Source of the DNA: Candidatus Micrarchaeota archaeon
Lineage (GTDB): Archaea > Micrarchaeota > Micrarchaeia > Anstonellales > Bilamarchaeaceae
Length of the DNA stretch: 64,000 bases
NCBI GenBank assembly: GCA_043821365.1
Contig: JBDRCX010000006.1
Coordinates: 224,988 to 288,987 of the forward strand
Direction: 5' to 3'
Made by a program: the position numbers and the translations under genes. Under the pieces are notes generated by a model, which saw only the letters and a list, made by a program, of their open reading frames with translations, had not been told where the DNA came from and made no database searches. Shown one piece after another: positions 1 through 64,000 of this stretch (positions within the stretch are counted from its first letter, which is position 1; the number at the start of each line of letters is the position of its first letter).

Positions 1-1446
1 GATCGCGGCCAACTGTATGATGATTTTGCAAAAATTTGTATTGAACATTATGGCGCTGGTTGGGAAGTAATAGGTAAGAAATTTCATTCTGAAGTAGTGT
101 TACCAGGAGAAACATATGGGAAAGAAATGCATTTTGAGATATACTCAGACAAAGATGGCCAGGCAATTATAGATAATCTTACTATAGTAGTTGATATTCC
201 TAACGTGCCACCTGGAAGTTATGTTGGTGGATGTTATCTTTATGATAAATCAGCATTACAAACAGACAATATTGTTAGTGGTTCGGCATACGAAATCTTA
301 GAAGATGAGAGAAAAATTTATGGATCAAAAAATATATTATCTGCAGAACAAATCCCTCCTCTAGCAATAGTTTGTCTTCCTGCAGCCTTGATAATAGGTG
401 GAGTAGCGATTGTTGCATTCAACAAAGAAAAGAAAAGACCACATTATCCAGAAAGTATTTTGCCCCCAGAAAAAGAAGAACCGGAAATTATATCTATATT
501 GGTACGTAACTCTGCTCCAAAATCAGACATCATGGCTGCAACATTATTGGATTTGATAAATCGAGGAATTCTAGACATTATTGAGATGGGAAAAGAAAAA
601 ACAATATTAGTACTGAAAAAACGCCAAAAAAACCTCAAAGAAAAAGAATCCATACTCATAGAAATGATATTCAATGGTGGGAATACGCACGTAAATTTGG
701 ATCATCTTGCTAGTGATTTTGATGCAATTAAAACAAAGGAAGAGGCACACAGAAATACAATAAGCCGCGGTATTGAAAAATTTGACAATGCAGTGACAAA
801 AACAATAAAGGAAAATAAATTAGACCCAGTTGGTAGTTTATTACAATTGAAATGGTTGTTTTTGGTTGTAATTATTCTTTGCATTCCTTTTGGACTTTGT
901 ATTGGATCAAGCTGGGGAGCCATGTGGTTTGCCTGGGCAATTGTTACTGGAAATTACCTAGATATTATAGGCGTGTTTATGGCTACTGCTATATTCATTG
1001 CTTCTTGTGGTTATTTAGCTAGTAGAATATATGCACCAGAAGTACCAAAAGAAAGAGAAGATCAGTATGCTAAATGGGATGGTTTTGTTAGGGCAATAAA
1101 ATCAAGCAGGCTAAAAGAATACCCGCCAGAATCAGTAAAAATATGGGGCGGAATTTTGGTTTATGCAACTGCAATTGGTTTGGCAGACAGAGTAAAAATG
1201 CACTTATCTGAACTAAACAGATTAGTTGTAATTAAAATGGAAAGATTAGACAAAATACGCCTTGCTTCACAGCATTTTCACAGATCAGCTTTGGCACTTA
1301 ACAACTTGAGAAAATACGGAAATAGAAAGGGAAGAACATCCGGAGGTTCACATGGGGGATTTTCATCCAGATCATCAGGTGGTTGGAGTTCTAGAGGTGG
1401 GGGATTTAGTAGAAGTTCATCAGGTGGAGGGGGATTTCGCCGCTAG
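1..1446 (+). CDS. DUF2207-like membrane protein (5' end cut by window edge)
   Basis: Frame 1 is open from nt 1; the track ORF starts at an internal GTG at 97. Soluble N-terminal part and TM helices (LAIVCLPAALIIGGVAIVAF; WLFLVVIILCIPFGL). Gly/Ser-rich tail GGSHGGFSSRSSGGWSSRGGGFSRSSSGGGGFRR, as in DUF2207 proteins. Confidence 0.5.
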   Translation, partial: DRGQLYDDFAKICIEHYGAGWEVIGKKFHSEVVLPGETYGKEMHFEIYSDKDGQAIIDNLTIVVDIPNVPPGSYVGGCYLYDKSALQTDNIVSGSAYEILEDERKIYGSKNILSAEQIPPLAIVCLPAALIIGGVAIVAFNKEKKRPHYPESILPPEKEEPEIISILVRNSAPKSDIMAATLLDLINRGILDIIEMGKEKTILVLKKRQKNLKEKESILIEMIFNGGNTHVNLDHLASDFDAIKTKEEAHRNTISRGIEKFDNAVTKTIKENKLDPVGSLLQLKWLFLVVIILCIPFGLCIGSSWGAMWFAWAIVTGNYLDIIGVFMATAIFIASCGYLASRIYAPEVPKEREDQYAKWDGFVRAIKSSRLKEYPPESVKIWGGILVYATAIGLADRVKMHLSELNRLVVIKMERLDKIRLASQHFHRSALALNNLRKYGNRKGRTSGGSHGGFSSRSSGGWSSRGGGFSRSSSGGGGFRR

Positions 1447-2999
1447 TATTTCATGTTGGTTTTGATCTGGGGTTTTTTTGGTTTGAATCCCGGAGGTGGA
1501 ATCCCTTCAATTGGTTTTTTTGTAAATATTGCTTTTAGAAATAAGATAAATATTAGTAATACCCCCCCATAGTCAAAGATAGGAACAAGGAAACAACAAT
1601 AGAGTAGTACCCCACCAACCCCGAATAAAGCAGTAAGAATACTAACTGAATTATGCATTGCATGGAATAATGCTGCAATTGGCATACCGATAAGAATTCC
1701 TAGACCAGGTGCACGGAAACCACGAATTATGAAAAATGCTATAACAGCTCCAGTAATTGCAGTGTAAAAACCATGATTAGCAGAGAACACAATAGAACGA
1801 AGAATGAACAAAACTACCCAACCAATGATATCTGAACCCATTGGATTGTTGAGGAAATAGATCCAGTCTTCTATGAATGCAAAACCCATACCAATAACAA
1901 AACCGTATACTATTCCATCTTCTATTGAATCATATTCATGATGTTCGGATAATAAAGAAAGACCACTGCCCTTATAGCCCTCTTCTATTATTGGGGCGAC
2001 TAAAAAACTTGAAAGAAACCCTAACCCTAATATTCCGAATAGCACTCCTGCTAATGTGTTTATGCCTATCGCCATAAGTGCGGATAGCATGCCCCAAAGG
2101 AATAATGTAATTAGAATTCTGACTGGTTCTCGCTCTTTGAAATCAACATACCACCAGGCAGCACACCATAGAAATGGTATGAAAAAAGCAGCCATACCAG
2201 AAATAACAAAACCAGTTAATGCGGGAAGCGATTTCCATGCTTCTGCACTCATAACCATGTAGGATAGAATGAAAATTATCCCAATAAATTCAAATGCCCA
2301 GAAATATGGGGAGGTAATTAATGAGTAGAATTTTTGTAAAATGGTGCTTGTATTTGCAAACGGGTGAAGTAGAGAACGTAATGAATATTCACCAGGGAAT
2401 GAAAGTTTGTGTTTTGTCTCACTTGCAATTTTTAAAATTAGCAAGACCACTGGAACTATTATGGCAACATATACTCCAACTAATAGAAAAAAAGCAATTG
2501 TTGAGAACTCCCAGAAATTCACTTCATAATCAGACCAATCAAGAACAAACGATAGTGGATCTGTAGAGTATTCTTTTCCATTTTGTTCAAGGATAGCAAA
2601 AACTTCATAATTTCCTTTTCCTTCGTAATTGTATGGAATATAAGCGATACAATCAACTTTTGTTAGTCCAACATAATCACTTGTTTCATAAAACTCTTCA
2701 AGACAATCAATTTCATTTATCGATTTGCCATTGGCATAAATTTTAAGGTAAAGAAGACTTGTTGATGTTAATTTTGGGGTTTTTAAGGTAAGATTAATCT
2801 CATGAGGAGAATCACTAATAGATAATGGGATGTTGATTGGTTGAATAGAAAAATCAGGGTGGTGAATAGTCGATATGGTATCAATTGTTTCAGGCCCTAA
2901 AACCATACTCAAACCAAGTACAATAATACTAGCCATAATACCCAAAATTGCAAGGATTATAAGAAATCCAACAAAACCGCGATTAACAAGCCCTAGCAT
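1443..2999 (-). CDS. PrsW/CPBP-type intramembrane metalloprotease-like protein with N-terminal extracytoplasmic domain
   Basis: Polytopic membrane protein. Motifs IIEEGYKG (E-E-x-x-K), FSANHG (F-x3-H) and FHAMHNS (H-x3-N) fit the PrsW/CPBP signature. Start moved from 3167 to ATG 2999 (MLGLVNRGFVGFL...), because the upstream 56 codons run into the divergent promoter. Confidence 0.5.
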   Translation of the reverse strand: MLGLVNRGFVGFLIILAILGIMASIIVLGLSMVLGPETIDTISTIHHPDFSIQPINIPLSISDSPHEINLTLKTPKLTSTSLLYLKIYANGKSINEIDCLEEFYETSDYVGLTKVDCIAYIPYNYEGKGNYEVFAILEQNGKEYSTDPLSFVLDWSDYEVNFWEFSTIAFFLLVGVYVAIIVPVVLLILKIASETKHKLSFPGEYSLRSLLHPFANTSTILQKFYSLITSPYFWAFEFIGIIFILSYMVMSAEAWKSLPALTGFVISGMAAFFIPFLWCAAWWYVDFKEREPVRILITLFLWGMLSALMAIGINTLAGVLFGILGLGFLSSFLVAPIIEEGYKGSGLSLLSEHHEYDSIEDGIVYGFVIGMGFAFIEDWIYFLNNPMGSDIIGWVVLFILRSIVFSANHGFYTAITGAVIAFFIIRGFRAPGLGILIGMPIAALFHAMHNSVSILTALFGVGGVLLYCCFLVPIFDYGGVLLIFILFLKAIFTKKPIEGIPPPGFKPKKPQIKTNMKY

Positions 3000-3189
3000 T
3001 GAAAGGTTATTGAAGTATAGGAATAAAAACCTGAGATTCGCAATAATGTTGCTACAATGACGACACAGGTGATCACTGAGGCACAGCCTGTGATGATTGA
3101 CGTGCGGTCTGAGTAGTTTTTTGTTGACTGGAATCGCGTTGTGTAACCAAATAATGAGAAAATACACACAAGTAAAAAGAGTTTATTTT

Positions 3190-3858
3190 ATGAATAATAT
3201 ACAAATCAAAATTCTATTGGCGTTTGTGCTTATGCCAATTGTTTTAGGATTAATGTTTTTCGTGCCTGCAGGAACAATAAATTATTGGCAGGGGTGGGCA
3301 TATATTCTAGTGTTAACGGCGCCGATGATTTTTGTTTTGTTATATTTCCTGAAGAAAGATCCTGAATTTTTAGAAAGAAGAATGAGAATGAAAGAAAAAG
3401 AAACAAAACAACAACTAATTATCAAGATCTCGGGGGGGATTTTTCTTATCGGATTTCTTATACCTGGTTTTGATAGATATTTTGGCTGGTCTCAAATACC
3501 TGATGGAATAAGTTTTATTGCGATGATTGTAGTATTTTTAGGATATGCTATGGTCTTTTTGACTTTCAAGGAAAATAGCTATGCTGGAAGAACAATAGAA
3601 GTTGAAAAAGGACAATATGTAATATCAACAGGGCCGTATTCAATCGTGAGACATCCGATGTATGTTGGCACCAGTGCGATGTTTCTTGCAACACCAATTG
3701 CACTAGGTTCATATGTTGCTTTTCCAATATTTTTATTATGGATTCCTTTGATAATTATGAGGATTTTGAATGAAGAAGAAGTACTGAAACATGAATTAAA
3801 AGGATATGAAGAGTATTGCAACAAAACGAAATATCGACTGGTGCCTTTTATTTGGTGA
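3190..3858 (+). CDS. Isoprenylcysteine carboxyl methyltransferase (ICMT)/phospholipid methyltransferase family membrane protein
   Basis: Multi-TM protein with RHPMYVG and C-terminal NEEEVLKHELKGYEEYCNKTKYRLVPFIW, the ICMT/PEMT-family signature. Start could be ATG 3154 or 3190. Confidence 0.65.
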   Translation: MNNIQIKILLAFVLMPIVLGLMFFVPAGTINYWQGWAYILVLTAPMIFVLLYFLKKDPEFLERRMRMKEKETKQQLIIKISGGIFLIGFLIPGFDRYFGWSQIPDGISFIAMIVVFLGYAMVFLTFKENSYAGRTIEVEKGQYVISTGPYSIVRHPMYVGTSAMFLATPIALGSYVAFPIFLLWIPLIIMRILNEEEVLKHELKGYEEYCNKTKYRLVPFIW

Positions 3859-4483
3859 GTGGATGTTTGAGAGGGGTTGGTTGTCTTTGGCCAGGGCATT
3901 GTGATGTAACTGGCCTTGAAACTGCCTTCCACCGTGGTCCTTCATATTGGAGATTTGCTCTGTGTATGCCACCAAGAATCGAACTTAGAGTGTGACCATT
4001 AGTTAATCTTGTAACATCACAATATCTGAATCCAAAAACACTTGCAGCCATACGATCAGCTTCACTATCACCAAAACCAACTATAAAATCAAATTTTCTT
4101 TTGCCAGAAATTGCTTCGATAACATGTTCCGTAGGGATTCCAAGAGTAGCCAGTATACCATACATGGCAGTAAGTTTACCAATTTCATCACATGCACTTG
4201 GATGATGTTGAAATACTACTGAGAGAATCTTTGATGGAAGTAGTCCACCAGTATTAGCCCGAGTAAATACATTAGATGGAACACCTGCCAGGTCCAAATG
4301 GTATGCAGCATCATCATGAGAATGATTTGAAGCTAAGAATAAATCCATAGTACGGCTTGCCTCTGCTAGTGCATCAGGTAAACAAGATGTCATAGGTACA
4401 AGCTTTCCTGATTCCATCCTAATCAAAGTATCATTTACATCTAATGCCAGTACTTCAGCTGGGGTATTTAGTATATTATTCAT
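3848..4483 (-). CDS. HAD-superfamily-like hydrolase (divergent)
   Basis: LALDVNDTL resembles HAD motif I, with Asn at the D+2 position. GFGDSEADRMAA resembles motif IV (GDxxxD). GC is visibly higher than in the flanking genes. Confidence 0.35.
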   Translation of the reverse strand: MNNILNTPAEVLALDVNDTLIRMESGKLVPMTSCLPDALAEASRTMDLFLASNHSHDDAAYHLDLAGVPSNVFTRANTGGLLPSKILSVVFQHHPSACDEIGKLTAMYGILATLGIPTEHVIEAISGKRKFDFIVGFGDSEADRMAASVFGFRYCDVTRLTNGHTLSSILGGIHRANLQYEGPRWKAVSRPVTSQCPGQRQPTPLKHPLTK

Positions 4484-4655
4484 AAAATCACTTTATGGGT
4501 AGGTCTAACTAATTTTGTAATAAAAAATATGGAACGAAGTATTTAAATGCGTGTGTTATTTAAAGTTGGAAAACGTGTTTTTATAAGAAGCTTAATAAAA
4601 CTGAATAAACCAAAAAACAATTAATAATTAACATAGTCTAGATTACGTGGTAAAT

Positions 4656-5348
4656 ATGGATTGGAAACTTGTTTTTGTTGTTTGTATGATAGGGATTGGG
4701 CTTAGTTATGCTTTTTCATTAAATGATATCTTGATGAGTTTTACTGATGATTGGTTTGATATGGGCCAGATAGAAACAGAAGAGCAGGACTACCAAAATT
4801 CATTTGATAATCAAACCGGATCAGTCGCGTATGCTTCTAACTCACAACAATTCCAAGAAGATCCTGTGCTTGATGATTTGGCCATCATGCCACAAAAGAT
4901 AGACGATGCTCCACCTGCTAGTAGCGGTGGACAAAATAGCACAAAACTAACGTACAGTGACATGTATGCAGAGTATTTCGGTTATACCTACATTCATGAT
5001 AATTATGTTAGAGCAATATCTTTATCAACTAAAAGCAAAAATAACACCCCAATATATGTTGTCTCAGTATTTTTTGAACTTGAAACTATTGATCTAAATC
5101 ATATATATGATGGACCATTAGGTAGTATGCATTATTTAGAGGTAGAATACAAGAAAGTTGAAGACGCAAAAACAATGTACGAATTACTAAATGCAAAGGA
5201 TGGACTTCCAGAAATATGGTTCAATACAGAAGAATGTTATTATCAATTTGATGATAGAAAAGATCCAAAAGGAACAAAATTTGCATATTGTATTATAGAT
5301 CCTTCAAGAGGAAAGGACCAACTAAGAGTTGGGCATGACATACAATAA
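4656..5348 (+). CDS. Hypothetical N-terminally anchored protein
   Basis: Long ORF with an N-terminal TM/signal segment (WKLVFVVCMIGIGLSYAFS). ATG at 4656 preferred over the track GTG at 4647. No recognisable domain. Confidence 0.4.
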   Translation: MDWKLVFVVCMIGIGLSYAFSLNDILMSFTDDWFDMGQIETEEQDYQNSFDNQTGSVAYASNSQQFQEDPVLDDLAIMPQKIDDAPPASSGGQNSTKLTYSDMYAEYFGYTYIHDNYVRAISLSTKSKNNTPIYVVSVFFELETIDLNHIYDGPLGSMHYLEVEYKKVEDAKTMYELLNAKDGLPEIWFNTEECYYQFDDRKDPKGTKFAYCIIDPSRGKDQLRVGHDIQ

Positions 5349-5385
5349 TTATTTTCTATTTTTTCCAACGCAATTCCTACAATGA

Positions 5386-6777
5386 TTACCGTGGGCAATC
5401 TTGAGGGCAAATAAACTCATTATTTTTTTCAAAATTATCACATATACCATCCCCACAGGGATTTGGTTGTTTTATTTTCATATTGTTTAGTATGAAGAAT
5501 CTACCAAAATGAAAAATTGGATTTGGCGGTATTGACACACTGTGCCTGTCTTTCTGAAGAATAACAAAATTTGCAGTTTTGCCATCTGTCAAATTAAGAC
5601 CTGCCGCCTGGGCCCAGTACTTAATTCCTCCAGACACGCCTGTAAATGAAGCATTGGGAAAGGCAGTGTGAAGTGTTAAAAAGCCATCCCACTCTTCATT
5701 TGTAATTATTGGAGCTAGGGCGTCGCCCATCTGATAGAATAGATAAAAATTAAACAAACAGATTAGAAGAATAGAAAAATAGAATAAGGGTTTGTTTGAG
5801 ATTAAGTATAACGCGCCAATAGCCATCAATGGAACAGACACCAAGTAGGCCATTAGCTCAAACCTGATTACCCAACTATGGTCAACGAATATTGGTTGCA
5901 TCAATAAAAGACTCATGATAAGCCAGATTAAAAAAAGAAAAAAGTGCCGTTTGTTGAGTTTATATATATTTAAAAGACCGAGGAGGATAAAAACAATCAT
6001 AATAGAATACGCCCCAAGAATAGAAAAATTGAACCAGTTCTGCCCGGGTTTTAGATTTTGAAGGCCAAGTGTTCCGATACCTTCACCTGTGATGAGATCT
6101 GGGCGGATGGCGAGCACAAAAATAGCACATATAAGTATCATGATGGCAGCACAAAAAGAAAGCTTAGCTTCTGTGGTCAGAGATTTTTTTTCATAATAAT
6201 CTATTGCTGGAAATAAAAGTAGAAATGGAAATAAAGAAACAACAATATAAGCTGTTGAACTGAAATGAGTCCCAAGCATAAGTATGAAGGATAAGGTAGT
6301 TAGTATGATATCGCGCTTCTTTTTTTCTTCAAAAACACGTAAAAGGAAATAAATGAAAAAAACACCGAAAAAAAGACCGCCCAGGTTTTTCAAAAGTCCT
6401 TCCATTATTCTTACATTTGCATAGGAAAATGCACCTAAAAATGAACCAAGAATCGCAATTTTTTTATTTTTTGAAATTTGAAGGAGTAGGAAATAGAATG
6501 GGAATGCCATAGCCGCACTTAGAAGCGCAGCACCAACTTTAATCCCAATAGTAACATCTTCAAAAACCAACGAAAAGAAGGAAAGATAATAGAAAATAAT
6601 CGGTGGGGAAATACCAATATCTGGAACTCCTGCCGTAAGAGTTTCATTGACACGCATAAAGTAATAGCCAGCATCAACACCGTAGAGAAGATCGTATTTA
6701 GTTAGAAAATAGATACGCATGATAAATGCGAAAAGAAAAATAAGTAGAACTGCTAAATGTTCTAATTTCAATTTCAT
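5386..6777 (-). CDS. GT-C fold (GT39/ArnT-like) membrane glycosyltransferase with Cys-rich C-terminal tail
   Basis: About 12 predicted TM helices. First-loop acidic motif YGVDAGYY. Soluble C-terminal part ends in PCGDGICDNFEKNNEFICPQDCPR. Confidence 0.45.
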   Translation of the reverse strand: MKLKLEHLAVLLIFLFAFIMRIYFLTKYDLLYGVDAGYYFMRVNETLTAGVPDIGISPPIIFYYLSFFSLVFEDVTIGIKVGAALLSAAMAFPFYFLLLQISKNKKIAILGSFLGAFSYANVRIMEGLLKNLGGLFFGVFFIYFLLRVFEEKKKRDIILTTLSFILMLGTHFSSTAYIVVSLFPFLLLFPAIDYYEKKSLTTEAKLSFCAAIMILICAIFVLAIRPDLITGEGIGTLGLQNLKPGQNWFNFSILGAYSIMIVFILLGLLNIYKLNKRHFFLFLIWLIMSLLLMQPIFVDHSWVIRFELMAYLVSVPLMAIGALYLISNKPLFYFSILLICLFNFYLFYQMGDALAPIITNEEWDGFLTLHTAFPNASFTGVSGGIKYWAQAAGLNLTDGKTANFVILQKDRHSVSIPPNPIFHFGRFFILNNMKIKQPNPCGDGICDNFEKNNEFICPQDCPR

Positions 6778-6844
6778 GTAAAAATATTGTTTTTTTGTGT
6801 TTAATAACTTTCCAGTTTCTCAATTACAGACTACGATAACCCAA

Positions 6845-8365
6845 TCAAAACGGATATTGGACTTCAACATATTCGGGTGGAGCTCCGGTCCTTTGAACAA
6901 CCGCAGCAAAATCACGGATTAGTTTCAATGTTGGGCCTGCCTCAGCCTCATCCCGAAGTGCCACTGTTCGTATGTATTGTGGAACCCCATTACGATAATC
7001 TCTTGCAAAAAACATATCCCCATCACTCATAAACACAACTGAAGCAACTGCGCTGCGATTTGCAACTATGTCTTGCATTGCTTGATTGAGAGTCCATTCT
7101 GCAAATCTTGCTGCCTGAGATTTGCCATTTCTATCATACCTAAAGCGCCACATAATATAGAAACTGTTGAGTTTGTTTGGATCCACCAAGCCATTCGCAT
7201 CAAGGCAAAATGGATGCACTTTTACCATCGGAATCTGAAGCAGTTGTTCTGCAAAATATAATGTGTTGGAACCAACAGTAGAACGCATTGTTTCTTGTCG
7301 TTTTTGCTCATCAGTAAACGCACTAATATCTGTACGTTGTTGTCTTAACCAATTCATTGCTGCCATCTGGGTGTGAACATCAACAGTACCCAAGGTAATT
7401 GCATAGGAAACATCCACGTGCCTGAATAACATCTCATTGAAAGCGTCTGCTTGACGCACAGCTTCTTTTTGGAATCCGTGAGAATCTGCAAGTAGATACC
7501 CGTATCCGATTCGTTTGCCGCACCAACACTGGGATTTTGAAAATGTGCCAGTAACAAGTTCAATGGCTGTGCTTCCAACTTCCATTATTCTTTGGACAGG
7601 ATCAAATCTTGTGGACTGATCTCTTCTAAACGGTTCATATGTCGGATCAGTTATCCTATGCAAACGAATATTGAATTTTTTGTTTAGAGTCGTTAACATT
7701 CGCGTAATCGAATCAAAAGTATCCTGATCCATAGCAGAACCAAGAGGATTGCCAATTGTTGTCCCAACCAAAACATAACGAACACCCCTACCATGTTCCT
7801 GGATTGTTTTTTCCATGATTGATTTTAGCTGGTCTGGATCAACCACGCCAGTTTTAGGATCAAGTGGGATCGTAACAATATCAGCTTCAACATATGCAGA
7901 CTCGGCCAAAAATAAGGGGTAAGTCAGTTCAGGCACAAACACTATTGATTTGTGTTTTTTACCACCTGCAACTGCTCCCATGTATGCACGAACTACCCCA
8001 CTTGAACCTGGGCCAGTAAAAACAAAAACATCTTTTTCATTTAAACGGTTTGTTCTAACTTCGCTCCCTATGATTCTATGATCATAATAGCGTAATTCTT
8101 CTAAAAGTTCAGGTAGACCAATCGAATGGGTATAGGATGGATTGGAAGTGACTGCATCTGCAAGAGCAGCACGTAAGCGTGTTGGAGGCATGAAACCGAA
8201 TTGAGTTGGATCTCCAAGACTAAAATCGCATATGGGGAGTTTTCCAGGCCGTCTTTCCTCTAATAAACGTCTTTGAAAGATGTTGGCACGGGTCTTAACC
8301 GGAGTAACATCAGATAACCGTAAGCTATGGTCTTGTAATTCCTGAAATCTACCTGGTTTAGCCAT
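6845..8365 (-). CDS. PLP-dependent aminotransferase, class I/II fold, with C-terminal extension
   Basis: Full set of fold-type I PLP motifs: GNPLG (Asn206), ITDPTYEPF (Asp240/Tyr243), TFSKSQCWCGKRIGYGY (Lys277, Arg285). At 506 aa it is longer than typical members. GC-shifted. Confidence 0.6.
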   Translation of the reverse strand: MAKPGRFQELQDHSLRLSDVTPVKTRANIFQRRLLEERRPGKLPICDFSLGDPTQFGFMPPTRLRAALADAVTSNPSYTHSIGLPELLEELRYYDHRIIGSEVRTNRLNEKDVFVFTGPGSSGVVRAYMGAVAGGKKHKSIVFVPELTYPLFLAESAYVEADIVTIPLDPKTGVVDPDQLKSIMEKTIQEHGRGVRYVLVGTTIGNPLGSAMDQDTFDSITRMLTTLNKKFNIRLHRITDPTYEPFRRDQSTRFDPVQRIMEVGSTAIELVTGTFSKSQCWCGKRIGYGYLLADSHGFQKEAVRQADAFNEMLFRHVDVSYAITLGTVDVHTQMAAMNWLRQQRTDISAFTDEQKRQETMRSTVGSNTLYFAEQLLQIPMVKVHPFCLDANGLVDPNKLNSFYIMWRFRYDRNGKSQAARFAEWTLNQAMQDIVANRSAVASVVFMSDGDMFFARDYRNGVPQYIRTVALRDEAEAGPTLKLIRDFAAVVQRTGAPPEYVEVQYPF

Positions 8366-8531
8366 ATCCTCGCCTTAGAAGTAGAATTACATTTACCTGC
8401 AAACAATTTATATACATACAACCTGTTTCTACGACATATGGCGTACATAAATGGCATTGGTGCATATTTCCACCAAAACCCAAAAACTCCATAAAATATA
8501 ACATTTAAAAAGTGTTTAGAAGATATAAACT

Positions 8532-10583
8532 ATGGTAACTATGGGTGGAGCAAACAGACTGGGGCCTAGATTATACAGAGCAGCAGAAATAACAAACAGG
8601 CCAGAACCAATACAGAACACCTGGCTGAGGAGTTGTGCTAGGATTGTAGCTGTTGGAACAATATTGACCATGCCAATAGCAGCGATGGCAGAGTCTCCAC
8701 CAGACAATAGAACAATTGCAGCACAGATCACAACTGTAAGATCGCAATTACGCGAAGATGCTCCATTAATACTCCCAAGGAGAATAGTCGAGGCTCAGGC
8801 ACAAGAAAAAATACCTGAAATAAATACACACCTGGCAAGATTGGAGAGTATATCAGATGCAAAGAAACTTTTATACAACGAAGATATTGCAGATGCATTT
8901 ATCAAAAATCCAAAAAGAATCACAGATGCAATTGAAAGAATTGCTAAATTTATTAGTGTCTATCATGATGAAAGAGATGCTAAAAATGTTCAATTCGCTT
9001 TGGGGATATTAGGTGAAGAAACTGTTGGAAAATTATTTGTAAAATACCCAACAGCATTCACAAGCATTGCCATAAGTGCAAGAGCATATACTTGGATGGC
9101 TTATGATGCCATATCACAAGATGGGATTAGTGAGTTGTTCGAAGCACACCCATATGAATTTGTTGCAATGGCAAGAAGTGCAAGAATAGATGCATATGCT
9201 GAATTTGAACGATTAAAAAATCCAATTCTTGCTGAGATGTTTAAGAATTACCCCAAAGCATATGCTGGAGTTTACAGATATGATGAAGCAAAACGGGACG
9301 CTATTTTAAGCGAGATGGAAAAGGGAACAAAAACAATTGCACAGACAATTGTAGGATCAATATCCCTCTATGACCATGTTGCAATAGAACTTGGAAGAAC
9401 AATAGATGACCTAGAAGATGAAACAGAGAGAAAAGAACGGATAGAGAACCTCCAAATCGAAGAATTAGTTGGGTTATTATGTTCAAATCCAGAACTTTTT
9501 AATCAAGCAACTAATCGTTTATTATTCGAAAGAGCAAAGAGAGAGGCAGATAATGGGGGGGCAACCGTACTTAGGCACACATATGGACTGGGCCTGTTAC
9601 AAATGAGGAATATGGTTTTTAGAGCATTGAACAATGGGATGATAGATCAACTTATATCAGGCGAAAGAAAAGAACAAGAAATAGAATTCATAACAACAAT
9701 TATACTGGGGGAGCAAAATACCAAAACAGGCATTTATGCGGAAATTTTTGACCAGACATATTATTATTTGATGGCAAACGGAGCAAAGGAAGCGGCAGGG
9801 TATTTGCCCGAGCTGCAAATGAAGATAACTGATCAAAGAAGGAGGCTATTGTTAGAACATAGAACTACAGACCAAGAAAAAATAGTGCTTGCTTTAGGAT
9901 ACTTAGAAGGAGTTCTTAGTGGAACTGAACGTGGCGGATTCGTAGAAAAGAGTATTTTTGACATAAAACAATACAGGGATGCGCACGGTAGAGTTAATGT
10001 TGTGCAGATCTTTGATAGGGACGATACTAGAGGATATCATTGGGAAAGAAGTAAAGAAGTATTTGAAGCAAGATATGGAAAACCAAAAACATCCACAACA
10101 ACCACTGTGATTTATGAAACACGTGGAGTTAATGTTGTTCTATATATGGGAAGAACTGAAGAAGACAATGTTGAATTTGTACGCAAATGGATCACCACGC
10201 ATGAAAATGGAGTTGTAACTTTTAGAGGGCATAGTATCTCCTTGTATACAAATATGCCGGCCGATGTTTTTGGGAACAGAACAGGGAGATATTTATTTAT
10301 TCCTGGAAGTTGTGGAAGCGCTAGTAGTGTTCCGGAATATATTGGCCAGAACCCCAATACAGACATACGATCATTGAGCTATATTTCAACAGGATATGGA
10401 AATGTAACAAATGCCATGGTATTGATGTTTTTAGAGGAGCAACAACCAATTGAGATGGCAAGCGTGTTGCAAAAAAATGCACGAAGAATTGAAAGGGCAG
10501 GTGGGGATGCAGATTTAATAAGGATATGGCGGCCAGGTGAGGGGCTATTGAATTATATAGCACAAATGACAGTAGGTTCATAA
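8532..10583 (+). CDS. Uncharacterised large protein, paralog A (helical 34-residue repeats plus C-terminal His/Cys domain), signal-peptide-like N-terminus
   Basis: 683-aa ORF, alignable along its length with the next ORF. N-terminal IVAVGTILTMPIAAMA. Invariant VTFRGHS and IPGSCGS motifs. Confidence 0.6.
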   Translation: MVTMGGANRLGPRLYRAAEITNRPEPIQNTWLRSCARIVAVGTILTMPIAAMAESPPDNRTIAAQITTVRSQLREDAPLILPRRIVEAQAQEKIPEINTHLARLESISDAKKLLYNEDIADAFIKNPKRITDAIERIAKFISVYHDERDAKNVQFALGILGEETVGKLFVKYPTAFTSIAISARAYTWMAYDAISQDGISELFEAHPYEFVAMARSARIDAYAEFERLKNPILAEMFKNYPKAYAGVYRYDEAKRDAILSEMEKGTKTIAQTIVGSISLYDHVAIELGRTIDDLEDETERKERIENLQIEELVGLLCSNPELFNQATNRLLFERAKREADNGGATVLRHTYGLGLLQMRNMVFRALNNGMIDQLISGERKEQEIEFITTIILGEQNTKTGIYAEIFDQTYYYLMANGAKEAAGYLPELQMKITDQRRRLLLEHRTTDQEKIVLALGYLEGVLSGTERGGFVEKSIFDIKQYRDAHGRVNVVQIFDRDDTRGYHWERSKEVFEARYGKPKTSTTTTVIYETRGVNVVLYMGRTEEDNVEFVRKWITTHENGVVTFRGHSISLYTNMPADVFGNRTGRYLFIPGSCGSASSVPEYIGQNPNTDIRSLSYISTGYGNVTNAMVLMFLEEQQPIEMASVLQKNARRIERAGGDADLIRIWRPGEGLLNYIAQMTVGS

Positions 10584-10593
10584 ATTTTAATAG

Positions 10594-12687
10594 ATGAAAA
10601 AGAATGGTGTTAAGATGGCTGAAAGAGGAAGAGAAGTAGAACGAGATATTCATGGTCAGATCCCTACTCCAGTAATAACTTTAGCTTCAATAAGAAAACA
10701 GTTGTTGCCAGAAATACCAATGTCTGTTGCAGGTTTGATTTTGAAGTTAGAGGATCCGGCTTTGATTCAGAGAAAAATTGCAGAGGTAAACAAGGCTGCG
10801 CAAATATTTGTTACTGATGGACCGACAAAACCACCAGAATCTATTCCAATAGAAAGAATGATGGACATAACTGCAATTCGAGCAGCAACACGACAACGAG
10901 AACCAGAACATTTCAAAGCTCCAGAGGTTCTTCAACTATTGAGAAACGAGGATATTGCCGGGGCATTTATTGAAGATCCAATGAAGATAGCAGGCAGATT
11001 ACAACGGATATTCCATTTTGGGGTAGGGGAAAAAGGAAAGAAAGAGGACATCATGACATTAGTAGGGGTGTTAAGTGATTCAGTAGTTGCAAAATGTTTT
11101 GTAGAGCATCCATATGCATTTGTTTCAATAGCGTTAAACACAAGAAGAAACGCATTTATGGTGTTTGCTGAATTAGAAAACGAAAAATTAGCCGCATTAT
11201 TTGGGAAATACCACCAAAGTTTTGTGGAAATGGCACGATGTACCCAAAACGAAGACTCGTTTGCTTTACTTGCTGAGGATGAGACATTTAGAAGAATATT
11301 TGAAGCTAACCCCAGCCTATTTACTGGGGCACATAAATATGCAAGAGAGCAACCACAAGTATTTGACGAAATTATGGACTCCCTCAAGACAAGTAGAATG
11401 GGATTATCAGCTGCTATCATCAATACTATTGCAAGATATGACCATGTATCAATAGAAATAGGAAGAGCATTGGATGATCTCCATGACAACACAGAAGAAA
11501 GAAAACAATACCTCAAATCACTCACAAGAGACGAAGTTATTGGATTGTTAGCATCTAATCCAGAATTTTTCTACACTAGTTCGAACCATATGTTGTTTGA
11601 CAGATTAAAAGAAGAATTAGAAGGACATGGATTGAGCCATTTAAAAGAAACATATGGTTTAGGCGAAGAACAGCTGAGGAATTTTGTTTTTAGGGCAGTG
11701 GTATATGATAGAATTGGAGATTTTATAACTGCAGAAGGAGCAGATTTACAATTAGCAATGGCAACCATTTTAGGCACAGTGGAAAACAAAACCGGGATCT
11801 ATGCGGATACCTTTAATGAGGGGTATTTCTATCTGATGGCGAATGGAATCGAAACATTGAGTAAGTACGCACCAGAACTAACAGGAGAACTTAGTAGAAG
11901 AAGAAAAGAACTAGAAGCTTTGGGAACACGAACACTTGACCAAGAAAAGATCCTCGCAGCACTAACTTATGTTAATTTTATGTTCACTAGAGATCCACAA
12001 GGTGATGACGCACTGGAAAAGGTTGCTGATGGCGAAACATTCAACAGAACTGATTATAGGGGGCAAGATGGACGGGTAACAGTATTACAAATATTTGATA
12101 AGGAAGATACAGGAGCATACCATTGGGGGGCCACAAAAACATGGTTTCAGAAACAATTTGGTGCATCTCCAAGAAAAGGACCAAATGGAGAATTGATATT
12201 TGAGAATTCTAGTTCGCGAGTTATATTATATATGGGAAATGATGAGGATGCAAACATAGAATATACACGAGCATGGACGCAGAGATATGATAAAGGAATT
12301 GTAACTTTTAGAGGGCATAGTTTTAGTCTTAGTGGAAATATGCCAACAGATATATTTGGAAATAGAGAAGGAAAATACGTATTCATACCAGGAAGTTGTG
12401 GGAGTGCAGGTAGTGTTCCGGAATATATTTATCAGAACCCAAACACTGAAGTGAGATTCTTTAGTAATTCATCAACAGGAAGAGGGCAGGTGACAAATAC
12501 CTTAGTAAGTTTATTGTTAAGACAAACAAGACCAAGCACATTTACAAATGTTTTAGAAAGCGGAAAAACTCAGATAGCAAGGGCAGGTGGAGATATTGCA
12601 ACTATAAAAGCATTCACACAAGGGGAAGCGCTTCTTTATTATGTGATGGCTAGAACAACACCAACAGTAGAGATAACAGATGGCTAA
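10594..12687 (+). CDS. Uncharacterised large protein, paralog B
   Basis: 697-aa ORF starting 10 nt after paralog A. Same repeat, middle and C-terminal motifs (VTFRGHS, IPGSCGSAGSVPEYI). No signal peptide. Confidence 0.6.
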   Translation: MKKNGVKMAERGREVERDIHGQIPTPVITLASIRKQLLPEIPMSVAGLILKLEDPALIQRKIAEVNKAAQIFVTDGPTKPPESIPIERMMDITAIRAATRQREPEHFKAPEVLQLLRNEDIAGAFIEDPMKIAGRLQRIFHFGVGEKGKKEDIMTLVGVLSDSVVAKCFVEHPYAFVSIALNTRRNAFMVFAELENEKLAALFGKYHQSFVEMARCTQNEDSFALLAEDETFRRIFEANPSLFTGAHKYAREQPQVFDEIMDSLKTSRMGLSAAIINTIARYDHVSIEIGRALDDLHDNTEERKQYLKSLTRDEVIGLLASNPEFFYTSSNHMLFDRLKEELEGHGLSHLKETYGLGEEQLRNFVFRAVVYDRIGDFITAEGADLQLAMATILGTVENKTGIYADTFNEGYFYLMANGIETLSKYAPELTGELSRRRKELEALGTRTLDQEKILAALTYVNFMFTRDPQGDDALEKVADGETFNRTDYRGQDGRVTVLQIFDKEDTGAYHWGATKTWFQKQFGASPRKGPNGELIFENSSSRVILYMGNDEDANIEYTRAWTQRYDKGIVTFRGHSFSLSGNMPTDIFGNREGKYVFIPGSCGSAGSVPEYIYQNPNTEVRFFSNSSTGRGQVTNTLVSLLLRQTRPSTFTNVLESGKTQIARAGGDIATIKAFTQGEALLYYVMARTTPTVEITDG

Positions 12688-13083
12688 ATGAAGAAGATAT
12701 TAGTTGTTGCTGCAATAATAAAAAAAGACAACAAAATACTCATAGTGCAGAGAAAAACTAATTGTAAAAGGGAACCGAATAAATGGGAGTTCCCAGGTGG
12801 GAAAATAGAAATAGGTGAACGCCCAGAACAATGTTTGATTAGAGAGATAAAAGAAGAACTGGATTTGGATATTGTTGTTGGTGAGTTGTTTGGTGAAAGC
12901 TCAAAGAAGTATGAAGATGAAGAGATAGGGATATCATACTATTTTGCTAAATTAAAAAATAATAACAAACCAAAACTAATTGAGTGTCAGGATGTTCGGT
13001 GGGTTTTGTTAGAAGAACTGTGCACATATGATTTTGCCAGTGCAGATATGCAGATACCCAGGTTGTTAATATTAAATAAATAA
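12688..13083 (+). CDS. Nudix hydrolase (MutT-like)
   Basis: Nearly intact Nudix box GGKIEIGERPEQCLIREIKEELDL. ATG directly follows the TAA of paralog B. Confidence 0.8.
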   Translation: MKKILVVAAIIKKDNKILIVQRKTNCKREPNKWEFPGGKIEIGERPEQCLIREIKEELDLDIVVGELFGESSKKYEDEEIGISYYFAKLKNNNKPKLIECQDVRWVLLEELCTYDFASADMQIPRLLILNK

Positions 13084-13146
13084 TCATAAAATGACATTTT
13101 AAATCACTTTATAAATAGTAAGTAGTAGAATTTTATTAGTGGAGAT

Positions 13147-13893
13147 ATGAGAGGTAGAACTACCAGTAAAGTATTGGCAACATATAGCCCAACACCAACA
13201 AACCAACATCTAGTTAGAAAATTAGAGTCCCTAGTCCCATTAAGATTTCAACCGCTAGAAGAAGATATAATACGAAGGGTGGCACAACTTAGCGAAGTAC
13301 AAGGAAGAACAATTCATTTGTGGGGGGATGGAGAAAAACACCATGAATCTTATTTTGTTACGCGAGGGAAAGTTAGATTTAAGATAAACATAGACCGACA
13401 TTCCGATAGGATGGACGCGAGATATATTGATTTTACAAATCATATAACAGCATCACAAAAAGACGGTATTGTGGTTGCAACACAGATAAATAAAACAGAT
13501 AAACTAGACGACGCAAGAAAAAGAGCAGTGGAATTTGATGGTGGGGAGATTGGGGTAAGTGTGGATTTAGACGGTGTTGATGAAATGCCAGTTTTAGAAA
13601 GATGGTTGTTCCCATATAATATGGGTTTGTATGGATGGGAAATTAGAAACCTATTAGTAGAACTTCACCAAAAAACTAGAACATTAGATGTTGGTGGATT
13701 GATAGAAACAATTCCAGATTTTAGTTTGGTTTCAGTTGCTAGATATGATGTTAGTTATGAGGATATGTACAGGTTTTTGGAAATAATAAAACAACGTGCA
13801 ATTACAACAACAGGACAGGAGATAGTAGACAAAGTAATGTCCAAAACAACAGAAAATATTGCTTCATTTATACGTGCTTTTTTAACTAATTAG
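13147..13893 (+). CDS. Short arginase/agmatinase (ureohydrolase)-fold-like protein, divergent
   Basis: WGDGEKHH (cf. GGDHS), NIDRHSD (cf. DAHxD) and SVDLDGVDEMP (cf. SxDxDxxDP) occur in the canonical order, but motifs 2 and 3 are only ~53 aa apart. Upstream TATA (ctttataaatag) and SD (gtggag). Confidence 0.35.
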   Translation: MRGRTTSKVLATYSPTPTNQHLVRKLESLVPLRFQPLEEDIIRRVAQLSEVQGRTIHLWGDGEKHHESYFVTRGKVRFKINIDRHSDRMDARYIDFTNHITASQKDGIVVATQINKTDKLDDARKRAVEFDGGEIGVSVDLDGVDEMPVLERWLFPYNMGLYGWEIRNLLVELHQKTRTLDVGGLIETIPDFSLVSVARYDVSYEDMYRFLEIIKQRAITTTGQEIVDKVMSKTTENIASFIRAFLTN

Positions 13894-14414
13894 CCTTTCC
13901 AAATGTTCTCTTGTATTCTTTTTTTATGGTTTACATACCTAGCCTGCACAAAGAAAAGATCCCCAACTCTATTCATATAAACAACAATATCTAGATTTAT
14001 TGGTTCTTTTTGAGATAGTGTGATGATTTGTCGTTCTGAACGACGACAAACTGTGCGCGCAAGATGAAGCAGAGCAGCGGTTTTGTGGCCGCTTGGAAGA
14101 ATGAAGTTATGTAAAGGAGGTAGATCCAAAGATAGTTTGTCAATCTCTCCTTCTATTTCAGATATTCGTAGAGACAATAGTTTTTTTGATTTTGCACCCG
14201 CGAGCTCTGCTCCTATTGAGAATAAGTCCTTTTGAATTTTTTCTAAAGAACCGCGTATTGGTTGTGGTGGTTCTGTAGATATCACAACCCCAATAAGTGC
14301 ATTTAATTCATCAACACTCCCATAGGCTTCAACTCGGGGGTGGTTTTTTGGAACTGTTGTTTTTGTAAAAAGAGTTGTGTTGCCCTTATCACCAAATTTT
14401 GTATAAATGCGCAT
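13890..14414 (-). CDS. ATP:cob(I)alamin adenosyltransferase, PduO type
   Basis: MRIYTKFGDKGNTTLF...RVEAYGSVDELNALIG is the family N-terminal signature. Start moved to ATG 14414. Confidence 0.75.
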   Translation of the reverse strand: MRIYTKFGDKGNTTLFTKTTVPKNHPRVEAYGSVDELNALIGVVISTEPPQPIRGSLEKIQKDLFSIGAELAGAKSKKLLSLRISEIEGEIDKLSLDLPPLHNFILPSGHKTAALLHLARTVCRRSERQIITLSQKEPINLDIVVYMNRVGDLFFVQARYVNHKKRIQENIWKG

Positions 14415-14494
14415 GTAAGGATTAGGATTGTCAGATTTAAAACTCCTTTGAGTATTAGGCAAAAAAATAAATACCCAGTGTGGTTAGTAAGTCC

Positions 14495-15118
14495 ATGACG
14501 CTGGCAGAAGATTTTAAACTTCTTGAAAAATATGGGTTTAGATTGTTACCATATCATCTTGCAATAAATGAAGAGGATGCGGTTAATGCTGGAAAAAGAA
14601 TAGGATACCCAGTTGCAATGAAAATTGTGTCACCAGAAATAGAACACAAAACAGATGTTGGTGGGGTTAGAATAAAAATAAAAAACCAAGAAATGTTGAA
14701 AAACGCATATAGAGAGATATTAGAGAATGCTAATGGAAAAAGAGTCGATGGGGTTATGGTCCAGAAAATGGCCAGAGTGGGTGTGGAACTCATAATTGGA
14801 GGTAAAAAAGACCCGCAATTTGGACATATGGTTGTTCTTGGATTGGGTGGGATTTACGTTGAGATATTTAGAGATATAAGTGCTAGGATTTGTCCGTTGG
14901 TTGGATCTGATGTTGATGAAATGATAGCAGAACTTAAAGTACACCCATTGTTAGAGGGGGCGCGTGGAAAAAAACCAATAAACAAAAAGGTATTAGAGCA
15001 ACTTGTTTTGAGAGTATGTAAATTTATGAATGAAGAAGACATTAAAGAGATGGATTTGAACCCAGTGGTTTTTGATGACCGGGGTTGTGATATTGTAGAT
15101 GCAAGGTTTAGTAGGTAA
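14495..15118 (+). CDS. acdB: Acetate--CoA ligase (ADP-forming), beta subunit (ATP-grasp)
   Basis: ATP-grasp pattern (YPVAMKIVSPEIEHKTDVGGV..., LGLGGIYVEIFRD, EMDLNPV). Immediately followed by the alpha subunit. Confidence 0.8.
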   Translation: MTLAEDFKLLEKYGFRLLPYHLAINEEDAVNAGKRIGYPVAMKIVSPEIEHKTDVGGVRIKIKNQEMLKNAYREILENANGKRVDGVMVQKMARVGVELIIGGKKDPQFGHMVVLGLGGIYVEIFRDISARICPLVGSDVDEMIAELKVHPLLEGARGKKPINKKVLEQLVLRVCKFMNEEDIKEMDLNPVVFDDRGCDIVDARFSR

Positions 15119-15122
15119 TTTT

Positions 15123-16520
15123 ATGGATAAGAAAACACAAAATCTTAAATTTATTTTTGCACCGAAGTCAGTGGCTGTTGTCGGAGCATCAGTTGTATCC
15201 AACAAAATAGGAAATGTTCTTCTACGAAACTTATTGGACGCAAAATATCCTGGAAAAATATATCCAATTAACCCAAAATATAAAACTGTTTTGGGTCTTC
15301 AATGTTATCAGAAGATAACCGACGCCCCGGGGAAGATTGATTGTGTAATCATTGCAACTCCGGCAGAAACCGTGCCAGGGATTATGATTGATTGTGTGAA
15401 AAAGAAAGTTGGAGGAGTGATAGTCTTAAGTGGTGGATTTGAAGAGGTACATAGAGACGACCTTGCCCAGAAAATAAAGGATCTTGCAAATAATGCAAAT
15501 ATACCATTAATAGGACCTAATTGTCTTGGTGTTTTCAATCCATATACTAAAATTGACAGTATATTTTTACCTCAGTATAAACTAGAAAGACCCAAAGCAG
15601 GCGGAATAGCATTTATAACCCAGAGTGGCGCGGTTGGATCCACTGTGATGGATTTGGCTGCTTTCTATGGGATGGGGTTATCAAAATTCATTTCATATGG
15701 AAACTCGACGGTTATGGATGAGAGTGATTATCTAGAATATCTAATGTATGATAAAGAAACAAAAATAATTATTTTGTATTTGGAAGGTGCAAAAGATGGT
15801 AGGAAACTCCTCCAAACAATGAAAAAAGTAAATAAAATAAAACCAATTATCGCACTGAAGGCAGGTAAAGGAACAGGAGGCCAAGCAGCCGCACGTTCAC
15901 ACACAGGAAATATTGCAGGTAGTTATCTTGCATATAATGCAGCATTTAAACAAGCAAAAGTAACAGAAGCTGACGGAATAATAGAGGTTTTTGATTTTGT
16001 TAAAATCTTCAACCAAACAAAACCAAAAGGAAATAGGGTTGCAGTTATAACAAATGGCGGGGGAATTGGAGTACTTACTACTGATTATATAGAACAAGAA
16101 GGCCTTTCTTTAGCAATATTCAATGAAGAAACAAAAAAAACATTGGCGAAAATTTTACCGTCCTATGGAACAGTGGCAAATCCATTAGATCTTGTTGCTG
16201 ATGCAGGCGTTGAAGCTTATGAGAAAGCAATAGATGTTATGATGAATGATCAGAATGTGGACGCGTTGATTATCATTGTCCTTACACAAACGCCACCAAT
16301 AGATGAAAGGATAATACATACACTTGCAAAGGCAACTGATGATAAGAGGAAACCGATTGTAACTATTTCTATAGGTGGAACCTATACTGAGATTTATAGA
16401 AAAATATTAGAGAGTAAGGGTGTTCCTAGTTATAATTCCCCAAGAGCTGCTGTGGAAGCGTTGAAAAAGTTCATAATTTATTCTAGTTATTGTGAATGTT
16501 TGAAGAAAAAGAAAAGGTAG
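15123..16520 (+). CDS. acdA: Acetate--CoA ligase (ADP-forming), alpha subunit (CoA-binding/ligase-CoA domains)
   Basis: PKSVAVVGAS CoA-binding start, IGPNCLG, ITQSGA, and the catalytic-His segment ARSHTGNIAG. Start at ATG 15123, just after the beta stop. Confidence 0.8.
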   Translation: MDKKTQNLKFIFAPKSVAVVGASVVSNKIGNVLLRNLLDAKYPGKIYPINPKYKTVLGLQCYQKITDAPGKIDCVIIATPAETVPGIMIDCVKKKVGGVIVLSGGFEEVHRDDLAQKIKDLANNANIPLIGPNCLGVFNPYTKIDSIFLPQYKLERPKAGGIAFITQSGAVGSTVMDLAAFYGMGLSKFISYGNSTVMDESDYLEYLMYDKETKIIILYLEGAKDGRKLLQTMKKVNKIKPIIALKAGKGTGGQAAARSHTGNIAGSYLAYNAAFKQAKVTEADGIIEVFDFVKIFNQTKPKGNRVAVITNGGGIGVLTTDYIEQEGLSLAIFNEETKKTLAKILPSYGTVANPLDLVADAGVEAYEKAIDVMMNDQNVDALIIIVLTQTPPIDERIIHTLAKATDDKRKPIVTISIGGTYTEIYRKILESKGVPSYNSPRAAVEALKKFIIYSSYCECLKKKKR

Positions 16521-16568
16521 GGGGGTTATAGTTCCACTAATATATTTATGTATAAATAAATAAAAATA

Positions 16569-16590
16569 TTATGTAACTATAGTTACATAA
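16569..16590. promoter_or_regulatory. Perfect 22-bp palindrome between a TATA-like box and the SD of the Cas2-like ORF
   Basis: ttatgtaacta|tagttacataa, every position self-complementary. TATA-like tataaata at 16551-16558. SD agaggt at 16593-16598. ATG at 16606. Confidence 0.6.
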
Positions 16591-16605
16591 CAAGAGGTTA
16601 AAAAA

Positions 16606-16845
16606 ATGCAAGTTGTTTATATTTATGATTTAAAAGCAAAAAACAAAAAAAAATTCAACCGCCTTAAAAGAGTCTTTTATTACCATTTAAACAAACTACC
16701 ACTAAAAAAAGAACATTGGAAAACAAAATCAACACTTTCAGTTAAAACAACACAAGAAAAACAACTTGATTTGTTCTTTAGACGTTTTCGAAAAGAAGTT
16801 ATTGTATATAAGCTATACACAGACTTTATAGAAAGATTAGATTAG
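16606..16845 (+). CDS. Small basic protein with Cas2-like (ferredoxin-fold) sequence pattern, stand-alone
   Basis: MQVVYIYDL (beta1 with Asp8), a basic helix, STLSV strand and EVIVYKL strand mirror archaeal Cas2 (M.vvvvYD....K..k.l......Q.SVFe......viiYkL). No cas1 or array in the window. Confidence 0.3.
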   Translation: MQVVYIYDLKAKNKKKFNRLKRVFYYHLNKLPLKKEHWKTKSTLSVKTTQEKQLDLFFRRFRKEVIVYKLYTDFIERLD

Positions 16846-16861
16846 TGGAAGTATGGGGTCT

Positions 16862-18442
16862 CTATATTTCAAGTTCGCAAATATAAATATCAAAATCAAG
16901 ACCAAAATTATTCATTAATTCTTGTTTTACCTTACCAAAAACACCAACTTCTTTTTTATCAATCAAAACAACGCACGATGTTTCAGATTCAAAAATACTA
17001 TTCTCTTTTTTCTCCAAATCACATTTTAGCCCAGCTTCAACAGCAACAGTCTGTAAATAACCCCGCATACCAGAAAAATCTAAAGTCTTATCCATAATAC
17101 CAAAAACCAGCCTCTTTTTTGTTTTTTTCTGATGTACCTCCCCTATCTCATAAAATTTTTGGGGAACTGGCTTCATTTTATTTATGGTAAACACTTCTAA
17201 TAACGGCCCAATCAAACTTGGTCTGACCACACAATAGTCTATATTATTTGGGTTCTCGATTTCAACAACATCCTCTTCCAGACCCAAAACCCCCAACCGT
17301 TCCTTATTTGTTAATGTAAATGTTTTCAATTCTAAGAACCCCATCCCTCTCATTATATCATCAATATAATCCCATCTTTTTTTCCTATTACCAACAGTAA
17401 AGAAACCAGGCACAGTTGGTATGAAGTTATTATATCCATAGGCAATAGCTATATCTTCAATAATATCTATTTCACCCAAAATATCTGCTCGGTATGGTGG
17501 TATGCTAACCACTCCTTTTTCATAATCATAACCCATCTTTTTCAGGAGTTTTTCAATTTCTATTTGTTTCAATTCAATTCCTAATATCCTAACTACTTTT
17601 TTTGTATCCAATTTCATCTTATTTAGTTTTAAATTTGGTGTAATGAAACTTTCTTTTTCGTATTTCATCAACACATCATAAACACTTCCACCCATATCTG
17701 AAAAAGTACAAACCAAAATATTTAGGGCTGATTTACAAATCTCAAGATCAGAACCAGTTACTTCTATAAAAATCTCTTTTGTTGTTTCATCTACTTTCCC
17801 TGTTTCTGCAGAATTAACAACCGGTATCAATGCCATCATTTTTTCATTAGCATCAATAAACACAGGGTATCGTTCTTTTCCTTTTAACAAATGCCCATAT
17901 TCCTGTCCTTTTTTATGTTCATTTAATATCTCGTCAGCACTCATCTCCTTTTCATGTCCCAGTGGTCGATATTTTATTTCTCCGGGTTTTTTTGTTGTAT
18001 ATTTAACTGGGAAAACAATTCCACCTAATGGATAAACACCAAGACCAAATTTTTTCACTTTTCTTCCTAAAGTTCCTAATAATTTTTCTTGCAACAACAC
18101 CATATCTCGTATTTTTTGATCATCAAAACAAAGTCCTTTTACAACAGCACAAACAGTGTATGGCCGTATTGTGTTGACTGATTTATCTACAACAACAACA
18201 TAATCTGAATTATTTGTTTTATATTTTGGAATTTTTTTATTGTGGTAAGCGCGCAATGCTCTAGCCAATCCTTCCATTGAATACCAATCTGGTCTGTTTG
18301 GTGTAAGCTCTGTTATTATTTTTTTTGTTTCTGGTTCGTATTCCGAAGGAGCACCCAATTCACTTAATGATAAAATAATTTGATCTTTAGGTAAATCAAT
18401 TAATTTTTTCATTTCTTCATAGCTATATTCTACAACTACCAT
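16862..18442 (-). CDS. pheT: Phenylalanine--tRNA ligase beta subunit, archaeal type
   Basis: 526 aa with B3/4 and B5-like regions. Typical archaeal N-terminus MVVVEYSYEEMKKLIDL. Start overlaps the purF stop by 1 nt (TAATG). Confidence 0.85.
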   Translation of the reverse strand: MVVVEYSYEEMKKLIDLPKDQIILSLSELGAPSEYEPETKKIITELTPNRPDWYSMEGLARALRAYHNKKIPKYKTNNSDYVVVVDKSVNTIRPYTVCAVVKGLCFDDQKIRDMVLLQEKLLGTLGRKVKKFGLGVYPLGGIVFPVKYTTKKPGEIKYRPLGHEKEMSADEILNEHKKGQEYGHLLKGKERYPVFIDANEKMMALIPVVNSAETGKVDETTKEIFIEVTGSDLEICKSALNILVCTFSDMGGSVYDVLMKYEKESFITPNLKLNKMKLDTKKVVRILGIELKQIEIEKLLKKMGYDYEKGVVSIPPYRADILGEIDIIEDIAIAYGYNNFIPTVPGFFTVGNRKKRWDYIDDIMRGMGFLELKTFTLTNKERLGVLGLEEDVVEIENPNNIDYCVVRPSLIGPLLEVFTINKMKPVPQKFYEIGEVHQKKTKKRLVFGIMDKTLDFSGMRGYLQTVAVEAGLKCDLEKKENSIFESETSCVVLIDKKEVGVFGKVKQELMNNFGLDFDIYICELEI

Positions 18443-19854
18443 TACAATTCACCAGCCTTTACCTTTGCTGCATAATCCACTACATATTTCGTCGGGTAAT
18501 CTTCATTAAGGCAGCCAGTACATAAGGGAAGTCCAAGAGCTTCCTTAAGCCCCTCAATTGATATATAATGAAGGCTGTCTGCATCTAAATATTTTCCTAT
18601 TTCTCCAACTGTTTTTTTATTTGCTATTAATTCGTTATATGTTGACATATCCACACCATAAAAACAAGGTGCCTTTACTGGTGGGCAAGTTATCCTCAAA
18701 TGAACTTCTTTTGCTCCTGCACCCCTTACAAGAGCTACAATCTCTTTGAGTGTAGTGCCCCTAACAATACTATCATCAACTAATACAATTCGTTTACCCT
18801 CAATGATACTTTTTAATGGATTTAATTTTAATTTAACTGCATCAACTCTTTTTTCTTGGTTCGGCATGATGAATGTTCTGCCTATATACCTGTTTTTGAT
18901 CAATCCTTCTTCATATGAAATATTGAGTGCATTTGCATAACTTGCTGCAGCGGGCCGTGACGTGTCTGGTACTGCAACTACTACATCTGCTTTTACTGGC
19001 GCTTCTTTTGCTAGTCTCTCACCCAACTTCCGTCGTGCCGTATATACACAAACATCATTTAGTACAGAATCAGGTCTTGCAAAATATACATATTCAAACA
19101 TACAATGCCGTGGCTCTTTTTTCTTTACCATCCTTCTATCTATTTTTCCATCATTGATTATTACTCGTTCTCCACCTTTAACAATTCCTTTGTATGGTAT
19201 GTTGTTGATATCCAAAGCAACAGTTTCAGAAGCAAAACAAATCAAATCCTCACTTTCCCCCCATACCAAAGGCCGAATTGCGTGTGGGTCTCTAAAAATA
19301 ATCAACTTATTTTGAAAGATTACTACATCAGAATAAGATCCCTCAACAGTAGTCATTACTGTTTCTATTCCTTTTTCTATATCTTTTTTATCATGTATAA
19401 TGTACGCAATTGGCTCAGAATCTACAGTACTGTCAAAAGTATAACTCTTACTTTCAAGATGTTTTTTCAATTCATCATAATTGGCAACATGCCCATTATG
19501 CGCAGTTGCTATTCCTTGGAACACAGTTGGCTGAACATCACACTCTCTACACTCACCTATCGTCGGATATCTAGTATGCCCTATCCCAATATGTCCTTTT
19601 GCTTTAAGGTTTTCTGGTTTGAATATTTGGTCAACTACACCAACCCCCCTGTGTAGTTCTATCTTTTTCCCATCAAAAACAGCAAACCCCGCAGCGTCTT
19701 GGCCTCTATGTTGCAGTGCAATTAAAGCACGGTATAGGTATGGGGCAACGTCTGCTCTGCTTTTTGAGTATATCCCAACTATCCCACATTCTTCTCTCTT
19801 TTCCTCATCCCAAGTAGTAGAATCACTCGTACCAAAATAAGTAGTTATTACCAT
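18442..19854 (-). CDS. purF: Amidophosphoribosyltransferase
   Basis: ECGIVGIY with the N-terminal nucleophile Cys23, HRGQDAAG, HTRY, PRTase loop VLVDDSIVRGTT, and C-terminal Cys ligands (CFYG, CTGC). Confidence 0.9.
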   Translation of the reverse strand: MVITTYFGTSDSTTWDEEKREECGIVGIYSKSRADVAPYLYRALIALQHRGQDAAGFAVFDGKKIELHRGVGVVDQIFKPENLKAKGHIGIGHTRYPTIGECRECDVQPTVFQGIATAHNGHVANYDELKKHLESKSYTFDSTVDSEPIAYIIHDKKDIEKGIETVMTTVEGSYSDVVIFQNKLIIFRDPHAIRPLVWGESEDLICFASETVALDINNIPYKGIVKGGERVIINDGKIDRRMVKKKEPRHCMFEYVYFARPDSVLNDVCVYTARRKLGERLAKEAPVKADVVVAVPDTSRPAAASYANALNISYEEGLIKNRYIGRTFIMPNQEKRVDAVKLKLNPLKSIIEGKRIVLVDDSIVRGTTLKEIVALVRGAGAKEVHLRITCPPVKAPCFYGVDMSTYNELIANKKTVGEIGKYLDADSLHYISIEGLKEALGLPLCTGCLNEDYPTKYVVDYAAKVKAGEL

Positions 19855-19922
19855 ATCTGTTATATATTCAGTTTGCTTTTAATCTTTTCTAGCTATTCAT
19901 ATTATGTCAAGGTGTAATTTTT

Positions 19923-21083
19923 ATGAGACGAGTTGCAATTATAGGAGCTGGTATGACAACATTTGGCGAGCACTGGGAACAGGGCTTTAGGGATCTTGTT
20001 GTTGAAGCTGGAATCAAAGCAATTACAGACGCAGGAATCTCAGGTGATCAAATAAATGCTGGTTTTATTGGGACTATGGCCTCTGGCAGATTAATTGGTC
20101 AGGAACATATTGGAGGACTTATAGCAGATTACATGGGACTTACTCCAATACCAATTACTCGTGTTGAGGGAGCGTGTGCATCTGGTGCATTAGCGTTGAG
20201 ACAGGGGGTTATGGCAGTTGCGTCTGGCATGCACGATTTGGTAGTTGTTGGTGGAGTAGAAAAAATGACTGATTTGGGTGTTAACACAGTTAGTGATATT
20301 CTTGGAGGGGCAGGAGACCAAGAATGGGAGCTTTTTTTAGGTGCGACATTCCCTGCAATCTATGCTTTAATGGCAAAACGTCATATGTTAGAATATAATA
20401 CAACAGAAGAAATGCTTGCAAGTGTTGCTGTGAAAAACCACAAACACGGAGCAAAAAACAAATATGCACAATTTCAAAAAGAAATAACCATTGATGCAGT
20501 ACTAAAATCAAAAATGATCGCAGACCCATTGAAAGTTTTCGATTGCTCTCCAATTAGTGATGGTGCTGCAGGGGTCATACTTGCACCTTTGGACATGGCA
20601 CATAGTTTCACTAAAAAACCAATTGAAATAATTGCAAGTGCTCAAGCAAGTGACAGCATTGCATTACAATCAAGAGAAACATTATCTAGTCTCAAAGCAA
20701 CTCAGGTTGCTGGTAAAAAAGCATATGAGATGGCAAAACTATCACCTAAAGACATTAATTTTGCTGAACTTCACGATTGTTTTACTATTGCAGAGATAAT
20801 GGCAATTGAAGATCTTGGTTTCTTCCCTAAAGGACAAGGGGGTCCTGCATCTTTAGAAGGAAAAACTAGTTTTGGTGGAGAAATAGTGACAAATACTTCT
20901 GGCGGGCTGAAAGCCTGTGGCCATCCTGTTGGCGCCACTGGTATAAAACAAGCGGTTGAATGTGTTTGGCAACTTCGAGGAGAAGCAGAAGGCAGACAAG
21001 TTAAAGATGCGCATATTGGTTTAAGCCAAAATGTTGGTGGAAGTGGTGCAACTGCGGTTGTTCATATTTATAAAAATCTTTGA
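19923..21083 (+). CDS. Archaeal thiolase (acetyl-CoA C-acetyltransferase, SCP-x type)
   Basis: MRRVAIIGAGMTTFGEHW, active-site EGACASG, HDCF, SGGLKACGHPVGATG. Confidence 0.85.
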   Translation: MRRVAIIGAGMTTFGEHWEQGFRDLVVEAGIKAITDAGISGDQINAGFIGTMASGRLIGQEHIGGLIADYMGLTPIPITRVEGACASGALALRQGVMAVASGMHDLVVVGGVEKMTDLGVNTVSDILGGAGDQEWELFLGATFPAIYALMAKRHMLEYNTTEEMLASVAVKNHKHGAKNKYAQFQKEITIDAVLKSKMIADPLKVFDCSPISDGAAGVILAPLDMAHSFTKKPIEIIASAQASDSIALQSRETLSSLKATQVAGKKAYEMAKLSPKDINFAELHDCFTIAEIMAIEDLGFFPKGQGGPASLEGKTSFGGEIVTNTSGGLKACGHPVGATGIKQAVECVWQLRGEAEGRQVKDAHIGLSQNVGGSGATAVVHIYKNL

Positions 21084-21129
21084 TTCTTTTAAAATTCTAG
21101 TTTTAACTTCTTAAATAAAAAACAAAGAA

Positions 21130-21708
21130 TTAAGGTGATGAACATGCACCATTATTACATTGGCAATTGTATTCTGTTGAAACTACTGCTCCATTAGAAC
21201 AATAAAATTCAATCAATTGGTTTGGTCCGTTACAATAATCTGTTTGGTTAGCTACATCGTTATATGTGGTTCCAGAAGAGTTAAATACAATCCCTCCATC
21301 ACCATCAGTACATGGACCATTACCAGAATTATTGGTGTTCTTACCAAATAACCAGTCAAAAAATCCACCGACTCCTTTGCCTCTAAATAGGTCGCTGTCT
21401 AATCCCAATTTAAATCTCTGTGGTTTTTCTCTTTGTAATCCCTTACCAGTATCAAAAAAATCAACTGACCCAGATTTATAATAATCAAATACTTTTGTTT
21501 TTGGTGTAGATGACCTTGCAATTCCAACCCCTAAATTCATAAGGTTTCCTCCTGTGAAACCAAACATCGCTTTTCCAACGTTATCACAAAACTCATTTGG
21601 CGATCCACCACTACAAATAGTATGGGGATCACTAGGGGGAGGAGCCTGTACGGCTGCAAACACAATTCCACCAAGAACAAAAACCAACAAAACAGTCAAA
21701 ATTCTCAT
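21130..21708 (-). CDS. Secreted protein with one C-terminal six-Cys CxDxDGG module
   Basis: Signal peptide MRILTVLLVFVLGGIVFAAVQA. C-terminal CTDGDGGIVFNSSGTTYNDVANQTDYCNGPNQLIEFYCSNGAVVSTEYNCQCNNGACSSP matches the repeat unit of ORF 58989-60767. Confidence 0.5.
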   Translation of the reverse strand: MRILTVLLVFVLGGIVFAAVQAPPPSDPHTICSGGSPNEFCDNVGKAMFGFTGGNLMNLGVGIARSSTPKTKVFDYYKSGSVDFFDTGKGLQREKPQRFKLGLDSDLFRGKGVGGFFDWLFGKNTNNSGNGPCTDGDGGIVFNSSGTTYNDVANQTDYCNGPNQLIEFYCSNGAVVSTEYNCQCNNGACSSP

Positions 21709-21779
21709 ATGTTTATTTCTACATCCAAGCTTTTTAAATCTGGCTTACGCTAGGTTTTCTAATAAAAAAAAAGATAAAA

Positions 21780-22202
21780 TTAGTTTCTATTCTTTATTAA
21801 CATCTGTTCCTTTCCTATCATTGTGACTTGTGGTTTTCCATGATTGGCTCTATTATATAACATTCCATGCCAATCACCCAAACCAAAAGTTTCGTCCAGA
21901 AGCTTGATTACTTCTTTTTCATCAAAAATTCTACATGAATACAAGTCAAAATAAATTTCGTTCTCTCCGTTTTCATGAGTGAAAAGATGTAACGAACAAT
22001 GGCTGGTTGTAATCATTTGTACAAAGCTTTGACCAGGAAAATCAAGGTCTTCTGCGTCTGACCAATTTAACGGTCCAAGTGGTTTCATATTCACTGTCTT
22101 CATTAACCTATCCACAAAACGCTGCGCATCATCCTTTGGCAATGCCTTGAAATTCGGACTTATCTTAGCGTTCACAGTTATGTGTACATGTTCTAATTTC
22201 AT
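21780..22202 (-). CDS. S-adenosylmethionine decarboxylase-family (pyruvoyl enzyme) homolog, divergent
   Basis: GQSFVQMITTSHCSLHLFTHE...YFDLYSCRIFD aligns with class-1 AdoMetDC G.SGVV.ISESH.TIHTWPE...DLFTCG. The cleavage dipeptide is T-S instead of E-S. Confidence 0.5.
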   Translation of the reverse strand: MKLEHVHITVNAKISPNFKALPKDDAQRFVDRLMKTVNMKPLGPLNWSDAEDLDFPGQSFVQMITTSHCSLHLFTHENGENEIYFDLYSCRIFDEKEVIKLLDETFGLGDWHGMLYNRANHGKPQVTMIGKEQMLIKNRN

Positions 22203-22482
22203 TTTGCATCTTGGTAAATTTCTTTTCGCTATAAATTTAAAAGCTTAATCCCAATTTCTCGAGATTAGGGCCAGATTTTTCATTTTTTTCTCCATTTGTT
22301 TTACAAATGCAGCAATGCTGTGGCTCAAATTTACCGTTTCTTCTTTTATTCTATTTATTTTAAAAACCTTTCATTCCACTTTTTGCAACTTTCCATTACC
22401 AATGATAATTCCAAAACATTATATAATACTAATCTGTAATTTTACTAAGGGCAGAGGGGCCTTATTTTTAGAGGAGAGAAAA

Positions 22483-23121
22483 ATGGAGATAGAAGTAGTA
22501 CCAGCTATTCTTGTAAAAAATAGGGAAGACCTCCTGCACCGCATCAATCTTGTTATTAATCTAGTAAAAGAAATACAGTTGGACATAATGGACGGAAAAT
22601 TTGTGCCGAACAAAACAATTGGTCTTGAGTCCCTCAGCAATCTCCCAGATACAATCTATGAATTTCATTGGATGGTTTTCGAACCAGAAAGATACATCGC
22701 ACAGATAAAAGGTCCAAATATTCATCTTGTACATGTGGAAACAATAACATCCATAAAGACAATTCAATCATCTGTGAAAAAGGCCGGGGGCAAACTTGGA
22801 TTTGCAATAAACCCAGAAACCCCATTAGAAAAATTATTACCATTGATCGAACAAACCAAACCTGTGAGAATTTTAATCATGACAGTCCATCCTGGATTTT
22901 CCGGTCAGAAATATATTATGGATATGAAAACCAAAATACAAAAACTTCGTTCACTCTATCCAAAACTAGATATAGAAGTCGATGGTGGTATAAACGAAGA
23001 AACTGGTCGCCATGCTTATGAAGCTGGCGCAAACATACTTGCAGCAGCAAGTTCAATCTTTTCTTCTTCAGATATAAAAAAATCAATTGATAATTTAAAA
23101 AAAATTGGTGGGTCAAAATGA
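22483..23121 (+). CDS. rpe: Ribulose-phosphate 3-epimerase
   Basis: VPAILV, DIMDGKFVPN, VHPGFSGQKY, VDGGIN. Start set to ATG 22483 (aggagagaaaaATG). Stop overlaps the tkt start (ATGA). Confidence 0.8.
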   Translation: MEIEVVPAILVKNREDLLHRINLVINLVKEIQLDIMDGKFVPNKTIGLESLSNLPDTIYEFHWMVFEPERYIAQIKGPNIHLVHVETITSIKTIQSSVKKAGGKLGFAINPETPLEKLLPLIEQTKPVRILIMTVHPGFSGQKYIMDMKTKIQKLRSLYPKLDIEVDGGINEETGRHAYEAGANILAAASSIFSSSDIKKSIDNLKKIGGSK

Positions 23122-23960
23122 AATTAGAAACAAAAGAATTGAAATTAATGGCCAATACAATCCGACAAGATATTGTAAAAATGTTGGTAGAAGCAAAGAG
23201 TGGCCATCCTGGCGGGTCTCTTGGCATGGCAGATATTTTTTCTGTGTTGTATTTTCATACTTTAAGACACGATCCAAAACTACCGAAATGGGAAGATAGA
23301 GATAGATTTGTTTTATCTAATGGTCACATCTGCCCTGTTCTTTATGCAACTTTAGCAAATGCAGATTATTTCCCCAAGAGCGAGCTTATGACTTTACGTA
23401 AAATTGGTTCTAAGCTACAAGGACACCCTCACAAAGGAACACTGCCAGGTATTGAAAACTCATCTGGCCCATTAGGCCAGGGAATTTCACAAGCAGTTGG
23501 AATGGCTATTGTTGCTAAAAAAGAAAAAAAATCATGGAGAGTATATTCTGTTGTTGGCGATGGGGAATTAAACGAAGGTCAGGCATGGGAAGCATTTATG
23601 CTTGCTTCCAAATACAAACTAGACAATCTTGTTTTCATAGTTGATAGAAATAACATTCAGATCGATGGGACTACGGACGAAGTGTTGCCTTTGGAACCAT
23701 TGGCAGATAAATTTCGTTCTTTTGGATTTGCAGTAATAGAAACTGCTGGAAATGATGTAAGTTCAATTATAAATGCATTAGAAAACACCAAAAAAATTTC
23801 CAACGAACCAATAGTTATAATTGCAAAAACAATGCCTGGAAAAGGAGTTTCATTTATGGAAGGTAAATTTAGTTGGCATGGAAAAGCACCAAACAAGGAA
23901 CAAGCTGAGCTTGCAATAACAGAACTTGAAAATGAAAGAAAATTATTGGAGGTGGCCTAA
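23118..23960 (+). CDS. Transketolase, N-terminal (TPP-binding) subunit
   Basis: GHPGGSLG, SNGH, GPLGQG, GDGELNEGQ.WEA. Split-gene arrangement typical of archaea. Confidence 0.9.
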   Translation: MKLETKELKLMANTIRQDIVKMLVEAKSGHPGGSLGMADIFSVLYFHTLRHDPKLPKWEDRDRFVLSNGHICPVLYATLANADYFPKSELMTLRKIGSKLQGHPHKGTLPGIENSSGPLGQGISQAVGMAIVAKKEKKSWRVYSVVGDGELNEGQAWEAFMLASKYKLDNLVFIVDRNNIQIDGTTDEVLPLEPLADKFRSFGFAVIETAGNDVSSIINALENTKKISNEPIVIIAKTMPGKGVSFMEGKFSWHGKAPNKEQAELAITELENERKLLEVA

Positions 23961-24926
23961 ATGCGTGTGCCCGATCTTTTTTCTGATAATATTCCAAAAA
24001 AAGCAAGTAGAGACGGTTTTGGTAAAGCATTGGTTGAGCTTGCTGAAAAAAATCCAAATATTTGGGCGCTAACTGCAGATGTTTCTGAGTCAACAAGAAC
24101 CCACTGGTTTGCAGAAAAATTTCCAGACAGATTTGTTCAAGTTGGAGTGGCAGAACAAAATCTTGCAGGTGTTGCTGCAGGAATTGCGGCATGTGATAAA
24201 ATCGCATTTATTTCCGCGTTTGCAGCATTTTCTCCAGGAAGAAACTTTGATCAGATTCGTGTTTCTATTTGCTATAACAAATCAAATGTGAAAATACATG
24301 CATCTCATGCTGGAGTTAGTGTTGGTCCTGATGGTGCCTCCCATCAAATTCTTGAAGATATTGCAATGATGCGTGCGCTTCCTAATATGGTTGTTGTTGT
24401 TCCTGCTGATGTTGAAGAAGCAAAAAAAGCAACATTACAATCTGTGAAATACGATCAACCAGTCTACATACGCACCTCTCGTGAAAACACACCTGTTTTT
24501 ACTACTCCAGAAACACCATTTGAAATCGGCAAAGCTCTGGTTTTGAAAGATGGCAAAGACATCGCAATCTTTGCATGTGGTTTACAGGTGTATCAGGCAC
24601 TTAAGGCAGCTGAGGTATTAGAAAGAAAAGGATTTAGTGCAGCTGTCATCAATCTTCACACAATCAAACCAATTGATATTGATACAATTGTGTTATATGC
24701 TAAAAAATGCAAATTTATCCTCACTGCAGAAGACCATCAGATTAATGGCGGTATGGGAAGTGCAGTTGCAGAAGTTCTTTCTGAACATCACCCAACAAAA
24801 ATGAAACGTCTTGGGATGCGTGATAGCTTTGCAGAATCAGGTAACTGTACAGAACTTTACAAAAAATATGGTTTAGATGCAGAAGGAATAGAAAAAGCTG
24901 CCATGGGTATGTTAATTATTGAATAG
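23961..24926 (+). CDS. Transketolase, C-terminal (pyrimidine-binding) subunit
   Basis: FVQVGVAEQN, GPDGASHQ..EDIAMMRALPNM. ATG directly follows the TAA of the N-terminal subunit. Confidence 0.9.
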   Translation: MRVPDLFSDNIPKKASRDGFGKALVELAEKNPNIWALTADVSESTRTHWFAEKFPDRFVQVGVAEQNLAGVAAGIAACDKIAFISAFAAFSPGRNFDQIRVSICYNKSNVKIHASHAGVSVGPDGASHQILEDIAMMRALPNMVVVVPADVEEAKKATLQSVKYDQPVYIRTSRENTPVFTTPETPFEIGKALVLKDGKDIAIFACGLQVYQALKAAEVLERKGFSAAVINLHTIKPIDIDTIVLYAKKCKFILTAEDHQINGGMGSAVAEVLSEHHPTKMKRLGMRDSFAESGNCTELYKKYGLDAEGIEKAAMGMLIIE

Positions 24927-24952
24927 TTACGGAGTATACTAAAGGTGAGATT

Positions 24953-25273
24953 ATGAAATTAGGGGTTGTTATATCCACTAATGATGCGGAAACCGTCTGG
25001 AATGCCTTTCGCATAGCAAATTTTTCCAAAAAAGAAGGCGATGCGGTGAAGGTTTTTTTGGTTGGTATGTCGGTTGAATACGAAAAATATTCCGAAACAA
25101 AATTTCCTTCAAAAGAAGAAGCACAAAAATTTATTATGGCAGGAGGAGAGATCCTAGCCTGCGGTACGTGTATGAAGTCAAGAAACCAATCATATGTGCC
25201 ACTATGTCCAATTGCTTCGCTTAAAGACCTTTACGCTATAATAAAAGAAAGTGATAAAGTAGTTTCTTTCTAA
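24953..25273 (+). CDS. DsrE/DsrF-like family small protein
   Basis: 106 aa: MKLGVVISTNDAETVWNAFRIAN...VFLVG...ILACGTCMKSRN. SD aaaggtgag upstream. Confidence 0.45.
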   Translation: MKLGVVISTNDAETVWNAFRIANFSKKEGDAVKVFLVGMSVEYEKYSETKFPSKEEAQKFIMAGGEILACGTCMKSRNQSYVPLCPIASLKDLYAIIKESDKVVSF

Positions 25274-25282
25274 GGTGTTATT

Positions 25283-25936
25283 ATGAAATTCTTCTTAGAT
25301 ACTGCCAATCTAGATTCAATAAAGAAAGCCGTAGAGCTAGGCATGTGCGATGGAATAACAACAAATCCAACTATCATTTTTAGGGAAGGAAAAGACCACA
25401 AAGAAACAATAATTGAAATCGGTAAACTAGTGGCTGGCCCTATATCAATTGAGAGTGTTGGTGAAACAGCAGAAAAGATGGTTGAAGACGGCAAGGAATT
25501 TGCCAAATGGGTTAAGACTCCTGTAATCAAAGTGCCAATGACAAAGGAAGGTCTCCGCGCTGTTCGAATGTTTAATGATCTTGGGATCCAAACAAACGTG
25601 ACATTAGTTTTTAGTGCATCTCAAGCACTTCTTGCAGCAAAAGCAGGTGCAACCTATGTGTCTCCTTTTGTGGGTAGATTGGATGACATCGGAAAAGATG
25701 GCATGGCACTTATTCACGAAATCGTCCAGATCTTCAAAAATTATAATTTTAAGACCGAAGTTATTGTGGCGTCAGTGCGTTCATTGAAACATGTTGAAGA
25801 AGCAGCAAAAGCAGGAGCACACATAGCAACAATTCCACCTAAAGTTTACGAACAAATGTGGAAACATGAACTTACTGATAAAGGAATTGAAATGTTTAAT
25901 GCTGATTATAAAAAATCACTGGAGGCTAAAAAATGA
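25283..25936 (+). CDS. Transaldolase (short TalC/fructose-6-phosphate aldolase type)
   Basis: [27 protein letters not shown] (Schiff-base Lys), SPFVGR. Confidence 0.85.
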
Positions 25937-26343
25937 GAGAATCTATCCCGCTTACTTGGAGAAGAATTCCAGAAAGATATAGGATGATTGGCGTAACCTG
26001 CAAAACATGTAATTCTGCATATTTTCCAAAACGTACTATATGCCCTAAATGCAGACGAAAAGGAGACGTTCATGAGGTACAATTTGCCGGAACTGGTAAA
26101 GTTTATTCATTTACTGAAGTAAGCGCACCTCCTGATGGTTTTGAGGACCAAATCCCATATGTTCTTGCAATAATCGAATTGGACGAAGGAGCGAAGATTA
26201 CTGGGCAGATCGTTGATGCTCATAAGAAAGATGTTACAATTGGTTCACGCGTAGAAAAAGTGTTCAGAGTCATACAAAGGGACGATCCAGAAGGCCTTAT
26301 ACATTATGGTTTCAAATTCAAACTTACTGAACAAAAAGGATAA
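25933..26343 (+). CDS. DUF35 zinc-ribbon/OB-fold protein (thiolase/HMG-CoA synthase scaffold family)
   Basis: [22 protein letters not shown] rubredoxin-like ribbon followed by an OB-like segment ([19 protein letters not shown]). ATGA overlap with transaldolase. Confidence 0.7.
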
Positions 26344-26345
26344 CT

Positions 26346-27098
26346 ATGATGCATTTGTTTAATTTGTTTTTCCCGACAATTGTTCTATTGGTCTCATTCT
26401 TTTTCTTTTATAAGGGTTTTACTCGTCTATCTCCTCAATGCATTGTAGCTATTATAAAACCAATAAATACGTTGACCACTCATCGCGGTGTTCCATGCGT
26501 CTATCACAGCATACTAATTGATTGTTTTGTTGGTGGGGACACACCATGGAAACGCATTTATTCTGATGATTATAGAATTCCATTCTATTTGGGTAAAACC
26601 TTAGTGGATCCAAACAGTGCGGATATTCGAATCAAACCAATAAGGACTACCACCGGTTATATAAAACGTGAAAAAGGAATTATTGAAAACTTTTTTGATT
26701 TTGCTGTGCCTTCCACAACATCTAAAATAATCCAAAATATTATCTCTTATACTCCTGTGGCGCTTGTGCCTGATTCGGGTGCGCCTGATCAAACTACAGT
26801 TATTGATGATGCAACTACAAAAACACTCCAACAAAATCCAAAAATGAAAAAAATAATTGCCCAAAACATCAAGAAACCTTTGAAAATTACCGAGTATGCG
26901 TTTCTTCCAAAAACCAAAATATGCATTTGTGTTACTGAAACTGAAAAGGAAAAAGTACACCCCTTTCTTATTACTGATGAAAATGAAGAGAATACAAAAC
27001 TAATTGCAAAAGAAAAGTCCTATTTGACTTTTTTTGTCGGGAGCATCTTATTTATTGTTTCTGTGGTTGCATACGTTCTAGTCATCCAGTCTCTTTAA
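26346..27098 (+). CDS. GIDE-domain-like membrane protein (TM at both ends)
   Basis: N-terminal TM, then GVPCVYHSILI...WKRIYSDDYRIPFYLGKTLVDPNSADIRIK resembling the GIDE pattern (CVYY...W...vpF.l.D..g.v.Vdp.gA.i). C-terminal TM. Confidence 0.3.
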   Translation: MMHLFNLFFPTIVLLVSFFFFYKGFTRLSPQCIVAIIKPINTLTTHRGVPCVYHSILIDCFVGGDTPWKRIYSDDYRIPFYLGKTLVDPNSADIRIKPIRTTTGYIKREKGIIENFFDFAVPSTTSKIIQNIISYTPVALVPDSGAPDQTTVIDDATTKTLQQNPKMKKIIAQNIKKPLKITEYAFLPKTKICICVTETEKEKVHPFLITDENEENTKLIAKEKSYLTFFVGSILFIVSVVAYVLVIQSL

Positions 27099-27458
27099 CC
27101 ATTCAAATTTTTTACTTATTTTCTGTTTTTTGGCATCTTCTAATGTTAACCATCTAAAACCAGAAAATTCTGAACCTATTCTTACAGACCTATTCTTTGC
27201 GTTAACTTTGAAAATCAAAACATCGTCCCACTTTTTTCTTTTTCTGGATCCAGAGTTATATCTAGTCTTGTGTATTATCTCCAAAATTTCCCCATCTATA
27301 TTTGTCTGTCTTTTAAATTCAGTTGCAAGTTCACTTACAAAATCACTATTTTTATTAGTTTCAAAATAAGGCAGTTCGATTTGTTCAAACTGTTGGTTTC
27401 TTCTGATTAAGAAAAGTACTCTACCTCCATCATCCAACACCCCACAAATTAGAACCAT
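27078..27458 (-). CDS. Degenerate Nudix-fold protein, paralog 1
   Basis: MVLICGVLDDGGRVLFLIRR...IELPYF...SELATEFKRQTNIDG...FRWLTLEDA. Nudix beta-grasp layout, but the box REUxEE is replaced by TEFKRQ. Confidence 0.4.
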   Translation of the reverse strand: MVLICGVLDDGGRVLFLIRRNQQFEQIELPYFETNKNSDFVSELATEFKRQTNIDGEILEIIHKTRYNSGSRKRKKWDDVLIFKVNAKNRSVRIGSEFSGFRWLTLEDAKKQKISKKFEWLKRLDD

Positions 27459-27782
27459 CTACATCTTCATCCACATTGTACTTTCTCCTAATTGTTGTTG
27501 TTTTGCATCTTCCATACTTAACCAAACATGTTCCCTATTAGATTCTAATGTATCGAGTGCAACGACCTTGCAGACAATACATGAACTAATTCCAATTTTT
27601 GTCTGGAGTATTATCCCTGCAAAATTAACTTTGATATCTGTTTGTTTTCTGAATCCCTCTGCTAATTGTCCGATTGGATCTGCTACAGCATCTCCAAAAA
27701 CATGGGGGAGTTCTAGTTTCCCATTTTTTTTAAGAAAATAAACTTTACCTTCACTTTCCAAAACTCCACAAATCAAAACCAT
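27459..27782 (-). CDS. Degenerate Nudix-fold protein, paralog 2
   Basis: MVLICGVLESEGKVYFLKK...LELPHVFGDAVADPIGQLAEGFRKQTDIKV...VWLSMEDA. Abuts paralog 1 with no spacer. Confidence 0.4.
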   Translation of the reverse strand: MVLICGVLESEGKVYFLKKNGKLELPHVFGDAVADPIGQLAEGFRKQTDIKVNFAGIILQTKIGISSCIVCKVVALDTLESNREHVWLSMEDAKQQQLGESTMWMKM

Positions 27783-27822
27783 GGTTAAGCACCTATTTCT
27801 TTTAGTGGTTCTAAATCTTTAA

Positions 27823-28887
27823 TTATACTCTGTAATCTGATAAATTATATGCACTTATAACTGCCCAAGCAAGATATTCGAATCTGGTGGTTGGTGCACC
27901 TTTTGCTTGTAAATATCTGTCTGCTGCTTCAACACTATCCAGACTGTCCATTACAATGTCCATAGCCATCATAACATTCCTAACATTCTCTTCTATCCAA
28001 ACAACAGCGGTATCTGGTTCTAAGACGTAAAATTGTCCATGGCCTAGTGCTAGTCGTTCGAACTGTATTCTACTTAAACGTCTTAATGAATCAAGATGTT
28101 GAGAAACATTTTCCATATATAATACTGACCGTTTCCACATATTTGCTGATGTGACTAAATCACCAACAATCAGAGTTCCATCAGGAAGTAGATACCCGGA
28201 CATTTTGGTATGGCCGTCTATTTCAACAATACATATACCATAATCGTGAATAATTTGGCTGTCACCCAATCTTTGAAATCCGTCGCTGTTGCTTTCAACG
28301 AGAAAATCTCCTCTTCTTCTGTTTGTACGTTTAAACACCGCAGGTTCTGGGATTGGTATGTGTTCTTTAACATTGAGTAATCTCCTTAGTTGGCTTCCAA
28401 CCCCAAGATGATCTATATGGTGGTGGGTTGCACATACTGCATCCACAACCAAACCACTATCATCTATCAATCCTGCTAAGGTTTCAATTCGTTCCAATCC
28501 TAATCTAGCATGTTCCTCTGAACTCATATCAAATGCCCATTCAAATGCATTTGTTTTTCCTTTTAAATCTCTTAAAAGTACAATGCGTTCTGGTGTTGTC
28601 TGCATTATCCTTCTAAGTGCTCCATTTGGCTGTTGCAATCCAAGTTCTGCAATGGCCCTGCGGAATCTTCCTGCATAATCTGTTTTATATGCACGTTCGA
28701 CCTGGTCTGATACACTTGGGTCAATTAGGATGCCTCTCTTACCCTGTAGATTTGGTATAAAAATAAATGTTCTTGCCCACCCACCGGATACTGCGTATGT
28801 GTGATCTGTTATGGGTTCAACAAGTGGATGTTGACGTAAACGAGTTATCTGGTCAGAAAAAGTTCTAGTTGTGGCTGCTCTTCTCAT
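27823..28887 (-). CDS. Metallo-beta-lactamase-fold hydrolase
   Basis: CATHHHIDHLG (HxHxDH), a later DGHT, and LALGHG. GC moderately elevated. Confidence 0.7.
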   Translation of the reverse strand: MRRAATTRTFSDQITRLRQHPLVEPITDHTYAVSGGWARTFIFIPNLQGKRGILIDPSVSDQVERAYKTDYAGRFRRAIAELGLQQPNGALRRIMQTTPERIVLLRDLKGKTNAFEWAFDMSSEEHARLGLERIETLAGLIDDSGLVVDAVCATHHHIDHLGVGSQLRRLLNVKEHIPIPEPAVFKRTNRRRGDFLVESNSDGFQRLGDSQIIHDYGICIVEIDGHTKMSGYLLPDGTLIVGDLVTSANMWKRSVLYMENVSQHLDSLRRLSRIQFERLALGHGQFYVLEPDTAVVWIEENVRNVMMAMDIVMDSLDSVEAADRYLQAKGAPTTRFEYLAWAVISAYNLSDYRV

Positions 28888-28948
28888 ATCTGTTTTTTAT
28901 TGTGTTAGGTTTTAATATCTTTATTAAACGTTTTATCCCACATCTTTG

Positions 28949-30055
28949 TTAACTAACTCTCATTTTCAACACAACTGTGGTGTATGGTCTCCAAACAGAA
29001 ACAGTGTAATAAACGTCTTTTCCATCACTTCCAAATTCATTTGGAAAGATATACCCCCCATAACACCCACCCCATCCACTTTCCATCCACGAGGCAGGTT
29101 TAAACACAGTTCCACATGGAGTGAATTTTACTGGGCCATTATATGGTCCATATGGGGTATCTGCTGTGAATAGCATAAATCCTCCAGTTCCACCATAACT
29201 CTGGAACATTATGTAATATTTTCCAAGGATTTTATTTTCTACTAAAGAAACTTCTCCCACTTGCACATTCTCCATTCCTTCAAGAGGGGTCGCATCTGAA
29301 ATATTATTTGACCATTGTGGGATGTTGTTTTCTCTCCCAATAAAATACATGTATGCATTCTTGTTTTCAATGTCATCTTGTTTTACATAAGCAAGGTACA
29401 CTGGGGAGTTTCTGAATTTCCCCGTAATTGCCATGAACACTACTTCTTCTCCATTTAATTCTCCAAAAACAGGTGCAGTGTTAGCATGTTTTTCATCTGC
29501 TGGCCAAGAAAATACTTCGACAAAATCATCTCCTTGCTCTTTGAAAAGTATGCCGTGCGCTATTGTTGCATCTCCTGGTGTAAGTACTTCTTCCCAATGA
29601 TCTACCCTCATTGAATAAAGATAAAGAGTTCCATTAATTTCGATTGCACCTGCAGGAACTGTTGATTCGTCACCTGGTTGCCGTTTTGATTTAAGTGGTT
29701 GATAATATCTCGTTCCATTTGTCATCCATTGAATTTTTGTACAATCAAATGGAGTTTCTGTTAACAAAACAGCACTTGCCCCACCACTTCCTAATTTTGT
29801 TCCAAAAACATCTCCGAAAATTATCCAATTTCTTTCGAGTGGTATCCCCAAATCTGATCCTTTTATCTCTAAATTAGTTGCTTTCTGATCAATTAATTCA
29901 CATACAAATTCTGGTTCAGTAAGACCATCTGGTTGAGAAATATTTGTTGAATTGATAATTATTTGGCCACCATCATCTGGTTTATTAAAATATTGGCAGC
30001 AGCCAAATAAGAAAATCAACAAAACAAAAGTAAAAACCAACCTACTCATAATCAC
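28949..30055 (-). CDS. Secreted beta-propeller-like protein (DUF4185/glycosidase-like), lipobox-like signal
   Basis: Signal MIMSRLVFTFVLLIFLFGCC. C-terminal GWGGCYGGYIFPNEF...VYYTVSVWRPYTTVVLKMRV resembles the DUF4185 C-terminal pattern. Confidence 0.35.
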   Translation of the reverse strand: MIMSRLVFTFVLLIFLFGCCQYFNKPDDGGQIIINSTNISQPDGLTEPEFVCELIDQKATNLEIKGSDLGIPLERNWIIFGDVFGTKLGSGGASAVLLTETPFDCTKIQWMTNGTRYYQPLKSKRQPGDESTVPAGAIEINGTLYLYSMRVDHWEEVLTPGDATIAHGILFKEQGDDFVEVFSWPADEKHANTAPVFGELNGEEVVFMAITGKFRNSPVYLAYVKQDDIENKNAYMYFIGRENNIPQWSNNISDATPLEGMENVQVGEVSLVENKILGKYYIMFQSYGGTGGFMLFTADTPYGPYNGPVKFTPCGTVFKPASWMESGWGGCYGGYIFPNEFGSDGKDVYYTVSVWRPYTTVVLKMRVS

Positions 30056-31181
30056 GTCCCCACATCTTTTCAGCTAGTTTTCCCTTATACATAAATTTTT
30101 CAATGTTTTTTTCAGCTTTTTTTCTGTTTTCTTTATGATCTTTCAAAAATAAATTTATTTTTTCAATTAAAATCGCTTTCATTTCACCAGTAAGCAATTT
30201 GCCGCTTCTATAATCCTCATATATTTGTTTCAATTTTTCATCATCTGGTTCAAATAAAATGGAAAGCCACTGGTATGGCACATCCACCGAGGTATCTCCT
30301 CCTAATTTTCTATGTTCTTCCACAGTTGGTTGTCCACCTGAAAATGCATGTTTGTTTATTTTGTTTTTAACTGTTTTTTCATCATCAGTAAGCCAGATCG
30401 CTGTTTCTGCTTTTGATGCACTCATTTTTCCACTCACCCCCTGTAACGGTGGTAAAAATTTACTGTGAATTGCAGCAGTTTTGTAATATCCCATGCTTTC
30501 TGCAACATCTCTTTGTATTCTCCAATATGGGTCCTGGTCTATTGCACACGGAATTAAACACCGTTTTCTCTCAAAAAAAGTTGGTATTGTTTGGTATGTT
30601 GGATAAAATATCTGCCCCAAGTTGGTTTGTTCATTAAATCCAAACACCGCCTTTGCCGTTGAAAGTGTTGTTTTTCTTGCAACTTCTAACATGATCTTAT
30701 ATGTGTTTTTTATGTATTCACTATCTCTGAATATGAAAGTTTTATCAGGGTCAAATCCAACTGCCGCAATATCTAATATGTTATCCTTTGCCCAATTGTC
30801 TATCTGCTTCCAATCTGTACTTCTATCAAAAACAAACTTTTCATCATCTGTTATCTCTATGTATAAGTTTACTCCAAAAACATCTTGCAACCATTTGGTG
30901 AAAATCATCGGTGTTAAGTGCCCTAAATGTAACGGGCCAGATGGTTTTCTTCCAGTGTATAAAAAAAATCCTTTTTTCTGTTCATAGTCATTCAATACAA
31001 GGTCAAGGTCTCTATGTGAAAAATAGAATCCTCTTTTCAAAAACAAATGAAGTTGATTAGAATGTTTTTTCATCCGTTCTTTTAGTTTTTCATCTATTTT
31101 TGCCGTGCCAAATTGTTTGATTAATTTATCATAATCAACTGCACCATCTACTTCCCATGGTGTAACTGTGAATTTTTCCAT
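30042..31181 (-). CDS. trpS: Tryptophan--tRNA ligase (archaeal/eukaryotic type)
   Basis: VTPWEV..VDYDKLIKQFG, class-I HIGH variant TGRKPSGPLHLGHL, and KMSASK. Confidence 0.85.
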   Translation of the reverse strand: MEKFTVTPWEVDGAVDYDKLIKQFGTAKIDEKLKERMKKHSNQLHLFLKRGFYFSHRDLDLVLNDYEQKKGFFLYTGRKPSGPLHLGHLTPMIFTKWLQDVFGVNLYIEITDDEKFVFDRSTDWKQIDNWAKDNILDIAAVGFDPDKTFIFRDSEYIKNTYKIMLEVARKTTLSTAKAVFGFNEQTNLGQIFYPTYQTIPTFFERKRCLIPCAIDQDPYWRIQRDVAESMGYYKTAAIHSKFLPPLQGVSGKMSASKAETAIWLTDDEKTVKNKINKHAFSGGQPTVEEHRKLGGDTSVDVPYQWLSILFEPDDEKLKQIYEDYRSGKLLTGEMKAILIEKINLFLKDHKENRKKAEKNIEKFMYKGKLAEKMWGRDYE

Positions 31182-31212
31182 GAAAGGTTAAGGCTGAAAA
31201 GAGATAAAATAG

Positions 31213-31536
31213 TTAGCTAATGACAAGACCGACAACTAGGGTGATTCCATTACAAATAAAACTAATCAAAAATGCCTCTTTCAAAGATAGGTTTTCAAAT
31301 ACAAGTCTATAGAAAATTCCTTCTATAACTATTGCGAATGTTTCTGCAATAACAAGTGTCTCAAACCATCCAAAACCAATAATTGGAAAAACAAACCACA
31401 CGAATGGAAGGGTTATACTACTAGCCAATATCCCATTTCTAAGTATGCTACCTAATCCATACTGTTTTCTTACTAAAAAATAAAGTGTAATAGACTCGAT
31501 AATTATTGTGAACACATATGCTAAGACAAAGTCCAT
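31213..31536 (-). CDS. Small 4-TM membrane protein, unknown function
   Basis: 107 aa, four hydrophobic segments. Abuts the upstream secreted-protein gene. Confidence 0.4.
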   Translation of the reverse strand: MDFVLAYVFTIIIESITLYFLVRKQYGLGSILRNGILASSITLPFVWFVFPIIGFGWFETLVIAETFAIVIEGIFYRLVFENLSLKEAFLISFICNGITLVVGLVIS

Positions 31537-32019
31537 TTACTTTCTCACTAGTACCATACCAACAATCCCAAGTAAAATAAATGCAGTTGTACACCAGCCT
31601 GATGTTGAATAGGAACCAGTCTTTTTTCCTGTTTCTACATTGAAGGTAAGTTCGTAATTATCATAACTACTATCGGTTTCAAAATTTTCAGTTCTTTTTT
31701 GGGCTCCGTTTAACTCATATGAGAAATATCCTTGTGGGAAATCAAAACACGGATTAAATTTGTAGTACCATTCGTCATCATTTGTGCAAAGCCCATCAAC
31801 ACAACTAAAGTTCACAGGGTAAATAGCCATTGTGCTGCTATCAGCATTTTCAACCCCCATACAATGATAAGTTATCCACATTATGGATGTTTCTGGTGTT
31901 CCATCTGTCTTTACTAAGTATACTTTAACAGCCGGAGGCGAAGGGGCAGGACCTATGTCTGCATGAACCAGGCTCATGAAAAATCCACAAACAAGGAACC
32001 AAACAAGGATGTTTTTCAT
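31537..32019 (-). CDS. Secreted Cys-containing protein with C-terminal TM anchor
   Basis: Signal MKNILVWFLVCGFFMSLVHA, and C-terminal AFILLGIVGMVLV. Confidence 0.4.
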   Translation of the reverse strand: MKNILVWFLVCGFFMSLVHADIGPAPSPPAVKVYLVKTDGTPETSIMWITYHCMGVENADSSTMAIYPVNFSCVDGLCTNDDEWYYKFNPCFDFPQGYFSYELNGAQKRTENFETDSSYDNYELTFNVETGKKTGSYSTSGWCTTAFILLGIVGMVLVRK

Positions 32020-32101
32020 ATTAAGGATATTGTACCAAGTTTCTTAATTCTTTTAATCCACAAGCCAACTCTTTTAAACACTCCCAACCTTAATTTTGTT
32101 G

Positions 32102-32719
32102 ATGAGGTCTTTAGTTTTTGTCACTGCACTTGCAGTTGCTGTTCATTCAGCCTATGCATTGCCCCCAAAAACTCCAGCTCGTGTTCTTCATGACAAACCA
32201 CTAATTGAAAGATCTTCTTCAAGTTTTTTATCAAAACAAACATGGGCTGGGGGTACTTGCGCAGTTGAAGTAAGGCAGTTTGGCACTGGTCCAAAACATT
32301 TTCTTACCTATGATTATTCACCTGATCATCATAAAACAGAAACAGTACTTCCTCGTTTGGGCGTGGAAGAATCATTTTTGAGTAAAGAATGCCACGCAGA
32401 TGCATCTGTTATAATTACCAATCAAAATATTTTTGTTTTTCCTGGGGCAAAAAGTTTATTGCTTGATCCAATTGAAGATAGGTCATTTGTTACTTATGCT
32501 GGAGATATTAGAACACACTTAAATTACAAACCATTAGAATTTGTGGTTTTATTTGGCGATGGCAGAATTTTCTTAGCTAAAATAGTACCAAAAACTAAAG
32601 ATATTTCTTGGAAAGAAGTTGCTCATGTAGATCCGAAAGATTTTGGGACTATATCTATAGATGGCACTAATCTTATTGTGAATCTAAAAAATGGAAAAAA
32701 AGAAAGATTTGATTTATGA
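32102..32719 (+). CDS. Secreted hypothetical protein
   Basis: ATG 32102 gives the signal peptide MRSLVFVTALAVAVHSAYA. No recognisable domain. Confidence 0.4.
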   Translation: MRSLVFVTALAVAVHSAYALPPKTPARVLHDKPLIERSSSSFLSKQTWAGGTCAVEVRQFGTGPKHFLTYDYSPDHHKTETVLPRLGVEESFLSKECHADASVIITNQNIFVFPGAKSLLLDPIEDRSFVTYAGDIRTHLNYKPLEFVVLFGDGRIFLAKIVPKTKDISWKEVAHVDPKDFGTISIDGTNLIVNLKNGKKERFDL

Positions 32720-33655
32720 TCTATCGTATGGTTTGAGTTGGCGTGCCATATGTACTGTATAACTCACTTTGCTATCATCTTGCACCGATTTAAAATCTCT
32801 TGTGATATCCCCACCATCTTGTGCATATCTCTGTGTTTCATGGCCTCCATCAACTATCCACATATCACGTACTAGGGCATACCCATCTTTTCCTGGTTTA
32901 CCAACTTCACCATAGTTCGTAATTGCAGCTAGTACTAAACCGCGTACTTCGTCCCTAACTGTTTGAGATGATCTTGTTCCAAAAAGATCTGAATCTAGAG
33001 GATATAAACGGTTGTCAGTGCTGATGGCTAATTCTAATACTTTACCATCTGGCATTGGCAATCTTAATTCATACCGTTCTGGCCCATCTGCATGTATAAC
33101 CCGTTTAATTGTAGCGTTTTGCCATATATCTTCTCTACCAACAACTCGTTGTAGTCGTGCCATAGCAGCTTCTTCTGTTAATCTTTCTGGTCCTCTTGTT
33201 ACTGGTGGCCGTTCTGTTTCTCTTCTGGTTTGCCGTTCTGGTTCTTCAACTCTTCTTGATGGAACTACTCGAGCTACTCGTGTTTCCCCCCGCGTTCCAT
33301 CCAAGTCCTGTTTTCTTTCCAACATACCAAGTGCTTGTTCATGCAATCCTGCCAATGCTGCTATGGTTTTTGTTCCAGCCATTCCATCTTCTCTTGATAC
33401 ATTTAGCATCATTTCTCTTGTTGCGCGTTTCCCCAATTCCTTAACTCCTTCTGCATATCCCCTCTGAAATTTACATAATGCGTCAAACGTTGCCCGGTCA
33501 AATCTCCCCGGAGTCCAGCCTGGGTTTAAAACCCCATGCCTGGTCAGTTCTAGTTGTAATGCGTCAATATCTAATTTCCCAGCCTTTACCTGCCTATCTG
33601 TCCATCTTAATGCAGCATTATAATCCGGTCCAGCTTGTTTTTGTTTTTGTACCAT
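32714..33655 (-). CDS. Protein with N-terminal peptidoglycan-binding-like (PG_binding_1-type) motif, R/E-rich linker and unknown C-terminal domain
   Basis: DIDALQLELTRHGVLNPGWTPGRFDRATFDALCKFQRGY fits v..lQ..L...G......G.fg..T..Av..FQ. One 60-nt line counted 29/60 GC, the highest of my spot counts among the GC-shifted genes here apart from one line of paralog A. No signal peptide. Confidence 0.4.
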   Translation of the reverse strand: MVQKQKQAGPDYNAALRWTDRQVKAGKLDIDALQLELTRHGVLNPGWTPGRFDRATFDALCKFQRGYAEGVKELGKRATREMMLNVSREDGMAGTKTIAALAGLHEQALGMLERKQDLDGTRGETRVARVVPSRRVEEPERQTRRETERPPVTRGPERLTEEAAMARLQRVVGREDIWQNATIKRVIHADGPERYELRLPMPDGKVLELAISTDNRLYPLDSDLFGTRSSQTVRDEVRGLVLAAITNYGEVGKPGKDGYALVRDMWIVDGGHETQRYAQDGGDITRDFKSVQDDSKVSYTVHMARQLKPYDRS

Positions 33656-33774
33656 GTTTCCACCTTATATATGGTTGTTCAATTTACTTTTAATCCCTTT
33701 GGAAATTCCAATCTCAAGAAAATCGACAGATGCCGATATAAATGTTTTGTGTCTAAAATTATTAACTGGTAAAA

Positions 33775-34656
33775 ATGAATGGTGTGGAGGTAGTACCTGA
33801 TTTCAAATATGCAGAGAACAGTATCAGAAATGGCTCTAAAACATTCTATTTTGCTTCTAGTTTTATGAGCAGAAGAAGACGAAATTCTGTTTATGCTATT
33901 TATTCATTTTGTCGTCATACTGACAATCTTGTTGATGATAATGAAGGCAATCCAAAGCTTCAACTGCTTTTGATAACTAATTGGAAAAAACGGCTTTTGG
34001 CAGACTACAAAAAAGGCCAGTCCAAAGACCCAATACTAAACCCGTTCATTTATGTCATGAAAAAAAACAAGATTCCTTTGCGTTATGCTCTTGAACTTAT
34101 AAACGGAGTTAGTATGGACATCTCAAAAAAAGAATACAACACATTCCGTGAATTACGCAAATACTGTTTCAGAGTTGCATCAGTAGTCGGTCTTATGCTC
34201 ACCTATGTTCTTGGAATTGATAATATCAAAAAATTCAAAAAATATGCAACAAAACTTGGCATTGCAATGCAATTAACTAATATTTTACGTGATGTTGGTG
34301 AGGATGCAAGGATGGGCCGGGTTTATTTCCCTAAAAACGAACTCGCAAAATTTGGCCTTACTATCCAAGACATTCTTTCTTTGAAAAAAACATCAAATGT
34401 AATAAAATTTCTTAAATTCCAAGTTGCAAGAGCACGAAGATATTATGAAGAAGCAATTTCTGGTCTTTCTTTAATCCAAAAAGAGGGAAGGGTTGTTGTT
34501 GCACTTGCACTGTCTCTTTATCGTGAAATCCTCGGGGTTATAGAAGAAAACGAATATGAAGTTTTCAAGAAACGTGCATACGTACATCTATTAAGAAAGA
34601 TCTTAATCTACTTCAAGGTTGTTTTGTTTGGATATGCCCAACCAAATCTAGCCTGA
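33775..34656 (+). CDS. Squalene/phytoene synthase family prenyltransferase
   Basis: YSFCRHTDNLVDD (first DxxxD) and NILRDVGEDARMGRVYFP (second Asp-rich motif). Confidence 0.8.
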   Translation: MNGVEVVPDFKYAENSIRNGSKTFYFASSFMSRRRRNSVYAIYSFCRHTDNLVDDNEGNPKLQLLLITNWKKRLLADYKKGQSKDPILNPFIYVMKKNKIPLRYALELINGVSMDISKKEYNTFRELRKYCFRVASVVGLMLTYVLGIDNIKKFKKYATKLGIAMQLTNILRDVGEDARMGRVYFPKNELAKFGLTIQDILSLKKTSNVIKFLKFQVARARRYYEEAISGLSLIQKEGRVVVALALSLYREILGVIEENEYEVFKKRAYVHLLRKILIYFKVVLFGYAQPNLA

Positions 34657-34724
34657 TCCTCTTTCTCTTGTGTTGCCAAGGTTTAAATTTGAATTCGGAT
34701 AGTTTATTCTTGTTGGTGTTGATT

Positions 34725-35957
34725 TTGGAATTAGAAAAATATATTTCAGATTTGATTGAGAATGCACGTTCTGCAAGCTATGGCATTGCTAATCTATCAT
34801 CAGATGAGAAAAACAAAATTCTATTGATAATGGCAAGCCAGCTTGAAAGGAATTCCTCTGAGATAATCGAGGCTAATTTAGAAGACAGAAGCCACATCTC
34901 AAATTTGACAAAAGCCATTGAGGATCGTTTAATGCTGGATGAAAAACGCATAGGGGAGATGGTGGAAACTATCAATAAAGTAGCATCACTTCCAGATCCA
35001 CTTGAGAAAGAAGAAGACTGGTCTGTTACTCTCGGTCTAAAAATTCGTAAGGTGTCTGTTCCGCTTGGAGTTATTGGAGTTATCTATGAGAACCGTCCAA
35101 ATGTAACTATAGACATCGCATCTCTTTGTATAAAAAGTGGGAATGTATGTATTCTGCGTGGAAGTTCAACTGCATTAAACACTAACAGGGCATTGTTAAA
35201 AGCAATCGAACCTGCCATTCCAGAGTATGCAGTTTCGCTTATTGATAGCGAAGATAGAAAAGCGATTGATATTATGTTAAAAGCAAGAGGAAAACTCGAT
35301 CTGCTTGTTCCAAGAGGAGGCACAGAACTAATTAATTATGTTGCTGAAAATTCCAGAGTACCAGTCATAGAAACAGGCATTGGAAATTGCCATATTTTTG
35401 TTGATGAAACTGCTGATCTTGATATGGCAGAGAAAATCATTATTAATGCAAAATGCCAGAGGCCAAGTGTCTGTAATGCAGCAGAAAAACTTCTTGTGCA
35501 TGAAAAAATAGCAACCAAACTAATACCAAAAATAGTTAAGACACTTAAAGAGAAAAAAGTCGAATTACGTGGTTGTGAAAAAACCACAAAACTAATCCCT
35601 GATCTTGTTTTGGCTACCGAAGAAGATTGGCCAAAAGAATATCTTGATTTGATAATCGCAATAAAGATTGTTGCTAATATAGACGAAGCAATTGCGCATA
35701 TAAACAAATATAATAGCAAGCATACGGATGCAATAATTACAAAAAACAAAATAAATATGGAGAAATTCTCCAGGTTTGTTGATTCTGCAGTTATAATCGT
35801 CAATGCATCAACAAGATTCACCGATGGTGGTGAATTTGGATTCGGTACTGAAGTGGGTATAAGTACACAAAAACTACATGCAAGAGGTCCAATGGGTGCA
35901 AAAGAACTAACTTGTACTAAATATATCGTTGAAGGCAGCGGTCAGATAAGAGGATGA
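34725..35957 (+). CDS. proA: Gamma-glutamyl phosphate reductase
   Basis: GVIGVIYENRPNVT, CNAAEKLLVH (catalytic Cys), HTDAIIT, NASTRFTDGGEFG. The track ORF starts at GTG 34668. The start is uncertain; a TTG at 34725 precedes ELEKYISDLIENAR. Confidence 0.85.
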   Translation: MELEKYISDLIENARSASYGIANLSSDEKNKILLIMASQLERNSSEIIEANLEDRSHISNLTKAIEDRLMLDEKRIGEMVETINKVASLPDPLEKEEDWSVTLGLKIRKVSVPLGVIGVIYENRPNVTIDIASLCIKSGNVCILRGSSTALNTNRALLKAIEPAIPEYAVSLIDSEDRKAIDIMLKARGKLDLLVPRGGTELINYVAENSRVPVIETGIGNCHIFVDETADLDMAEKIIINAKCQRPSVCNAAEKLLVHEKIATKLIPKIVKTLKEKKVELRGCEKTTKLIPDLVLATEEDWPKEYLDLIIAIKIVANIDEAIAHINKYNSKHTDAIITKNKINMEKFSRFVDSAVIIVNASTRFTDGGEFGFGTEVGISTQKLHARGPMGAKELTCTKYIVEGSGQIRG

Positions 35958-35961
35958 CCCT

Positions 35962-36720
35962 ATGAGAATTGCTATTGTGGGTGTTGGAAGGCTCGGTGCA
36001 ATTATTGCAAGAGCACTATCAGAACATCATGAAGTAATTTTAGTTGACCGCCATCCTGAGAAACTCGTTACTCTTGCAACTGATGTTGGTGCAAAAGCAA
36101 CTGATGATATGAATGTTGCTAAATTTGTTGATATTGTTGTTATCTCAGTGAAACCAACTCAGATGGAAGAAGTAATCAAAAAACTTCCAGAAACAAATCT
36201 TCTTGTTTCTTGCGCTGCAGGAATCCCACTTAGGAAACTTGAAAGTTGGGGTGCCAAAAATGTCATTAGAATTATGCCAAACATCTGTGCAGAAGTAGAT
36301 CAAGCAGTTATTGCATATGCTATGCATACTGAAACAGAACGAAAGCAGAAAGTCTTTCTAACTGCTTTTACTGCACTTGGTATGTGCATTAAAGTTGATG
36401 AACATCAACTCGATCCAATTACTGCAGTTTCTGGTTCTGGCCCTGCGTTTGTTGCATACTTTGCACAGGCAATGATTGAAGAAGCAATTCTTCAAGGACT
36501 TTCTGAAGAAGATGCAGAGTTAGTAATTGCCCAAACACTTGTCGGAACTGGTACATTGATGAAAAGTGGTTGGAGTGCACAAAAAATAATCGAAACTGTC
36601 GCAAGTCCAGGTGGAACAACAGAAGAAGGACTAAAAATGCTTGAAGAAAAAGGTACGAGCAAGGCAATTCACAATGCAGTTAAATTTGCAACCGCAAAAG
36701 CAAAAGAACTAGGTAAATAA
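35962..36720 (+). CDS. proC: Pyrroline-5-carboxylate reductase
   Basis: MRIAIVGVGRLG Rossmann start, VISVKP, GSGPAF, SPGGTT. Confidence 0.85.
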   Translation: MRIAIVGVGRLGAIIARALSEHHEVILVDRHPEKLVTLATDVGAKATDDMNVAKFVDIVVISVKPTQMEEVIKKLPETNLLVSCAAGIPLRKLESWGAKNVIRIMPNICAEVDQAVIAYAMHTETERKQKVFLTAFTALGMCIKVDEHQLDPITAVSGSGPAFVAYFAQAMIEEAILQGLSEEDAELVIAQTLVGTGTLMKSGWSAQKIIETVASPGGTTEEGLKMLEEKGTSKAIHNAVKFATAKAKELGK

Positions 36721-36741
36721 AAAGGACCAAGGTCCTTTTTG
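36720..36741. terminator. Bidirectional hairpin terminator between convergent proC and pelota
   Basis: aaaaggacc-aa-ggtccttttt: a 9-bp inverted repeat flanked by A/T runs, so both strands read stem plus T-tract. Confidence 0.6.
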
Positions 36742-36756
36742 AATCCCCTTAATAAT

Positions 36757-37791
36757 TTATTCTGTGATCAGTTTGAACTTCAGTAAAGCAGCAATTTTTC
36801 CCATTCCTTTTAGTTTTACTCCTGCATCTCCTTCAGATGAAAAAACAACTATCTCAGCTTTATTTTTATCTGAAAGATCAACTATTCTTTCAGCTTCTTT
36901 ATCTGTTCGTAAATATTCATCAAGAACAAGCAATTTTTTGATTGCAAATGCTTCCGCAGCTTTTTCTACTTCTTTTATTCCATATGCTGCTCTGCCACTA
37001 TCTTTATGAACTTCAATCATAAGTTCTTCAATTAATTTCATCTCATTTTCAAATCTTTCCTCCCCCATTATTTTTTCAATAACTCCACGATTAAAAAGTT
37101 CATTCACTCCACTTCTTTCTGCATAACTAACACTTTCAAAAATTATTTTTTTCAAAAGTTCTGGTTTTCTTTTTTCAATGAATTTTTTTAAATTTTCTTT
37201 TGTAAAACCCGGACCAGCAACAACAAATTTTTCTGAATGCCTTTCTATCTCAGCCATTATCTTTCCGAAATATTCATTCTGGGTTTTATCGTAGTTTTCG
37301 TCTCGTTTGCTTCCAGAACTATAAAACTCAGCACCATATTCTACTCCAAATGACCGAAGTATAGCATTCAGTGCCTTTTCTTCATCAAGAACAATGATCC
37401 TTATTTTTGGTTTTTTTGATTCTTTTACTGCATCCTGCAGTCTCTTTACTTCGTGGTTTTTCCATTTTTTCGTAACTTTTATGGTGTCTCCCTGACCAAC
37501 GTCTATGGTGTGGTATTTTCCCAGTTGGATATATTCCTCTGGTTCTCCCCAAGTTATGGTCCCGAGGATCCTGAGTCTATTCGATGTTTTAGCGAATTCT
37601 ACTCTTTCAACTTTCAATTTGACTTTTATGTGTTTTTTTTCCTCTTTTGTACCAACCTTATATGTCCTAAGTGAATGGGATTCTACTTCATCATTTGGTG
37701 CAATCACTTTGTCAAGATGCCAAAGATCATCCAAAGTGTCTGCTTGAATCTTCATAGCTCCAAATTTTTTATCAAAATGAACTATTTTCAT
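36757..37791 (-). CDS. pelA: Pelota (archaeal Dom34 homolog, ribosome rescue)
   Basis: MKIVHFDKKFGAMKIQADTLDDLWHLDKVI N-terminus. eRF1-like central and C-terminal domains. 344 aa. Confidence 0.85.
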   Translation of the reverse strand: MKIVHFDKKFGAMKIQADTLDDLWHLDKVIAPNDEVESHSLRTYKVGTKEEKKHIKVKLKVERVEFAKTSNRLRILGTITWGEPEEYIQLGKYHTIDVGQGDTIKVTKKWKNHEVKRLQDAVKESKKPKIRIIVLDEEKALNAILRSFGVEYGAEFYSSGSKRDENYDKTQNEYFGKIMAEIERHSEKFVVAGPGFTKENLKKFIEKRKPELLKKIIFESVSYAERSGVNELFNRGVIEKIMGEERFENEMKLIEELMIEVHKDSGRAAYGIKEVEKAAEAFAIKKLLVLDEYLRTDKEAERIVDLSDKNKAEIVVFSSEGDAGVKLKGMGKIAALLKFKLITE

Positions 37792-38223
37792 TTATTCCAC
37801 CAATTTTTCAACTAACACAACGAATTTATCAGCAAATTCTAGTATCTGGGCCGATCCCTTCTCATCAGCCATATAATCTGTTTCATACTGTAATTCGTGT
37901 CTTGTTTCTCTATAGTGGTCTAACAAATATATAGTGTCTAGAGGTATTATGTTCTTGTACTTTTCCTCAAGATATCTTGTAATGCATGCATGACTTCTTT
38001 CTCTGTAACCATCTCTAAACAATATCGAACGAGAAGCATTAAGAACTACGAGGTAAGCCATTAATACTGCAGAATTAAATCGTTTGTCATTATGGCCTGC
38101 CTTTGCTTCTTCAAGAAATTTTTTTGCTTTTTCAATACTTGCAAGAGCCTGATTTTTTGATGGGTGTGTTTTCCTTATCATTCCCTTCTTAATACATTCT
38201 TCTAAATCAATCAAGCCACTCAC
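37792..38223 (-). CDS. HEPN domain protein (toxin-like partner of MNT)
   Basis: All-helical, 143 aa. LLDHYRETRHELQYE matches the HEPN (PF05168-type) R..R....Y segment. Overlaps the MNT gene by 17 nt. Its TAA abuts the pelota ATG. Confidence 0.65.
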   Translation of the reverse strand: MSGLIDLEECIKKGMIRKTHPSKNQALASIEKAKKFLEEAKAGHNDKRFNSAVLMAYLVVLNASRSILFRDGYRERSHACITRYLEEKYKNIIPLDTIYLLDHYRETRHELQYETDYMADEKGSAQILEFADKFVVLVEKLVE

Positions 38224-38743
38224 CCCCCAAATGATAAGAATTGACTAAGGCAAAATATAATTGTTTATTGTTTTTTTCAAGCTCTCGTAGTTTTTTATCT
38301 GTTATGAACATGAAACTTGGTTCCGTTCCAATCCATCTTCTTATTTTTGCTCTCATTCTTGCGATATGGATTTCATTTGGTTCTGAATTTACCTTTACCC
38401 AAAAATCAACATCACTGTTTTCATTGTTTGTTCCTTTTACCCAACTTCCATATACCCCAATTCCCAAAGCATCCAATCCATGTGTTATCCTATTGATGTA
38501 TGGTAATAACTCTTCTATATTAAGTAAAAATTTCCATGCTCTGGTATATGGGTTATCTCCATCAACTGAATTCCCCCTAACTATCCCACTCTTTTTTAAT
38601 TTTCTAATAAAAATGGAAACAGATGCCACATTTATTTTTAATTTTTTTGCCACTTTCCGTATTATGATTACCTGATTCTCATTTTTGAGTATATATCTGA
38701 GTATTATCTTATTCCTTTTATTCATCGCTTTTAATGTTTGCAT
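38207..38743 (-). CDS. Minimal nucleotidyltransferase (MNT) with N-terminal winged-helix domain (antitoxin-like)
   Basis: GIGVYGSWVKGTNNENSDVDFWV equals the GS...DxD Pol-beta NTase motif. N-terminal wHTH-like IIIRKVAKKLKINVASVSIFIRKLKKSGIV. Confidence 0.7.
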   Translation of the reverse strand: MQTLKAMNKRNKIILRYILKNENQVIIIRKVAKKLKINVASVSIFIRKLKKSGIVRGNSVDGDNPYTRAWKFLLNIEELLPYINRITHGLDALGIGVYGSWVKGTNNENSDVDFWVKVNSEPNEIHIARMRAKIRRWIGTEPSFMFITDKKLRELEKNNKQLYFALVNSYHLGGEWLD

Positions 38744-38747
38744 TATC

Positions 38748-38782
38748 TAAACATATTGTTTAGAATATTTAAACATATTGTT
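38748..38782. promoter_or_regulatory. Two direct copies of taaacatattgtt (each an aaaca-N3-tgtt(t) inverted repeat) flanking a TATA-like box upstream of the MNT-HEPN genes
   Basis: Copies at 38748-38760 and 38770-38782, spaced 22 bp centre to centre. tttaaatatt lies between them. The MNT ATG is at 38743. Confidence 0.6.
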
Positions 38783-38790
38783 CAGGTTTT

Positions 38791-39312
38791 CTAGTTTATA
38801 TTGCCCCATTTTGTTATTATTGTCTCTAAACTTTCATTTATATTAAACATATCTGTTATTATTGTTCCGTTAACCAGGACTTGAGGGACGTACATCTGTG
38901 TCGCGTTCAATCCATATTGGCTTGTGAAATCTTTGTATGCATAACTACCATTTGCTGATGTTATGTCATATCTTAGGAAGACTACACCAGCATATTCTGT
39001 TTCCATTCTATCTATCTCTGGTGCAATTGCCTTACAAGCAGGGCATGTTGGCATGTAAAAATAATATACAATTAATTTGTCATCTTCTGTTGTTATATTT
39101 GTAAAATTAAATTCAGGTATTTCCGGAATTGTATAGTTTGTTAAGACATCATCTGCGTGTCTTTCAAATCCTAGTCCGCTGGTGTTTACGTATTCGGTCT
39201 GTCCTGTCCAGTTTTGTATGATTGCATTGGTTTCGGTATTCCCTATGGTGTTTTGATCGGTACAACCAAGAAAAACCAGACTAATAACTAGCAATAAGAT
39301 TATTTTATTCAT
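38791..39312 (-). CDS. Secreted/lipobox-like thioredoxin-fold protein (CPAC)
   Basis: Start set to ATG 39312 (MNKIILLLVISLVFLGCTDQ). Active-site TCPACKAIAP. cis-Pro region MYVPQVLVNG. Confidence 0.6.
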   Translation of the reverse strand: MNKIILLLVISLVFLGCTDQNTIGNTETNAIIQNWTGQTEYVNTSGLGFERHADDVLTNYTIPEIPEFNFTNITTEDDKLIVYYFYMPTCPACKAIAPEIDRMETEYAGVVFLRYDITSANGSYAYKDFTSQYGLNATQMYVPQVLVNGTIITDMFNINESLETIITKWGNIN

Positions 39313-39407
39313 ATTAAAATAACACAATAAGGGATTATATTGTTTTTCACTTTTTTCGTTGCTTCTGGTGTGTCTCTCTACAGATATTTTTAGATAAAGA
39401 ATATATA

Positions 39408-39420
39408 CTACTAGTAGGTT
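39408..39420. promoter_or_regulatory. ctactagtaggtt motif (10-bp palindrome core) 19 nt upstream of the S-layer-like gene ATG
   Basis: Directly follows TATA-like aatatata. The same 13-mer recurs at 47584-47596. Confidence 0.5.
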
Positions 39421-39436
39421 CTCAGTTGGGGGATGT

Positions 39437-42400
39437 ATGGCACGAACATTGGTTCTATCGATATTATTTATTCTCTTATCTATTTCTTTTGCTTCGTTTT
39501 CTCGTCCTTGGTTAGATGAAAATTGGGTTGATTCCAATCCAAATATATGGACTTATGGGATGGAATACTGGTGGAATCTTCCAGAATTTGACAAAACAAT
39601 AAATTCTATTGATTTTGATCAACTCCCCAACCTACAAAATTATCCAAAAATAAAAAATTATATTGAACAAACTAAAAATTACGGAGAGACAAGCCAGAAA
39701 AACATGAATGATTGTATCTTTGAAGTAATAGTTGCAGTTGGAAGCTTTTCTCCATCAGCAACTTTTTTTTCTGCGTTTGCAAATTCTTCTGATTGCCGTA
39801 CTTACAAAAAAAACTGGGTAAAATCAGTTGATTATGCCCTTCTTGCATTAGAAGAAAGCGATTCAGCAGCCAAGAAGGCCATATCCTCTGCAAGGGCGTC
39901 ATACGAAAATATCAAATTTCTTGGTTTGTGTGATAAAGATTATTCTGATTTTGGAAGTGATAATTGCAATAACATCTCCATCATATTTACAATTATTGAC
40001 AATAATCTTTCTGAGGGGACATATGGTCAGTATCCCATGTTTTTACAATATCATGATCAAGTACAAGAAGAACTACTAGAACCAACTCCAGATCTGTCTC
40101 TTTCCGATTCTATGCTTTATCTAATTTTTGGAGATAATGGTACACTCGATGTTTTTGAGAAACTAAAAAATTCCTCTGATAAACTTACTGCTGATGCAGA
40201 AAAAGAATTTCAATTCAGACTACAGAAGATTTCAATTCAAAAGTCTCAAACAGAACAAAGAATATCCGAACTAAAAAAGGCGGATTTTGGGCTTATAACT
40301 GATGGCGTGAAATCAAGTTCAACTACTTCGGTAGGTTCTATCTCAGAAATATTTTATGGTCTGGAAAAGGAATCTCAAGACCTAGGTCGAATATATTCAG
40401 AAACTATAGTTCAGCATGGTCATTCAACAGAGCAAAGCTATCTTTCAAATTCATTGTCGATGACAACCTCCATATCTACAAAGTATTCAGATCTCTTTTC
40501 TAAGTTAGAATTATTGAAAGATGGTGCAGTGGAGGTGCTTTTACAAAAACAACAAGAAGCAGAGGAAGAAATTTCAAATACTGAAGACTTCTTCATGAAA
40601 ATCGTGCCCAGTCCAGAAGGGTTGCAAATGTTAGAAACAGCAAAGGAAAAACTTGAAACTGGCAAATCTGCATCGACAGCAGGCACCGCATTTGTATTAT
40701 ATTCCAAATCAGCTGCTTTCGCTCGGTCTGCTAGAAATACTGGGAAATTCGAAGATCAAGTGCAAACTAATATTTTGATTACCAAATTGGAACACCTAAT
40801 TCTTATGGCAGAAAAAGATGGGATCAATGTAGTTGATGAAAAAGAATCACTTACCCTATTAAAGTCGTTGGAGTTTCCACAAAAAGATCAGATCTTACTT
40901 GCTTCAATCGATAACATTATCCTGAAAGCAAAGAGTAAATACGAAGCAAATCTGCTTATGATGAGGACAGAGATAAAAGAGAAAATTTCCCTAATTGGTC
41001 CGGTTGTTGGTTTAATTTCTAAAGATATGGAAGATTATGAATTTGGTTTAATCAAAGATGATGAAATTATTTTTCCAGATGCTATTGGTTCATTAAAAAA
41101 ACTTAAATTAAATTATGAGAGTGTAGAGTTGGCTCTTGATGAATATACTAGTGTGCTAGTTTCAAATTCAATGACCACAAAAACATCTCCTATTTTCGGA
41201 CAGGTTTGGTTTGATAAACCAACAGATGTTTTCCTCGATATTGTACTAGTGAATGGGCCGTACTCCGCATCTAATGTCAAGGTGCAAGTAGATATTGGTT
41301 CGAAAATACCTTTTTTCTATTCAGATATTGTAACTGGCAAAGACGAAGTTACGAGTTTGTTTGATACTGGAAACCAATTATTCTTTGTTTTGAAAAATGT
41401 TGAACCATTTGATATCAAAAGAATAACTCTGCAAAAATCATTGATTATATCACATATCCTCTCCAATGAACATACTGCCGAAGGGGTCGGAAATGGTCTT
41501 GTAAGAATTTACGATAAAATAAATTTTGAACTTGATTATCAAGTTTCGAAGATTGAAGTTCCTTATGTTATGGAAAATTGTATGATTGATGACCTACCAA
41601 ATCCCACTTTACTTTCTACGGGAAAACATGAACTTAGGTGTGAGAAAACAATCTATGGGTATGACCAACAAATAACAAACATTAAAACCAGCATGTCTGG
41701 TACAAAAACAAAAATTGAATATGAAATAACTATATCGTCAGATTTTGATCTTTCAACATTACTTGTACAAATTGATAATACTACAGGTTCTCAAATTTCA
41801 TCTTTACAAGCAGTTGTTTCTGGTGCAACCCTCAAAGAGAAAAAAAATTCTGGTTCACAAGTATCTGTTGTTATTTCAGATGTTAAAAAGGACCAGACAA
41901 CAACCATGTACCTTAGTTATCTTGTTGATGATCCAGAAAACTATATCATGGAAAAAATAAACCAGATCCCCAACAATAATCAATCTGAAGTAGAAGACCT
42001 TTTGGAAAGTGCAAAAGAACAATCTGTACTTGGTAATTATGAAAATGCTCTAAAACTTGTTGAGGAAGCAAAAACGACCTCTAATGAATATACAAAACAA
42101 CAAACAAAATTGGAAACAAAATATGGTGATCTTAGCAAAAAAGCAACAAATGAAATAAATCTGATTGAAAAAACACTGCCTGATTTTGATGTTAATACCA
42201 GTGTATACGAAAAACTCAAGACACGAATGTTGGAAATGGAAAAAGTTTTGGAAGATAATTCCACTATGGAGGATAAACTAACATTATTAGAAAGTTTTGA
42301 TTTCAATTGGCTTTCAAAAGAGGTAACTTCTTTCAAGAAAGAAGCTTATAAAGAGTTCAATAACCTCAAAGAACGTTTTTATCGTACTGGCAACTTTTCC

Positions 42401-43114
42401 ACCCCACCAGAATTTCTTGCTCTTGAAAATGCAATCATTCAACTTGAAACAACCGGACAAGTTGAATATCTAAGTGACGTTTCAAATGCTTTAGAAAATG
42501 CGAAGTTTCTGGTTGAGAATGAAGAACTGGCTTACAAAAAGTCTCAGGATTCTATAGTTGATTCTTTCAGTCTTATCAAATCCAACATTCTCCATCTCCT
42601 AGATTCATATAATACTCAAGCATCAGCTGCAAAAGGCACAGAATATAGTAATTTATTTACTGAAAGCGGAACCAAATTGGTAAAACTTTTGGATGATGCA
42701 GAGAAACTCATTGGAAAAGATGTGGGTCAATTCACATTAAAATTAGACGAAATAACTAAATCCGAAGACAAAATGCAGTTTATTTTGGAGTCATTAAAAG
42801 AGGAAACAGAGACTAAGATTCTAACTATAAGCTCATTACTAGCTAGCAGACAATTCGATCAGTCAAAAAAACCGGATTTAGAAACAAAATTCCAATCGAT
42901 GCAAGATCTGGCAAGTAAGGGGGATTACGTAAACGCTCTTCGTGCTGGCAATATCATTTTGGGGGAATTCGAAGTTAAGGATCCAGAACCAAACAATATT
43001 CTTCTATTTAGTGTTACTGCATTAGCAATTCTTAGTGGTGCTGGTTTTTATCTACTAAACCAGAACAAACCCAAGGAGTTGAAGAAACTTCCAACTGCAG
43101 ACGAAGCAATTTAA
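39437..43114 (+). CDS. Large surface protein, S-layer/cell-envelope candidate (signal peptide, coiled-coil-rich, C-terminal TM anchor)
   Basis: 1225 aa. Signal MARTLVLSILFILLSISFASF. C-terminal ILLFSVTALAILSGAGFYLL followed by a basic tail. Many N-x-S/T sequons. Lies next to the glycan cluster. Confidence 0.55.
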   Translation: MARTLVLSILFILLSISFASFSRPWLDENWVDSNPNIWTYGMEYWWNLPEFDKTINSIDFDQLPNLQNYPKIKNYIEQTKNYGETSQKNMNDCIFEVIVAVGSFSPSATFFSAFANSSDCRTYKKNWVKSVDYALLALEESDSAAKKAISSARASYENIKFLGLCDKDYSDFGSDNCNNISIIFTIIDNNLSEGTYGQYPMFLQYHDQVQEELLEPTPDLSLSDSMLYLIFGDNGTLDVFEKLKNSSDKLTADAEKEFQFRLQKISIQKSQTEQRISELKKADFGLITDGVKSSSTTSVGSISEIFYGLEKESQDLGRIYSETIVQHGHSTEQSYLSNSLSMTTSISTKYSDLFSKLELLKDGAVEVLLQKQQEAEEEISNTEDFFMKIVPSPEGLQMLETAKEKLETGKSASTAGTAFVLYSKSAAFARSARNTGKFEDQVQTNILITKLEHLILMAEKDGINVVDEKESLTLLKSLEFPQKDQILLASIDNIILKAKSKYEANLLMMRTEIKEKISLIGPVVGLISKDMEDYEFGLIKDDEIIFPDAIGSLKKLKLNYESVELALDEYTSVLVSNSMTTKTSPIFGQVWFDKPTDVFLDIVLVNGPYSASNVKVQVDIGSKIPFFYSDIVTGKDEVTSLFDTGNQLFFVLKNVEPFDIKRITLQKSLIISHILSNEHTAEGVGNGLVRIYDKINFELDYQVSKIEVPYVMENCMIDDLPNPTLLSTGKHELRCEKTIYGYDQQITNIKTSMSGTKTKIEYEITISSDFDLSTLLVQIDNTTGSQISSLQAVVSGATLKEKKNSGSQVSVVISDVKKDQTTTMYLSYLVDDPENYIMEKINQIPNNNQSEVEDLLESAKEQSVLGNYENALKLVEEAKTTSNEYTKQQTKLETKYGDLSKKATNEINLIEKTLPDFDVNTSVYEKLKTRMLEMEKVLEDNSTMEDKLTLLESFDFNWLSKEVTSFKKEAYKEFNNLKERFYRTGNFSTPPEFLALENAIIQLETTGQVEYLSDVSNALENAKFLVENEELAYKKSQDSIVDSFSLIKSNILHLLDSYNTQASAAKGTEYSNLFTESGTKLVKLLDDAEKLIGKDVGQFTLKLDEITKSEDKMQFILESLKEETETKILTISSLLASRQFDQSKKPDLETKFQSMQDLASKGDYVNALRAGNIILGEFEVKDPEPNNILLFSVTALAILSGAGFYLLNQNKPKELKKLPTADEAI

Positions 43115-43121
43115 ACAGTTA

Positions 43122-44279
43122 ATGAAAGTATCTTTTATGGATATAATTGTCACACACCCATTTCTTCATCAGCGAGGGGGAGGGGAAAGGGTTGTTCTTG
43201 AGATTGCAAAAAAATTTAATCCAACTATCTATTCAATAGTCTATGAACCAGATAAAACTTATTCTGAGTTTAAGGAATTTGATATTAAAATTTTACCAAA
43301 ATCACTCTTAGAAAAACCATTTTTCTTCATGAAAGGTGATTCAAGGCGTTCAGATGCAGTTTCTGCTGGATTTAGATATTATTTAACGAAAATTAAAGAT
43401 GATTATGATCTGATAAACGCCCAAGGAGTGCCGAGCGAGTGGATTAGGAATAAAAATGAGAGAGTAAGTTGGTACTGCCATTCACCAAATCGAGAGGCTT
43501 TTGATCTATATAAATTCAGAATGAGAGATTTGTCATTTCCAAGAAAAATTCTCAATGTTGGGCTTTTGTCTACATTTAAATTTGCAGAATATGGGGTTGT
43601 TCCAAAAATAGAACAAATACTTACAAACTCAGAAATCACAAACAAAAGAATCAAAAAATATCTTCATCGTTCTGATGCAAGGATTATTCACCCTGGTGTT
43701 GATGTTGAACTTTTCACAAATGGATCTTATGATAACTATTTCTTTTATCCATCTAGAATCGTTCCTGAAAAAAGATTCGAATATGTAATTGAAGCATTTA
43801 AGCTGTTTTCTAAAAAACATAAAAATTGGAAGCTTGTTTTGGCTGGTTTTACACCAAAAAGGGAAAGAGAACAAAAATATCTTGAGAAATTGAAAAAATT
43901 ATGTTATGGGCTAAATGTTGAGTTTAGAGTTGATATTGATGATAAAGAAATGAAAAAACTGTATGCGAACTGTTATGCGGTTCTTTTTTCTGCAATCAAT
44001 GAAGACTGGGGGTTAATTCCGTTAGAAGCAATGTCAGCAGAAAAACCATGCATTTCTGTTAATGAAGGAGGCCCAACATATTCAATTGTTAATGGAGAAA
44101 CTGGTTTTCTTGTAAATTCTGAAAAAGAAATGGCAGATAAAATGATTTATCTAGCTTCTAATTCAGATGAAAATGAAAAAATGGGCAAAGCAGGAAGAAA
44201 AAGAGTTCTGAAAAATTACACATGGAAAATATTTTTAGATAAAATTGAGAAAGAATTTAAGAAAGTTGTAAAATCATAA
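43122..44279 (+). CDS. Glycosyltransferase family 4 (GT-B)
   Basis: NEDWGLIPLEAMSAEKPCISVNEGGP equals the GT4 E-x7-E region. Confidence 0.7.
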   Translation: MKVSFMDIIVTHPFLHQRGGGERVVLEIAKKFNPTIYSIVYEPDKTYSEFKEFDIKILPKSLLEKPFFFMKGDSRRSDAVSAGFRYYLTKIKDDYDLINAQGVPSEWIRNKNERVSWYCHSPNREAFDLYKFRMRDLSFPRKILNVGLLSTFKFAEYGVVPKIEQILTNSEITNKRIKKYLHRSDARIIHPGVDVELFTNGSYDNYFFYPSRIVPEKRFEYVIEAFKLFSKKHKNWKLVLAGFTPKREREQKYLEKLKKLCYGLNVEFRVDIDDKEMKKLYANCYAVLFSAINEDWGLIPLEAMSAEKPCISVNEGGPTYSIVNGETGFLVNSEKEMADKMIYLASNSDENEKMGKAGRKRVLKNYTWKIFLDKIEKEFKKVVKS

Positions 44280-44284
44280 TAAAA

Positions 44285-45328
44285 TTATTTTACTTTGTCC
44301 CATACCTCCTCATAAATCTTTTTACATTTCTTTGCCGCATTTTTCCAGGTGTATCTCTTTGCAATTTCCAATCCATTATTAGCAATTCTTTTCCTAAGTT
44401 TTTCATTTTCTATCAGTTCTATTATTCTTTCTGACATTGCGAGAGAATTACCTGATTCTACTATTGCGATGTCCTCGTTTTTCAAATCATTAGCTATCCC
44501 TACACTTGTGGTCACAAGTGCCTTCTTATTCGCCATAGCATCCAATATCGGCATACCAAATCCTTCATATCTAGATGGAACTACTGCCATACCGCATTCT
44601 CTATAAAGTGTTTGCAATTCTTCTTTTGTAATTTTACCAGTAAAATGTATTCCGTCCTCTTTTTTACTAATTACCACATTCATTTTTTCTTTTTCATCAT
44701 CCCAAATAGGCTCACCAGTTATGTATAATTCTACGTTTGGGCATCTTTTTCTTACTATTTTGAAAGCTTCGATTAGGTCTTCAGTGCCTTTCCTCCATAA
44801 GAAAGGACTTCCTACTGCACATAGTATCTTAGTTGAATCTCCATATTGTGGCCTATAAACTTTTTGGACGCCACACGGGATTATGTCTATTCTTTTTTTC
44901 CCATACGCTTTCTCCAGGTCCATTGCAGCAATTTTGCTTAATGTAGTTACCCGCACTGCGCGTTTGTAACTAAATATCTCCTTTGTTATCAATATTTGTT
45001 TCCGTATCCAGCTGCATTTAGTTTTGGTAAAATCATAATGGTGTATGTGCTCGATGATTGGTTTATTTGGTACTAAAAAAGCCCCAGTGTTGAAGCTGTG
45101 GATTATGTCGATATCCTTTACGCTTTGTAAACATTTTAACTGAAAATAAAGTCCTCTTCCTGGTACTTTTGGTATTTTTACTTTTACATCTCCTTCTTCT
45201 GATTCAGAACTTGTGATTAGTTTTATGTCTACTCCAAGATCTTCTAGTGCATGTTTTAAGTTATAAACATACACAGAACCTCCCAAAATGTTGGGCGGGT
45301 AAAATAGAGAAACTATTCCTATTTGCAT
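44285..45328 (-). CDS. Glycosyltransferase family 4 (GT-B)
   Basis: SRYEGFGMPILDAMANKKALVTTSVG. Confidence 0.7.
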   Translation of the reverse strand: MQIGIVSLFYPPNILGGSVYVYNLKHALEDLGVDIKLITSSESEEGDVKVKIPKVPGRGLYFQLKCLQSVKDIDIIHSFNTGAFLVPNKPIIEHIHHYDFTKTKCSWIRKQILITKEIFSYKRAVRVTTLSKIAAMDLEKAYGKKRIDIIPCGVQKVYRPQYGDSTKILCAVGSPFLWRKGTEDLIEAFKIVRKRCPNVELYITGEPIWDDEKEKMNVVISKKEDGIHFTGKITKEELQTLYRECGMAVVPSRYEGFGMPILDAMANKKALVTTSVGIANDLKNEDIAIVESGNSLAMSERIIELIENEKLRKRIANNGLEIAKRYTWKNAAKKCKKIYEEVWDKVK

Positions 45329-45351
45329 AAAGTCACTCTAGTCCATTGGTT

Positions 45352-46389
45352 TTAACTTATTTTATATGTTTCTAAGGTTTTTTCTACACAATTTTTCCAA
45401 GTGAAATGTGCAATGTGTTTTTTGTGTTCTGCAGTGAATGTAAATTTATTGTGATAATTTTTTTCTAGTGTTTTTGCCAAATCTTGCTCATCTGAAACTA
45501 ACATGCAGAATTTTGTTACTTCAGAAGGGATTCTAGCGTTTTTTCTTACAATAACTGGGGTTTGGCATTTTTGTGCTTCTATGATGGGTAGTCCAAAACC
45601 TTCTAGTGTTGAAGGGAAGACAAAAACATCAAAACTATTGTATATTCTTACAAGATCATCGTCCTTTGCAAATCCTCTGAATTCCACATTCTTTATCCCA
45701 AGTTCTTTTGCAAGTTCCATGCATGGATTGTAGTGTGCACCAGTTCCATAAAGTATCAATTGTGCTTTAATTTTGTTTTGTTTTTCAAAAATAGCATACG
45801 CCCGCAATAAAAAAGGAACGTCTTTATTCCCCGCAAATCCGCCAACATAACCTATCGTAAATTCTTTCTTTTTAATCTTTAATTTTCTAAATCTGTCTGA
45901 TACCCCAAGTGGTGTGACAATTATCTTATCTTCTGGTATTCCAAAATTCTCTATTATATCTTCTTTAGTTTGTGATGAAATTGATAGTAATAAATCAGAA
46001 CTAATGATGGCTGTTTTTATCGAGTGTTTAATCATCCTAGACGAGAGACTGTTGTCAAAATAAAGTATTGGGTGTAGGTCGTATATTGTCGTCACAATCC
46101 TTTTCTTGTAAATTTTTTTAAATAGTGGTATGACAAATCCCATCTGTGGAGCAGTTAAATGGTATACACAACTTTTTGTCGGTAACAGTAGTATCTTTAA
46201 TGGAACAAAAAAGAAAAAATCAAATGCAGATTTAAGCCGTGACTTCCCCCATCTGAAAGAGTTTATTGTTCTAACAGTTATTCCTTTTTTCATTAGTTCT
46301 TTCACTAAGTTGACTGAGTAACGTGCAATTCCATGTCCTACTCCCTCATCGAGGTAATGGGAGATTATTGTAATGTCCATTTTAACCAT
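45352..46389 (-). CDS. Glycosyltransferase family 4 (GT-B)
   Basis: STLEGFGLPIIEAQKCQTPVIV. Confidence 0.7.
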   Translation of the reverse strand: MVKMDITIISHYLDEGVGHGIARYSVNLVKELMKKGITVRTINSFRWGKSRLKSAFDFFFFVPLKILLLPTKSCVYHLTAPQMGFVIPLFKKIYKKRIVTTIYDLHPILYFDNSLSSRMIKHSIKTAIISSDLLLSISSQTKEDIIENFGIPEDKIIVTPLGVSDRFRKLKIKKKEFTIGYVGGFAGNKDVPFLLRAYAIFEKQNKIKAQLILYGTGAHYNPCMELAKELGIKNVEFRGFAKDDDLVRIYNSFDVFVFPSTLEGFGLPIIEAQKCQTPVIVRKNARIPSEVTKFCMLVSDEQDLAKTLEKNYHNKFTFTAEHKKHIAHFTWKNCVEKTLETYKIS

Positions 46390-46404
46390 GTTTTAATCTT
46401 GTAA

Positions 46405-47562
46405 TCAAAGCTTTATGTTCTTATAAAATTCAACACCATCTTTTATTATGTCTAAGATTGATTTTGTTGGCTGCCATCCAGTTTTCTCAACAAATTTTGT
46501 GTTGTCTCCTATGAATCCATCAAACAACACATTGCCTCTTTCATATGGTCTTATTCTTGAAGTATCAGTCATGAGCTTTACTTTTTCTTCAAGTCCATTT
46601 GTTTTGATGGCTAATCTTGCATAATCACCCATTCTTATTCCAACACCTGAACAAATATTGTATGGTTCTCCCTTGTTGCATTTTTCTATGGCCATTATCT
46701 GTGCTACTGCACTTTCGTGTACATGGGTCATGTCTCTAACTGAATTTGGATTTCCGATAATTAACTCTGTTTTTTTGTTATTTAGACATTCAGCAATCTG
46801 TGAGGCAACTACTGCGGTAAAGAATTGTAATCCTCTTCTTGGCCCCTCTTGGTTAAACGTCCTAGTGATAACTGTTGGCACTCGGTACATAAAATAGTAT
46901 GATCTCCCAATGTAATCAGTGAATACTTTGGTTGCAGCATAAGTTGAAGTCGGCCTTAGTTCGTGCGTTTCTTTTACTGGAACCTCATCTACGTTATCTA
47001 TGAATCCATATTGTTCTGATGAACATGCGAGTTGTACTCCTTCTATCTCTTTTGCATATCTTTTTGTTGCCTCAAGGATATTCACAGTGCTAACACAGTT
47101 ATTCTCTGTTACGTGAGCTGGTTGGTCTATACTTGTTGGAACAAATGATTCAGCTGCCTGGTGGAATATTGCATGTGGTTGCACTTCATTTATGACGTTC
47201 GATGTCATGTTATAATCTCTGAGGTCAACCTCAAATGTTTTTAATTTCCCAGAATTCATGTGTTTTTGGATATATGGGTGGTATGCAATTGCATGCCTTC
47301 TTACAATGCCAAATAATATTGCACCTGCATCAATTAGTTCATCTGCTATGGTACTTCCAACCATCCCAGAAATTCCAGTAATCAATACTCGTTTACCTTC
47401 CCAATGTTTTTTTGATATTTCTGGTTTTTTGTTATTTTTTAATTTATTTAAATATTTTTCAAACAATTCGTGATTTTTCGTATCTATCAAATATCCTTCT
47501 TTTACAAGTTCTTGCAATGTTTCTGTTGTGTTTTCAAATTTTTCAGTTGGTTCCAATGTCAT
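46405..47562 (-). CDS. Extended-SDR NAD(P)-dependent sugar-nucleotide dehydratase/epimerase with ~55-aa N-terminal extension
   Basis: VLITGISGMVGS Rossmann motif begins near aa 59. Catalytic STYAATKVF (YxxxK). Confidence 0.7.
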   Translation of the reverse strand: MTLEPTEKFENTTETLQELVKEGYLIDTKNHELFEKYLNKLKNNKKPEISKKHWEGKRVLITGISGMVGSTIADELIDAGAILFGIVRRHAIAYHPYIQKHMNSGKLKTFEVDLRDYNMTSNVINEVQPHAIFHQAAESFVPTSIDQPAHVTENNCVSTVNILEATKRYAKEIEGVQLACSSEQYGFIDNVDEVPVKETHELRPTSTYAATKVFTDYIGRSYYFMYRVPTVITRTFNQEGPRRGLQFFTAVVASQIAECLNNKKTELIIGNPNSVRDMTHVHESAVAQIMAIEKCNKGEPYNICSGVGIRMGDYARLAIKTNGLEEKVKLMTDTSRIRPYERGNVLFDGFIGDNTKFVEKTGWQPTKSILDIIKDGVEFYKNIKL

Positions 47563-47582
47563 AATATATCCCTCAATATAAT

Positions 47583-47594
47583 CCTACTAGTAGG
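47583..47594. promoter_or_regulatory. Perfect 12-bp palindrome cctactagtagg in the divergent SDR-SDR intergenic region
   Basis: Lies 20 nt from the ATG (47562) of the minus-strand SDR gene. Shares ctactagtaggtt with site 39408-39420. Confidence 0.5.
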
Positions 47595-47685
47595 TTTTCA
47601 TAAACCTATTATATTTTACCTCTTTTAAGTATGTCCTTCCATTAGTTTTTTATAATCTGCTTTACTTTATTACTAACTGGTTTTT

Positions 47686-48591
47686 ATGAAGTTTCTTGTT
47701 ACTGGAGGAGCCGGGTTTATTGGTTCTAATCTTGTTGAAAGGTTAGTTAAAGAAGGGCACGAAGTCACTGTTCTTGATAATCTACATACTGGTAGTGAAA
47801 CAAATCTATCTTCTGTTAAAGACAAAATCAAGTTCATTAATGGAAACGCAAGTAAAATTTCTGAAATTAATGAAAAATTCGATGGTATTTTTCATAATGG
47901 TATATACTCATCTTCACCAATGTACCGAGATGATCTAAGGCTCATTGCACAAGTAATAGATGAATTTATTTCAATACTTGAATATGCAAGAAAACACAAT
48001 ACAAAAGTTGTTTTCGCATCATCATCTTCTGTTTATAGCGGTCTGATGCCTCCACACAAAGAAGATATGCAAATTAAGGTTACTGATTTTTATACCGAAG
48101 CCCGACTTCCTTTAGAACGATTGGCTGAACTTTACAATAAATTATATGGGACAAAAGTCATCGGATTGAGGTATTTTTCAGTTTATGGCCCACATGAGGA
48201 AAGCAAGGGTCAGTATGCCAATCTAATCACACAATTTTTATGGGCAATGAAAAAAAACGAAGCGCCTGTTATTTTTGGCGACGGCAACCAAAAAAGAGAT
48301 TTTACATATGTTGGTGATGTTGTTGAAGCTAATCTTCTTTCTATGAATTCAAAAGTTGATTTTGGAATATTTAATGTTGGTACTGGTGCAACTTATACAC
48401 TAAATGATATGTGCAAACTTCTATCAAAGAAAATGTCTAAGGACATCAAACCTACATACGTTCCAAACCCAATCAAAAATTATGTTCAGTATACTCAGGC
48501 AGACACCACAAAAGCAGAAAATATACTTGGTTTCAAAGCAAAACTAACACTTGAAACTGGGATTGAAAAACTTTTAGTTCATTATGGCTGA
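47686..48591 (+). CDS. Extended-SDR UDP-sugar 4-epimerase-like protein with YxxxR in place of YxxxK
   Basis: GGAGFIGSNL, ASSSSVY, LRYFSVYGP. The catalytic segment reads FYTEARLPLE (Tyr136, Arg140; codon cga at 48103-48105). Confidence 0.7.
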   Translation: MKFLVTGGAGFIGSNLVERLVKEGHEVTVLDNLHTGSETNLSSVKDKIKFINGNASKISEINEKFDGIFHNGIYSSSPMYRDDLRLIAQVIDEFISILEYARKHNTKVVFASSSSVYSGLMPPHKEDMQIKVTDFYTEARLPLERLAELYNKLYGTKVIGLRYFSVYGPHEESKGQYANLITQFLWAMKKNEAPVIFGDGNQKRDFTYVGDVVEANLLSMNSKVDFGIFNVGTGATYTLNDMCKLLSKKMSKDIKPTYVPNPIKNYVQYTQADTTKAENILGFKAKLTLETGIEKLLVHYG

Positions 48592-48596
48592 AAACC

Positions 48597-49574
48597 ATGA
48601 AAATTCTTTTTAGGGTTGATGGCAACCAAAATATTGCCAGGTGTCTTGCTCTAGCTTCTGGTCTGAAAGAAACTGAACCTATCTCTGAAATTTTATTCTG
48701 TGGTTCAAATTCAATAAAAGACCAAGTATTAGCAAATAATTTCAGTTACAAAGAACTTGGTTCTCCTTTTGAAATTGGTATGGAAGATCTTGAAGCTATA
48801 ATCGAACAAGAGCAAATACAAATTCTTATAATTGATTTCAAACGTATCACTGAAAATCATATAAATCACCTTTCAAAAAAAGTTTTGTTAGTTGTTTTTG
48901 ATGATGGTTCAGTTGTTCATTGCAACGCCAAAATTCTGGTTAATCCAAATATTTATGCACACCTAATCAGATATACCATGGGAGATGAAACTGAACTTTT
49001 ACTAGGTACGGAATTCTATCCGTTATTAAGCGAATTTGACCAACATGAAGATTTCGAGAGGACAATATCAGATTCAGTAAAACACATACTCATTGATCTT
49101 GAAGATGACGGGGCGATTACTGTCCAGATAATTCAAATTCTAAAAGATCTAAAAGACCATTTCTCAGTTACTATTGTTACTGGTAAAAATTTCATTAAAG
49201 GTGAAGACCTTGCTAAACTTATTGGTTTGGATGGTCGTTTCATAGTTCTCCAGGATCCCGATCCCATAAAGAGATTTTCAATTGCAGATATTGCAATAAC
49301 CAACCAGAACTGGTTTAATGAAATTATGTTTTTTCGATTGCCTTCATTGGTTATCGGACCAAAGTCAAATCTCCTTGATTATATTGGAAAGAATGAACTT
49401 GCTTTGACTTTGATGGGAACACCAAACAACGATGAGATGCGATCTGTAGTCTTTACTCTTTTCAAAGACAAAAACACACGTGAAAATATTTCGAAAAGAC
49501 TTTTTGAATTAATTGATAATCTAGGAAGATTCAGGTTAGCAAACGAAATCCTAGAGTCATATAAATCAATTTAA
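48597..49574 (+). CDS. PseG/SpsG-like GT-B fold protein (degenerate)
   Basis: MKILFRVDGNQNIARCLALASGLKE resembles the PseG/SpsG N-terminus but lacks the G-x-G-H. Sits in the glycan cluster. Confidence 0.3.
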   Translation: MKILFRVDGNQNIARCLALASGLKETEPISEILFCGSNSIKDQVLANNFSYKELGSPFEIGMEDLEAIIEQEQIQILIIDFKRITENHINHLSKKVLLVVFDDGSVVHCNAKILVNPNIYAHLIRYTMGDETELLLGTEFYPLLSEFDQHEDFERTISDSVKHILIDLEDDGAITVQIIQILKDLKDHFSVTIVTGKNFIKGEDLAKLIGLDGRFIVLQDPDPIKRFSIADIAITNQNWFNEIMFFRLPSLVIGPKSNLLDYIGKNELALTLMGTPNNDEMRSVVFTLFKDKNTRENISKRLFELIDNLGRFRLANEILESYKSI

Positions 49575-49609
49575 ACTAATTATATGTTTATTTCAGTGAT
49601 AGTGTTTCT

Positions 49610-51226
49610 ATGGATGATCTTTCTCAAACATCAAAAGAAGTTGCAAAAGGCACAATCTGGTCACTTCTAGGAACGCTTTTTTTCAAGCTGTCTTCGTTTT
49701 TTTATGTTATATTGATAGCCAGAGTTGTTTCTCAAGACGACATTGGAATTCTCTATCTTGGTATAAGTATTGCAGGGTTGCTGAGTCTCGCATCAGAATT
49801 TGGTATTGTGAGTGCTTTAGTGCGTTACATTCCCTTTTTCTATGGTAAAAATGATAACCGGAAAATCTTTGACCTAATCAACTTTAGCTATATCACTGTT
49901 GTTCTTTCTGTTATTGCCGCAATAATACTATTTTGGCAAGCAGATGCGATAGCTGTTTTCTATTCACTCCCCTCTCTAACTATGGCCTTACAGTTGTTTT
50001 CCATATTTATCATTCTAAGTTCATTCAATAAAATATTTTCAAATATCTTACTTGGTTTTGCTGATGTAAAATCAACACAACTAGCCTCCAATCTCCAGAA
50101 TTTTTCAAAACTAATAGTTACAATCTGCCTTTTCTATTTGTATGGGATCACCCTATTCAATCTTGTTCTTGGTTATATCCTTTCCTTCCTTCCACCTGTT
50201 ATTCTATTATTCATATTTATGAAAAAACAACTATCCAGAATTCCTTCAACTGGGGACAAAATAACACAAAAAGATTTGGTTAATGATGTAGTGCCTTTTG
50301 GTTTTATGATAATGATCCTAAGTTCATTTTCTCTAATTCTAACTTCTGCAGATAAGCTTATTCTTGGTTATTTACTTGATCCTAGTGAATCTGCGAGTCT
50401 GATTGGAATTTATTCGATTGCATTTGGTCTTGCTGCGATGATCGCTCTCTTTCCACCAACTATTGGAAGTATCTTTTTCCCAGTTGTGTCAAGACTATTC
50501 GGGAAAAATGATATGGATGGTATTCGTTCTCTTACTGAAACAGCACAAAGATGGCTTTTATTTATCACGTTGCCAGTTGCAATTGTTTTCCTTGTGTTTG
50601 CACGTGATCTTCTTTCACTTTTTTATGGCGAGTCCTATGCATCTGGGGAAATGGTTGTCATTTGGTATATTCTAGGATTTGTACTAACTTCAATTACCTA
50701 TGTTATTGGTTATGTTCTTGCAGCAATGCGACTTATTAAACTTGAAATTAAAATCCTTGCAATTTCTGCACTTGTCAACGTTATTCTGGCATTTTTACTA
50801 ATCCCAATTTTTAGTATTGAAGGAGCTGCTCTTGCTATTATGTTCAGTTCTGTTGTTTCCTTTTTCCTTCTTATATATTATGGACGTAAGGTGTTTAATT
50901 ATTCTCTCCCAGTTGAGGTGTACAAATTAGTTAGTGCATTTGTAATCTCTCTTATAGTGCTCTTTTTGTTTAAGCCATATTCGGTATCATTATTTAACGC
51001 ACTTCCAGTTTTTGATTCGCCAGTTGTTGATAAAATTTTGAACTTTGGTCTTTTATCTGTCTTTTCATTATTCACATTATTGGTATTTATCTCAATCACA
51101 ATCCCATTCAAATGCTTCTACAAAGAAGATATTTCTCTGATGAAATCTCTCATGAAAAAACTCAGAATCCCTGTAAAATTAATTGATTTTACGACCAAAT
51201 TAGCCTCATATGGTGTAAAAATGTAA
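49610..51226 (+). CDS. Polysaccharide/oligosaccharide flippase (MOP superfamily, Wzx-like)
   Basis: 538 aa with about 14 TM helices. N-terminal KGTIWSLLGTLFFKLSSFFYVILIAR is typical of Wzx-type proteins. Confidence 0.7.
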   Translation: MDDLSQTSKEVAKGTIWSLLGTLFFKLSSFFYVILIARVVSQDDIGILYLGISIAGLLSLASEFGIVSALVRYIPFFYGKNDNRKIFDLINFSYITVVLSVIAAIILFWQADAIAVFYSLPSLTMALQLFSIFIILSSFNKIFSNILLGFADVKSTQLASNLQNFSKLIVTICLFYLYGITLFNLVLGYILSFLPPVILLFIFMKKQLSRIPSTGDKITQKDLVNDVVPFGFMIMILSSFSLILTSADKLILGYLLDPSESASLIGIYSIAFGLAAMIALFPPTIGSIFFPVVSRLFGKNDMDGIRSLTETAQRWLLFITLPVAIVFLVFARDLLSLFYGESYASGEMVVIWYILGFVLTSITYVIGYVLAAMRLIKLEIKILAISALVNVILAFLLIPIFSIEGAALAIMFSSVVSFFLLIYYGRKVFNYSLPVEVYKLVSAFVISLIVLFLFKPYSVSLFNALPVFDSPVVDKILNFGLLSVFSLFTLLVFISITIPFKCFYKEDISLMKSLMKKLRIPVKLIDFTTKLASYGVKM

Positions 51227-51241
51227 AAACATTTTTACTAA

Positions 51242-51261
51242 ATCGAAATTATTATTTCGAT
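51242..51261. promoter_or_regulatory. 8-bp-stem inverted repeat atcgaaat-tatt-atttcgat between the flippase and A24 peptidase genes
   Basis: Seen directly. Further tcga(t/a)-containing half-sites follow (tttcgatcaattcgata, 51290-51306). Confidence 0.35.
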
Positions 51262-51308
51262 ATAGCGTAAAATAGGCGTTTTTAAACAGTTTCGATCAAT
51301 TCGATAAC

Positions 51309-52157
51309 ATGCTTGAAGATGTAATTTTTAGCCAACTCACCATGCCAGGTGAACTTGTAAGATTAGTAATTGCCTTTCTGGGTGTTCTAGTTGCAACCTA
51401 TTATGATCTTTTTAATAAGAAAAATATTCCAGATCTTTTTTTGTATTCATTTTTACTCATCGCATTTCTGATTAATTTATTATTCTATGAAGAAACTTTA
51501 TTCATATTCTCACTTGCCATTGCTGTTGTGGTATCTGGTATTGGATATATCTTCTACCGTGTCGGTCAGTTGGGCGGGGCAGATGTTTTCATTTTGGCAG
51601 GAATAATGCTATTGCTTCCTATACACCCATCCTTCTCTGAAATGACATTCAACATTCCTTTTGTATTCTCAATTATCATATTTTCTGGAGTGGTATTCGC
51701 TCTTTACATGATGGTTTATTTTGGTTTCAAACTGTTGAATACTGAAGCCAAACCAAATCTACTATATTTGCTTATGTTAGTTCCGTATGGACTATTCGCA
51801 TATGTCTATCTTGGCTCATTTTTATTTTCCCCGCTTTATTTTGCTTTTATAACAATCTCCATGTTTGCAATTACTCTTTTCATGATGTTTAAGGAATCTG
51901 TAAATAAGCTGCTTGCAGAAGAGTTGCCTCTTTCTCAACTTGAACCAGAGGATGTTCTTGCACTTGAACTAATGAATAAGGACCTAGTTGAAAAGCACAA
52001 GCTTACTCGGCTAGTAACAGAGAATGAAATCGCGAGATTAAAAAAGGCAAAACTAACCGAAGTCTGGGTCTATACAAAACTCCCCCCCTTCGTTCCATTC
52101 ATTTTAGTCGGTATGGTGATGTCTTTATTTTTCGCCAAACACCTTCTTCTTTTTTGA
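51309..52157 (+). CDS. A24-family aspartic peptidase (prepilin/preflagellin peptidase-like)
   Basis: Polytopic protein. Asp in VATYYDLFNKK and QLGGADVFILAG (cf. the GxGD second catalytic motif). Confidence 0.55.
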   Translation: MLEDVIFSQLTMPGELVRLVIAFLGVLVATYYDLFNKKNIPDLFLYSFLLIAFLINLLFYEETLFIFSLAIAVVVSGIGYIFYRVGQLGGADVFILAGIMLLLPIHPSFSEMTFNIPFVFSIIIFSGVVFALYMMVYFGFKLLNTEAKPNLLYLLMLVPYGLFAYVYLGSFLFSPLYFAFITISMFAITLFMMFKESVNKLLAEELPLSQLEPEDVLALELMNKDLVEKHKLTRLVTENEIARLKKAKLTEVWVYTKLPPFVPFILVGMVMSLFFAKHLLLF

Positions 52158-52188
52158 ATTTATGTGTTTTATTATAAAGTGATCTAGT

Positions 52189-53373
52189 ATGGACATTATT
52201 GCTTTCCTTAACTATTCTATTGCGTTCTTTTCATTGTTCTCAGTTTGTGTTTTTTTATTACTTTATATAAAATACTGGAAAGATTATGACAAAAAACCAA
52301 CAAAACCAAAAAAAACACCAAAGGTCTCCATAGTGATTCCTGCGTATAACGAATCAGCATATCTAGCAGCATGTCTCAAAAGTGTGCTGTCAATAAACTA
52401 TCCTCAGAAGCTACTCGAAATACTTGTTATTGATGATGGTTCCACTGATGATACCTACAAAATAGCAAAATCATTTGAGTGTGGCAATCTTAAGGTTATA
52501 AAAAAACCAAACACTGGAAAAGGAGCATCATTAAATTTTGGTATAAAGAAAGCAACAGGAGAACTCATTGCAACTATGGATGCAGATTCCTACCCATCCA
52601 AAAACATCCTTTGGGAGCTCATACCATACTTTAATGACAAAAATGTTATGGCAGTTACTCCAGCCGTAAAAATAAAAGAAAGCAATTCTTGGCTGAAAGA
52701 ACTTCAACGCGTCGAGTATTTGATGATCCTATTTTCAAGAAAATTACTAAGTTTCATAGATAGTGTTCCAGTTACACCCGGTCCATTTAGTCTTTTCCGT
52801 GCTGTTGTTTTTGATAAAGTAGGCGGGTTTGATGAGCACAATCTTGTTGAAGATCAAGAAATAGCCCTAAGGATACAATCTCATAATTTCAAAATAAGGA
52901 GTTCAATGACTGCAGAGGTTTACACGGAACCCCCGGGTAGCATACCTGATTTGCTTCATCAGAGAGTACGATGGCAAAGAGGCGGTATAAGAAACTATTG
53001 GCAGTATAAGTTCTTGATCAAGCCAGAATATGGGGATTTTGGTATGTATTTTGTTCCAATGAATTTCCTTACATTGGGTGCATTTTTCCTTCTTGTTGGT
53101 TTATTGGTTTATTCTCTTTTCTCTTCACCCTATTATATACAATATATTTGGTTGGACACTCTTTCAATGGGAATAACATTATTTACGCTCATAGGAGTTT
53201 TTGTTATTCTAGTTTCAACGATTTTTCTTTATGTCGCTGTTACTAGTTTCAATACAGAAAAAGTCAAATTACGGTACATACTTTCATTCATAGTATTCTA
53301 TTGGTATTTGATGCTTGGTTACAATTTCATGTTTCTGATTAAAGAATTGAAGAATGAGGATTATTCTTGGTGA
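52189..53373 (+). CDS. Processive family-2 glycosyltransferase (NodC/PgaC/cellulose-synthase-like) with C-terminal TM bundle
   Basis: VSIVIPAYNE, VIDDGSTDDT, MDADS, LVEDQE, and QRVRWQRGG (QxxRW). One N-terminal and about 4 C-terminal TMs. Confidence 0.8.
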   Translation: MDIIAFLNYSIAFFSLFSVCVFLLLYIKYWKDYDKKPTKPKKTPKVSIVIPAYNESAYLAACLKSVLSINYPQKLLEILVIDDGSTDDTYKIAKSFECGNLKVIKKPNTGKGASLNFGIKKATGELIATMDADSYPSKNILWELIPYFNDKNVMAVTPAVKIKESNSWLKELQRVEYLMILFSRKLLSFIDSVPVTPGPFSLFRAVVFDKVGGFDEHNLVEDQEIALRIQSHNFKIRSSMTAEVYTEPPGSIPDLLHQRVRWQRGGIRNYWQYKFLIKPEYGDFGMYFVPMNFLTLGAFFLLVGLLVYSLFSSPYYIQYIWLDTLSMGITLFTLIGVFVILVSTIFLYVAVTSFNTEKVKLRYILSFIVFYWYLMLGYNFMFLIKELKNEDYSW

Positions 53374-53377
53374 GGTT

Positions 53378-54034
53378 ATGAAACGTAATTTGAGTACTCA
53401 TATATATGTGGTTGCTTTTGTAATCTCCATTCTTATCTTTGTTATTGGTGTGTATGTTGGGTCTGTTATTGATTCAACAAACCTGAACACCATTTCTAAT
53501 GAAGTGTCTAATGTTTCTGGCAGGGTTGCATCTCTACAACTTCTTCTTTTGAGTGAAGGAAACTCTACTTCATTTTGTCCTGTTTATATATCTGAATTAC
53601 AAAACTTGGACAATGAAATAGAAAATATCGGCTACCGGCTTAGTTTCTTAGAAGATGAAAAACAGATTTTTGACAATGAGTTAAAAAGAAAATACTTTGT
53701 TCTTGAAACAGAATCCTATCTTCTTTCTAAAAAACTCAAAGTCCTTTGTAAGGATGAAAGTATTTTACTAATTCATTTCTATTCAAACAAAAACTGTGGT
53801 ACAACCTGCACAGAACAAGGGGCTGCAATTTTACAAGCACGGGATCAGCTTGTCTCTGAAGGGTATGGGGTCAAACTCTTTTCCTTTGATGGTGAGTTGG
53901 ACAGTCTGGTTGCTGAAGCACTTGAAACTGAATATAACGTCACTATGTACCCAACAATAGTTATAAACGAAAAAACATACCTTGGTTTCCAGTCAGTTGA
54001 GCAGATTAAAAACATATCAAAGGCAGAAAAATGA
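53378..54034 (+). CDS. Membrane-anchored thioredoxin-fold-like protein (CGTTC)
   Basis: ATG 53378 is preceded by ggtgagg. TM IYVVAFVISILIFVIGVYVG. HFYSNKNCGTTCTEQ and a cis-Pro-like MYPTIVIN. Confidence 0.4.
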   Translation: MKRNLSTHIYVVAFVISILIFVIGVYVGSVIDSTNLNTISNEVSNVSGRVASLQLLLLSEGNSTSFCPVYISELQNLDNEIENIGYRLSFLEDEKQIFDNELKRKYFVLETESYLLSKKLKVLCKDESILLIHFYSNKNCGTTCTEQGAAILQARDQLVSEGYGVKLFSFDGELDSLVAEALETEYNVTMYPTIVINEKTYLGFQSVEQIKNISKAEK

Positions 54035-54279
54035 TTGTAGAAGTTTCTGTTGTTCCAAATTCGAAGAAATTCTCTATCCTAGTTAAAAATAAGCGAGTAA
54101 AAGTTGCTTTAAAAAATAAACCAGAAAACAATAGAGCAAATATTGAACTTGTAGCTGGTTTGTCAAACCTAATGGGGAAAGAAGTAAAACTCATATCTGG
54201 TCACAAGTCAAAAAACAAAAAACTTTCAATAAATATAACTGAATCTGAATGGTTGAATTTTTTGAAAACATTCTGTTAA
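54031..54279 (+). CDS. DUF167 (YggU-like) small protein
   Basis: VSVVPNSKKFSI...VALKNKPENNRANIELVAGLSNLMGKEVKLISGHKSKNK fits the DUF167 pattern (apP..GkAN..l..fL......v.i..G..sr.K). Confidence 0.6.
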   Translation: MIVEVSVVPNSKKFSILVKNKRVKVALKNKPENNRANIELVAGLSNLMGKEVKLISGHKSKNKKLSINITESEWLNFLKTFC

Positions 54280-54303
54280 TTATATTATTGTTCAATATTC
54301 TTC

Positions 54304-55218
54304 ATGGCATATGCTACTCCAATAAGAACTGAAGATTTGCCCCCCTATTATCCAACATTCACTGGCAGAGTTGTTTTTGTATCTGATACTGAATTTCAAA
54401 GACCAAATAAATTGATGGACGATATCATCCAAACAGTTCGATCTGGAGATACTCTTGTTTTTGTTGGAGATATTTTGACTCTTCCTCCTGGATCCAGCAC
54501 ATCTGCTCGAAAAGCATGGGATGTTGTTATTCCATTTTTTGAAAGATTAAAAGATATGGGGGTCCGTCCTATTGTAATTCTTGGAAATCATGATGGCCCA
54601 ATGCAAACTGCATCTGATGTTCTAAGCCCAGTTGTTGGTCAGTATTATGGTTCTGGCAGTGTTGAAAAAAGTTTTACTTTTATTAATGGCGATATGGCAT
54701 TCATTTGTTTGTCTGGTCGTACGCAACATGATCTTGACAGCAGTTATCTTAGGAGAACATTAGTTGATTTAGAAAGTAAAGGTCTGAAAAAAGTGACTAT
54801 TGTTTCCCACTATCCTATAGACCAAATAGGGAAAATGTCGTTATCTGGTCCAAGAATAGGAAGTTCACTATTAGAAGATAAAAAACTCTATGAAATATTG
54901 TCTGACTTTTCCTCAAGATTGGATCTCACGGTGCTTGGTGGTCATCAACATGTTGCATTTTCAGGAGATTATATTTCTAGTGACAGTTTAATCAAAGTTA
55001 GAGATATTCATCTTCCATCGCCAAAAATTGCATATCGTTATCCTAATGGTTCAAGGTCACAAAAAGGATATGCTGTTTTTAGTAGAATGCAATTCTCTCT
55101 TCTTTCGCTTTCTGGCGAACCATTAATCACACCCTCACAAATAAAAGGTACAAAAGGAACATTTAAGTCTGATGATATGGTTGTAAAGACAGAAAAACCA
55201 AATTTAAGACTTAATTAA
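54304..55218 (+). CDS. Calcineurin-like metallophosphoesterase
   Basis: VFVSDTE (motif I, with Glu where His is usual), FVGDIL, ILGNHDG, GGHQHV. Confidence 0.6.
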
Positions 55219-55258
55219 CCTTATATATTTATTCTACGCGTTTATTATAGGTGAACAA

Positions 55259-55822
55259 ATGGCACTTGAATTAATCATTGCAGCAGGTTGTATATTGGGT
55301 GTTGGTTTACTTTTGCTACTTTACGTGGTAATGACCTACAATCGCCTTATATCCCTTAGAAATAGAGTAGAAAATGCATGGGCACAGATAGATGTGCAAC
55401 TAAAAAGAAGGTATGATCTAATTCCAAATCTTATTGAGACTGTTAAGGGTTATATGAAGCATGAAAAAAGTACATTTGAAACAATTACAAAATATCGTTC
55501 ACAACTTATAACTGGTACTCCAGAAGAGAAAGTAAAGGCAAATAATATGCTTACACAGGCACTAAAATCAGTTTTTGCAGTTGCTGAAAACTATCCCAAA
55601 TTAGAGGCTAGCCAGAATTTTAGGATGCTTCAGGAAGAACTTGCAGGTACGGAAAACAAAATTTCATACATAAGAACTGCCTACAATGATTCTGTTCTTG
55701 AATATGACAATGCACTCCAGATGTTTCCAAGCAATATAATTGCAGGTATGTTGGGATTCAAAGACAAAGAATATTTGGAAGTGCCTGAAGAAGAAAAGAA
55801 AAATGTAAAAGTGCAATTTTAG
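55259..55822 (+). CDS. lemA: LemA family protein
   Basis: N-terminal TM, then [32 protein letters not shown] and [13 protein letters not shown]. Confidence 0.8.
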
Positions 55823-55830
55823 TTTTTTCG

Positions 55831-55847
55831 AAGGGGGGTAGCCCCTT
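55831..55847 (+). terminator. GC hairpin aagggg-ggtag-cccctt just after lemA (candidate terminator)
   Basis: 6-bp stem. Preceded by ttttagttttttc right after the lemA stop. Confidence 0.4.
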
Positions 55848-55881
55848 TGGAACCTCCCGTCTATAACTATGAATTGGAGTC

Positions 55882-55899
55882 TGAGGGGATTGCCCCTCA
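55882..55899 (+). promoter_or_regulatory. Second GC hairpin tgagggg-attg-cccctca in the htpX leader
   Basis: 7-bp stem, 12 nt upstream of the htpX ATG at 55911. Same GGGG-N-GCCCC core as hairpin 1. Confidence 0.35.
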
Positions 55900-55910
55900 A
55901 GTGGATAAAA

Positions 55911-56789
55911 ATGGCAAAAATAAGTTTCTTTGATGCAGCAGATCAGAATAAGCGCAATTCACTTATCTTAGTTGCTGGGATGGTTCTTGTTTTTTTAGCC
56001 GTGATATTTGCTCTTTCCTATTTTTTACGGCTTGGTATCTGCGGTCCAATTATAGGATTATTTGCACTTCTTATATACGGTGTTGTTGTTTACTATCAAG
56101 GTGATTCAATGATACTTGCAATGTCTGGTGCAAAAGAAGCTAAAAAAACAGATTATCCATTTCTATATAATGTCGTTGAAGGGTTAACAATTGCATCAAA
56201 CATTCCAATGCCTAAAGTATACGTCATAAATGATCCAAGTCCAAATGCATTTGCAATCGGTAGAGATCCAAAACATTCTTCAGTAGCAGTAACAACTGGT
56301 CTTCTGTCAATTCTCAAGAGAGAAGAATTAGAAGGAGTAATAGCCCACGAAGTTTCCCATATTGCAAACTATGATATTAGGTTTGCTATGCTTGCGATTG
56401 TTTTTGTTGGCGCAATAGCGTTGATTGGTGAATTTGCCTGGCGTGCAGCTATCTTTGGTGGTAGGGACAGGCGAGGTGGCGGCGGTGCTTTTGTACTCAT
56501 TGGGTTGGTTTTCGTTATTCTTGCACCAATATTTGTACAATTACTCAGATTTGCTTTATCTCGCGAAAGGGAATTCCTAGCTGATGCAAATGGTGCAAAA
56601 CTTACAAGATATCCAGAAGGGTTAGCAAGTGCACTTGAAAAAATCAAAAAAGCCCATCTCCCTACAAAAACAGCAAATGATACCACTGCCTCATTATTCT
56701 TTTCAAACCCATTTCCAGATAAAATTGGATTTTTAGGTTCAACTCATCCTAAGATCGAAGACAGAATAAAGAGATTAAGAAGCATGTGA
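55911..56789 (+). CDS. htpX: Zinc metalloprotease HtpX (M48)
   Basis: HEVSHIANYD (HExxH), N-terminal FFDAADQNKRNS plus TM pairs, later EREFLADANGA. Start set to ATG 55911. Confidence 0.85.
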   Translation: MAKISFFDAADQNKRNSLILVAGMVLVFLAVIFALSYFLRLGICGPIIGLFALLIYGVVVYYQGDSMILAMSGAKEAKKTDYPFLYNVVEGLTIASNIPMPKVYVINDPSPNAFAIGRDPKHSSVAVTTGLLSILKREELEGVIAHEVSHIANYDIRFAMLAIVFVGAIALIGEFAWRAAIFGGRDRRGGGGAFVLIGLVFVILAPIFVQLLRFALSREREFLADANGAKLTRYPEGLASALEKIKKAHLPTKTANDTTASLFFSNPFPDKIGFLGSTHPKIEDRIKRLRSM

Positions 56790-56919
56790 TATTCTTTTGG
56801 TGAGATCTACTTTCAAAACCAACGAGTGCTGGCGAATGCATTGACCAAACCAAAACAATATAAATAGCTCGTGAGTAATCTGAATGAATTCTATTTAGGT
56901 AAATTGATGAGGTGAATTT

Positions 56920-57633
56920 ATGTACGGAGTTTCCCCCCAAGCATATGATCGAGCAATTACGGTGTTTAGTCCGGATGGAAGATTATTCCAGGTTGAATAC
57001 GCAAAAGAAGCAGTGAAAAGAGGAGCAACTGCAATAGGTATAACATCAAAGGATGGAGTTGCATTAGTTGCATTCAAATCAATTCATTCTGCGCTAGTTG
57101 TGCCAGAATCACTGAAGAAAGTTTTTGAAATCGATAGTCATATTGTTGTAACAGCGTCAGGGTTAATTGCAGATGCTAGAAGACTTGTTGAAGTTGCACG
57201 TGTTGATTCACAAAGACATAGGATAACTTACAACGAAGCACCAAGTGTTGATTCTATCGCAAGAAGTGCCTGTGATCTTATGCAGGTTTACACCCAATAT
57301 GGTGGGATTAGACCATTTGGAGTTTCTCTTTTGATTGCAGGTGTTGATGATCAAGGACCAAAACTCTTTGAAGCTGAACCAAGTGGTGCTATGACTGCAT
57401 ATACGGCAGACTCCATAGGTGCAAACAAAAAAGAAGTAGATGAGTACCTTGAGTCTAAATATAGTGCAAAAATGACTTTGGACGACTCAATAAAACTATG
57501 TGTTGATGCTTTACGAAAAACACAAGAAGCAAAACTTCTCCAGGAAAACGTTGAAATTTCATATGTGACAACAAAGACGAAGAAATGTGTTTCATTACCA
57601 GATAAAGACGTTGGCAAATATTTGAAACCTTAA
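56920..57633 (+). CDS. psmA: Proteasome alpha subunit
   Basis: YDRAITVFSPDGRLFQVEYA signature. SD gaggtga upstream, and TATA-like aatataaata about 50 nt upstream. Confidence 0.9.
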   Translation: MYGVSPQAYDRAITVFSPDGRLFQVEYAKEAVKRGATAIGITSKDGVALVAFKSIHSALVVPESLKKVFEIDSHIVVTASGLIADARRLVEVARVDSQRHRITYNEAPSVDSIARSACDLMQVYTQYGGIRPFGVSLLIAGVDDQGPKLFEAEPSGAMTAYTADSIGANKKEVDEYLESKYSAKMTLDDSIKLCVDALRKTQEAKLLQENVEISYVTTKTKKCVSLPDKDVGKYLKP

Positions 57634-57645
57634 TTTTTTTCTAAT

Positions 57646-58320
57646 TTATTTTACTACAGTCCCACTATGAACTTCGCCATTAATCGCCTTCTCAACATCA
57701 TCTAAATTTTTCCCACTTACAAAATGCGTTTCAATTTTCGATCTTGCAATAAGTTTACAGGCAAGCAAATCAAATACAAAATTAGTTCCTGCAGTTCTTC
57801 TATCACTTTTCACAGCAAGATCAATAAGCTCATCATAAGTCATTTTATCGAATTTTTTTGCATCCAGATTTTCTTTTGGATTAGAATCATAAATTCCTGC
57901 AGTATTGCTTATATTTATCAATCTCCTCGATCTCAGAGCTTCAGCCAAAAGTACAGAATCAGTATCCGTAGTTACTCCTGGTATGGTTCCCCCCATCACA
58001 ATTACTTTTGCGTCTGCTTCTTTCCGTGCTTTTTTGAAATCTTTGATTGTTTTTGGGTAAGCCATATCTTCAAAAATATCTGCAACTGTTTGGGCATTCT
58101 TCCAGGTGATTTTTATTGCTGCTTCATCACATTCAAATTCGCTTTTACCTTTATCACGCATTTTTCTTGCCACTTTCCTTGCTCCAAATCCGCCACCAAC
58201 AACTATGCCGAATTTGTTCTCATTCCTAGAAATTATCTCTTTTATTCTAAGTACATAATCTCTATCTGTTCCTTTTTCTGTATTTACTAGGCTACCACCC
58301 AAAGATAAGACAATGTGCAT
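57646..58320 (-). CDS. pyrH: UMP kinase, archaeal type
   Basis: MHIVLSLGGSLV, VVGGGFGARK, GTTDTDSVLLA. Confidence 0.85.
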   Translation of the reverse strand: MHIVLSLGGSLVNTEKGTDRDYVLRIKEIISRNENKFGIVVGGGFGARKVARKMRDKGKSEFECDEAAIKITWKNAQTVADIFEDMAYPKTIKDFKKARKEADAKVIVMGGTIPGVTTDTDSVLLAEALRSRRLINISNTAGIYDSNPKENLDAKKFDKMTYDELIDLAVKSDRRTAGTNFVFDLLACKLIARSKIETHFVSGKNLDDVEKAINGEVHSGTVVK

Positions 58321-58326
58321 ATCTAC

Positions 58327-58947
58327 CTATCTTCCTGAGGATTTAAATTTTCTTCTCTTAGTTTTTTTCGAACTATGTTTTTTTCTTATGGGTCTTTTCT
58401 TTTCTGGTTTTTTGATGAGGTTCAAAAATCCAAAAACCACGCATGAAACCAAATACCCTTCAATGAGTAGAAGGGTGGCACTTATTATTATTGCAAGAAC
58501 AGATGCCGGTCTATACTGATTGTTAGTACTTATAGCGCAATCATAGCTTTTTTCTGTCATATAATGCTCACAAAAAGGAGTATTCATATATTCACAAGGA
58601 ACTGGAAGAAAGGGGTCAATCAGTAGCATTAATTCGGTTAACTCTTTATCATTCCAATACCCGCTCATTTCAATTGCTCGTTCTATTGCTAGTTCGAACC
58701 GATGCTTTGTTTGTTCCTCAATAGTAACATCTCCATAGGCTATAGTGCCTGATTCAATTTCATGGCAAAACTTATTATCCATCATTAGTTCTACTGCCAT
58801 TGCATACTCTTTTACATCGCACATATAACTATCCTGCAACGAACCAAATACGTAGAAATCATTCAAAACAAAGACAAATGTTATTAGCATTATTGTTGGT
58901 AAGATGAATTTTCTCAACTCTGATTTTAAAAAATCCATATTTCTCAA
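58327..58947 (-). CDS. Hypothetical membrane protein with Cys-containing ectodomain and highly basic tail
   Basis: N-terminal TM (FILPTIMLITFVFVL), C-terminal TMs, and tail KKPEKKRPIRKKHSSKKTKRRKFKSSGR. Confidence 0.4.
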   Translation of the reverse strand: MRNMDFLKSELRKFILPTIMLITFVFVLNDFYVFGSLQDSYMCDVKEYAMAVELMMDNKFCHEIESGTIAYGDVTIEEQTKHRFELAIERAIEMSGYWNDKELTELMLLIDPFLPVPCEYMNTPFCEHYMTEKSYDCAISTNNQYRPASVLAIIISATLLLIEGYLVSCVVFGFLNLIKKPEKKRPIRKKHSSKKTKRRKFKSSGR

Positions 58948-58988
58948 GTCTCATTAACCATTTAAATTTTTTCCCCTAAGTCTAACAT

Positions 58989-60767
58989 ATGAGATCTTTA
59001 CTGGTTTTGGCGTTAATCGTCTTTTTATTCGGATTTGGATGTTTAATTCCTGGTATGTGCGGGGGAGCTGTTTGTGGAAGTGATTGGCAAACTTATGGTG
59101 ATAAATGCCAAGCAGAAGCAGCAGGTGTTACTGTTCTAAAAGATGGCCAGTGCGGTCAAAAATGTACTGACAGTGATGGTGGAGATAGCCCAATTGTGTT
59201 TGGTACAGCCCAGTACAAAGGACTTTCCTATAATGATTATTGCCAGGGAAGTAAAATAGTGGAATATTCATGTAGAAACAATGAGTTACAAAGCCAAACA
59301 TCTGATTGCCCGAGTGGAACTTGTGAAAATGGAGCGTGTTCTACTGCATCATGTACTGACAGTGATGGTGGTAAAGATCAATATACCAAAGGAACAGCAT
59401 CAGAAGGTACAAATTATACAGATTCTTGCGTTGCATTGAACAAAGTACAAGAATATTATTGTTCTACTAATGGTGTACTTTCTGAAATCATCACATGTTC
59501 ATCAGGCTTTGAATGCTCTGATGGTGCATGTCTTTCATTAACTTGTTCTGATACTGAAACCGGACATGGTGAATATGTTGCAGGAACCGTAACAAAAGGA
59601 AGCATGGATTATACAGACTATTGTATTGATACCACACAAATCAATGAATTCTATTGTAACAACGGAGTGGTTGTTTCTGCCACTCTAACCTGTCCGTCAG
59701 GATATAACTGCGATTCAGGGACATGTGTTAGCGTAGGCTGTTCTGATGATGATGGTGGCTCAAATAAGTATTCAAAAGGAACAACAACAAAAGGAGACAC
59801 AACTTATACTGATTATTGTACGAGTTCAAGTGAAGTAAAAGAGTACTATTGTTCTTGGGGTGACATATATTCAAGTACATTAAGTTGTTCTTCAGGATAT
59901 TCATGTTCTGATGGTGCATGTATTTCAGGTGATTCATGTGATGATTCTGATGGTGGTAAAGACAGATATGAAGAAGGTACCACCACGAAAGGAGAAGATG
60001 AATACACAGACACATGTAAAGATAGCGACACAGTAAAAGAATATTTCTGTGATAATGACGATCTGATTGACTATACAAATCTAGACTGTCCATCTGGTTA
60101 TGAGTGTGACGATGGTGAATGTGTTGTGACTGGTGGAACTCCAACGAGCTGTTCTGATACTGATGGCCAAGATTATGAAACTGTTGGATCTACAAGTGAT
60201 TCAACTGGTGCATCTGGCACAGATAATTGTATCGACGATACTCATGTCAGAGAGTATTTCTGTGATAATAATTTACTAGATTCAGAATCTTATGATTGTA
60301 GTGCAGATTCTGCAGTTTGTGATGGTGGCAGGTGCGTTCCAATATCATGTACTGACACTGATGGTGGAGAAACATACTTTACATTCGGTACAGTGACATT
60401 TAGTTATGATGGTGTAGACACAGATTATGATGACGTTTGTACTGGGCCATTGACATTACGTGAATACTACTGTGATGAGTATGATGTAATGAACTCAACC
60501 CAATCATGTTTATTTGGGTGTTCTGGAGGCGAATGCCAATCAATCTCTATTCCAACTTGTTCTGATACTGACGGTGGGGATATGCCATATACATTTGGTA
60601 CAACAACCTACAGTTATGGTGGCAGCGATACAGATTATGACGACGTTTGTATTAGTCCGGCTACAGTACGTGAATATTACTGTAATGGTTTTATGGTAAT
60701 GAACACCACCCACACATGTATAAATCTGTGTACTGGAGGAAAATGTAATCCTCTCGTAATACCATAA
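58989..60767 (+). CDS. Secreted Cys-rich repeat protein: Kazal-like N-terminal motif plus 8 tandem six-Cys CxDxDGG modules
   Basis: Signal MRSLLVLALIVFLFGFGC. VCGSDWQTYGDKCQAEAAGVTVLKDGQC. Then 8 units of about 62-70 aa: C[TSD]D[ST][DE][GT]G...Y..GT...G..Y.D.C......v.EY.C.......s..C..G..C..G.C. Confidence 0.7.
   Translation: MRSLLVLALIVFLFGFGCLIPGMCGGAVCGSDWQTYGDKCQAEAAGVTVLKDGQCGQKCTDSDGGDSPIVFGTAQYKGLSYNDYCQGSKIVEYSCRNNELQSQTSDCPSGTCENGACSTASCTDSDGGKDQYTKGTASEGTNYTDSCVALNKVQEYYCSTNGVLSEIITCSSGFECSDGACLSLTCSDTETGHGEYVAGTVTKGSMDYTDYCIDTTQINEFYCNNGVVVSATLTCPSGYNCDSGTCVSVGCSDDDGGSNKYSKGTTTKGDTTYTDYCTSSSEVKEYYCSWGDIYSSTLSCSSGYSCSDGACISGDSCDDSDGGKDRYEEGTTTKGEDEYTDTCKDSDTVKEYFCDNDDLIDYTNLDCPSGYECDDGECVVTGGTPTSCSDTDGQDYETVGSTSDSTGASGTDNCIDDTHVREYFCDNNLLDSESYDCSADSAVCDGGRCVPISCTDTDGGETYFTFGTVTFSYDGVDTDYDDVCTGPLTLREYYCDEYDVMNSTQSCLFGCSGGECQSISIPTCSDTDGGDMPYTFGTTTYSYGGSDTDYDDVCISPATVREYYCNGFMVMNTTHTCINLCTGGKCNPLVIP
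59163..60764 (+). repeat. Tandem coding repeat array (8 units, about 190-210 nt each)
   Basis: Units start at successive tgt(a/t)c(t/c)ga(c/t)(a/g)... codons encoding C[TSD]D[STD][DE]. The last two units are the most similar at the DNA level. Confidence 0.75.
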
Positions 60768-60798
60768 CCTTTTATCCACTTTCTTTTATTTTCTATTT

Positions 60799-61350
60799 AT
60801 GACATTACACGACAGTATAGTTGAAATAAACAAAAATCTTTCTTCTAAAGAAGAACAATTGGATAAAATTATGGCGCACAACCGCCAAATAATTCGTTCT
60901 TGTTCAAATGCAATTAAAGCAATGCATTCTGGCGAACTACCAAAAGCAAAAGAATATCTGGCGGAGGCAAAAAAAGGACTTGCAAATGTTCTAGAATGTC
61001 AGACTAATTATCAACACCACATGAACCATATTCTTCAAGAGTATACTGAAGCGTGTGTTGTTTTATCTGCAATCGAATCAAAAACAATTCCTGGACAAAA
61101 AGAATTAGGTGTTCCTGATCTTCCATATTTGCTTGGTCTATTGGATACTGTTGGCGAATTAAAAAGAGAGATGTATGAATGTTTACGACAGAAAAACAAA
61201 AAAGAGGCAGAAGAATATTTCAAGCTCATGGAACAAATTTATGATGAACTTCTTTGTCTTAGGTTTTCAAATGCCGTACTTCCTGAGTTCAGACATAAAC
61301 AGGACTCTGCCAGACATCAGATAGAACAGGCCAGGGGAGAGTTAATATAG
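60799..61350 (+). CDS. Translin-family protein (archaeal translin-like nucleic-acid-binding protein)
   Basis: All-helical, 183 aa. LPYLLGLLDTVGELKRE matches the translin/TRAX motif dYllGl.DltGEl.R. Confidence 0.6.
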   Translation: MTLHDSIVEINKNLSSKEEQLDKIMAHNRQIIRSCSNAIKAMHSGELPKAKEYLAEAKKGLANVLECQTNYQHHMNHILQEYTEACVVLSAIESKTIPGQKELGVPDLPYLLGLLDTVGELKREMYECLRQKNKKEAEEYFKLMEQIYDELLCLRFSNAVLPEFRHKQDSARHQIEQARGELI

Positions 61351-61407
61351 TTATAGTTTATATCTAAAAGCGGTAGGTTTAAATAATCCTCAAATCAATT
61401 AATTCTT

Positions 61408-62244
61408 ATGTCCAGTCCGGCGGAACTGTATCTGCATTCCTTATCTATAGCATTTGATATGGTTAAAAATATCCTTGCCACCGTCCGTGCTGATCTTGGT
61501 AGGCTTTATCTTGCTGTTGATGCTGGGTGCGGTCCTGGAAATTATATTAAACCGCTTTTATCAATTATGAGTCCTGGAGGTAAAGTTGTTGCTATTGATT
61601 CATCACAAGAAATGCTTGATTTATTAAGACAAAAACAATCTCCTTCGAACTTAAAAAAACTATTAATCGCAAATGCCAAGATAGAAGAAATGGATGGTCT
61701 GGTTCATGATGCAGATCTTGTTCTTTGCGCATCTTCTCTTCAGTTTACTGATGTTCCTACTGCATTTAATGCAATATACGCATCTCTTGCTCACCATGGC
61801 GTTCTTGTTTTTAGTATGCCCATGGGTTTAGCAGGAATCTTAGAAGAAAATCCAGAAGGTGCATATGCTGCTTTTCAGGAAGTTTTCCATTACAATCTAA
61901 AGGAAGAAGTTTCAAAAAGAGCACCTGGATATTCATTGGCTAATGTTGCGGTGATGCGTCCAGATAGGACAATCACCCAATTCCTTACACCATGTTCTGA
62001 TGCTGGGTTTGTTTTTACTGCAAGTTATGTTGCATTACAGATAGTTCCCGCATCAAAATTAGGTGTTCATCTTTCTGTTCCATGGAGGGTTGATCGTTTT
62101 ATTCCTGGTCTTGAGCACAAAATACAACAAGAATGCATGCGTCGTGCAATTGACAAATCACTTAATCACATGAAGTTTGATAAAAATTTTCCATTTAAAA
62201 GAGAGATCGGCTATGTGGTTGCTAAAAAAGGTCTAGTTAGATAA
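61408..62244 (+). CDS. Class I SAM-dependent methyltransferase
   Basis: Motif I LAVDAGCGPGNY, post-I VVAIDSS, and DLVLCASSLQF. Confidence 0.65.
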   Translation: MSSPAELYLHSLSIAFDMVKNILATVRADLGRLYLAVDAGCGPGNYIKPLLSIMSPGGKVVAIDSSQEMLDLLRQKQSPSNLKKLLIANAKIEEMDGLVHDADLVLCASSLQFTDVPTAFNAIYASLAHHGVLVFSMPMGLAGILEENPEGAYAAFQEVFHYNLKEEVSKRAPGYSLANVAVMRPDRTITQFLTPCSDAGFVFTASYVALQIVPASKLGVHLSVPWRVDRFIPGLEHKIQQECMRRAIDKSLNHMKFDKNFPFKREIGYVVAKKGLVR

Positions 62245-63100
62245 TCTCAGTTACTAATCTTCTAAATTCATCTGGAGCTTCCAAAGCAGGAAAATGTCCT
62301 GTTCTATCAATTGTTCTAAGAACAACCTCAGAGTCATTCCCCATGGTCTCAAATATTCTTGTTGCTGCAATGTTATTATCTATAAAAAGATCATGATGTC
62401 CACTGATAACAAGTACCTTTTCAGGCATCCATATTTTCCCCGCAATAAGTATATTCTCTAATTGTCTTCCTTCACTACACATGGCGTAAAATTCCATTAA
62501 TGTTGTTCGTTTATCATGAGTTTTTGTTTCTCTTAAAAATCTTGCAAATTCTCTTTTTACTTGTTCTTCTGCTCCCAAATGCCTGAAAAGAAAAGGAGAT
62601 GCTAATTGGAAAGCAGTTATGGTAAATCCCATATTTCTATATGGTAATTTACCATCTTCTATTGCATTGACAATTCTATTGGCACGCCATCGTGTGAATG
62701 CAGATCCAAGTCTAATAAGTTTATCATCTTTTGGAAAACTTTCTCTTGGATCAGATAATGCGGGGGTTACGAATACAACTGCCTTTGGTCTATGTTGTTC
62801 ATATCCTGGTTCTCTAACAAGATTAAGGTATGCGATTGCTGCAAGGCCACCCATACTATGCACCACTAAACAAGGACTTTCTATATTGCGAACTTTCAAT
62901 TCATCTAAAAGTTCTCTTGCCAATGTTCTGAAATAACCTGGAACATATCCCTGTCTATCAAACCTAAAAAATCCAAAACCACTTTCACATAACGGTTCAA
63001 GAGCGTTCCAGTCTTTCTTTTTACAAGCCCAACCATTAATAGTAACTATTGTTGTTTTTTGTTCTCTGGCTGGTCGATGGTCTATGTTAGTTACTAACAT
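62237..63100 (-). CDS. Alpha/beta-fold hydrolase
   Basis: Nucleophile elbow LVVHSMGGLAAI, and C-terminal DRTGHFPALEAPDEF (catalytic His region). Confidence 0.65.
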   Translation of the reverse strand: MLVTNIDHRPAREQKTTIVTINGWACKKKDWNALEPLCESGFGFFRFDRQGYVPGYFRTLARELLDELKVRNIESPCLVVHSMGGLAAIAYLNLVREPGYEQHRPKAVVFVTPALSDPRESFPKDDKLIRLGSAFTRWRANRIVNAIEDGKLPYRNMGFTITAFQLASPFLFRHLGAEEQVKREFARFLRETKTHDKRTTLMEFYAMCSEGRQLENILIAGKIWMPEKVLVISGHHDLFIDNNIAATRIFETMGNDSEVVLRTIDRTGHFPALEAPDEFRRLVTEII

Positions 63101-63126
63101 GTTATAATTTGAGTTAGATTGAGTAT

Positions 63127-64000
63127 TTAAATATTCTCATTTATTGTTTTTTCTAGCTCTAGTCTACGAAGTTCTAATCTTTCTTTTGATTTGTATTCCA
63201 TGGTCAGTCTAATTATTGGTTCTGTGCCTGATGCTCTTATTAGAAACCACCCATCTTCTTCGTCTACTCTCACTCCATCATCCTGTCTTATCTTTCCTTC
63301 CATTCGCAATTCAGTCACTATTTTTCTTAATCTTTCCATTGCTTTGTGTTTGTTGTTAGTTTTGTATTTTCCTCTGAAAATTGGATTTTGTTTATACTTT
63401 TTCTTCAATATTGAAAATTTGTCATTAGTTGCAAATATCTCTGCAAATTTAGCCACTGCAAGTACTGCATCTGGAACATGCACTCCTTTTTTGTAAATAT
63501 ATTCGCCACAAGGTTCTCCACCAAACAATGCGCCTTCTCCTTCAAGAACATCTCCAACATATGTACTTCCAACTGGGGTTATGTATATTCTCCCTCCTGC
63601 GTTCTCTACAACTTCTCTTATTACAAGTGATGATTCAACAGTCGTAACTATTTTTTTATTATTGTTTTTTGTAATCTCATGCTCTATCATCATTGCAAGT
63701 TGCACATCAAATGGAAGAATCTCCCCTTTTTCATCTATTATAACGCATCTATCCCCATCTCCATCATGCGCTATAGCAAAATCAGCTTCAATTTCCCTTA
63801 CAAACTTTGGTAAATATGAAATGTTTTCCTCAGATGGCTCTGATTGGCGATTAAAGCCATCAGTTGATGAATTAACACTAATAACTTCACATCCAAGATC
63901 TGTTAAAAGATAAGGAGTTATTGATGCTGCAGCACCGTTACAGTCAACAACAATTTTTGGTTTTTTTCGTGAAATTTCTATACTATCAACCATTTCAATT
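63127..64000 (-). CDS. Phosphoglucosamine/phosphomannomutase-family (alpha-D-phosphohexomutase), N-terminus beyond window edge
   Basis: AIAHDGDGDRC metal-binding loop, GGEPCGE sugar loop, RASGTEPIIRL phosphate loop. The reading frame stays open to the window end. Confidence 0.8.
   Translation of the reverse strand, partial: IEMVDSIEISRKKPKIVVDCNGAAASITPYLLTDLGCEVISVNSSTDGFNRQSEPSEENISYLPKFVREIEADFAIAHDGDGDRCVIIDEKGEILPFDVQLAMMIEHEITKNNNKKIVTTVESSLVIREVVENAGGRIYITPVGSTYVGDVLEGEGALFGGEPCGEYIYKKGVHVPDAVLAVAKFAEIFATNDKFSILKKKYKQNPIFRGKYKTNNKHKAMERLRKIVTELRMEGKIRQDDGVRVDEEDGWFLIRASGTEPIIRLTMEYKSKERLELRRLELEKTINENI

Follow-up and report, generated by a model that had tools for sequence, protein, structure and literature searches.

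We describe a family of archaeal proteins, represented by two adjacent paralogous genes, A and B, in a window of 64,000 nucleotides from a Candidatus Micrarchaeota archaeon, a tiny symbiotic archaeon. The proteins combine helical repeats and a conserved helical middle domain with a C-terminal alpha/beta domain. We tentatively propose that they are cysteine-dependent hydrolases, encoded by an anciently duplicated and tandemly kept pair of genes belonging to an undescribed family that occurs in the DPANN archaea Micrarchaeota and Iainarchaeum. Taken as a whole, this proposal, which is drawn from sequence and modelled structure, seems to us possible but short of probable.

Gene locus and family

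The three open reading frames listed by the first-pass annotation are present on the forward strand with the lengths that it gave. Gene A, the upstream or A-type paralog, lies at 8532..10583 and encodes 683 aa. Gene B, the downstream or B-type paralog without a hydrophobic N-terminus, lies at 10594..12687 and encodes 697 aa from its first ATG. It is followed at 12688..13083 by a gene of 131 aa, whose assignment as a Nudix hydrolase is borne out by a match to PF00293 at 4.9e-21 and which is MutT-like. The description of A and B as full-length paralogs also stands, with 40% identity over 582 aligned residues (E=5e-145), and the two DNA runs reported as identical between them each occur exactly twice, in the places where they had been located, where shuffled sequences would lead us to expect none. 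The junction between A and B was read as the TAA of A, 10 nt and an ATG. These elements exist, but the real start of B is probably the ATG at 10615, giving 690 aa, since orthologs align from this position and the gene caller chose it; the spacer would therefore be 31 nt and not 10 nt. The TAA of B directly abuts the Nudix ATG, as claimed.

The first-pass annotation could not place the family, and our searches bear this out: neither A nor B matches anything in Pfam, NCBIfam, PADLOC, PHROGs or the sequences of the PDB. We searched 1.84 billion cluster-representative proteins exhaustively and identified 122 relatives. Nearly all of the named genome loci (19 of 20) belong to Micrarchaeota, Bilamarchaeum, Iainarchaeum or an uncultured archaeon.

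Domain architecture

The proteins can be divided into four parts. The first is a short conserved leader, which in A-type copies is swapped for, or preceded by, a signal-peptide-like segment. In B the conserved leader is found at 10663..10812 (residues 24-73), where the alignment shows PV.TL.S.RKQL...P..V...I......KI.EVNKAA. In A, a signal-peptide-like or signal-anchor hydrophobic segment is predicted at 8637..8690 (residues 36-53, ARIVAVGTILTMPIAAMA, then ESPP), with a Kyte-Doolittle maximum of 1.75.

The second part is a variable array of ~34-residue helical repeats, which may serve as a target-binding module. The array of A spans 8868..9266 (residues ~113-245) with three significant copies and one partial copy, and that of B spans 10933..11349 with two significant copies and weaker flanking ones, all-helical in the AF2 model. 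A repeat HMM trained solely on repeats from other family members matches both proteins, which confirms the repeats reported at first: A at E=1.3e-12 (domains 159-190, 193-220 and 225-242) and B at E=1.2e-13 (domains 165-187 and 191-217), compared with 0.51 for the best among 400 shuffled sequences.

The third part is a conserved, all-helical middle domain at 9315..9962 in A, with the aligned motifs AIELGR..DDL, SNPELF..N..LF.R, RNMVFRA and YYYLMANG. Most phmmer matches to other members start from this domain. Its counterpart in B lies at 11389..12045, as seen in both the alignment and the AF2 model. The fourth part is a Rossmann-like alpha/beta domain of ~200 residues, which is likely to be the catalytic one. 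It occupies 9963..10580 in A, where the HMM of this domain matches at E=2e-84, and 12046..12684 in B, where it contains RGH (Arg573, His575), GSCGS (Cys602) and the STGRGQVTN loop. The reported spacing of 27 residues between His and Cys holds in both copies, for His567 (codon 10230-10232) and Cys594 (10311-10313) in A and for His575 (12316-12318) and Cys602 (12397-12399) in B.

Conservation and structure of the C-terminal domain

The first-pass annotation called both the His and the Cys invariant and asked for an alignment of homologs. We scored conservation over 86 C-terminal domains of cluster representatives, with residues numbered as in B. The description is correct for A and B, but across the family the Cys alone is strictly invariant: Cys602 is found in 86/86 domains and His575 in 79/86. 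Arg573 of the RGH motif, Pro584 and Gly629 are each conserved in 85/86. The surroundings of Cys602 are small residues, with Gly at position -2 in 83/86 domains, Ser directly before the Cys in 74/86 and Gly at +1 in 78/86. Downstream of Cys602 there is no conserved His, Asp or Glu across the 86 domains.

The seven domains without His575 are not mutual nearest relatives. Four of them have Asp at this position and a new His three residues further on. When His575 is replaced by Asp or Glu, His at 578 occurs in 4/7 domains, as opposed to 1/79 otherwise (Fisher p=8e-5), and Pro599, near the Cys, is changed in 6/7 variants against 11/79 (p=1.6e-4), both in a test that ignores phylogeny.

The AF2 model of the C-terminal domain is confident (pLDDT 94.7, pTM 0.90), although the loop behind the Cys falls below pLDDT 50 in a full-length model from a shallow alignment. 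In the model RGH follows strand 567-573 (IVTF-RG-H575) and GSC follows strand 594-599 (VFIP-GS-C602). The two strands are consecutive and linked by one short helix, forming a beta-alpha-beta unit, and every conserved polar residue is placed at the C-terminal end of a strand or the N-terminus of a helix. We suggest that Cys602 occupies a strand-turn-helix "nucleophile elbow" of the sequence G-S-C-G-S, and that His575 ends the preceding parallel strand close enough to activate the thiol, possibly with help from Asp502 or Asp505, where strand 1 ends. The thiol would then cleave an amide, peptide or isopeptide bond of a partner held by the repeats, by analogy with proteases that combine repeats with a caspase-like domain.

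Comparison with known protein families

The order of a strand-His followed by a strand-Cys had been likened to clan CD peptidases. The order and the placement of the two residues hold up in the model: in clan CD, too, the His lies ahead of the Cys in the sequence, and both stand right after a hydrophobic beta-strand. Clan CD proteins with helical-repeat N-termini, such as Csx29 TPR-CHAT (PDB 7zoq), separase and C14 caspases, likewise have helical repeats followed by an alpha/beta domain. The Foldseek run that the first-pass annotation proposed gives its highest TM-scores for the caspase fold (Csx29 TPR-CHAT 0.49, caspase-4 0.48, caspase-6 0.45, a viral C14 protein 0.44), with a range of 0.41-0.49 for caspases and CHAT at E>=4.6e-3. 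By E-value, however, small GTPases (Arf, Arl, EF-Tu) rank over the caspases. Because these fold matches are weak, membership of clan CD is unproven. The Pfam profiles of the clan (C11, C13, C14, C25, C50, C80 and CHAT) have no matches in A or B, and no clan CD match recurs in the 68 members searched even when the limit is relaxed to E<=10. Profile searches against the PDB likewise gave nothing significant, and no sequence profile ties our family to peptidases of any kind. The usual clan motifs are His-Gly and Ala/Gln-Cys, whereas our family has RGH-S and GS-C-GS. The distance from His to Cys is ~33-48 residues in caspases, legumain and C80 peptidases, longer than the spacing in A and B. The caspase-hemoglobinase fold has a six-stranded sheet in the order 2-1-3-4-5-6. 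Our model contains a beta2-beta3 hairpin, and we know of no such hairpin in caspases.

Sister proteins, such as P0083, P0097, P0109 and P0117-P0119, share a homologous leader and the 34-residue repeats (BLASTP E=1e-29) and carry a C-terminal DUF4347 domain (PF14252) instead in 7/7 cases. We regard them as archaeal because the contig of P0117 carries ribosomal protein S8e. Their C-terminal domain likewise has strand-GH and strand-SC motifs, and when it is aligned to a CHAT-domain structure, its GHG...SC residues fall on the His and Cys there. Homology between this domain and that of A and B is not detectable (hhalign probability 0.2-0.4%), and no match to Pfam DUF4347 above the gathering score is found in A, B or the 68 family members. 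The sister proteins also differ in having no helical middle domain and a His-Cys spacing of ~44.

Enzymes with flavodoxin-like folds, namely class I glutamine amidotransferases, DJ-1/PfpI and pyroglutamyl peptidase, also have a small-x-Cys-x-small turn between strand and helix. In these enzymes the His and the acid come after the Cys in the sequence, unlike in our family. Neither profile searches nor fold searches returned them in their top lists.

Alternative explanations

Another possibility, which we consider unlikely, is that the C-terminal domain is a thiol enzyme that binds phosphate, nucleotides or other anions, of a phosphatase, sulfurtransferase or nucleotidyl-transfer type, and not a peptidase. 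Cys602 would then lie in a Gly/Ser-rich anion loop at a helix N-terminus, with the STGRGQVTN loop and Arg573 holding the phosphate. The domain does have two motifs of strand, Gly-rich loop and helix (CGSAGS and STGRGQ), Arg573 is almost as conserved as the Cys, and the exchange of His for Asp is tolerated. The small GTPases reach Foldseek E-values of 3.7e-4 to 1e-2, the order of secondary structures in the model, including the beta2-beta3 hairpin, would fit a G-domain, with its beta-hairpin after helix 1, as well, and the sole PDB profile match (insignificant, E=0.77) aligns STGRGQVTN to the EF-Tu P-loop. In two related genomes the pair has a Nudix gene beside it or not far away. On the other hand, the GTPase TM-scores are just 0.33-0.43, and Walker A, DxxG and NKxD are absent from a family whose conserved residues are Cys, His and Arg; behind strand 1, where GxxxxGK[ST] would be expected, the sequence reads FDKEDT...HW. 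The loop C-G-S-A-G-S-V/T has no Arg at Cys+6, and so is not the C-X5-R loop of PTP, rhodanese or LMW-PTP enzymes; neither rhodanese nor PTP structures occur among the best 50 Foldseek matches. Nearly all other loci are without a Nudix gene.

It is rather improbable that the domain is non-catalytic, with the Cys and His/Asp binding a metal or having a structural or redox role in a protein that acts as a scaffold or adaptor around its repeats. The exchange of His for Asp or Glu is typical for metal ligands, the helical repeat scaffold makes up most of the protein, and there are no matches to enzymatic families. However, the single invariant Cys is accompanied by no second or third invariant ligand, its small-x-Cys-x-small elbow is typical of nucleophiles, and the conserved polar residues are grouped along the edge of the sheet where an active site canonically lies. 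Elsewhere the same scaffold is fused to DUF4347 or NAGPA, which are enzyme-like domains.

The first-pass annotation placed A, B and the Nudix gene in one operon, and one might suppose that the three act on a common nucleotide-linked substrate. We consider this very improbable, and the operon reading is largely refuted by our survey of the neighbourhoods of other loci. Of the other distinct loci, the first 22 to be searched (L001-L023) showed no Nudix gene by tblastn or a Nudix-box search, nor did L024, L025, L027/L028 and L029 by tblastn. The one exception, L026, has an orthologous Nudix gene (58% identity) 1.9 kb upstream, but on the opposite strand, on the far side of the pair and with two genes between. 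Thus 25/26 distinct other loci have no Nudix gene, and same-strand adjacency is found in 0/26. There is no recurring neighbour of any kind across the loci that might give a clue to the substrate, and the Nudix protein is of a generic MutT-like housekeeping type. The Nudix gene adjoins the pair here, stop codon to start codon, but is outside the conserved module.

It is scarcely credible that G-H-S-x-S is the nucleophile elbow of a serine hydrolase, as had also been considered: small-x-Ser-x-small fits A, B and most homologs, but Ser576 is found in only 73/86 domains (Ala, Ile, Thr, Glu or Met otherwise), which makes a serine nucleophile unlikely, Ser578 is found in 69/86, the downstream acid or His that the triad of alpha/beta-hydrolases requires is not conserved, and in the model the Ser begins a helix right after the His with no strand-helix elbow of its own.

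Gene pairs and predicted localisation

The conserved unit is the pair itself, with an upstream copy that has a signal-peptide-like start and a downstream copy without one. Such A-type/B-type pairs are also found at five other loci (L001, L006, L026, L027/L028 and L029). The A-types and B-types fall in separate clusters, and in a rough NJ tree A groups with other upstream, signal-peptide-bearing copies. Hydrophobic segments like that of A are seen in the orthologs P0009, P0010 and P0011 and in the upstream copy of L006. The signal-peptide call for A is based on a hydrophobicity scan together with this comparison of orthologs. The earlier prediction of one exported and one cytoplasmic copy is thus strengthened by the repetition of the same contrast in orthologous pairs, and A is apparently exported and B apparently cytoplasmic. 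If the proteins are cysteine-dependent hydrolases, the A-type copies would work outside the cell and the B-type copies inside.

Two paralogous genes and their family

The neighbouring genes A (8532..10583, 683 aa) and B (10594..12687, 697 aa from its first ATG) are followed by a MutT-like Nudix hydrolase gene (12688..13083, 131 aa, PF00293 at 4.9e-21), and all three ORFs lie on the plus strand where the first-pass annotation had placed them. The proposed paralogy of A and B is borne out over 582 aligned residues (40% identity, E=5e-145). A spacing of 27 residues is indeed shared by their His/Cys pairs (His567/Cys594 in A, His575/Cys602 in B), and the two long identical DNA runs each occur exactly twice, on the motifs that had been named, where none would be expected by chance. 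The 10-nt spacer reported between the genes holds in so far as an ATG comes 10 nt past the TAA of A, but B probably starts at its second Met (position 10615), since orthologs align from there and the gene caller chose it, which gives a probable spacer of 31 nt. The TAA of B directly abuts the Nudix ATG.

Both proteins had been assigned to an unrecognised family, and neither is matched in Pfam, NCBIfam, PADLOC or PHROGs, or among PDB sequences, singly or as profiles. Searches of the PDB with the full-length proteins, a 68-sequence profile and a profile of the C-terminal domain returned only designed helical proteins, which match the repeat region, and an insignificant EF-Tu match. When 68 members were scanned against Pfam at E<=10, no family recurred over the core. 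A word-indexed search across 5.8 billion proteins yielded 8 relatives, one of them a 'Candidatus Micrarchaeota archaeon' hypothetical protein. A profile of the C-terminal domain alignment recovered nothing outside the family from this set, and no member that carried a Pfam domain or an informative name. When 1.84 billion cluster representatives were searched exhaustively with HMMER, 122 relatives emerged, 75 of them below 1e-30. The pattern scan of one genome per species found 20 loci, labelled Micrarchaeota (16), Bilamarchaeum (1), Iainarchaeum (2), 'uncultured archaeon' (1) and Pseudomonadota (1). We found no account of the family in the literature on DUF4347, caspase in Micrarchaeota or DPANN protein families. 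The family is real, undescribed and lineage-restricted, and its convincing active-site signature makes it a candidate enzyme.

Two members stand apart in their genomic setting. The Pseudomonadota match is a 143-aa ORF (L023, 6004..6435 of contig JAZDOG010000040.1, from a 'Pseudomonadota bacterium' MAG) in which the first third of the catalytic-like domain is missing, with 48% identity to B and both RGHS and GSCGS preserved. Its neighbours are bacterial two-component-system genes, and transfer of a fragment, chimeric assembly and mis-binning of the contig are all possible origins. P0103, which is very divergent, comes from a contig that bears rsmD-coaD-like genes in a typically bacterial arrangement.

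Domain architecture

Alignments divide the proteins into four parts: a conserved leader of roughly 50 residues, the repeats, a helical middle domain and a C-terminal domain of roughly 200 residues. An AF2 model of B (pLDDT 80) is helical throughout to about residue 480 and alpha/beta beyond. The helical repeats noted at first are confirmed by an HMM built from the repeats of other members, which matches A (E=1.3e-12) and B (E=1.2e-13), the best value among 400 shuffled sequences being 0.51. They are about 34 residues long and vary from 1 to 14 significant copies per member. The middle domain is strongly conserved, with the motifs AIELGRPLDDLH, SNPEFFYTSSNHLLFDRL, RNFxFRA and YFYLLANG. The middle and C-terminal domains form the constant core of the family, because most phmmer matches to other members start at about residue 265-285 of A and reach the protein end.

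P0006, P0085, P0094, P0107, P0109 and P0118 begin with M-[FIL]-[IV]-F-Q and continue with polar sequence, an N-terminus that is unusual yet conserved, and P0068 starts similarly with MIFQ. It occurs in family and sister-family proteins, is absent from A and B, and may be a processing or sorting signal.

The C-terminal domain

We counted the conservation of the C-terminal domain in 86 representatives (residues in B numbering). The first-pass annotation had described the His and the Cys as invariant between the two copies. Across the family this extends to Cys602, present in 86/86, but His575 is found in only 79, with Asp in six and Glu in one. Arg573, Pro584 and Gly629 are each kept in 85/86, Gly600 in 83 and Ser604 in 81. 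The alternative that the Ser of the GHS motif forms a nucleophile elbow is disfavoured because Ser576 is retained in just 73/86 (otherwise Ala, Ile, Thr and others) and Ser578 in 69/86. A serine hydrolase is very improbable.

The sequences that lack His575 are informative. Four of the seven carry a His at position 578, in the motifs RGDSIHL or RADxxHL, against one of the 79 canonical sequences (Fisher p=8e-5, a test that ignores phylogeny), which suggests that a His is retained near the site. Pro599, which adjoins the Cys, is altered in 6/7 against 11/79 (p=1.6e-4, likewise ignoring phylogeny). The variants are not mutual closest relatives. Despite the limit on both tests, this pattern couples the His motif to the Cys motif. 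Asp in place of His575 together with a His three residues on is found in P0009, P0011, P0054, P0068 and the upstream copies of loci L001 and L006, so that in these copies the residue taken as the catalytic His seems to have shifted by three positions.

A model of the domain from 68 sequences (pLDDT 94.7, pTM 0.90) has the order b1, a1, b2-b3 hairpin, a2, b4, a3, b5, a4, b6, a5 and onward. RGH comes right after b4 and G-S-C-G-S right after b5, the two strands being linked by a single short helix as a classic beta-alpha-beta unit, and from this placement we infer that His and Cys are spatial neighbours. The other conserved polar sites are D502/D505 after b1, G548 after b3 and N625..STGxGxVTN after b6. 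Every one of the conserved polar residues is placed either at the C-terminal end of a strand or at the N-terminus of a helix, which is the usual active-site edge in such folds.

As modelled, the fold is a Rossmann-like three-layer sandwich, so far not assignable to a known superfamily. Foldseek found no strong match in the PDB with the domain model and only noise with the full-length model. The best E-values belong to Arf/Arl/EF-Tu GTPases (3.7e-4 and weaker, TM 0.33-0.43), with which the domain shares a weak fold similarity, although none of the GTPase motifs is present. The highest TM scores belong to caspase-fold proteins, namely Csx29 TPR-CHAT (0.49), caspase-4 (0.48), caspase-6 (0.45) and caspase-1 (0.41). 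Against BFVD viral models a C14 caspase-domain protein came second (TM 0.44), a weak and ambiguous match. Clan CD is therefore only a candidate placement for the domain.

Sister proteins with a DUF4347 domain

Seven of the collected proteins (P0083, P0086, P0097, P0109, P0117, P0118 and P0119) match through their N-terminal part only. They have the leader and repeats in common with the family (BLASTP of P0117 against P0004, E=1e-29, residue 12 against residue 7), and their different C-terminal domain carries IGGHG...LG...SCSTG motifs. Pfam assigns DUF4347 to each of the seven (best 6e-7, above gathering score), and their profile weakly matches the DUF4347 structure 9qpe_G (E=0.14) and the CHAT-domain structure 8tl0_A (E=0.2), with His and Cys aligned. 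P0117 is the only one placed on an archaeal contig, which has ribosomal protein S8e. Another repeat protein, P0102, ends in a NAGPA phosphodiester-glycosidase domain. Since the same module precedes DUF4347, NAGPA and family C-terminal domains, the leader and repeats are a lineage-specific carrier for varied enzyme-like heads, one of them caspase/CHAT-like. The shared scaffold also gives a hint that DUF4347 may be a cysteine protease domain of clan-CD-like type. The two His/Cys heads show no detectable homology (hhalign probability below 1%), and the comparison supports similar working but not common membership.

Gene pair and predicted export

Tandem copies recur in five loci outside the window. 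A signal-peptide-like start had been noted in A and none in B, and the same split is seen at L006, L026 (upstream copy P0009) and L027/L028 (upstream P0011), where the upstream copy has a hydrophobic N-terminus and the downstream copy has none and keeps the canonical RGHS. At L001 the downstream copy is of the same kind and the upstream copy is present with its 5' end cut by the contig end, while at L029 the upstream copy (P0010) has the hydrophobic N-terminus and the downstream copy, cut by the contig end, shows a B-type N-terminus only. In a rough NJ tree the upstream copies cluster and most downstream copies fall in a separate cluster, so that the duplication is old and the pair has been maintained. 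The Asp575/His578 variant is found mostly in the A-type, predicted-exported copies: four of the five other upstream copies have it, whereas A of the window (RGHS) and P0010 keep His575.

Only 5/61 full-length members pass our threshold for a hydrophobic N-terminus, with four more, A included, just below, which makes a cytoplasmic location probable for most members. The hydrophobic segment of A has positive charges before it and acidic residues after it, so the segment fits an N-in, C-out orientation as predicted from hydrophobicity and charge.

Predicted activity

The family best fits a cysteine-dependent enzyme, putatively a modular Cys/His one. The invariant Cys, in a nucleophile-elbow-like turn, would be the nucleophile, activated by His575 or, in the variants, by the relocated His plus Asp. 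The scaffold that carries the domain points to a macromolecular partner as its target. Because repeat-plus-caspase-like proteases are precedents, a peptidase, amidase or isopeptidase is our leading guess, at a little under an even chance. The main rival, a thiol enzyme whose substrate is a phosphate or a nucleotide, seems unlikely, and a non-catalytic metal or structural role follows as somewhat less likely again.

A bolder combined proposal, which we consider doubtful as a whole, is that the domain founds a new cysteine hydrolase clan on a Rossmann/G-domain-like scaffold converged on a caspase-like His-Cys arrangement; that the His moved by one helical turn in some lineages to give the Asp-plus-His variant; that the lineage-specific leader-plus-repeat scaffold of DPANN archaea bears this domain or a DUF4347/CHAT-like protease domain interchangeably; and that exported A-type proteins process surface or host proteins and cytoplasmic B-type proteins intracellular targets.

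In Micrarchaeota and related archaea genomes are tiny and the cells rely on host archaea, yet a function has been assigned to only a minority of the proteins specific to these lineages. The present family is widespread among them (about 100 sequence clusters), has a clear active-site-like signature and in some lineages keeps a predicted-exported/cytoplasmic gene pair. Should its members prove to be cysteine hydrolases, they would make up a protease or amidase family wholly missed by current annotation pipelines and a concrete, testable candidate for the surface or host-interaction biochemistry of DPANN archaea. That one scaffold can bear a DUF4347/CHAT-like domain instead also suggests a function for DUF4347. 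If the domain is non-catalytic, the finding shrinks to another orphan repeat protein.

Gene neighbourhood

A single operon of A, B and the Nudix gene had been proposed, and this does not hold as a conserved linkage. Searches with tblastn and for the Nudix box found none in the 22 distinct loci of L001-L023 (L003 and L004 being on the same contig), and tblastn found none in L024, L025, L027/L028 and L029. At L026, which holds the closest A-type ortholog, the orthologous Nudix gene (58% identity) is on the opposite strand, 1.9 kb upstream of the pair, with a transglutaminase-core gene and a small ORF in between. Clustering the neighbours of 23 loci and the window showed none of any kind that recurs. 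The Nudix adjacency in the window is local synteny shuffled to the same strand and not a conserved operon, and a Nudix-coupled module is very improbable.

The Nudix gene of L026, just upstream of the pair, is flanked by the transglutaminase-core gene (1576..2973, minus strand, 465 aa) and by a gene with a weak Peptidase_M23 match (519..1124, minus strand); neither has a counterpart beside the pair in the window. At L002 a 130-aa gene (11786..12178) matching PF18894 (PhageMetallopep) begins ten bases past the stop codon of the member P0007, at this one locus only. A proteasome alpha-subunit gene lies 0.7-1.4 kb upstream of the pair in L006, L027/L028 and L029, all of one subclade. We rejected a functional linkage, since the gene is 5 kb off in L002 and 44 kb off in the window (56920..57633), and its proximity looks like synteny within that subclade.

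In the window, Pfam, NCBIfam, PADLOC and PHROGs gave nothing for the 248-aa ORF directly after the Nudix gene (13147..13893, plus strand), and none of the 23 other loci searched (L001-L023) has a homolog of it near the family genes. The whole 64 kb is free of tRNA genes by ARAGORN and of Rfam families above their gathering scores, and a bacterial promoter/terminator scan stayed at chance level, as expected for an archaeon. The window itself holds the ordinary housekeeping genes of a small archaeon, and the record of B belongs to a contig of 798 kb. Pfam gave nothing at E<=1e-5 for two long plus-strand ORFs (39437..43114, 1225 aa, and 58989..60767, 592 aa), and a 574-aa protein on the minus strand (1443..3167) joins an N-terminal part of about 340 residues without an assigned domain to a C-terminal PrsW-family intramembrane metalloprotease domain (4.6e-34).

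Follow-up and report, generated by a model that had tools for sequence, protein, structure and literature searches.

The gene at 58989..60767 (+) of the window, by which is meant the whole stretch of 64,000 nucleotides that was analysed, raises the question of what a DPANN archaeon does with a protein that carries eight cysteine-rich modules in a row. The original prediction had supposed an episymbiotic archaeon. The organism is a DPANN archaeon, the window being syntenic with Candidatus Bilamarchaeum dharawalense, a member of the Micrarchaeota. The reading that we favour, and to which we give a probability of roughly one half, is that the protein may be a lipid-anchored surface rod, stiffened by disulfides and Ca2+, that serves in binding or adhesion.

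According to the ORF list the gene is complete, with 592 codons and a stop. A TATA-box-like element, ATTTAAAT, was found by eye at 58960..58967 (+), about 25 nt upstream of the ATG; it is a putative archaeal promoter, and the transcript is probably leaderless. The T-rich tract that follows the stop codon at 60770..60799 (+), also read by eye, is a probable archaeal oligo-T terminator. The neighbours of the gene (proteasome alpha, AA_kinase, translin-like, methyltransferase, hydrolase and PGM) have housekeeping roles and give no clue to the function of the protein.

Eight six-cysteine modules and their relatives

The protein had been described as eight tandem six-cysteine modules, and this was borne out. 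The units are 63–71 aa long with exactly six cysteines each, they start at aa 59, 122, 186, 251, 317, 388, 454 and 524, and together they cover 59163..60764, that is, from the first cysteine of unit 1 to the last codon. Across the eight units the cysteine spacing is C-x24-29-C-x9-10-C-x11-12-C-x3-6-C-x4-C, with linkers of 4–9 aa. Near-invariant are C1, D3, D5, G7, G14, D25, C2, E35-Y-Y-C3, C4, C5, G and C6; all units keep the six cysteines, D3, D25 and E35, and the exceptions lie elsewhere, D5 being Glu in unit 3 and G7 being Gln in unit 6. The eight units belong to one unnamed six-cysteine 'CxDSDGG...EYYC' module family, defined by alignment A1, in which the six cysteines are in register and D3, D5, G14, D25-x-C, E35-[YF]-[YFS]-C and a terminal G-x-C serve as family criteria.

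Modules 1 and 2, at 59163..59351 (+) (aa 59–121; unit HMM iE 2.8e-23) and 59352..59543 (+) (aa 122–185; iE 2.4e-25), are 56% and 66% identical to units 1 and 2 of the orthologous protein P0002. Module 3, at 59544..59738 (+) (aa 186–250; iE 2.2e-27), opens with CSDTETG, and module 4, at 59739..59936 (+) (aa 251–316; iE 5.7e-26), is the unit that was modelled singly by AF2. Module 5, at 59937..60149 (+) (aa 317–387; iE 7.7e-25), is 74% identical to unit 5 of P0002, and no linker is longer than the 9 aa that come after it. The most divergent is module 6, at 60150..60347 (+) (aa 388–453; iE 1.7e-22), with CSDTDGQ, C4-x6-C5 and 29–38% identity to the other units. Modules 7 and 8, at 60348..60557 (+) (aa 454–523; iE 1.1e-22) and 60558..60764 (+) (aa 524–592; iE 1.2e-24), form a C-terminal subtype, with C4-x3-C5 in module 7. 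The C4–C5 spacing had been proposed to separate units 7 and 8 from units 1–6, the latter sharing an 'SG'. This is broadly right, since units 7 and 8 both have C-x3-C, but unit 1 has C-x4-C and unit 6 has C-x6-C without the 'SG'.

The unit HMM, which had been suggested as a check, was trained on these eight units and finds them at iE 1e-22 to 1e-27, scores that are circular because the same units built the model. Beyond them it finds one further copy in the window and nothing more. This copy, at 21133..21312 (-), is matched at iE 1.3e-11 and is the single C-terminal six-cysteine unit of a second gene in the ORF list, 21130..21708 (-), whose 192-aa product also has a signal peptide and an orphan region; as a whole it found no homologs in a word-index search. 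Independent support for the module comes from this extra copy, from the retention of the six cysteines in homologous units, and from shuffling. The sequence pattern given in the original prediction matches, when slightly relaxed, seven of the eight units and none of 20,000 composition-preserving shuffles. In its literal form it matches two of the eight; unit 3 (DTETG) and unit 6 (DGQ) depart from it in sequence, and units 1, 7 and 8 in spacing.

Tandem Repeats Finder found no array at the DNA level, which means that the repeat is visible at the protein level only. As had been noticed, no two units are more alike than 7 and 8, with 58% amino acid and 70% nucleotide identity (the next pair, units 2 and 4, has 66% nucleotide identity). 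The suggestion that they arose by recent duplication does not hold, as their DNA has diverged by 30% and the last unit of the syntenic ortholog in Ca. Bilamarchaeum dharawalense is nearer to unit 8 (52%) than to unit 7 (43%); its second-to-last unit is equally like both (55% and 54%). Orthologous units are 55–74% identical, as compared to 29–58% among the units inside the protein. This conservation position by position implies that the array is old and the duplication of units 7 and 8 not recent. The number of units does change: a comparison of copy number, also proposed earlier, gave 10 units in the syntenic ortholog against 8 here, and the range among the homologs is 4 to 11.

The 592-aa protein has 553 homologs at E<=1e-3, and the module family as such comprises 11,338 representative proteins at the same threshold, single proteins carrying as many as 28 units. 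The family centres on Micrarchaeota and extends to other DPANN archaea. Genome loci were collected by a scan with a back-translated DNA pattern, and 115 of 117 were confirmed, mostly in Micrarchaeota, with others in Woese-, Pace-, Nano- and Aenigmatarchaeota. The family is present in most Micrarchaeota genomes sampled, and there are several divergent paralogous loci per genome, for instance four in isolate binchicken_co27_231. Some module records bear the labels Methanosarcinales, Patescibacteria or Phycisphaerae, and Peribacteria is also found as a label of module loci. Those labelled Methanosarcinales and Phycisphaerae imply that the module is not specific to episymbionts. In other lineages one to three copies are found in signal-peptide proteins together with Sortilin/BNR, PKD, beta-helix/NosD, fn3, LamG or CarboxypepD_reg domains. 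Judged by these partners, the module is an extracellular mosaic module.

A protein that is conserved position by position, found in most of the sampled genomes, predicted to be lipid-anchored and possibly rod-like could also be a purely structural strut or spacer, spanning the pseudo-periplasm from membrane to S-layer with no specific external ligand. It would fit this idea that the S-layer protein of Micrarchaeota, SLP_Mh, is a different and cysteine-poor protein (bioRxiv 10.1101/2021.04.28.441871). The varying copy number, even between syntenic orthologs, argues against a strut of fixed length, and so do the divergent paralogs within one genome and the presence of the module in mosaic proteins of many kinds. 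We consider such a strut improbable. The S-layer protein itself (PF05123 type, SLP_Mh of Ca. Micrarchaeum harzensis) was rejected as an identity for the protein, which has no S-layer Pfam match and, in its mature form, a pI of 4.05 and 9.2% cysteine.

Fold of the module, with its probable disulfides and acidic cluster

The module had not been recognised as a named domain, and our searches agree. When the whole protein was scanned, the module matched no family of Pfam or NCBIfam. Scans of 147 single units gave scattered sub-threshold matches to generic cysteine-rich families, among them ADAMTS_CR_2 in 15 units (best E 0.004) and Ldl_recept_a in two; EGF_CA and CBM_14 matched none of the 147. 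A search of PDB sequences with the unit profile and the whole protein gave nothing for the module, a factor H sushi match at E 0.086 being judged a chance hit. With a single unit, Foldseek found nothing at E<=0.001 in PDB and a viral library. With the full-length model it returned only beta-propellers (DDB1, IFT-A; TM about 0.08, rmsd 30–40 Å), which were rejected as artefacts of repeated beta-hairpins. In the literature nothing relevant was found on DPANN cysteine-rich surface proteins; the 'cysteine-rich repeats' of bioRxiv 10.64898/2026.06.07.730663 are another module with a different cysteine spacing.

A structure prediction of one unit had been called for, and the AF2 model of unit 4 is very confident (pLDDT 95.6). 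It is all-beta, with seven short strands and a short N-terminal bridge. All eight units are also confident in the full-length model, which has a mean pLDDT of 90.6 and a pTM of 0.40, a value that is expected if the beads are loosely coupled. The six cysteines are all retained in 1,456 of 1,500 harvested homologous units (the six-cysteine counts were made on 1,500 and 1,760 units). In a set of 767 units from 120 proteins, D3 is conserved in 92%, D5 in 95%, D25 in 100% and E35 in 99%, and the aromatics Y36 and Y37 in 79% and 69%.

These features bring carbohydrate binding to mind. The modules could be small domains of lectin or CBM type, similar to CBM14 or hevein, perhaps with Ca2+, and the array a multivalent lectin for S-layer or envelope glycans of a host or of the cell itself. 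CBM14 domains top the Foldseek results in two independent libraries (Blo t 12 at E 0.4, Avr4 at TM 0.39, and baculovirus chitin-binding type-2 proteins, all weak), and CBM14/peritrophin-A is likewise a six-cysteine extracellular beta domain of about 65 aa that often occurs in tandem. The conserved aromatics and invariant carboxylates point the same way, and so does the presence of LamG, beta-helix and BNR domains beside the module, since such domains are typical of surface proteins that act on glycans. However, these structural similarities fall short of significance (E>=0.4, TM 0.37–0.43), the cysteine spacing differs from that of CBM14, and no unit matches the Pfam CBM_14 model. To our knowledge CBM14 also has no invariant acidic quartet. 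A carbohydrate-binding array is, in our opinion, a rather unlikely explanation.

For the rod that we favour, the cysteines and the carboxylates would be the stiffening elements. Patterns of loss and coevolution suggest the disulfide map C1–C3, C2–C5 and C4–C6. Three units, each from a different protein, lack both C4 and C6, and the C2–C5 pairing is suggested by one unit in which both are lost and by one coupling, 26–55, which flanks C27 and C56. Other couplings (2–15, 4–15, 2–26 and 26–34) place the D3/D5 segment beside D25 and E35, so that the four carboxylates may cluster near the N-terminal end of the module, where they could bind Ca2+.

The acidic motif had been compared to dockerin-like loops, and this comparison finds no support: there is no dockerin or EF-hand match in Pfam even at E<=10. 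While the 12-residue dockerin/EF-hand loop reads DxDxDG, the module, with C-x-D-[ST]-D-G-G, has a cysteine in place of the first Asp. Models of EF-hand, dockerin, cbEGF and TSP3 did not match the module. The likeness to cbEGF and LDL-receptor class A modules is functional: these too are small extracellular modules (40–65 aa) with three disulfides, arranged head-to-tail with short linkers, and they have an invariant Asp/Glu cluster near the N-terminal end, which in cbEGF binds Ca2+ and stiffens the array. There is no homology in sequence or structure; the cysteine spacing and the probable connectivity differ, and the module is a larger, all-beta meander.

The N-terminus: a predicted lipid anchor and a Kazal-type domain

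Export of the protein is very probable. The only hydrophobic segment is N-terminal and corresponds to a signal sequence, which is followed by a conserved lipobox cysteine. The signal peptide, at 58989..59042 (+), has a lipobox-like end, MRSLLVLALIVFLFGFG before C18. Cys18 is the predicted lipid-attachment site, and the protein is probably membrane-anchored at the surface. In an alignment of 71 sequences (A4), G17 and C18 are nearly invariant, and of 221 homologs at least 125 fit a strict regular expression for a signal with a lipobox, mostly ending in FGC, SGC or AGC and also in LGC. P0073 gives a weak LPAM_1 match. The lipobox of the window protein is F-G-F-G-C, in which Gly at -1 fits, but positions -2 and -3 are atypical as compared to [LVI][ASTVI][GAS]C. 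The family shares with the AliA/AliB lipobox substrates of Haloferax volcanii a charged n-region, a hydrophobic h-region and a junction of a small residue with Cys; G-F-G-C differs from their lipoboxes at -3 and -2, and in Micrarchaeota lipidation is a prediction. AliA, a lipoprotein lipidation enzyme, has been reported in DPANN (PMC12462473). The lipobox is a feature that the original prediction had overlooked.

Also overlooked was a degenerate Kazal-type domain, CGGAVCGSDWQTYGDKCQAEAAGVTVLKDGQC, at 59058..59153 (+) (aa 24–55). It has four cysteines (24, 29, 40 and 55), positions C1 and C5 not being cysteine, and a shortened C2-x4-C3 loop. Against Pfam, the N-terminus of the window protein scores 15.6 bits with Kazal_2 (cutoff 22.8, E=0.017) and 14.9 bits with Kazal_1 (cutoff 21), and the copy alone matches leech-derived tryptase inhibitor at E=0.015. 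Two homologs, P0015 with 31 bits and P0006 with 24.8 bits, are above the Pfam Kazal cutoff. A profile of 46 N-terminal domains (A3), with the window copy as its first row, matches agrin at 9.8e-35, RECK at 5.5e-19, ovomucoid at 5.3e-16 and leech-derived tryptase inhibitor at 3.7e-15. By these matches the N-terminal domain of the family is truly a Kazal domain (PF00050/PF07648). The AF2 model of the region (strand 28–30, helix 39–44, strand 49–52) agrees with the strand-helix-strand layout of Kazal domains, and the core motif VCGSDxxTYxxxCxAxxAG...G.C is present in aa 24–55.

The copy differs from a canonical Kazal domain in several ways. Of the disulfides C1–C5, C2–C4 and C3–C6 formed by the canonical six cysteines, the C1–C5 pair is absent; most homologs have this four-cysteine form and a minority have all six. 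The window protein and its closest relatives have C-G-G-A-V-C, that is C2-x4-C3, while more distant homologs keep x7. In the canonical reactive-site loop, C2-x7-C3, P1 lies at C2+2; the loop in the window protein lacks the P1–P3' part, and this truncation makes it doubtful that the protein is a classical inhibitor. In many relatives the Kazal domain is of the canonical inhibitor kind. The domain is, furthermore, fused to a lipobox and eight unrelated modules.

It is conceivable that the protein is a protease shield, in which the Kazal domain, with a Kunitz domain in some homologs, blocks secreted serine proteases of hosts or neighbours, and the modules serve as a spacer that resists proteases or are themselves tight-binding inhibitors of a new class, as in multidomain animal inhibitors. 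That the Kazal domain is bona fide by profile A3 speaks for this, as does its presence in about 113 of 221 homologs. Some of these have all six cysteines in canonical form and a 'CTLEY' reactive site, which we take to resemble that of the turkey ovomucoid third domain, and P0073 has a C-terminal Kunitz/BPTI domain (47 bits). NCBI names several homologs Kazal-type serine protease inhibitors, names that they carry because of this domain. About half of the homologs having the Kazal domain, and the one Kunitz case, point to a protease-related role rather than to adhesion. Against a shield stand the truncated loop, the four cysteines and the sub-cutoff score of the window copy. Many close homologs without a Kazal domain (P0007, P0009, P0011–13, P0019 and P0020) retain lipobox and array, the module occurs without any inhibitor domain in other lineages, and a membrane-proximal Kazal domain would be poorly placed to intercept proteases. 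We find the shield an unlikely explanation. Literature searches on archaeal Kazal proteins, Micrarchaeota Kazal and Kazal archaeal lipoproteins found no description.

A possible surface rod and its meaning

The lipid-anchored rod would be built as follows. After processing of the signal peptide, a lipid on Cys18 would hold the protein at the outer face of the membrane, with the Kazal-like domain next to it. From there the eight beta-rich modules, each about 65 aa long and locked by its three disulfides, would extend outwards on short linkers as beads on a string. Ca2+ bound by D3, D5, D25 and E35 could stiffen the module itself and the joint to the module before it, in analogy with cbEGF, LDL-A and cadherin arrays. 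The resulting protease-resistant rod may then bind a partner, glycan or protein, on another cell or in the cell's own envelope, with the variable hairpin loops as the likely contact sites. The role of adhesin that was proposed at the outset is plausible.

More speculatively, and with clearly less confidence, the module could be a new Ca2+-dependent recognition domain that is characteristic of DPANN and reaches some CPR. Its lipid-anchored arrays would then be the filaments that let Micrarchaeota fasten onto a host or sense it, a prokaryotic counterpart of cadherin and cbEGF arrays, and the Kazal and Kunitz caps would shield the contact zone from proteases.

If the modules are inert spacers, the result would still be a useful annotation, though an ordinary one. 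The family is a compact and confidently foldable domain in about 11,000 representative proteins, for which there is neither a Pfam or NCBIfam model nor a solved structural relative, and it is a candidate for curation as a new domain family. The fusion of Kazal and Kunitz inhibitor domains to archaeal lipoproteins is a combination for which we found no description in the literature. The means by which DPANN archaea stay attached to their hosts are largely unexplained, and annotations call most of the proteins on their surface hypothetical. The arrays, of which there are several per Micrarchaeota genome, provide a set of surface proteins that may be probed for a role in attachment to the host, for dependence on Ca2+ and for resistance to proteases.

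The repeat array and its module

Our best-supported reading of the repeat protein, to which we give a probability of about one half, is a lipid-anchored surface rod of probably Ca2+-loaded modules that would engage a ligand in recognition or adhesion. The gene lies on the forward strand (58989..60767, 592 aa), and eight consecutive units of 63–71 aa fill the protein from residue 59 to the C-terminus, starting at aa 59, 122, 186, 251, 317, 388, 454 and 524. Every unit has exactly six Cys, spaced C-x24-29-C-x9-10-C-x11-12-C-x3-6-C-x4-C, and 4–9 residues separate the last Cys (C6) of one unit from the first (C1) of the next. The original prediction of eight six-cysteine units is thereby borne out, its interval 59163..60764 running from the first codon of unit 1 to the last sense codon. 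Its Cys pattern, mildly relaxed, matches seven of eight units and is absent from 20,000 shuffled versions of the mature protein; its literal form fits only two of the eight. An HMM built from the units scores each of them at iE 1e-22 to 1e-27, values that are circular since it was trained on the same eight. It also recovers, at iE 1e-11, the one further copy within the window that had been claimed, the C-terminal 60 aa of a 192-aa protein with a signal peptide on the reverse strand (21130..21708). The N-terminal ~120 aa of this second protein are without detectable homologs, and a word-index search with it found none.

In 767 units harvested from 120 homologous proteins, of which 751 have exactly six Cys, C1–C6 are essentially invariant and D25 (100%), E35 (99%), D5 and G14 (95% each), G59 (93%), D3 (92%), G7 (87%), Y36 (79%) and Y37 (69%) are conserved (positions within the unit). 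Pfam and NCBIfam scans of the whole protein gave no match for the module, 147 diverse units scanned singly gave only scattered sub-threshold matches to generic Cys-rich families, and the unit profile found nothing among PDB sequences.

AlphaFold2, given an alignment of 147 units, predicts unit 4 as an all-beta meander of seven short strands with a short N-terminal bridge (mean pLDDT 95.6). The full-length model is confident for each of the eight units (mean pLDDT 90.6); its low pTM of 0.40 is what a beads-on-a-string arrangement would give. The only Foldseek matches of this model were beta-propellers at a TM of ~0.08, which we regard as spurious. The unit model had no Foldseek match at E≤0.001 in the PDB or the viral library. 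The earlier view that this is not a named domain stands across the curated libraries and structure collections searched. The top neighbours in both libraries were CBM14 chitin-binding type-2 domains (E 0.4–3.4, TM ~0.4), which we regard as a lead and not as evidence for membership. No description of the module was found in the searchable literature.

Probable disulfides and a proposed acidic cluster

A first harvest gave 1,500 units from 227 proteins and a second, with the genome loci added, 1,760; all six Cys are retained in 1,715 of the latter. Where a single Cys seems to be lost, this is mostly an alignment artefact, the unit still having six in total. C4 and C6 are lost jointly in three units of three different proteins, and C2 and C5 jointly in one unit. 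Because of these joint losses we infer the pairs C4–C6 and C2–C5, which by elimination would leave C1–C3. Mean-field coevolution over the 1,760 units gave couplings 15–24, 26–34 and 42–47, which support the predicted hairpins, and 26–55, which flanks C27 and C56; others were 2–15, 4–15, 2–26 and 8–37. From these couplings it appears that the N-terminal C-x-D-S-D segment packs on strand 14–17 beside residue 26, which would bring D3 and D5 near D25 and E35. In extracellular Ca2+-binding modules such as cbEGF and LDL-A, which are likewise small and rich in disulfides, invariant carboxylates typically cluster near the N-terminus, and by analogy the four carboxylates here would bind Ca2+. The short linkers (4–9 aa) are likewise compatible with Ca2+-stiffened rods. 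In kind the module resembles cbEGF, LDL-A and CBM14, being small, extracellular, arranged in tandem, held by three disulfides and equipped with an acidic cluster, but it belongs to none of these families; the EGF_CA and TSP3 models had no match in profile scans of the protein and the 147 units. The suggestion of a dockerin-like start motif is not supported, as no dockerin or EF-hand model matched in the same scans.

Distribution, genomic setting and copy number

An exhaustive profile search of 1.84 billion representative proteins gave 11,338 matches at E≤1e-3 (4,100 of them at E≤1e-10, 764 at E≤1e-30), and the largest array, of 28 units, is in a 3,760-aa protein. Scanned with a back-translated pattern, GTDB species genomes gave at least 117 loci, 115 of them confirmed by the unit HMM. 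By record title, the loci listed include about 66 of Micrarchaeota, Micrarchaeia, Bilamarchaeum or Anstonellales, 14 Woesearchaeota, 4 Pacearchaeota, 3 Nanoarchaeota, 2 Aenigmatarchaeota, 2 Iainarchaeum and 15 unclassified archaea, and three confirmed loci are from uncultured Methanosarcinales. Among the few bacterial labels, three are Patescibacteria or Peribacteria and one is Phycisphaerae, and two short contigs so labelled are probably mis-binned. Four-unit arrays of the Micrarchaeota type are found on L055 (Chromatiaceae label, 2.5 kb) and L092 (Methylococcales label, 6.2 kb), which were binned as Gammaproteobacteria and are probably mis-binned archaeal contigs. The module also occurs in an Altiarchaeota protein.

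Micrarchaeota genomes have several paralogous module loci each, and the proteins there typically combine a lipobox with 4–11 units, with or without a Kazal domain. One family member (P0048) has 9 units in 677 aa; it and the window's own protein (P0001) are both listed on a contig of 798 kb, and the two may therefore share one contig. Outside Micrarchaeota, 1–3 units are found at varying positions within large signal-peptide proteins, and the partner domains in these include Sortilin/BNR, PKD, beta-helix/NosD, the MopE motif, fn3, CarboxypepD_reg, PEGA and LamG. The varied positions and partners imply a mobile extracellular building block. A 1,252-aa Woesearchaeota surface protein (locus L028, 2779–6534) combines one unit with putative metal-binding motifs of MopE type (PF11617), a further hint at a metal association of these mosaic proteins. 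The partner domains, together with the weak CBM14 resemblance, would also suit a multivalent lectin, a reading that overlaps with the surface rod and that we consider rather unlikely in its own right. In sum, the module is a disulfide-rich repeat domain, enriched in DPANN, that has neither a curated model nor a structural match.

Gene order in the window (56920–63993) is identical to that in Ca. Bilamarchaeum dharawalense LFW-283_2 (contig CABMJJ010000009.1, locus L118): proteasome alpha, AA_kinase, a small unknown membrane protein and the repeat gene, followed by a translin-like gene, a methyltransferase, a hydrolase and PGM. On this synteny the window belongs to the genome of a related, Bilamarchaeaceae-like member of the Micrarchaeota. 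The membrane protein, of 206 aa, is divergently transcribed (58327–58947, reverse strand) and has no Pfam match, and neither has the 225-aa protein at its position in Bilamarchaeum. The UMP-kinase-like AA_kinase lies close upstream of the array gene also in the contigs of a more distant homolog (P0009; L119/L120), where the two adjoin; in the window and Bilamarchaeum one small ORF lies between them. This proximity is probably conserved housekeeping synteny and not an operon. A TATA-like ATTTAAAT (58960–58967, forward strand) ~25 nt before the ATG suggests a leaderless mRNA, and T-rich runs after the stop codon (60770–60799, forward strand) are consistent with an archaeal terminator.

Identity between units is 29–58% in protein and 44–70% in DNA, and Tandem Repeats Finder detected no DNA-level tandem array. 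Units 7 and 8 are the closest pair by identity, as had been predicted, with units 2 and 4 next. The Bilamarchaeum ortholog (P0002) is 52% identical and has 10 units. Units 1–5 are 55–74% identical to their positional counterparts there, above any pair within the protein, which implies that the array is ancient and each unit individually constrained. The supposed recent duplication of units 7 and 8 is not upheld, as the last ortholog unit is clearly unit 8-like (52% against 43% to unit 7); the second-to-last does not discriminate (55% to unit 7, 54% to unit 8). On these comparisons, copy number changes by insertion in the distal half of the array. Such variation in unit number speaks against a passive strut in the pseudo-periplasm, the least likely of the alternatives.

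Probable membrane anchor, Kazal-type domain and proposed role at the surface

The sole hydrophobic stretch of the protein is aa 1–17, a signal peptide (58989–59042, forward strand) ending in a lipobox-like Gly-Cys junction (FGFG|C, Cys18). An alignment of 71 family sequences shows G17 and C18 to be nearly invariant, and among the 221 homologs with complete N-termini at least 125 match a strict signal-plus-lipobox expression, mostly ending in FGC, SGC, AGC or LGC. AliA and AliB attach thioether-linked archaeol to archaeal lipobox proteins, and DPANN are reported to have AliA (PMC12462473). On these grounds it is reasonable that the repeat protein is probably a lipid-anchored archaeal lipoprotein. 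The S-layer protein of Micrarchaeota is a separate protein, poor in Cys and of PF05123 type (bioRxiv 10.1101/2021.04.28.441871), and the repeat protein is not to be equated with it.

Between lipobox and unit 1 lies a degenerate Kazal-type domain (59058–59153, forward strand; aa 24–55, CGGAVCGSDWQTYGDKCQAEAAGVTVLKDGQC). Alone it is sub-threshold for Kazal_2 (E 0.017, 15.6 bits against a cutoff of 22.8), and its best PDB match is the leech-derived tryptase inhibitor (E 0.015). A profile of 46 N-terminal domains of the family, headed by the window copy, decisively matches Kazal domains of known structure, those of agrin (1e-34), RECK (5e-19), ovomucoid (5e-16) and the leech inhibitor (4e-15), as well as rhodniin and follistatin. 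At the family level the Kazal homology read from this profile is unambiguous. The full-length model places a strand at 28–30, a helix at 39–44 and a strand at 49–52. No part of the protein but this N-terminal domain can be assigned to a known family, and it lacks two defining features of Kazal domains. In the window copy and the homologs closest to it, there are four Cys where six are expected, and C2-x7-C3 is shortened to C2-x4-C3, so that the canonical reactive-site loop is mostly missing.

The domain is found in 113 of the 221 homologs, about half, and in some it has the canonical six-Cys form with a CTLEY reactive site, which presumably resembles that of the ovomucoid third domain. One homolog (P0073) begins with a Kazal domain, continues with six-Cys units and ends in a Kunitz/BPTI domain (47 bits). 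A protease shield centred on Kazal and Kunitz domains is rather unlikely, as the reactive loop is truncated in the window copy, several close homologs have no Kazal domain at all, and the domain sits membrane-proximal.

In the surface-rod reading, the eight modules, each locked by disulfides and probably loaded with Ca2+, would build an extended rod that resists proteases and engages a ligand with its variable hairpins. The module is well suited for curation as a domain and offers a tractable way into DPANN surface biology.
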